From the IMG/VR virus record IMGVR_UViG_2660237930_000002: a stretch of 55,858 nucleotides of DNA; one strand, 5' to 3'. The translations under genes and the position numbers were made by a program. Under the pieces are notes generated by a model that ran no database searches, was not told the DNA's origin, and was given only the letters and a program-made list of their open reading frames with translations. Position 1 is the first letter of the stretch. Every line of letters starts with the position of its first letter. Below are positions 1 to 55,858 of this stretch, in pieces. Source of the stretch: a virus. Its lineage: Duplodnaviria > Heunggongvirae > Uroviricota > Caudoviricetes.

Positions 1-15977: not shown

Positions 15978-16226
15978 TCATGCAGCGTTGCTCACAGGAC
16001 GATATACACGTTGCTGAACAGGAGGCTTTTTACCCTGGAACTCTGCCGGGCTTGCTGCCTGACGTTCATCAAGCCAACGCTCAACTTCATCACGGTTCCA
16101 TGCGCAGCGTTTGTCAGTGATATACCAGCGTTTAGGAAATTCCCCTGCGCGCTCCATGCGGTCGATAGTGCTCCATGACAGTGGCACCACCGCCAGGAGT
16201 TCCTTCTTACCTAATGCACCTTTCAT
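15978..16226 (-). CDS. AlpA-family DNA-binding protein / excisionase-like regulator
   Basis: Small HTH protein (LLAVVPLSWSTIDRMERAGEFPKRWYITDKRCAWNRDEVERWL) next to integrase. Confidence 0.7.
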   Translation of the reverse strand: MKGALGKKELLAVVPLSWSTIDRMERAGEFPKRWYITDKRCAWNRDEVERWLDERQAASPAEFQGKKPPVQQRVYRPVSNAA

Positions 16227-16275
16227 AAATACCTCTCTTGGTTGCAGTGCGGCGCGCGTGGCGCCGCGGTGGTGG

Positions 16276-17193
16276 TTACATAGATGTTTCGTTTAATTCT
16301 TCCCGACGAACGCTGTAAACGTCGGTGGCTTTTGCCAGCAGTTCGTCATCATCTGAAAGTTTTTGTGCAATGTATTTGTAAGCTTTATCCAGTTCGGAGA
16401 CAGTGCTGTAATTCATCGCTGCGCTGGTAAAGGCCATCAGCATTTCTTCTGGATCACGGCTATCCGCTTTACGCGTTTGCTCATCAGGCTTTTTCACTTG
16501 TTTAGCGTTGATCAGACTGTTCATGCTGGATGCTGTGCCGTGCTTTGCCTGACTTCTTGGAGTTACGTCACGTTCAATAATGTCAGGTGAGTCGATATAT
16601 TTACCTTCCATTTCCTCAGCTGTGGCTTGTTGACCAATCTCCGGCCATGCTTTACGTAATGCCTGTGCCTCTGCGCATTTTGCCAACTGCGCATAAGGGC
16701 GCTTTTTCCACATGGCATTTGGTGCCGATGTGTCACGCCCCCCAGTTGCATAGTTCTCAATCCAGTATTCTTTGGCGCTAAACTCTACGATTTCCCCGCT
16801 TGCCATTCGCTTGCTGACGGTGTACTTACACCACTGAGGGAAGGTAACCTCCACGCCTGAAAGCGTTTGTGTTACATCTGGACCGAACTCAGGTTCATTA
16901 GCGCCTGCGTAATCGCCGGAACGGTAGGCCTGAATGCGATAAAGTCCAATGCCAGGCATGACCACGTCGCGCCATTCATTCTTTCCACTCTTCGAGTCTT
17001 TAACACTCATTGGTACCAGGTGTACCGGCTTAAGAAGAGGATCGAGTTGACGCGCACGGCAGTAATCGACTGCCATCATTACCGATTCATCTTTTGCCCC
17101 AGGGTAAATACTGTTTTTCAGAGCGCTCCATGTAACTTCATCGATTCCCCGAATAGCCAACACATCATTGGTGATTGCAATTTCGTTGCTCAT
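16276..17193 (-). CDS. RecT-family single-strand annealing recombinase
   Basis: Start MSNEIAITND with AGGA RBS; RecT-like sequence; ATGA overlap with upstream nuclease gene. Confidence 0.75.
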   Translation of the reverse strand: MSNEIAITNDVLAIRGIDEVTWSALKNSIYPGAKDESVMMAVDYCRARQLDPLLKPVHLVPMSVKDSKSGKNEWRDVVMPGIGLYRIQAYRSGDYAGANEPEFGPDVTQTLSGVEVTFPQWCKYTVSKRMASGEIVEFSAKEYWIENYATGGRDTSAPNAMWKKRPYAQLAKCAEAQALRKAWPEIGQQATAEEMEGKYIDSPDIIERDVTPRSQAKHGTASSMNSLINAKQVKKPDEQTRKADSRDPEEMLMAFTSAAMNYSTVSELDKAYKYIAQKLSDDDELLAKATDVYSVRREELNETSM

Positions 17194-18011
17194 ACGTACA
17201 TATCCTGTTTGCGTGCCCACTCAGGGCGTTTAATAATTTCCACGCCGCCCCATTCATCGCTGATGCGGCATTCGTGATAGGTATTCAGATCCCGGCGGAA
17301 CAGAGCGTGCCCGGCATCGACATCCGGCGCATCCAGCTCGAACACGCGTACTGGATACCGACCACAATCAATGCTTTCGCTCACGGCAAGAAAGAAAAAA
17401 CCATGCGGCTGACCAGTAACCCTCATTGCGCCTTCGCGGTACATTGCGTCCTGCACGTGGTAGCGGAATTCCTCGATGTGGCGTGCAAAACGGTCCATAT
17501 CTGCAACCTTTTTCACGTCGACGATCACGTTGTGCTCGTTCAGCCATTTGTCTGGACGAATGCGGCACAACTCACCAGTATCTTCATCGTTCCAGTACAT
17601 TGATGCTTCGCAGTAACCAGGTGCTTCCAGCATCCAGCGTGCCGCCGGGTGAGCCATTGCGCTATCACGCATCAGCTCCAGTTTCCGCCACTGCTCGGCA
17701 TCAAGTACCGTAATCCCCATATCCGCCACATCACGAAGAAATGCCTCTTCGTCAGCTTTACCTTGTTTCGTCCGACGTTCGAATTTCGGTGAAACAATGA
17801 AGCGTTTGTCGAACTCTCCAGGCTCCAGAAGCAGACAGTGCAATGCGGTTCCCATATCCAGTGCAGACTTTTTCTCTTCGTCTTCTGGTGCTGCCTGAAC
17901 CCATTTAAGAAGCGCCGGATTCTTGGCAACCATGTCCAGTTGCGATTTACTCACGCCGTCACCGGCGTGGTAGTCTTCGTTGCTGATGTCGAAATAAATT
18001 CCCGCTTTCAT
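17190..18011 (-). CDS. PD-(D/E)XK family exonuclease (recombination partner of RecT)
   Basis: IRPDKW...VDVKK motif arrangement; gene pair with RecT. Confidence 0.7.
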   Translation of the reverse strand: MKAGIYFDISNEDYHAGDGVSKSQLDMVAKNPALLKWVQAAPEDEEKKSALDMGTALHCLLLEPGEFDKRFIVSPKFERRTKQGKADEEAFLRDVADMGITVLDAEQWRKLELMRDSAMAHPAARWMLEAPGYCEASMYWNDEDTGELCRIRPDKWLNEHNVIVDVKKVADMDRFARHIEEFRYHVQDAMYREGAMRVTGQPHGFFFLAVSESIDCGRYPVRVFELDAPDVDAGHALFRRDLNTYHECRISDEWGGVEIIKRPEWARKQDMYV

Positions 18012-18307
18012 GCCGCGTCCCTCTGCCCATCAATCTGATCAGCCAGATCCCAGCGGGCGATAATTGCCATTGCCTCGCGACGGTAGGCATCCATCAGTTC
18101 TTCGAACTCAGGGCTGTCTTTAGCAGCCTCCAGTACTTCCTGACGAACGCCTTTGCCTGTTACAACGTCGAAAGTTGAGGACAGTTGATGAAGTCGGATG
18201 CTCTCAATCAGTTCAACTTGTCGGTCATATAGCTGTTCTGACAGGCGGTAGTCCTTGTCGAATGCCAGCATGATTTTTTGAAGATTTTTCTGCTGATTAA
18301 CGTTCAT
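18008..18307 (-). CDS. Hypothetical early protein
   Basis: ORF (MNVNQQKNLQKIM...) overlapping the nuclease start by ATGA. Confidence 0.5.
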   Translation of the reverse strand: MNVNQQKNLQKIMLAFDKDYRLSEQLYDRQVELIESIRLHQLSSTFDVVTGKGVRQEVLEAAKDSPEFEELMDAYRREAMAIIARWDLADQIDGQRDAA

Positions 18308-18309
18308 TA

Positions 18310-18462
18310 TCAGCCCTCCCATATCTCGTTATCGTTGGCTACATCGCGAGCTTCTTTGCTGACGAAAGCCCACTTAATGCCTTCCTGTAAGGTGCGGAAC
18401 TTCCAGCTCATGAATCCGCATGCAGTAACGCAGTACCAACCGTTGATGATTTTCCACTGCAT
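18310..18462 (-). CDS. Small hypothetical protein (50 aa), first gene of leftward operon
   Basis: Hand-translated minus-strand ORF MQWKIINGWYCVTACGFMSWKFRTLQEGIKWAFVSKEARDVANDNEIWEG; its stop lies 2 nt before the next start; below the ORF-track length cutoff. Confidence 0.3.
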   Translation of the reverse strand: MQWKIINGWYCVTACGFMSWKFRTLQEGIKWAFVSKEARDVANDNEIWEG

Positions 18463-18481
18463 AACTTGTTACCTCGGTCTG

Positions 18482-18496
18482 TTACCGTTGAGGTAA
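18482..18496. promoter_or_regulatory. Operator TTACC-gttga-GGTAA (leftward early promoter region)
   Basis: Perfect 5-N5-5 palindrome. Confidence 0.6.
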
Positions 18497-18542
18497 TGAT
18501 TATGCGTATCTGGTTTGATGTCAATAGATATGAGTTAAAAAA

Positions 18543-18557
18543 ATTACCCATAAGGTA
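18543..18557. promoter_or_regulatory. Operator TTACC-cataa-GGTAA
   Basis: Perfect palindrome, 46 bp from the previous site. Confidence 0.6.
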
Positions 18558-18615
18558 ATCGCATAGGCAATAAAAAAGCCGCCATGAGGCGGCTTACTTA
18601 CTGAAAAATATGATT

Positions 18616-19200
18616 TTATTGTTTGCTTTTTTCGTTCTGGTTGATGACAAATTCAATGTAACTTTCGATCTTTGCCTTCTCTGTTTCAGGTAACAATGCG
18701 TAGCGCGAGCGATCATAGTTGATAGTCGCAGGGTCGTGCGGGTGAATCAGTAATTCATAGCCGTGACGCCCGAATGCGGATGCAACATTCTCCAGGGTGG
18801 AAATGGAAACGCTGACTTCATTGTTTAACAGGCGGCTGATTGTCACCTGGGCGACGCCGGATGCGCGGTGAAGTTTTCCCTGTGTTGAAAGGTCGCGGCT
18901 TTCGCTCATCCAGCGTTCCAGGTTGTGAGCCGCCAGCTGACCAATGTCGCTTGGGCCGACAGGCTGAAACCCCTCCTGAGAAAGCGAGCGATCGATATCA
19001 AGCCAGTTACGGGGTTTATTGGCGGCAGCTTCAATTTTTCGCGCAACCTGGTCGCCGATAACCTTCTTGCCAAGAGCCCAGCGGTTTACCAGATTTGCCT
19101 GAGTTCCAAGTTTTTCTGCCATCCGCGTCTGAACACCATTGAATTCACGGTCGATCAAGTCGTTGAGATTTTGCCTGCGGACGTCCTGGATACTTTTCAT
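18616..19200 (-). CDS. Prophage repressor candidate (two XRE-type HTH domains, no obvious S24 peptidase domain)
   Basis: Two HTH-like segments (QTRMAEKLGTQANLVNRWALGKK; ASGVAQVTISRLLNNEVSVSISTLENVA); divergent from the Cro-like gene with operator-containing intergenic region. Confidence 0.65.
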   Translation of the reverse strand: MKSIQDVRRQNLNDLIDREFNGVQTRMAEKLGTQANLVNRWALGKKVIGDQVARKIEAAANKPRNWLDIDRSLSQEGFQPVGPSDIGQLAAHNLERWMSESRDLSTQGKLHRASGVAQVTISRLLNNEVSVSISTLENVASAFGRHGYELLIHPHDPATINYDRSRYALLPETEKAKIESYIEFVINQNEKSKQ

Positions 19201-19255
19201 TTTCTGGAAAATCGCCTCATATATGAATCAGTAGATGATTCAATTTAAAGCAATA

Positions 19256-19270
19256 TTACCCAACAGGTAA
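19256..19270. promoter_or_regulatory. Operator TTACC-caaca-GGTAA in the repressor/cro divergent region
   Basis: Perfect palindrome; a GGTAA half-site at 19282-19286 and an imperfect site at 19304-19318 follow. Confidence 0.6.
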
Positions 19271-19354
19271 ATGCACCTCATAGGTAACTATCCTTGATTT
19301 TTGTTACCTTATGGGTGAATATTTATTATCTGAAATAAATATCAGGCAATAGCT

Positions 19355-19585
19355 ATGAGCGATAACGGACATTTCGATTTCAAAAAGCACTGGCTTGCAC
19401 TTACTCCGGATGAGCGTGAAGCCTTCGCACAGGAAGCCGGAACGACGAGTCACTATATCCAGACTCACTTAACAGGTAAGCGCAAAATGCCAGGTAAAGT
19501 ATTGATGAATGGGCTTTTTAAAGCCTGTAAAACAAGACAATGGCTGCGCTCAAAAGCAGAACTGGCATACTTCTTCTACTCATGA
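19355..19585 (+). CDS. Cro-like / YdaS-type HTH regulator
   Basis: 76-aa protein divergent from the repressor; followed by terminator. Confidence 0.6.
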   Translation: MSDNGHFDFKKHWLALTPDEREAFAQEAGTTSHYIQTHLTGKRKMPGKVLMNGLFKACKTRQWLRSKAELAYFFYS

Positions 19586-19606
19586 TATCCAGCTACAACC
19601 CTCTGT

Positions 19607-19630
19607 AGACCGCCACCTGGCGGTCTTTTC
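19607..19630 (+). terminator. Rho-independent terminator after the cro-like gene
   Basis: gaccgcc-acct-ggcggtc followed by TTTTC. Confidence 0.6.
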
Positions 19631-19733
19631 ATATCTATTCGCACCTCAAAGGTAATAAAAAACCAAATCTGGTTGATCAAATTTTCCAATTGTGCAAAAT
19701 ATCCAATATCAATAACAAAAAGGGGCGGAAAAA

Positions 19734-19946
19734 TTGAAGATAGTAACCAGAATGGAGGCCGCAAAAGCCGGGTTAAATCGCTATTTCACAGGAAAGCGGT
19801 GCCGTCACGGCCATCTCTCTGAAAGGTATGTTCTGAACGGAACATGTGTTGAATGTGCAATGAATAGCGCCAACCGCCATCGTAATGAATTTGCTTGTGC
19901 ACTAAAGAGTGCAAGAGGGGAAACCTATGGCAAGCAGCTGGATTAA
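19734..19946 (+). CDS. Small Cys-rich hypothetical protein (TTG start)
   Basis: AAGGGG RBS then TTG; C-x-H-G-H...C-x2-C pattern. Confidence 0.35.
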   Translation: MKIVTRMEAAKAGLNRYFTGKRCRHGHLSERYVLNGTCVECAMNSANRHRNEFACALKSARGETYGKQLD

Positions 19947-20757
19947 GGTTGAAGTTATCACTCCTGATAAACCTGAAATTTTTCAGATAGCAGAAATTCT
20001 GGGTATTGATCCAGATGCTGTTCTTGGAAAGCTGGTTCGTATATGGGCATGGGCTGACCAGCAAACAATAGACGGTAACGCTGGCAGCGTTACAAAAGGA
20101 GTACTTGATAGACTCGCTTTTATTACAGGATTTGCTGACGCCCTCATTAGCGTCGGATGGCTTGCTTATCATGACGGCAAACTAATTCTTCCAAACTTTG
20201 AGCGACACAATGGAGAATCATCGAAAAAACGTGCACTTACGAATAGAAGAGTGGCAGAGCATCGAAAACGAGTAACGCAAAAAGTAACGCCAACAGCGTT
20301 ACAAAAGGAGTTACCAGAGGAAGAGGAAGAGGAAGATATATATAAAACCCCACACATAGCGCACGTGCGCGAGGGTGCTCCGACCAGTGAAGCGAACGGT
20401 ATGCCGTTGCAGGTGGCTGAACCTGAATTTCTGGATGGCCTGAGTGAACCCATCGGGAAATTTCCGATGACCGATGGCTGGCATCCGTCGCCGGATTTTC
20501 GACGGCGTGCTGCGCTGTGGGGAACGGCCCTGCCGGAACCGGAATTTACACCTGCTGAACTTGCTGCATTCCGGGATTACTGGATGGCTGAGGGCAAAGT
20601 GTTCACGCAGGTTCAGTGGGAACAAAAATTCGCCAGGCACGTAAATCATATCAGGGGAAAATCAAAAAACGCCGGGAAAAGCGATGAGCTTGACTGGAAT
20701 AACACTGACTGGATAGAAGGGGTGTGGGATGAAATCAACTCCAGAACTTCTCAATGA
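19927..20757 (+). CDS. Replication initiation protein (lambda O-like replisome organiser with DnaT-like C-terminus)
   Basis: N-terminus MASSWIKVEVITPDKPEIFQIAEILGID...; acidic linker; position directly upstream of the P-like gene. Confidence 0.6.
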   Translation: MASSWIKVEVITPDKPEIFQIAEILGIDPDAVLGKLVRIWAWADQQTIDGNAGSVTKGVLDRLAFITGFADALISVGWLAYHDGKLILPNFERHNGESSKKRALTNRRVAEHRKRVTQKVTPTALQKELPEEEEEEDIYKTPHIAHVREGAPTSEANGMPLQVAEPEFLDGLSEPIGKFPMTDGWHPSPDFRRRAALWGTALPEPEFTPAELAAFRDYWMAEGKVFTQVQWEQKFARHVNHIRGKSKNAGKSDELDWNNTDWIEGVWDEINSRTSQ

Positions 20758-21505
20758 GTACGATCGCTTACGTGAGCATGGTGTTGCTGTGCATGAAGAG
20801 CGGCGTGACAGCAATGGCAAAAAGGAGCAGGTCGCTAGAATTTTCAATGAACTATTTGTCCAGTTACAGGCTGCATTTCCTGCAAGCGTTTCGACCATAA
20901 GGGAGCAGAACAAACTTAATGAATTCCGTAAGCAATGGATGCTTGCGTTTCTGGAGAATGGGATCACTACAATGGAACAGGTTAACGCTGGTATGCGCTA
21001 CGCCCGCGCCAGTGAATCTCCGTTCTGGCCGTCGCCAGGGCAATTTATCAAGTGGTGTAAAGACAGCAAGATGGTTCTTGGCGTCACCATTGACGATGTG
21101 ATGGCGGAGTTTCACCGGTACAGCAAGGAAAAAAGTTTATATCCTGGTGGTCCCGAAAGATTCCCGTGGCGGCATCCGGTTATGTACTGGGTCGTATGTG
21201 ATACCCGCCGTGCAATGTATCAGCGCCAGCTTAGCGAGATTGAGGTTGAGAAACACGCGCGCAGGCTGCTCGATGATTGGGCGAAAAAGGTGGCTTCCGG
21301 GCAGCAGATACCAGATCCGGTGATCAGCATACAGGCAAAGCCAGAACCCATGAGTACGCCTCCGGACACAGGGAGAGACGTTTACCACCCGCCAGGGCGA
21401 AGTTTCGGGTGCATGCCTAACGCCGCCACCACGGGGGGAATAACACCGGCGCAGTGGCTGATGGAGGAATACAGGCGGGGAAAGGCGGCAGGATTTATCA
21501 AGTAA
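20729..21505 (+). CDS. Replication protein P-like (helicase loader)
   Basis: Segments ...QLQAAFPAS... and NGITTMEQVNAGMR align with lambda P as recalled. Confidence 0.75.
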   Translation: MKSTPELLNEYDRLREHGVAVHEERRDSNGKKEQVARIFNELFVQLQAAFPASVSTIREQNKLNEFRKQWMLAFLENGITTMEQVNAGMRYARASESPFWPSPGQFIKWCKDSKMVLGVTIDDVMAEFHRYSKEKSLYPGGPERFPWRHPVMYWVVCDTRRAMYQRQLSEIEVEKHARRLLDDWAKKVASGQQIPDPVISIQAKPEPMSTPPDTGRDVYHPPGRSFGCMPNAATTGGITPAQWLMEEYRRGKAAGFIK

Positions 21506-21542
21506 TACCAGCGCGATAGCGCATTTTTTTACGTCTCAACAA

Positions 21543-21557
21543 TTACCTATCAGGTAA
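21543..21557. promoter_or_regulatory. Operator TTACC-tatca-GGTAA downstream of the replication genes
   Basis: Perfect palindrome; imperfect copy at 21605-21619. Confidence 0.55.
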
Positions 21558-21622
21558 TAAAATATTCTAAACTCTATTGATTTCGTGTCTTATGTGGTTT
21601 TTAATTACCTTAGAGGTGAATC

Positions 21623-21967
21623 ATGAGAAAACAGATACAGGCTCTTGGTCGACTCAAAACAGGCCAGATGAACAAAACAGAATCTGCGTATTGCCAGCAC
21701 CTTGAGCTGCGTAAACGTGCAGGGGAAATCGCCTGGTATCGATTCGAGGGTATCAAGCTGCGGTTAGCTGACAACACGTTCTATACGCCAGATTTCGCAG
21801 TGATGCTCGCCACCGGAGAGATGGAACTGCACGAAGTGAAAGGTTTCTGGACCGATGACGCCAGGGTGAAAACCAAAGTCGCCGCAGATCAGTATCCGTT
21901 CCGAATCATCGGGGTAACGGTTAAACCAAAGAAAGCAGGTGGTGGCTGGAACATCGAAGAGTTCTGA
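21623..21967 (+). CDS. Hypothetical phage protein (DUF1064-like)
   Basis: 114-aa ORF with RBS; family guess from memory. Confidence 0.4.
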   Translation: MRKQIQALGRLKTGQMNKTESAYCQHLELRKRAGEIAWYRFEGIKLRLADNTFYTPDFAVMLATGEMELHEVKGFWTDDARVKTKVAADQYPFRIIGVTVKPKKAGGGWNIEEF

Positions 21968-22028
21968 ATCGACGATCTTTTTAGTTATCAATGTAATCAA
22001 TAAGTTATGTGGATAAGCGAGGGTAAAG

Positions 22029-22550
22029 ATGGAAAGTAATATCAAAGGGTTAGTTGCCGCCGGGCATGAGATGGCTTCGGAACTGAAAGCAGAATGTGGT
22101 GCCGTTGATATGCGTAGTGTGGCAAAGCTGCTCAGCGATTTTGCAACGCAACTGGAAGTGCAACTGGTGCGTGCTAATGCGCTGGCTGCGGAGAATGCGG
22201 GGCTGAAGTCGAACCTGATTTGCTGGGGCGGCGAAGATTCAGGGGCTGTCAGAAGTCCGCTTGATTACGCCCGTGCAGCCGGGCTGGAATCTGGAGAGGA
22301 GTTTGAGATGCAAGTGGCAGCCAGAATGCCGAACCTGACTTATCGCGTTGTGTCGAATTCCCGATTCAGAACAACAATAGAACTGGTTGACGGATCATTG
22401 CCGGAAACCCCAGCCACCAATGCTTTTCTGGCTGAAGTACGGGCGCAGGGGGTTGAGATGATGCGCGAACACCCATCAATCAAACTTTGCTCTTTGACGC
22501 ACATATGTGACGAGTTCGCCGCCCAGCTTCGCAAAGGAGGCAACCAGTGA
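22029..22550 (+). CDS. Hypothetical phage protein
   Basis: ORF with RBS, 4-bp overlap with next gene. Confidence 0.4.
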   Translation: MESNIKGLVAAGHEMASELKAECGAVDMRSVAKLLSDFATQLEVQLVRANALAAENAGLKSNLICWGGEDSGAVRSPLDYARAAGLESGEEFEMQVAARMPNLTYRVVSNSRFRTTIELVDGSLPETPATNAFLAEVRAQGVEMMREHPSIKLCSLTHICDEFAAQLRKGGNQ

Positions 22551-23173
22551 GCAAGATTGACTATCAGGCACTGCGTGAAAAGGCAGAGAAAGCAACGTGT
22601 GGGGTGTGGTCGCTCGAATATGGAGAGAGCCGATTTGATTGTGATGATGCGCTAATTCATCGTGACGTTGTTGGATATCTTCCCATTTGCAGAATTGAAG
22701 GAGCGCATCCAGAAAGCGGTTTCGATGAAGATTTCCAAATGGAACAGCAGGCCAATGCTGAATTCATCGCCGCAGTCAATCCAGCTACCGTCTTGGCGCT
22801 GCTGGATGAACGGGGAATCCCAAAACAAGCTATTGCAGAACTGGAGAAAAGCGAAGAGCAACTCATTAACGAGCGTGACCATGCTGAGTCTGCTTTAGAT
22901 GATATGTACTTTGCAGCAACCGGTAACAGGCCGGAGTGGAGCAACTGGTTCGGCTTTTCAGATGCTGTCGATGCCGTGGTTGACAGAATTGCTGATTTAG
23001 AAGCTCAACAGCCATCGCCAGTAGTACCGGAAGGACTGGTTAAAGCAGTGCGCTTCTATGAACAGGTTAAGCGTGAAAATCCGCCAGTCGAAACCGGAGC
23101 ATGGAAAGACGCTGTTGACTGGGTGCTCAAAGAGGCTTGCCAGGGTGTAAACACTGGCATCAAAGGAGAGTGA
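22547..23173 (+). CDS. Ead/Ea22-like phage protein
   Basis: NAEFIAAVNPATVLALLDE segment typical of Ead/Ea22-like proteins. Confidence 0.5.
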   Translation: MSKIDYQALREKAEKATCGVWSLEYGESRFDCDDALIHRDVVGYLPICRIEGAHPESGFDEDFQMEQQANAEFIAAVNPATVLALLDERGIPKQAIAELEKSEEQLINERDHAESALDDMYFAATGNRPEWSNWFGFSDAVDAVVDRIADLEAQQPSPVVPEGLVKAVRFYEQVKRENPPVETGAWKDAVDWVLKEACQGVNTGIKGE

Positions 23174-23174
23174 T

Positions 23175-23690
23175 ATGGCGTTAACACACCGCGAACTCTG
23201 TCAGATTGCGTACAAGTTCCTTAAGCGCAACGGTTTCAAGGTTTGTTTTCATGACCGCTTTATAGCTGTAACCAGTACCGGAGAACAGCCAGATGCTATG
23301 GGATTCAGAAATTCAGCATCATGCCTGATAGAGGCGAAGTGTTCTCGTGCTGACTTGTTAGCAGATAGAAAAAAGCGTTTTCGTAAAAATCCGTCTCTTG
23401 GAATGGGCGACTGGCGATTCTTTATTAGTGAGCCGGGAATTATTTCAATTGAGGATTTACCACCTGGCTGGGGATTACTTCACGTTGTTAACGGAAGAGT
23501 ACGGAAAGTACATGGGTGGCCCAAGGGTAATTGCTGTTGGGGTAATCCTGACGATAAGCCATTTACTGGGAATAAGCAGGTTGAATGCGATTACATGTTA
23601 TCTGCATTAAGGCGCATGGAGTTGAGAGGGCACCTTAATGAAATATATGACGGTGTAATTGTTAATAAGAAAGAAGGAAACGCGGCATGA
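23175..23690 (+). CDS. Hypothetical protein with PD-(D/E)XK-like motif
   Basis: GEQPDAMGF...LIEAKCS resembles a D...E-x-K nuclease core. Confidence 0.35.
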   Translation: MALTHRELCQIAYKFLKRNGFKVCFHDRFIAVTSTGEQPDAMGFRNSASCLIEAKCSRADLLADRKKRFRKNPSLGMGDWRFFISEPGIISIEDLPPGWGLLHVVNGRVRKVHGWPKGNCCWGNPDDKPFTGNKQVECDYMLSALRRMELRGHLNEIYDGVIVNKKEGNAA

Positions 23691-24571
23691 TCACTATTAC
23701 CAATAGCAAACTAACAGACGAATACGTTTCAAATGCAACGTTGATTCGGCTCATTCTGTGGGCTGACCAGCACAATAGCCATTATGTTGTAGCGGCTCTG
23801 CGCGAGCTACAGGAGCGCCGCAAGGCTGATAGTGTGCCTGTAGAAGTCAACGACGACATGGCTTACGCATTCCATCACGCACTGTCAGATTCATCGCTAG
23901 GCGCTGATGAAGTAGAGGAAATTAAGGCCGGTTTGCGTGCTGCCTTTGCCAATGTCACCGTCCAGCCGGTGCTGATAGTGCCGGATGAAATCGAGCCAGA
24001 CGATAGCAATACGTTTGATTATGTTGATGGCTGGAACGCCTGCCGCGCCGCCATGCTTCAGGCTGGAAACTTTCGGGAAAATAAGGATTCGCCAACCAAT
24101 AATTTTCGGGAAATCTCGGAAACGTCAACCAACTATCCGGTAATTCCTAGTGAGGTGTTGTCCGCAATCCAGAAGGTTGCCAAGATTCGTGCCGATTTCG
24201 ATGATTTTGACGGTGACAGGCGAGGTATCGGTGATTGTCTGGATGAGGCTGAGCAAGAGCTTATCGTTACCATTAACAAATATGCCAGTCAGTTGGCAGC
24301 AGAACCTATAGCGCCTAATGACGTTCGAGAGCAGACAGCCATTCCGCAAGTTCCGGTAACTCCGGATAGTTGGATAAGCTGTAGTGAGCGAATGCCAGAT
24401 GATGGTCAGCACGTAATTATTTTATGTGATGGCGCATTCGTTCTTTATGCGCAATATCGAGACGGTGAGTTTTTTGATGTTGTCCGCAATGGTGAGGAGT
24501 TCTTCGAAACGCAGAGCCGCAATGTAACCCACTGGATGCCGCTACCAGAACCGCCGCAGGAGGTGAAGTGA
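23687..24571 (+). CDS. Hypothetical phage protein with DUF551-like C-terminus
   Basis: C-terminal W-x-S-x-SERMP...THWMPLPEPP pattern. Confidence 0.45.
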   Translation: MITITNSKLTDEYVSNATLIRLILWADQHNSHYVVAALRELQERRKADSVPVEVNDDMAYAFHHALSDSSLGADEVEEIKAGLRAAFANVTVQPVLIVPDEIEPDDSNTFDYVDGWNACRAAMLQAGNFRENKDSPTNNFREISETSTNYPVIPSEVLSAIQKVAKIRADFDDFDGDRRGIGDCLDEAEQELIVTINKYASQLAAEPIAPNDVREQTAIPQVPVTPDSWISCSERMPDDGQHVIILCDGAFVLYAQYRDGEFFDVVRNGEEFFETQSRNVTHWMPLPEPPQEVK

Positions 24572-24855
24572 TGGACTCCTTCGCGAAATATACGATTATT
24601 GACTGGATAGCCTTCCTTCAGGTTTTGCTCATCTGGTTTTATATGGCTTACAGGAGTGGACAGTGGATTGTCAGTGTAGCCTGTAGCAAGGGATGGCGTT
24701 GGTGGAACCGAAAGAATAAAAAAGCACTGGCATTGGATTCGTTTTACGAAGCATTCAATCTTAACAGCCTTCAGCCTGGTTCTGTCATTGTAGTCACCAC
24801 TCAAAGCGGCATGACGATACAAATTCACAAGCCAAAGGAGGAAGGTCGTGGCTAA
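24568..24855 (+). CDS. Hypothetical small membrane-associated protein
   Basis: ORF with hydrophobic N-terminal half. Confidence 0.35.
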   Translation: MMDSFAKYTIIDWIAFLQVLLIWFYMAYRSGQWIVSVACSKGWRWWNRKNKKALALDSFYEAFNLNSLQPGSVIVVTTQSGMTIQIHKPKEEGRG

Positions 24856-25087
24856 CCTGCAACTTGCCGTTAAAGGTGAATACTTCGATGCCATGATTCG
24901 CGGGGAGAAAACGGAAGAGTATCGCCTGTGTAATGACTACTGGAATAAGCGAATTATGTTACGGGTGTATGACCGTCTGATTATCACAAAGGGATATCCG
25001 AAGCGCGACGATTCCAGTCGCAGAATTGATGTTCCGTATGGCGGATATGAACACAAACACAATCACACATCCCCACTTCGGCGATAA
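24848..25087 (+). CDS. Hypothetical protein (ASCH-like fold possible)
   Basis: ORF in operon context only. Confidence 0.3.
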   Translation: MANLQLAVKGEYFDAMIRGEKTEEYRLCNDYWNKRIMLRVYDRLIITKGYPKRDDSSRRIDVPYGGYEHKHNHTSPLRR

Positions 25088-25119
25088 ACCGGTAAAGGTG
25101 TTCGCGATAAAGGTAAATA

Positions 25120-25461
25120 TTGATGGCTAAATCAGCAGCAGAGCGCAAAGCCGCTCAGAGAGCCAGACAAGCTGCATCTGGTGTGCGTAAGCTGGAGATT
25201 GTGCTTGATGCTCAGGAAATTGAAATGCTGGAGCGTAACTGTGCCACGCGTCGCCCCGGGCATGCGCCTTACGAATTTGGTGAGTATATAGCGTTACTGA
25301 TCCGCCAGGATGATGCACGCGTGCGCGGGCGTATAAAATCGATCAGCAGAAAACGTTGCGGTAAGTGCGGCGAGAGAGTTCCAGTTAATTCATGCCCGTG
25401 TAATGGTGACTCGCAATGCTGGGTGACTAAAGGCTGGCATGAAACGAAATTAATAGTGTGA
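25120..25461 (+). CDS. Hypothetical protein with C-terminal Cys cluster (possible zinc-finger regulator)
   Basis: CGKCGERVPVNSCPCNGDSQC motif; basic N-terminus. Confidence 0.4.
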   Translation: MMAKSAAERKAAQRARQAASGVRKLEIVLDAQEIEMLERNCATRRPGHAPYEFGEYIALLIRQDDARVRGRIKSISRKRCGKCGERVPVNSCPCNGDSQCWVTKGWHETKLIV

Positions 25462-25691
25462 CATGTCACGAAGGTGTTATGCCAAAAATACGCTACGACC
25501 TTGAAGATATGAGAGATAACTCAGCAAATTTTCCGAAAGAGGTTAAATTTCTCATGCATAAGTATGGTTGCGCCAGGAGGGATATAGTTATCGACAGTCA
25601 GCACCCTTGCGGCGAGGATGTAATTTTCATTCGCGGTAAATGGGAAGGGTATCTTGACGAGAGTTTTTACGATGAATTTGATGGACTTTGA
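25458..25691 (+). CDS. Hypothetical protein
   Basis: ORF overlapping neighbours by 4 bp. Confidence 0.35.
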   Translation: MTCHEGVMPKIRYDLEDMRDNSANFPKEVKFLMHKYGCARRDIVIDSQHPCGEDVIFIRGKWEGYLDESFYDEFDGL

Positions 25692-34708: not shown

Positions 34709-37179
34709 TGGCTATCAGTTGGATCCAGCCCAGCTTTGCCGGTGGTGAGATTGGACCGTCGTTGTACGGTCGTATCGACATGGCGAAGTACCAGGTGGCA
34801 TTGCGCAAGTGCGATAACTTTATCGTGCGGCAGTATGGCGGTGTTGAGAATCGACCGGGTACGCGTTTTGTCGGTGCTGCCAAATACCCAAATCGGAAAT
34901 GCCGCCTGATCCCGTTCCAGTTCTCGACGGTTCAGACCTATGCTCTGGAGTTCGGACACCAGTACATGCGCGTTATCAAAGATGGTGCGTTGGTGCTGAA
35001 CAGCAGCAATGTTATTTATGAAATTGCCACACCATATACTGAAGCCGATCTGTTCCAAATTAAATTCACGCAAAGCGCCGACGTGCTTACGCTGGTTCAC
35101 CCGGCATACCCGCCGAAAGAGTTGCGTCGCTATGCGCATGACAACTGGCAACTGATTGATGTGGTAACGAAGAACGGGCCATTTGAAGATATCAATATTG
35201 ACGAGTCAGTGACGGTTTATGCCAGCGCCAGCACCGGGACAATTACGTTAACGGCAAGCGCCTCTATTTTTGGCGCGGAGCAGGTAGGCAAATTGTTCTA
35301 TCTGGAACAGCCTGCAGTGGATTCTGTGCCGGTATGGGAAACCAGTAAGAGTACGTCGATTGGCGATATTCGCCGTGCAGACAGTAACTACTATCGCGCC
35401 GTTACAGCAGGCAAAACAGGCACTTTGCGCCCTTCGCATACAGAAGGCACATCATGGGATGGCTGGGGCGGATCCGGTGATGATGATACTGGCATTGAGT
35501 GGGAGTATCTGCACAGTGGTTTTGGCATTGCCCGTATAACTGCTGTAAATGGCACTACTGCAACTGCTGAGGTGATTTCCTATATCCCTTCGCAGGTCGT
35601 TGGCGAGGATAATGCCAGCTATAAATGGGCTAAATATGCCTGGAACAGTGTTAATGGTTATCCTGGCACTGTTGTTTATTATCAACAACGTCTTTACTTC
35701 GCCGCATCGACTGCGTTCCCTCAGACTATCTGGGCCAGCCGTACTGGGGATTATAAGGATTTTGGCAAAAGCAATCCTACGCAGGATGACGACAGAATTA
35801 TCTACACCTATGCCGGGCGTCAGGTTAATGAGATCCGCCACCTGATTGATGTTGGTTCGCTGGTGGCGCTGACTTCCGGAGGTGAGTACGTCATCACCGG
35901 CGACCAGAACAAAGTGTTAACCCCATCATCATTTGCATTCAGCTCTCAGGGATCAAATGGCTCAAGCAACGTCCCACCAATTGCCGTAGCGAATATTGCT
36001 CTGTTCGTCCAGGAGAAAGGCAGTGTTGTCCGTGATCTGGCCTACTCATTCGATGTTGACGGCTATCAGGGGAACGACCTGACCATCCTTGCCAATCATC
36101 TTTTTCAGAAGCACAGCATTGTTGACTGGTGCTTCTCTATTGTCCCTTACTCCAGCGCCTTCTGCATTCGTGATGACGGTAAATTACTGGTGATGACCTA
36201 TTTGCGTGATCAGCAGGTTTTTGCATGGGCACCACAATCCAGTACCGGAAAATATGAAAGCACATGCAGTATCAGCGAAGGCAATGAAGATGCGGTGTAT
36301 TTCGTCGTTAACCGAACCGTTAACGGGCAAACAGTGAGATACATCGAGCGGCTGTCCAGCCGTTTATTTACCAGCGATGAAGATGCTTTCTTTGTTGATT
36401 CTGGCCTTAGCTATGATGGAAGAAATACGTCTGACAGAACGATGACCATCACTGGTGGTTCTGGTGAATGGGATTACCGTGCGGAATATACAATCAGTGT
36501 TTCTGGTGGTGCGTACTTCACCAGTAGTGATGTCGGCGCGCAACTACAGTTCCCTTATACCGGAACTGATCCTGATACTGGCGATGAAGTGTCAAAAGAA
36601 TTACGTTGCGACATTATTTCTGTAACCAGCAATACCGCTGTAGTGGTTCGTGCTAACAGGAACGTACCGCCATCCCTCAGGAATGCGGCCACCACGAACT
36701 GGCAGATGGCGCGCCGGACATTTGGAGGCCTGTCTCATCTTGAAGGCCAGACCGTAAACATTCTCTCTGATGCGAACGTGGAACCACAGAAAGTAGTTTC
36801 CGGAGGTGCCGTCACGCTGGAATCTCCGGGGGCTGTAGTGCACATCGGCCTGCCAATAACTGCTGAATTCGAAACACTGGATATCAACATTAACGGACAG
36901 GAAACGCTGCTGGACAAAAAACAGGTGATCCCCTCCGTTACTCTGGTTGTGAATGCCAGTCGCGGCATCTGGGCGACTACGCCCGGCGGTAAATGGTACG
37001 AATATCCACAGCGTGAATTCGAGTTCTACGATGATCCTGTTGATGATGCTACCGGAAAAGTAGAAGTGAAACTGGACAGTAACTGGGGCAAAAACGGACG
37101 TGTAAGAATCCGTCAGCTTGACCCGTTGCCGCTGTCTGTTCTTGCCGTTATTCCTCGCCTTACTGTTGGGGGGTTCTGA
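34708..37179 (+). CDS. Tail tubular/nozzle protein B-like (823 aa)
   Basis: Size and synteny. Confidence 0.45.
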   Translation: MAISWIQPSFAGGEIGPSLYGRIDMAKYQVALRKCDNFIVRQYGGVENRPGTRFVGAAKYPNRKCRLIPFQFSTVQTYALEFGHQYMRVIKDGALVLNSSNVIYEIATPYTEADLFQIKFTQSADVLTLVHPAYPPKELRRYAHDNWQLIDVVTKNGPFEDINIDESVTVYASASTGTITLTASASIFGAEQVGKLFYLEQPAVDSVPVWETSKSTSIGDIRRADSNYYRAVTAGKTGTLRPSHTEGTSWDGWGGSGDDDTGIEWEYLHSGFGIARITAVNGTTATAEVISYIPSQVVGEDNASYKWAKYAWNSVNGYPGTVVYYQQRLYFAASTAFPQTIWASRTGDYKDFGKSNPTQDDDRIIYTYAGRQVNEIRHLIDVGSLVALTSGGEYVITGDQNKVLTPSSFAFSSQGSNGSSNVPPIAVANIALFVQEKGSVVRDLAYSFDVDGYQGNDLTILANHLFQKHSIVDWCFSIVPYSSAFCIRDDGKLLVMTYLRDQQVFAWAPQSSTGKYESTCSISEGNEDAVYFVVNRTVNGQTVRYIERLSSRLFTSDEDAFFVDSGLSYDGRNTSDRTMTITGGSGEWDYRAEYTISVSGGAYFTSSDVGAQLQFPYTGTDPDTGDEVSKELRCDIISVTSNTAVVVRANRNVPPSLRNAATTNWQMARRTFGGLSHLEGQTVNILSDANVEPQKVVSGGAVTLESPGAVVHIGLPITAEFETLDININGQETLLDKKQVIPSVTLVVNASRGIWATTPGGKWYEYPQREFEFYDDPVDDATGKVEVKLDSNWGKNGRVRIRQLDPLPLSVLAVIPRLTVGGF

Positions 37180-37643
37180 TGATCGATGTTCGAATTATTC
37201 CCGCTACCGAAGAGCATCTTCAGATGATTTTGCCGGATGTTCGTCAGGCTGATATTGACGAACTGTATGCGGTATCGCTGATGACTACCGAAGATGCGCT
37301 GCGTGTTGGTCTGCGCACTGCGACTATGGCCTGGTCAGGGTTTGCGAACAGAGAACTGGTAACCATGTTTGGTGTATCACCGGCGTCAATGATTGGTGGA
37401 AATGGTACGCCCTGGCTGGTCGGAACCAGCCATATTGAAAAATATCAGAAGACATTTCTTCGCCACTGCCGCCCTGTATTGCAGCAGATGCTGGCAGTTT
37501 ATCCGCGCCTGGAAAACTACGTCGACGAGCGAAACCATGTTGCCAAAGCATGGCTGCACTGGCTTGGATTCAGGCTTGAAGAAGCCGCGCCTTATGGCGC
37601 TCTTGGTCTTAATTTCCACAGATTTCACATGGAGAGAAAATAA
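37179..37643 (+). CDS. Internal virion protein (gp13-like position)
   Basis: Synteny only. Confidence 0.3.
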   Translation: MIDVRIIPATEEHLQMILPDVRQADIDELYAVSLMTTEDALRVGLRTATMAWSGFANRELVTMFGVSPASMIGGNGTPWLVGTSHIEKYQKTFLRHCRPVLQQMLAVYPRLENYVDERNHVAKAWLHWLGFRLEEAAPYGALGLNFHRFHMERK

Positions 37644-38182
37644 TGTGTAACCCAGCCATCGCTTTGGTTGCCGTCACAGTGGCATCCACAGCCGCGTCAA
37701 TGTACAGCCAGAGCAAGCAGGCAAAATACCAGTCAGCCATAGCTGATCGGAATGCTGAAATTGCTGAAGCTCAGGCACAGGATTCAATCAATCGTGGGAA
37801 TATTGAAGCGGATCAGCGTCGTCGTGAAATGCGTCAACGCTCAGGCACTGCGGCGGCCACTATGGGGGCTACCGGTGCGGAATTAAGTAGCGGAACAGCT
37901 CTTGACGTTTTTGCGGATAATGCTCAGTTCGGCACTCTTGATGCGTTAACGACAGTGAATAATGCTCAGCGTGAGGCATATGGGTATCAGGTTCAGGGAA
38001 TGAATGCTCAGGCACAGGGGGCTGCTGCTCAGTCGGCTGCTAAATCATCGATGACCAGCACTTTGTTAACGGCACCACTAAAAGCATACGGTGCATACCA
38101 GATGGGCGGCGGAACGTGGAGCCCGTTCTCTCAGAAAGCTGCGCCGATTTCTGCTGCTGTTGGCACTCCAACAGGTCGATAA
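37643..38182 (+). CDS. Internal virion protein (gp14-like position), Ala/Gln-rich
   Basis: Synteny; low-complexity composition. Confidence 0.3.
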   Translation: MCNPAIALVAVTVASTAASMYSQSKQAKYQSAIADRNAEIAEAQAQDSINRGNIEADQRRREMRQRSGTAAATMGATGAELSSGTALDVFADNAQFGTLDALTTVNNAQREAYGYQVQGMNAQAQGAAAQSAAKSSMTSTLLTAPLKAYGAYQMGGGTWSPFSQKAAPISAAVGTPTGR

Positions 38183-38194
38183 GGGGATAATAAG

Positions 38195-40708
38195 ATGCCA
38201 GTTGTACCAACAACATCGGGCCGCCAGGTTCAAAGCAGAGGGATTTCGACGCAGGGATTCTCATCGTTTCAGACACCAAATGTCGGTGATGTACTTGGCG
38301 ATGTTGCAGAGCAATATGCAGGTATTATTGCGCAGGCAAAACAGCGTGCGAATGTTGCTATGGCTCAGGATGCTTCTCTTAGCTTAAGCCAGATAAGCAG
38401 CGATCTGCTGAATAACCCTGAAACAGGTTTGCTTAACCTGAAAGGGAAAAATGCTATTGGAAAAGGTCAGGAGTATACGCAGCAGTTTGATGCCCAGGTC
38501 GAGCAACTGGCTATGTCGCTGCCGGATGAACAGGCCCGTAATGCTTTCATGCAGCAGGCACAGCAGCAGCGCATTCAGTTCACTACGCAGGCCGGGCGGC
38601 ACGAGATAGGGCAAATTAATGCCTACGAAGAAGGTCAGTTTCAGGCGACGCTGCTGAATAATGGTAAAAATGCCGCAGCATTGTATGGCGACAATGCCGC
38701 ATACGTATTGGCTAATAAGCAAACTTTCCAGCAAATTGAGGATTACGGCATTGCGCATGGCTGGAGCGACGAGCAAATCCAGGCCAAGAAAATCGAGTTT
38801 AAAGAGAAGGTTGCTGATGCCGCATTGTCCCAGTGGTCGGCAAACAATGCGACCGCATTCATCCAAAGTAATGGCGAGTTAAGTGATACTGCTGCTGGAG
38901 CTCGCCGTGCTGTAGCAGATAGTGACTCTTCCGAGCGTGCCCGTGGCATACGCAACAATAACCCAGGAAATCTCGAATACAGCAAAACTAATCCGTGGGT
39001 AGGCCAGACCGGTGATGATGGTCGATTTGCTAAATTCGAAACACCTGAACACGGGATTCGTGCATTAGGGCGAAACCTGATGTCGTATCAGAGGCAGGGT
39101 ATTGATACCGTCAGCGAGATAATTAATCGCTGGGCACCGCCTACTGATAAAAATGATACTATGTCGTATATCAAAGCAGTGTGCGAACAACTTGGCGTTT
39201 CTGCTGATGATCCTCTCGATGCATCTAATCCTGATACCCTGAAGGCGCTTTGTGCAGCCATTATCCATCATGAGAACGGTAACCAGCCATACAGTGATCA
39301 GCAGTTAACTGCTGGTGTCAGTGCAGCACTTGGTTTATCAACAATTCCAACCAACACCAAACGCTATACCGGTAATGCAGCATTCGATGCGGCATCTCCT
39401 GAGGCGCAGGCAAGTTTTATGCGACAGGCGGATCAACTGCGTCGGCAGCAGCAGGCTGAATATAAAACGATGATTGACAGCCAGGTTCGCGATGCGACGG
39501 CTGCGTATATGCGTGGCGTTGAATTTCCTAACCCACCTGGTGAGGATGATTTTATTGCAGCTTATGGAGTCAGAGAAGGAAACCTGCGATATACCGAGTT
39601 TAAGAATACGCAGATCGCCGGACAGTATATAGGCTCTTTCCGCAACATGCCGACAAGCAGCATTACAGCATATGTTGAGCAATTACGCCCGGATACTGGT
39701 GATACAGGGGAGGGGTATGCGGCACGCGCAGATCTTTATGACAACGTTGTTTCGGCTGCAAATCAGGTGATAAAGCAGCGGCAGTCGGATCCTGTGCAGT
39801 TCTCTCTTGCCTCCGGACTGGCAAAGCCTATCGACATGAGCAATAAGGATAACTTTGGACAGAGCGTTGCCTTGCGTGCCGCTCAGGTCAGTGACCTTGC
39901 TAAGTCATATGGCACTCCACTGACGTTCTTTTCCAAAGACGAGGCCAATCAGATCGGTGTTTTCTTTCGTGATGCTCCAGTTTCCCAACAGGCAGCATAT
40001 CTCGATACCATCAGGCAGAGTACTGGTGGTGGGCAGGTGTATATGTCAGCACTACAGCAGATCAGTGCCAACGCGCCATCTGCTGCCGTTGCCGGGATAC
40101 TGATGGATAAGCCTGGTGGTATTTTGGCAGAAAAAAACTGGTTTAATCCGGATGTTTCCGTGTCTCCTGAAACCGCTGCGCAGACAATTCTTGCTGGCGC
40201 GGCGGCTCGTAAAGGTACTGATGATGCGAAAGGTATTCCGATGCCTAAAGATGCTGATCTTCGCCTTGAGTTTTCTGACATGGTGAAGGATGCATTTGCT
40301 GGTGACGCTCAGGGAGCATCAATGGCATACGAGATCGCAAAGGATTATTACGCTGGTGTGATGGCGAAAAAAGGCGTGGTATCAGGCGAAATTGACAATG
40401 ATGTCTGGAAACAGGCTGTTAACGTAGCTACAGGTGGCGTGCATGACTATAACGGAATGGGGAATGTCCTTTTGCCGTGGGGAATGTCTGCAGAGCAATT
40501 CGATAAGCAGGTTAATCAGGCTTGGAATGAACAAGTTGTCGGCACCGGGATAAAAACACCGCCTGGTCAGTATGGTTTGCAAAGTTACGGCGATAGTCAG
40601 TACCTGGTGAAACTTGGTACTGGTTATCTGCTGAAAGATGATGGTTCTCCTGTTGTTCTTGATCTGACACAGAAGCGTCAGAGATTCTCCGGAGATATTC
40701 CGCAATGA
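38195..40708 (+). CDS. Internal virion/ejection protein (837 aa), possible cell-wall hydrolase segment
   Basis: Size and synteny; internal segment GIRNNNPGNLEYSKTNPWVGQ suggestive of an enzymatic domain. Confidence 0.4.
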   Translation: MPVVPTTSGRQVQSRGISTQGFSSFQTPNVGDVLGDVAEQYAGIIAQAKQRANVAMAQDASLSLSQISSDLLNNPETGLLNLKGKNAIGKGQEYTQQFDAQVEQLAMSLPDEQARNAFMQQAQQQRIQFTTQAGRHEIGQINAYEEGQFQATLLNNGKNAAALYGDNAAYVLANKQTFQQIEDYGIAHGWSDEQIQAKKIEFKEKVADAALSQWSANNATAFIQSNGELSDTAAGARRAVADSDSSERARGIRNNNPGNLEYSKTNPWVGQTGDDGRFAKFETPEHGIRALGRNLMSYQRQGIDTVSEIINRWAPPTDKNDTMSYIKAVCEQLGVSADDPLDASNPDTLKALCAAIIHHENGNQPYSDQQLTAGVSAALGLSTIPTNTKRYTGNAAFDAASPEAQASFMRQADQLRRQQQAEYKTMIDSQVRDATAAYMRGVEFPNPPGEDDFIAAYGVREGNLRYTEFKNTQIAGQYIGSFRNMPTSSITAYVEQLRPDTGDTGEGYAARADLYDNVVSAANQVIKQRQSDPVQFSLASGLAKPIDMSNKDNFGQSVALRAAQVSDLAKSYGTPLTFFSKDEANQIGVFFRDAPVSQQAAYLDTIRQSTGGGQVYMSALQQISANAPSAAVAGILMDKPGGILAEKNWFNPDVSVSPETAAQTILAGAAARKGTDDAKGIPMPKDADLRLEFSDMVKDAFAGDAQGASMAYEIAKDYYAGVMAKKGVVSGEIDNDVWKQAVNVATGGVHDYNGMGNVLLPWGMSAEQFDKQVNQAWNEQVVGTGIKTPPGQYGLQSYGDSQYLVKLGTGYLLKDDGSPVVLDLTQKRQRFSGDIPQ

Positions 40709-42507
40709 GTTACTTTGGCCTTAATCCAGTAAACCAGAATCAGCAACTTGACGAAGCAGCATCAAATCCAGCGGGCTTTAACAGCGATGTTGGTTTTTTC
40801 GACAATGCTGCAGGAGCGGCATTGTCTGGTTTGTACTCCGGGCTGGTGGCAAAGCCAGATCAGTTGCTATGGGCAGGGATGGATAAAATCGTATCCCCGA
40901 TTGCTCAGTTTGTTAACGAAAACACCTCGTTCAATGACACTTCAGTTTCATACATTGCTGAGCAGAGAAAACTAGCAGAGCAGCAGGTTAAGCAGCTGAC
41001 GCCTGATGCCGCGACAACCGGAACCGCCGGGCAGGTTCTTTATGGGTTGTTCGATATGGGCGGGCAGGCTGTTGTCGGTACAACGCTCGGTGGTCCTGTC
41101 GGAGGTGCAGCGGCGGTAACTTCGCTACAGGGTTTTTCTGAGTTTGAACGGCTGACAGCACAGGGTGTTGATTTCAGGACGGCGCAGGAAGCGGGATTAG
41201 TGCAGGGCATTACTGCTGGTGCCGGAACACTGATCCCTATGAGCCTCGGGTTACGTGCTGGTGGTGCGCTGGCGGAAGGTGTGGCGGCTCAGCTTGCGCG
41301 GACGGGTGAGAGTTCAGTGCGACGCGCCGCAGCAACAGCAGTACGTGCAATGCCAGATATTGCCTATGCCGCAGGTACAAATATTGCGTTCGGTATGGCA
41401 CAGCGTGGGCTTACTGCAAAAACGCTTCGTGATGGTGGCTATAGCGAAATGGCTAACCAGTATGATGTGTTGGATCGACAGGCAATTGCTATTGATGCTG
41501 TTCTTGGGGTGGCGTTTGGTGGTGTCGGCAGATTTATTAACTCTCGCGGCGAGTCTACAAACGCACCAAATTTTTCACCAGTTGATATCGATGCTGCACT
41601 GGCGGCGAATGCCGCTCATCATGCTGAAATTGATATTGCGCCCGGCGTGCCGATCAACGTGCTTTCGCGCAATTCTCACATTCAGGCTCTGCGAAAAGCT
41701 ATGTCTGATGTTAGCCAGGGGAGACCTGTAGACGTTGCCAGCATTGTTGAGTCTGCATCTTTCAGTGAAATTCCTGGGCGCAAGAGTCTGCTGTCTCAGG
41801 CAGTTAATGAGGCTCTGTCATCTGTAGATGATGGAGTAACGGCGCGCGCTATAGAAAATCGGTTGCTTGAAGAACAGGCCGCGCAGCTTTTGCCGCGTGG
41901 AGATAGACAGGTTTACCAGTCTGAAATCGCTAATAGCCAACGAATTATTGAAAATCTCACTGAACAGCGTGCACAAATTCTTGCAGAAGAGCCAACCGGT
42001 AGCGGTAAAGCTTTGTCTCGTACTCGATCAGATAAACAGGCCAGACTTCGCGATATTGACCAACGAATCCGGCAGGCACAAGAACGCCTGGAATTTTCTC
42101 GTAACGCGTTGGCACCGCATGAGCCTGGCGGTCAGTTTTTTGAAGCTCGAGCAGAACTGGCTCGGAGACAGCAGGCAGAAAGTGAACTTAATGCTCAGGC
42201 TGTTTCATTCTATAAAACAGCAGAGGTCAGGACGCCAGGCGAAGTGGCTCCTTTTGAGCCTGATAAAATATTGCAACAGGCAGAACAAAAAATGATGGCG
42301 GATCAGGCAGGAGATATTGATCTGCGCATAGCTGAAGACTCGCTGCTTGAATCACCTGACATGATAATCACCGTGCTGGATGATGATGGTAATCCACAAT
42401 CGCGCAGCGCGCGTGAAGTACTGGATGAAGCGAACAGGGAAAGTGAGCAGGCAATACAGGATTCCAGCCTGTTTGATGTCGCTGTGGCGTGTTTCTTGAG
42501 AGGTTAA
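40705..42507 (+). CDS. Internal virion/ejection protein (600 aa)
   Basis: Size and synteny; Ala/Gly-rich. Confidence 0.4.
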   Translation: MSYFGLNPVNQNQQLDEAASNPAGFNSDVGFFDNAAGAALSGLYSGLVAKPDQLLWAGMDKIVSPIAQFVNENTSFNDTSVSYIAEQRKLAEQQVKQLTPDAATTGTAGQVLYGLFDMGGQAVVGTTLGGPVGGAAAVTSLQGFSEFERLTAQGVDFRTAQEAGLVQGITAGAGTLIPMSLGLRAGGALAEGVAAQLARTGESSVRRAAATAVRAMPDIAYAAGTNIAFGMAQRGLTAKTLRDGGYSEMANQYDVLDRQAIAIDAVLGVAFGGVGRFINSRGESTNAPNFSPVDIDAALAANAAHHAEIDIAPGVPINVLSRNSHIQALRKAMSDVSQGRPVDVASIVESASFSEIPGRKSLLSQAVNEALSSVDDGVTARAIENRLLEEQAAQLLPRGDRQVYQSEIANSQRIIENLTEQRAQILAEEPTGSGKALSRTRSDKQARLRDIDQRIRQAQERLEFSRNALAPHEPGGQFFEARAELARRQQAESELNAQAVSFYKTAEVRTPGEVAPFEPDKILQQAEQKMMADQAGDIDLRIAEDSLLESPDMIITVLDDDGNPQSRSAREVLDEANRESEQAIQDSSLFDVAVACFLRG

Positions 42508-42512
42508 ATTAA

Positions 42513-44987
42513 ATGAGACAGGAATGTATACAAGCGGTCCAGCAGGCGGCGCAGCGCACGTTAACGGCGCGAGAAATACAGAACATTGAAGACCGCATTT
42601 ATCGAAATATGCGCTCCATTGCTCGTGATGACCCGATGTCGTGGAGACAACTTTCCGAATCAGAGCGGCTATATCGTGCAGCACAATTGGCATCTGAAGA
42701 ATTACAGCGAGAAGCGGCATTAAAGAAACGTCGTGTGGCCCTCACTATAGCCGCACGTCAGAGATTGGATAAATTTATCAATAGCTATCAAGGGGCTGAT
42801 GGGAAACTTGGCGCTCTTAACCGTACTATTGCTTTTAATGCAGACGGTAAATCGAATTTCCTCTCTGTTGAGTCCAGAACAAAAGCCACTCGTGATTATG
42901 CATTGAGTCAATTGCAAGAGGCATTTGAAGCAGTTGATCCTCGCTTTTTTGGCCTGTTTGAAGATGAAGCTGGCGTGCGTGACTTGGTATATGAAATGCG
43001 AGGGCAAAATACTGGCAATGCTAAAGCAAGAAAAGGTGCTAAGGCGTGGAGAGAAGTGACAGATCTACTGCGCCGCCGGTTTAATGATGCTGGTGGGGAC
43101 ATTGGCTATCTCGAAAACTGGGGGATCCCTCAACATCATTCTATGGAAAAGGTTGGGGCGGTATCAAAGGATAAGTGGGTTAGCGATGTTATAGGTAAGC
43201 TGGATCGCAAATATTATATCCGAGCCGATGGACAACTGATGAACGATGCCGAGTTGTCTGCATTTCTTGGAGAGGCTTATAACACGATCGCTACTGGTGG
43301 GCTGAATAAGCTTACTGATACCGGAATGCGAATTTCCGGCGCACGTGCTAACCGTGGTAATGCATCACGACAGATACATTTCAAAGATGCAGATTCCTAT
43401 CTGCAATATCAGCAACTTTATGGCGATCGCTCTCTATGGGAAATCATGGTCGGTCACCTGGAAGGTATCAGTAAAGATATTGCACTGGTGGAAACATATG
43501 GCCCAAACCCCGATCATGTTTTCCGCTCCCTTCTTGATCAGGTTAAGGCAGAAACGGCAACAGCTAACCCGAGTAAAACCGGTAAAGTCGAGCGGCTGGC
43601 GAACAACACAGAGAATCTGTACAACTTTATTTCCGGAAAGACACAGCCTGTAGCGAATCCGCACATCGCGCGATGGTCTGACAATATCCGCAACTGGCTG
43701 GTTGCCAGCAGACTCGGATCCGCGTTGCTGTCATCGTTCTCTGATCTTGGAACCATGTATCTGTCTGCGAAGGTTACCAACCTTCCAATGAACCAGTTAT
43801 TCCGCAACCAACTTGAAGCTATGGACCCAACGAACCGTACAGAACTTGCGCGGGCGCGCCGCGCTGGTCTGGCGATGGAATCTCTACTTGGCAGCGTTAA
43901 CCGCTGGGCGATGGATAATATGGGGCCGTCAGTGTCTCGTTGGGCGGCGACGGCGGTAATGCGTGCCAGTGGGCTTACAGCATGGTCAGATGCGCACAAG
44001 CGCGCCTATGGCGTAACCATGATGGGAAGCCTGGGAGAAGTAGTGTCACGGACACCAGACCTTCGTAGCCTCGATGATTCTGATTTTCGTATCCTGAAAA
44101 GCAAAGGGATTACTGACACAGACTGGAGCGTATGGAAGCTGGCGCAACAGGAGGACTGGGGGAACGGTAATAATACGATGCTGACACCGGAAAGCATTAT
44201 GCGTATCCCTGATTCAGCAGTTAAACATCTTGGTGAGCCTGAACGCGTGAAATTTGAGGCAATGCGTAAACTGCTCGGTGCCGTAACTGAAGAGGTTGAT
44301 ATGGCTGTTATTACACCGGGAGCACGTGAGCAACTGATAACCGGTTCTGGTATTCAGCGTGGAACATGGAAAGGTGAATTAACGAGAAGTGTTTTCCTGT
44401 TTAAATCGTTCCCTATCTCGGTGGTTATGCGTCACTGGTCACGCGCTATGGGTATGCCGTCTGCTGGTGGGCGTGCGGCATATATTGCGACGTTTATTGC
44501 CAGTACGACCATTCTTGGCGCTTTGTCGCAGCAACTTAACGACCTTGCGTCTGGTCGTAATCCTCGCGAGATGACAGGAGAAGATGCTGCTAAATTTTGG
44601 CTTGGTGCTCTACTGAAAGGTGGTGGTCTTGGCCTTTACGGTGACTTTTTATTGTCAGATCACACTAGGTACGGAAGCGGCGCGCTGGCATCGATGCTTG
44701 GCCCGGTAGCTGGTCTGGTTGATGACGTAGTGAAGATTGCTCAGGGCATACCGTTAAATGCTGTGGAAGGGAAGAGTGAGCAGACTGGTGGTGATCTGAT
44801 TAAGCTGGGGAAAGGTCTGATGCCAGGTGCGAATCTCTGGTACTTGAAGGCGGCTCTCGATCACATGATCTTTAACCAGATGCAGGAGTATTTTTCACCA
44901 GGCTATTTGCGTAAAATGGAGCAACGTTCGAAGAAAGAGTTTAACCAGACATACTGGTGGCGACCACAGGATGTCACTCCGCAATAA
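42513..44987 (+). CDS. Internal virion/ejection protein (824 aa)
   Basis: Size and synteny. Confidence 0.4.
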   Translation: MRQECIQAVQQAAQRTLTAREIQNIEDRIYRNMRSIARDDPMSWRQLSESERLYRAAQLASEELQREAALKKRRVALTIAARQRLDKFINSYQGADGKLGALNRTIAFNADGKSNFLSVESRTKATRDYALSQLQEAFEAVDPRFFGLFEDEAGVRDLVYEMRGQNTGNAKARKGAKAWREVTDLLRRRFNDAGGDIGYLENWGIPQHHSMEKVGAVSKDKWVSDVIGKLDRKYYIRADGQLMNDAELSAFLGEAYNTIATGGLNKLTDTGMRISGARANRGNASRQIHFKDADSYLQYQQLYGDRSLWEIMVGHLEGISKDIALVETYGPNPDHVFRSLLDQVKAETATANPSKTGKVERLANNTENLYNFISGKTQPVANPHIARWSDNIRNWLVASRLGSALLSSFSDLGTMYLSAKVTNLPMNQLFRNQLEAMDPTNRTELARARRAGLAMESLLGSVNRWAMDNMGPSVSRWAATAVMRASGLTAWSDAHKRAYGVTMMGSLGEVVSRTPDLRSLDDSDFRILKSKGITDTDWSVWKLAQQEDWGNGNNTMLTPESIMRIPDSAVKHLGEPERVKFEAMRKLLGAVTEEVDMAVITPGAREQLITGSGIQRGTWKGELTRSVFLFKSFPISVVMRHWSRAMGMPSAGGRAAYIATFIASTTILGALSQQLNDLASGRNPREMTGEDAAKFWLGALLKGGGLGLYGDFLLSDHTRYGSGALASMLGPVAGLVDDVVKIAQGIPLNAVEGKSEQTGGDLIKLGKGLMPGANLWYLKAALDHMIFNQMQEYFSPGYLRKMEQRSKKEFNQTYWWRPQDVTPQ

Positions 44988-44995
44988 AAGGAGAT

Positions 44996-45121
44996 ATGAT
45001 GGTTCAAATAACTTTTATTGTACTAATATGTGCAGCGTTTTTATGCTATTCATACATTTTGATAAAAATGGGTTTCAATTGGAACCTCTGTTGCGTGCAG
45101 CGGCATGGTTCGGCTTTGTAG
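44996..45121 (+). CDS. Small hydrophobic peptide (41 aa), candidate membrane moron
   Basis: Hand-translated MMVQITFIVLICAAFLCYSYILIKMGFNWNLCCVQRHGSAL; AAGGAG RBS 7 nt upstream; AT-rich. Confidence 0.3.
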   Translation: MMVQITFIVLICAAFLCYSYILIKMGFNWNLCCVQRHGSAL

Positions 45122-45206
45122 TATTCGGAATTGTATTGTTCGGAAGAATAATAAAATAACTAGTTAATTTGTGGATTGGTGCTGTTTTTCCATGATAGGG
45201 GTAATT

Positions 45207-45587
45207 ATGAGAAAAGTATTTTTGATTTTTGGATTTATGCTTCTCGTTGGATGCCAGTCAGCTGCACAGTTTGAAAGAAATATGCTTACGTGGCGTGGGC
45301 AGAGTATAGACGCAATGGTTCAGCAGTGGGGGTATCCTCAGGGAGAGCTTACATCTCCAGATGGAAACAGAGTGTATGTTTACTCAAGCTCTGGTAGTTA
45401 TAACGTACCACAAACCACAACGTATAATACTACGTCTAATCTAATTGGTAATACTATATATTCAAACACATATGCAACAACTGATGGCGGTTATACACTC
45501 CATTTCAGTTGCTCTGTTTACGTTGAGTTTGGTGCTGATAAGATTATTAAAAATGTTACATGGCGCGGTAATAATTGCGTTGCGTGA
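45207..45587 (+). CDS. Lipoprotein (moron)
   Basis: MRKVFLIFGFMLLVG-C lipobox signal peptide; AT-rich codon usage; followed by terminator. Confidence 0.65.
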   Translation: MRKVFLIFGFMLLVGCQSAAQFERNMLTWRGQSIDAMVQQWGYPQGELTSPDGNRVYVYSSSGSYNVPQTTTYNTTSNLIGNTIYSNTYATTDGGYTLHFSCSVYVEFGADKIIKNVTWRGNNCVA

Positions 45588-45595
45588 CATGTCAC

Positions 45596-45620
45596 AGGCC
45601 GCTTTCGCGGCCTTGTTTTT
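45596..45620 (+). terminator. Rho-independent terminator after lipoprotein gene
   Basis: aggccgc-tttc-gcggcct then TGTTTTT. Confidence 0.65.
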
Positions 45621-45655
45621 AACGAATGCCACCGCCGCCCGGGCGGGAATCCGCA

Positions 45656-45688
45656 GACACAAAAAAGCCCGCGGCGCGGGCTTACTTT
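45656..45688 (-). terminator. Rho-independent terminator for the leftward accessory operon
   Basis: Minus-strand agcccgcg-ccgc-gggct then TTTTTTG; overlaps the stop of the 182-aa ORF. Confidence 0.55.

Positions 45689-55858: not shown

Follow-up and report, generated by a model that had tools for sequence, protein, structure and literature searches.

The window analyzed here is the whole stretch of 55,858 nucleotides from the virus record IMGVR_UViG_2660237930_000002. Judged from its sequence, it carries an Escherichia coli prophage belonging to Uetakevirus (epsilon15/phiV10-like), and the synteny with phiV10 and epsilon15 is clear. The region of interest is a variable slot behind the gp17-like gene, with which the structural/ejection-protein operon of this prophage ends (Table 1). 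The gp17-like protein is a homolog of phiV10 p20 and epsilon15 gp17, and matches phrog_684 ("virion structural protein") with the e-value 0. The segment in the slot is 100% identical to the sequence from E. coli CU532-9, and 99.5% identical to that from the phage vB_EcoP_ZX5.

Table 1. Features of the post-gp17 slot and its surroundings (positions in the window)
Feature	Position	Strand	Remarks
T7_gp14-family internal virion protein gene	37643-38182		Upstream of the gp17-like gene
gp17-like internal virion/ejection-type protein gene	42513-44987	+	824 aa; left border of the slot; stop codon TAA at 44985-44987
Shine-Dalgarno sequence AAGGAG of the small ORF	44988-44993	+	2 nt to ATG 44996, 5 nt to ATG 44999
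Truncated small ORF	44999-45121	+	40 aa (41 aa from 44996)
1-nt deletion (frameshift) relative to the intact 54-aa gene	45056-45060	+	DNA alignment with L042; single-base gap, TACA-TTTTGAT
Remnant of the C-terminal half (loop and TM2, FDKNGFQLEP..AAAWFGFVVFGIVLFGRIIK)	45058-45159	+	-1 frame, to TAA at 45157-45159
Shine-Dalgarno-like AGGGG of the lipoprotein gene	45197-45201	+	From sequence; 5-nt spacer to ATG 45207
Prolipoprotein gene	45207-45587	+	126 aa; signal peptide, lipobox LVGC(16), Gln at +2; mature domain of ~110 aa
Perfect 12-bp palindrome GTGACATGTCAC	45584-45595	.	Overlaps the TGA stop codon of the lipoprotein gene; conserved right border of the slot
Rho-independent terminator of the late/structural operon	45596-45620	+	7-bp GC-rich stem-loop at 45596-45613, then TGTTTTT
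Second GC-rich hairpin, terminator-like on both strands	45665-45683	.	At the 3′ end of the convergent DUF2335 gene
DUF2335 gene	45682-46230	-	Convergent

A preliminary description of this DNA placed an AT-rich insertion behind the last ejection-protein gene. The composition is confirmed, since the GC content is 0.34 at 44988-45206 and 0.40 in the lipoprotein gene (34-40%), against 0.49 (49%) in gp17 and the prophage. The junction region was matched in 547 of 5426 complete E. coli genomes, and only 34 of these matches contain the segment, which represents an insertion polymorphism. Both phiV10 and epsilon15 are without the segment, and phiV10 is without the lipoprotein gene. The segment is thus variably present (34/547), but the small ORF in it is not newly inserted, since its place corresponds to that of gp18 in epsilon15 and of p21 in phiV10.

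Among the loci compared, the post-gp17 slot is always filled by genes for small, putative envelope proteins. Epsilon15 has gp18 of 64 aa with two hydrophobic segments, and phiV10 has p21 of 46 aa, annotated with two transmembrane (TM) helices. A 57-aa hydrophobic protein and a 98-aa multi-TM protein are encoded in the slot of phiv142-3 and Klebsiella pneumoniae, and a 102-aa secreted protein in that of Citrobacter werkmanii. The slots of Pectobacterium and Pantoea contain lipoproteins unrelated to the one in the window. At least six length classes of the slot are observed in E. coli genomes. The contig scan with the gp17 C-terminus yielded 10 loci, which represent the diversity of the cargo and not its frequencies.

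The right border of the slot is the palindrome GTGACATGTCAC, of which the window has three exact copies. Epsilon15 has it at the same three syntenic positions, as does phiV10, in which the third copy is one mismatch off. It is also found at the slot edge in loci from Citrobacter, Kluyvera, Klebsiella, and Salmonella. The string was not found mentioned in the literature searched. A role as a bidirectional -35 element was considered and dropped; the -10 spacing fits weakly, in epsilon15 only, and by eye. The palindrome and the terminator are common to every cargo variant compared, and an identical hairpin follows phiV10 p21 and the phiv142-3 cargo. The lipoprotein gene is inserted just upstream of this conserved palindrome and the operon terminator. 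The folding energy of the terminator region is -21.5 kcal/mol with z = -2.8. The strong terminator noticed earlier is therefore real, but it follows every cargo variant and is not specific to the insert.

The small ORF had been taken for a 41-aa peptide with one TM segment and a perfect ribosome-binding site. The AAGGAG is present where it was described (44988-44993). The second ATG is likely the start rather than the first one, because of its 5-nt spacer and its alignment with the start of the intact homolog, while the first ATG is only 2 nt from AAGGAG. The product would then be 40 aa, not 41. It consists of 19 native N-terminal codons, which cover TM1 to about Tyr19, and 21 out-of-frame codons. 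The N-terminal half matches the intact homologs P0038 and P0039 (52-54 aa; ..GAFLCYSY..). The P0038 gene in the locus L042 lies directly after gp17 without a lipoprotein gene, and its product is 67% identical to the protein from the repaired window gene.

The single-base gap against L042 was found in all four aligned genomes or phages and in 11 of 11 IMG/VR copies. The 34 E. coli genomes are 98.8-100% identical over the small-ORF region, and the identical 1-nt deletion is carried by all 45 copies examined. Sequencing error was rejected as the source of the frameshift because independent assemblies agree. The A5 run at 45064-45068 was dropped as the frameshift site, since the alignment with the intact gene puts the deletion at 45056-45060. 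No credible start or ribosome-binding site of its own was found for the C-terminal remnant, and at times it is called as a 62-aa ORF with a start inside gp17 (P0040). One metagenomic copy has an additional 26-nt deletion that puts the frame back. Between the repaired gene and L042, pN is 0.17 and pS is 0.88, and therefore the ancestral peptide gene was under purifying selection.

As the alignments indicate, the small ORF is a frameshift-disrupted allele of a gene for a predicted 53/54-aa inner-membrane protein with two TM segments, and the supposed single-TM peptide is a remnant of that protein. Like epsilon15 gp18 and phiV10 p21, the ancestral gene stood immediately behind gp17 and encoded a two-helix protein of the same size class (46-64 aa), whereas the sequences are unrelated (different PHROGs or none) and the window copy is frameshifted. 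The position after gp17 is retained in the window, but a two-TM product of 45-65 aa is not, only TM1 being in frame with the start. The repaired peptide matched no family in the Pfam, NCBIfam, or PADLOC scans. The decayed gene probably once had an envelope role similar to the one proposed below for the lipoprotein, and then lost its selective value. A recent pseudogene can look like a plausible small ORF with a perfect ribosome-binding site.

The second gene of the slot is annotated by PGAP as WP_157905739.1. Its product begins with MRK-VFLIFGFML-LVGC16, which agrees with the signal and lipobox pattern of bacterial lipoproteins ([LVI][ASTVI][GAS]C), and the canonical lipobox reported earlier for the ORF at 45207-45587 (LVGC, Cys16) is upheld. 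Among 62 homologs with 25-79% identity, the lipobox Cys is kept in at least 90%, and the variants LVGC, LSGC, LAGC, and LTGC all conform to the pattern. Cys102 and Cys124 are invariant among the 62 homologs, and a GNNC motif is conserved at the C-terminus. The precursor would leave the cytoplasm through Sec, receive its lipid at Cys16, and lose the signal peptide to signal peptidase II. A residue other than Asp at +2 sends a lipoprotein to the outer membrane by Lol, and the Gln at this position predicts such Lol-dependent sorting. The domain of ~110 aa would face the periplasm, and be stabilized by a disulfide between Cys102 and Cys124.

The family corresponds to PHROG 3716, whose function is unknown, and includes 3704 cluster representatives at E ≤ 1e-3; a look-up of distant members gave metagenomic sequences only. 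The query matched no Pfam family at E ≤ 0.1, and no NCBIfam or PADLOC entry. Against Pfam, the 62 homologs gave sub-threshold matches only, to CAP_assoc_N (4 members) and DUF4309 (3 members); neither SmpA_OmlA/BamE (PF04355) nor a BLIP-like family HMM was matched above the gathering threshold. The AlphaFold2 model, with pLDDT 84.7, has the two-helix and three-strand arrangement of BamE/BLIP as its predicted fold, and no membrane-spanning helix after the signal peptide. A profile search matched 4h0a with the e-value 1e-4, and the BFVD matches include phage SmpA/OmlA lipoproteins. The homology search once proposed for the lipoprotein thus provided a family and a BamE/BLIP-like predicted fold, but no Pfam match.

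Many BamE/OsmE/BLIP-like (SmpA_OmlA-type) proteins, which include TpgA and the T6SS immunity protein BtiO, are lipoproteins as well, and many work by binding other proteins where the outer membrane faces the periplasm. The window lipoprotein differs from them in its extra long beta-hairpins, the GNNC motif at its C-terminus together with the putative disulfide pair, and its phage-borne and variably present gene. No Pfam match to SmpA_OmlA, BLIP, or DUF4309 reaches the threshold.

The lipoprotein gene has a wider distribution than this slot arrangement. In Salmonella and several other loci it starts 9-12 nt after the gp17 stop codon, without the peptide gene. In a Klebsiella phage the lipoprotein is 79% identical though gp17 is only 28% identical. 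GC-rich viral contigs have the gene between the gp16-like gene and the gp17-like gene, in the Burkholderia phage vB_E332 it and the gp17-like gene are convergent, and in some GC-rich prophages it is found among early genes, unlinked to ejection genes. The tailspikes that accompany it differ widely (GH28-like, endosialidase, GDSL lipase, and P22-type), the gp17 proteins are divergent too, and no co-variation with these partners pointing to a target was observed. Its composition and distribution characterize the lipoprotein gene as an intact, AT-rich, and horizontally exchanged gene, independent of the peptide gene. At present it is a typical accessory gene and no surprise.

No sigma-70-like site with at least 9 of 12 matches was found on the plus strand at 45001-45206, a consensus scan being blind to weak or non-canonical promoters, and a relaxed scan upstream of the lipoprotein gene revealed nothing convincing either. 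Of the properties of a moron, variable presence and deviant composition were observed, while an own promoter and an own terminator were not. Since the gene has no detected promoter of its own, abuts gp17 in relatives, and uses the terminator of the operon, it is probably late-operon cargo, and the designation as a moron in the strict sense is not supported. The lipoprotein is probably, and most simply, the last product of the late operon. The missing promoter makes protection of a lysogen doubtful, save by read-through or from an unrecognized promoter. The anatomy of the locus, with a slot, a frameshifted peptide gene, and independent lipoprotein cargo, can be stated with high confidence.

The most plausible role of the lipoprotein, still a tentative one and somewhat less likely than not, is superinfection exclusion. 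The BamE/BLIP-like domain of the model may be a protein-binding module. It would bind an envelope component, either an outer-membrane protein, from its periplasmic side, or the conduit that an incoming phage builds from its ejection proteins, and this binding would stop related phages from entering infected or lysogenic cells and cell debris. Such a block would amount to superinfection exclusion or to the protection of progeny, of the kind known from T5 Llp, Rtp45, Cor, or P22 SieA. The recurrent linkage of the lipoprotein gene to ejection-protein genes in distant phages is consistent with this role. On the other side, the mature protein is about twice the size of the known exclusion lipoproteins, BamE-like lipoproteins also have housekeeping and stress roles, and some of the GC-rich prophage homologs are unlinked to ejection genes. 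Taken as a whole, the explanation that blends the anatomy with the exclusion function falls slightly short of an even chance.

In P22, the sieA gene lies just after the last ejection-protein gene. SieA resembles the window lipoprotein in being an envelope protein with several unrelated sequence types at one locus, while it is a polytopic inner-membrane protein expressed from its own promoter in the prophage; for the window protein, a lipoprotein, no promoter was detected. In PHROG and Pfam it gave no match to any of the three SieA types. SieA acts against related phages by blocking their ejection-protein conduit (PMC10883804). Receptors are locked by Llp and Rtp45, which are outer-membrane lipoproteins on the periplasmic side (PMC12685063). 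Llp, Rtp45, and Cor act through binding to envelope proteins from the periplasmic side (PMC12685063, PMC9586334), and share with the window protein a phage origin, a known or predicted lipoprotein nature at the inner leaflet of the outer membrane facing the periplasm, accessory genes near virion or host-recognition genes, and highly variable sequences. Homology to Llp, Cor, or Rtp45 was not found by PHROG, Pfam, or PADLOC, nor among the PDB fold matches listed. Their mature proteins are ~6 kDa, compared with ~12 kDa for the window lipoprotein. The phage in the window also differs as a podovirus with O-antigen or capsule as the primary receptor, and no outer-membrane protein receptor is known for it.

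The preliminary description regarded both ORFs as a two-gene membrane moron. On this reading, a functional 41-aa single-TM peptide and a lipoprotein would be expressed from the prophage as a self-contained unit and act jointly on the envelope. The two ORFs are indeed adjacent and AT-rich, they occur together in 34 of 34 E. coli genomes and in 11 IMG/VR copies, TM1 is intact behind a strong ribosome-binding site, and T4 Imm, a small two-TM protein, and Sp are a precedent for a membrane pair. The co-occurring copies are, however, ~99% identical and therefore represent one recent lineage, not repeated co-selection. The peptide ORF is frameshifted against its intact 52-54-aa homologs, one copy has lost ATG 44999, no promoter was found, and each gene occurs without the other: the lipoprotein gene without the peptide gene in Salmonella, Klebsiella, and other loci, and the intact peptide homolog without the lipoprotein gene. 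Such a joint unit is quite improbable, and the locus is an ordinary phage accessory locus, not a working two-gene unit. The small gene could still be alive if translation or transcription slipped by -1 in a programmed manner within the T/A-rich 45056-45068 and produced the full two-TM protein at a low level. Next to the frameshift there is a T4 run and then an A5 run, the downstream frame is open to the ancestral stop, and the frameshifted allele is kept in all copies, although their ~99% identity gives this retention little weight. There is no canonical X_XXY_YYZ heptamer at the junction, the intact relatives need no frameshift, and in one copy a second deletion has put the frame right, a repair that is unexpected if slipping sufficed. 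A slip of this kind is extremely improbable.

For the lipoprotein alone, a contribution to host fitness or virulence (serum resistance, envelope robustness, or stress tolerance, like lambda Bor or OsmE/BamE-type proteins), with no role in phage exclusion, is unlikely. It would suit the resemblance of the predicted fold to BamE and OsmE, the presence of the allele in extraintestinal and avian pathogenic strains (APEC O1, CE10, IAI39, and O4:H5), and the abundance of a homolog in Salmonella, where the P0013 sequence is indexed in 930 collection blocks. But no independent promoter was found, the place of the gene as the last one in a late lytic operon speaks against its steady expression in the lysogen, no homology to the Bor, Lom, or TraT families is observed, and the recurrent linkage to ejection genes in distant phages would be left unexplained. 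Another reading is that the lipoprotein serves the lytic cycle, for example by neutralizing, in the cell that makes them, ejection proteins that degrade peptidoglycan or act on membranes, or by tuning envelope disruption and lysis timing, as an inhibitor of the BLIP or T6SS-immunity kind. The gene is adjacent to and, as far as the sequence tells, co-transcribed with ejection genes, and in GC-rich relatives it is flanked by the gp16-like gene and the gp17-like gene; enzyme inhibitors and BtiO belong to the fold class; the epsilon15 gp15 record has an HHpred note for lytic transglycosylase, and a gene neighboring that of vB_E332 is annotated with a lytic transglycosylase domain. The gene is dispensable, however, being present in only 34 of 547 E. 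coli matches and absent from the viable phiV10 and epsilon15, and ejection proteins are packaged from the cytoplasm and would not meet a periplasmic lipoprotein in the producing cell. A lytic-cycle role is accordingly improbable.

Superinfection exclusion remains the preferred role, and it can be extended to a more specific and rather doubtful proposal for the family. PHROG 3716 may represent an unrecognized class of entry blockers of epsilon15/BcepC6B-type podophages, whose BamE/BLIP-like domain, at the outer membrane on its periplasmic side, would stop the assembly of the gp15-gp17 conduit or lock a secondary receptor in the outer membrane, and the GTGACATGTCAC-bounded slot may be a dedicated exchange site for envelope "immunity" cargo. 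The paper on vB_EcoP_ZX5 does not mention the lipoprotein gene. This cultured phage has the identical cassette, which makes an experimental test practical. If the lipoprotein does stop phages from entering, the exclusion proteins of O-antigen-specific podophages would gain a new structural type, and the binding partner would provide a handle on the poorly known post-adsorption steps and on any secondary receptor. The family is large and uncurated, and one experiment would provide an annotation for many genes in prophages of Salmonella, E. coli, and Klebsiella.

Across 44900-45700 the sequence matches the chromosome of E. coli O4:H5 CU532-9 at 100% identity and temperate podophage vB_EcoP_ZX5 at 99.5%, and gene order and similarity place this region in an epsilon15/phiV10-like (Uetakevirus) prophage. 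The gene with its 3' end at 44987 encodes 824 aa and is a homologue of phiV10 p20 and epsilon15 gp17 (phrog_684, annotated as "virion structural protein"). Three large genes lie downstream of a T7_gp14-family internal virion protein gene, of which this is the final one, and thus the label "last ejection-protein gene" in the preliminary description is fair, the ejection role of gp17 itself being assigned by analogy. The AT-rich segment reported after this gene is a real dip in composition, with a GC content of 0.34 (44988-45206) and 0.40 (lipoprotein gene) versus 0.49 in gp17 and the prophage. The junction region was matched in 547 of 5426 complete E. coli genomes, only 34 of which contain the segment, and at least six slot-length classes are seen among E. 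coli genomes. Composition, ribosome-binding site, ORFs, lipobox and hairpin were each checked, and all are present and beyond chance; the observation is real, and its interpretation is partly right. A prophage-borne tRNA-Arg gene (anticodon TCT) lies on the minus strand at 28498-28574, with the terminase region on one side and the portal region on the other.

Features of the post-gp17 slot and the places of the conserved palindrome
Feature	Position	Strand	Remark
Shine-Dalgarno of the small ORF, AAGGAG	44988-44993	+	read from the sequence
Small ORF	ATG codons 44996 and 44999; frame end TAG 45119-45121	+	read from the sequence
Lipoprotein ORF	45207-45587	+	PGAP annotation WP_157905739.1
Operon terminator	45596-45613	+	7-bp GC-rich hairpin, then T-run
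Palindrome, place 1			3' of phrog_536 regulator gene, just 5' of small terminase gene
Palindrome, place 2			3' of large terminase gene; beside terminator hairpin in the window and phiV10
Palindrome, place 3			end of the structural operon

The small ORF is a broken gene. When its frame (frame A) was joined to the hydrophobic tail surviving in the -1 frame (frame B) and used as a query, two intact proteins (54 and 52 aa) were found, P0038 (MSHIIFIVIISGAFLCYSYAFDKKGFSLEPQARAAAWFGFVVFGLVLLGRLVGN) and its near variant P0039. The P0038 gene is located directly 3' of a gp17 homologue on a 42-kb contig. Frame A corresponds to the N-terminal half of the intact homologue as far as ..FLCYSY, and frame B to the rest, from FDKNGF to the end. 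In the DNA alignment with the intact gene, one base is absent at TACA-TTTTGAT, positions 45056-45060. Once this base is restored and ATG 44999 is taken as the start, the repaired product aligns with the intact homologue without gaps, and the two genes show 21 differences at 121 non-synonymous sites and 31 at 35 synonymous sites (pN 0.17, pS 0.88). The gap-free alignment and the excess of pS over pN show that the ancestral gene truly encoded a two-helix membrane protein and that the frameshift is recent.

The ribosome-binding site and the hydrophobic frame described earlier are thus present, while the intact gene for a small single-TM peptide is not, one base having been lost relative to the 52-54-aa two-helix homologues. 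The translatable product in the window would be a 40-aa chimera of TM1 and 21 out-of-frame residues. Sequencing error was rejected as the cause, as the identical frame structure is found in four aligned genomes or phages and 11 IMG/VR copies, and over this region the 34 E. coli genomes have 98.8-100% identity. Programmed frameshifting, by which the full small protein would still be made, is very improbable and has nothing in its favour, and the canonical slippery heptamer is absent. ATG 44999 is also lost in one copy. In a copy from an ENA metagenome scaffold (L043, 3001-3135), a second deletion of 26 nt restores the frame; the resulting 44-aa protein keeps the native TM2 and has a shorter TM1.

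The "two-gene" unit does not hold; the lipoprotein is found without the peptide gene, and its neighbor is a recently decayed gene rather than a partner. In Salmonella and several viral contigs, a peptide-free lipoprotein gene starts 9-12 nt past the gp17 stop; for Salmonella, the P0013 sequence has index entries in 930 collection blocks. In a Klebsiella phage the lipoprotein is 79% identical and gp17 just 28% identical. Together with the peptide-free occurrences, this shows that the small ORF and the lipoprotein gene are separable modules at a common hot spot. Their steady pairing in E. coli represents one young lineage, with copies ~99% identical.

The conserved unit is the slot, not the ORF pair. 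Small envelope-protein genes occupy the post-gp17 position in every relative examined: gp18 (64 aa, two hydrophobic segments) in epsilon15; p21-type proteins of 46-48 aa in phiV10, Citrobacter braakii and Morganella (two TM helices are annotated for phiV10 p21); a 57-aa hydrophobic protein and a 98-aa multi-TM protein in phiv142-3 and Klebsiella pneumoniae ATCC 13883; a 58-aa hydrophobic protein and a 92-aa membrane protein in Kluyvera; a 102-aa secreted protein in Citrobacter werkmanii; and two unrelated lipoproteins in Pectobacterium and Pantoea. In Kluyvera sp. (L046, 3902-4036), the slot retains 44 residues (..REFNTTSWWEPGETMPRRAPDLGKAVGQ) from the C-terminus of a Klebsiella-type gp17, which look like a scar of cargo exchange through recombination at the gp17 3' end. 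Cargo swapping by recombination between the conserved gp17 3' end and the conserved right border is therefore indicated.

At the end of every slot variant stand the perfect 12-bp palindrome GTGACATGTCAC and, after it, the terminator. The strong terminator reported after the lipoprotein gene is present (folding of the region, -21.5 kcal/mol, z = -2.8), but as part of this common end it is not specific to the insert. Three exact copies of GTGACATGTCAC exist in the window (25458-25469, 27909-27920 and 45584-45595), against ~0.003 expected by chance in our own estimate; the tool shuffles allow two mismatches and are uninformative. Two of the three adjoin a terminator hairpin, and two share bases with the TGA stop codon of the gene before them. 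Copies are found at three matching syntenic places in epsilon15 (39612, 2142 and 19517) and in phiV10 (the record wrap-around, 2262 and 19493, the copy spanning the record ends having one mismatch). The palindrome is not annotated in either record and was not found in a literature search. It is the least expected observation, and its role may be that of an operator, a roadblock or a recombination junction.

A second variable region adjoins the slot. This convergent block (45682-47330, minus strand) encodes a DUF2335 membrane protein (182 aa, phrog_3996, "moron" category), an overlapping 113-aa ORF (phrog_10654) and a Bro-N antirepressor, and it differs among close relatives, with other genes there in APEC O1, phiV10 and ZX5. 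A GC-rich hairpin at 45665-45683, 50 nt past the operon terminator, overlaps the 3' end of the DUF2335 gene and scores as a terminator on both strands.

The lipoprotein itself bears the canonical lipobox reported for it. A Shine-Dalgarno AGGGG lies 5 nt upstream of its start, and the predicted signal opens with MRK as its n-region and continues through a hydrophobic core to LVGC, whose Cys16 has Gln-Ser-Ala after it. The homology search proposed in the preliminary description matched PHROG 3716 (annotated as function unknown; E = 5e-64), with no match in Pfam, NCBIfam or PADLOC; the protein is outside every curated family. The profile search returned 3704 cluster representatives at E <= 1e-3, mostly metagenomic sequences among the 10 sampled. 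In an alignment of 62 sequences (25-79% identity), Cys102, Gly121 and Cys124 are invariant, and near-invariance extends to the lipobox Cys, the WGYP motif and, within the C-terminal GNNC motif, the GN pair. Conservation of two cysteines in a protein bound for export suggests that they form a disulfide. The AlphaFold model (pLDDT 84.7; two helices, then a sheet of long hairpins), a profile match to 4h0a (E = 1e-4) and BFVD matches to phage "SmpA/OmlA" lipoproteins place the predicted structure in the BamE/BLIP fold class, whose main use is protein-protein binding.

No sigma-70-like promoter was found between the small ORF and the lipoprotein gene, either by the tool scan or by our own relaxed scan, and most relatives have no room for one ahead of the lipoprotein gene. 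Co-transcription with the late structural operon is the simplest reading, and the term "moron", taken strictly, is therefore not supported. Distant homologues adjoining a gp17-like gene show 28-39% identity. In two GC-rich IMG/VR contigs (L033, 2276-2683; L035, 3959-4372) the homologue has the gp16-like gene on one side and the gp17-like gene on the other, all in one orientation. In Burkholderia phage vB_E332 (L056, 6001-6333) it is convergent with the gp17-like gene and opposite in strand to the structural genes, and must therefore be a separate transcription unit, judging from its orientation.

It is possible, though somewhat short of probable, that the lipoprotein functions in exclusion or progeny protection. 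The case for blocking entry is circumstantial: the slot gathers diverse envelope proteins, linkage to gp16/gp17-type genes recurs in four arrangements across distant phages, and prediction gives a periplasmic protein with an outer-membrane anchor and a binding-type fold. The sieA gene occupies an equivalent position on the P22 map. SieA is a precedent for entry blocking (PMC10883804), as are Llp and Rtp45 (PMC12685063). Against exclusion, the lipoprotein has no homology to any known exclusion protein and no co-variation with tailspike or gp17 type, and lysogenic expression is without support; homologues among the early genes of some GC-rich prophages weaken this role further. A host-fitness role is unlikely, and a role as an inhibitor serving the lytic cycle still more so. 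The lipoprotein is a new example of a well-known type of phage accessory protein, encoded at a recombination hot spot.
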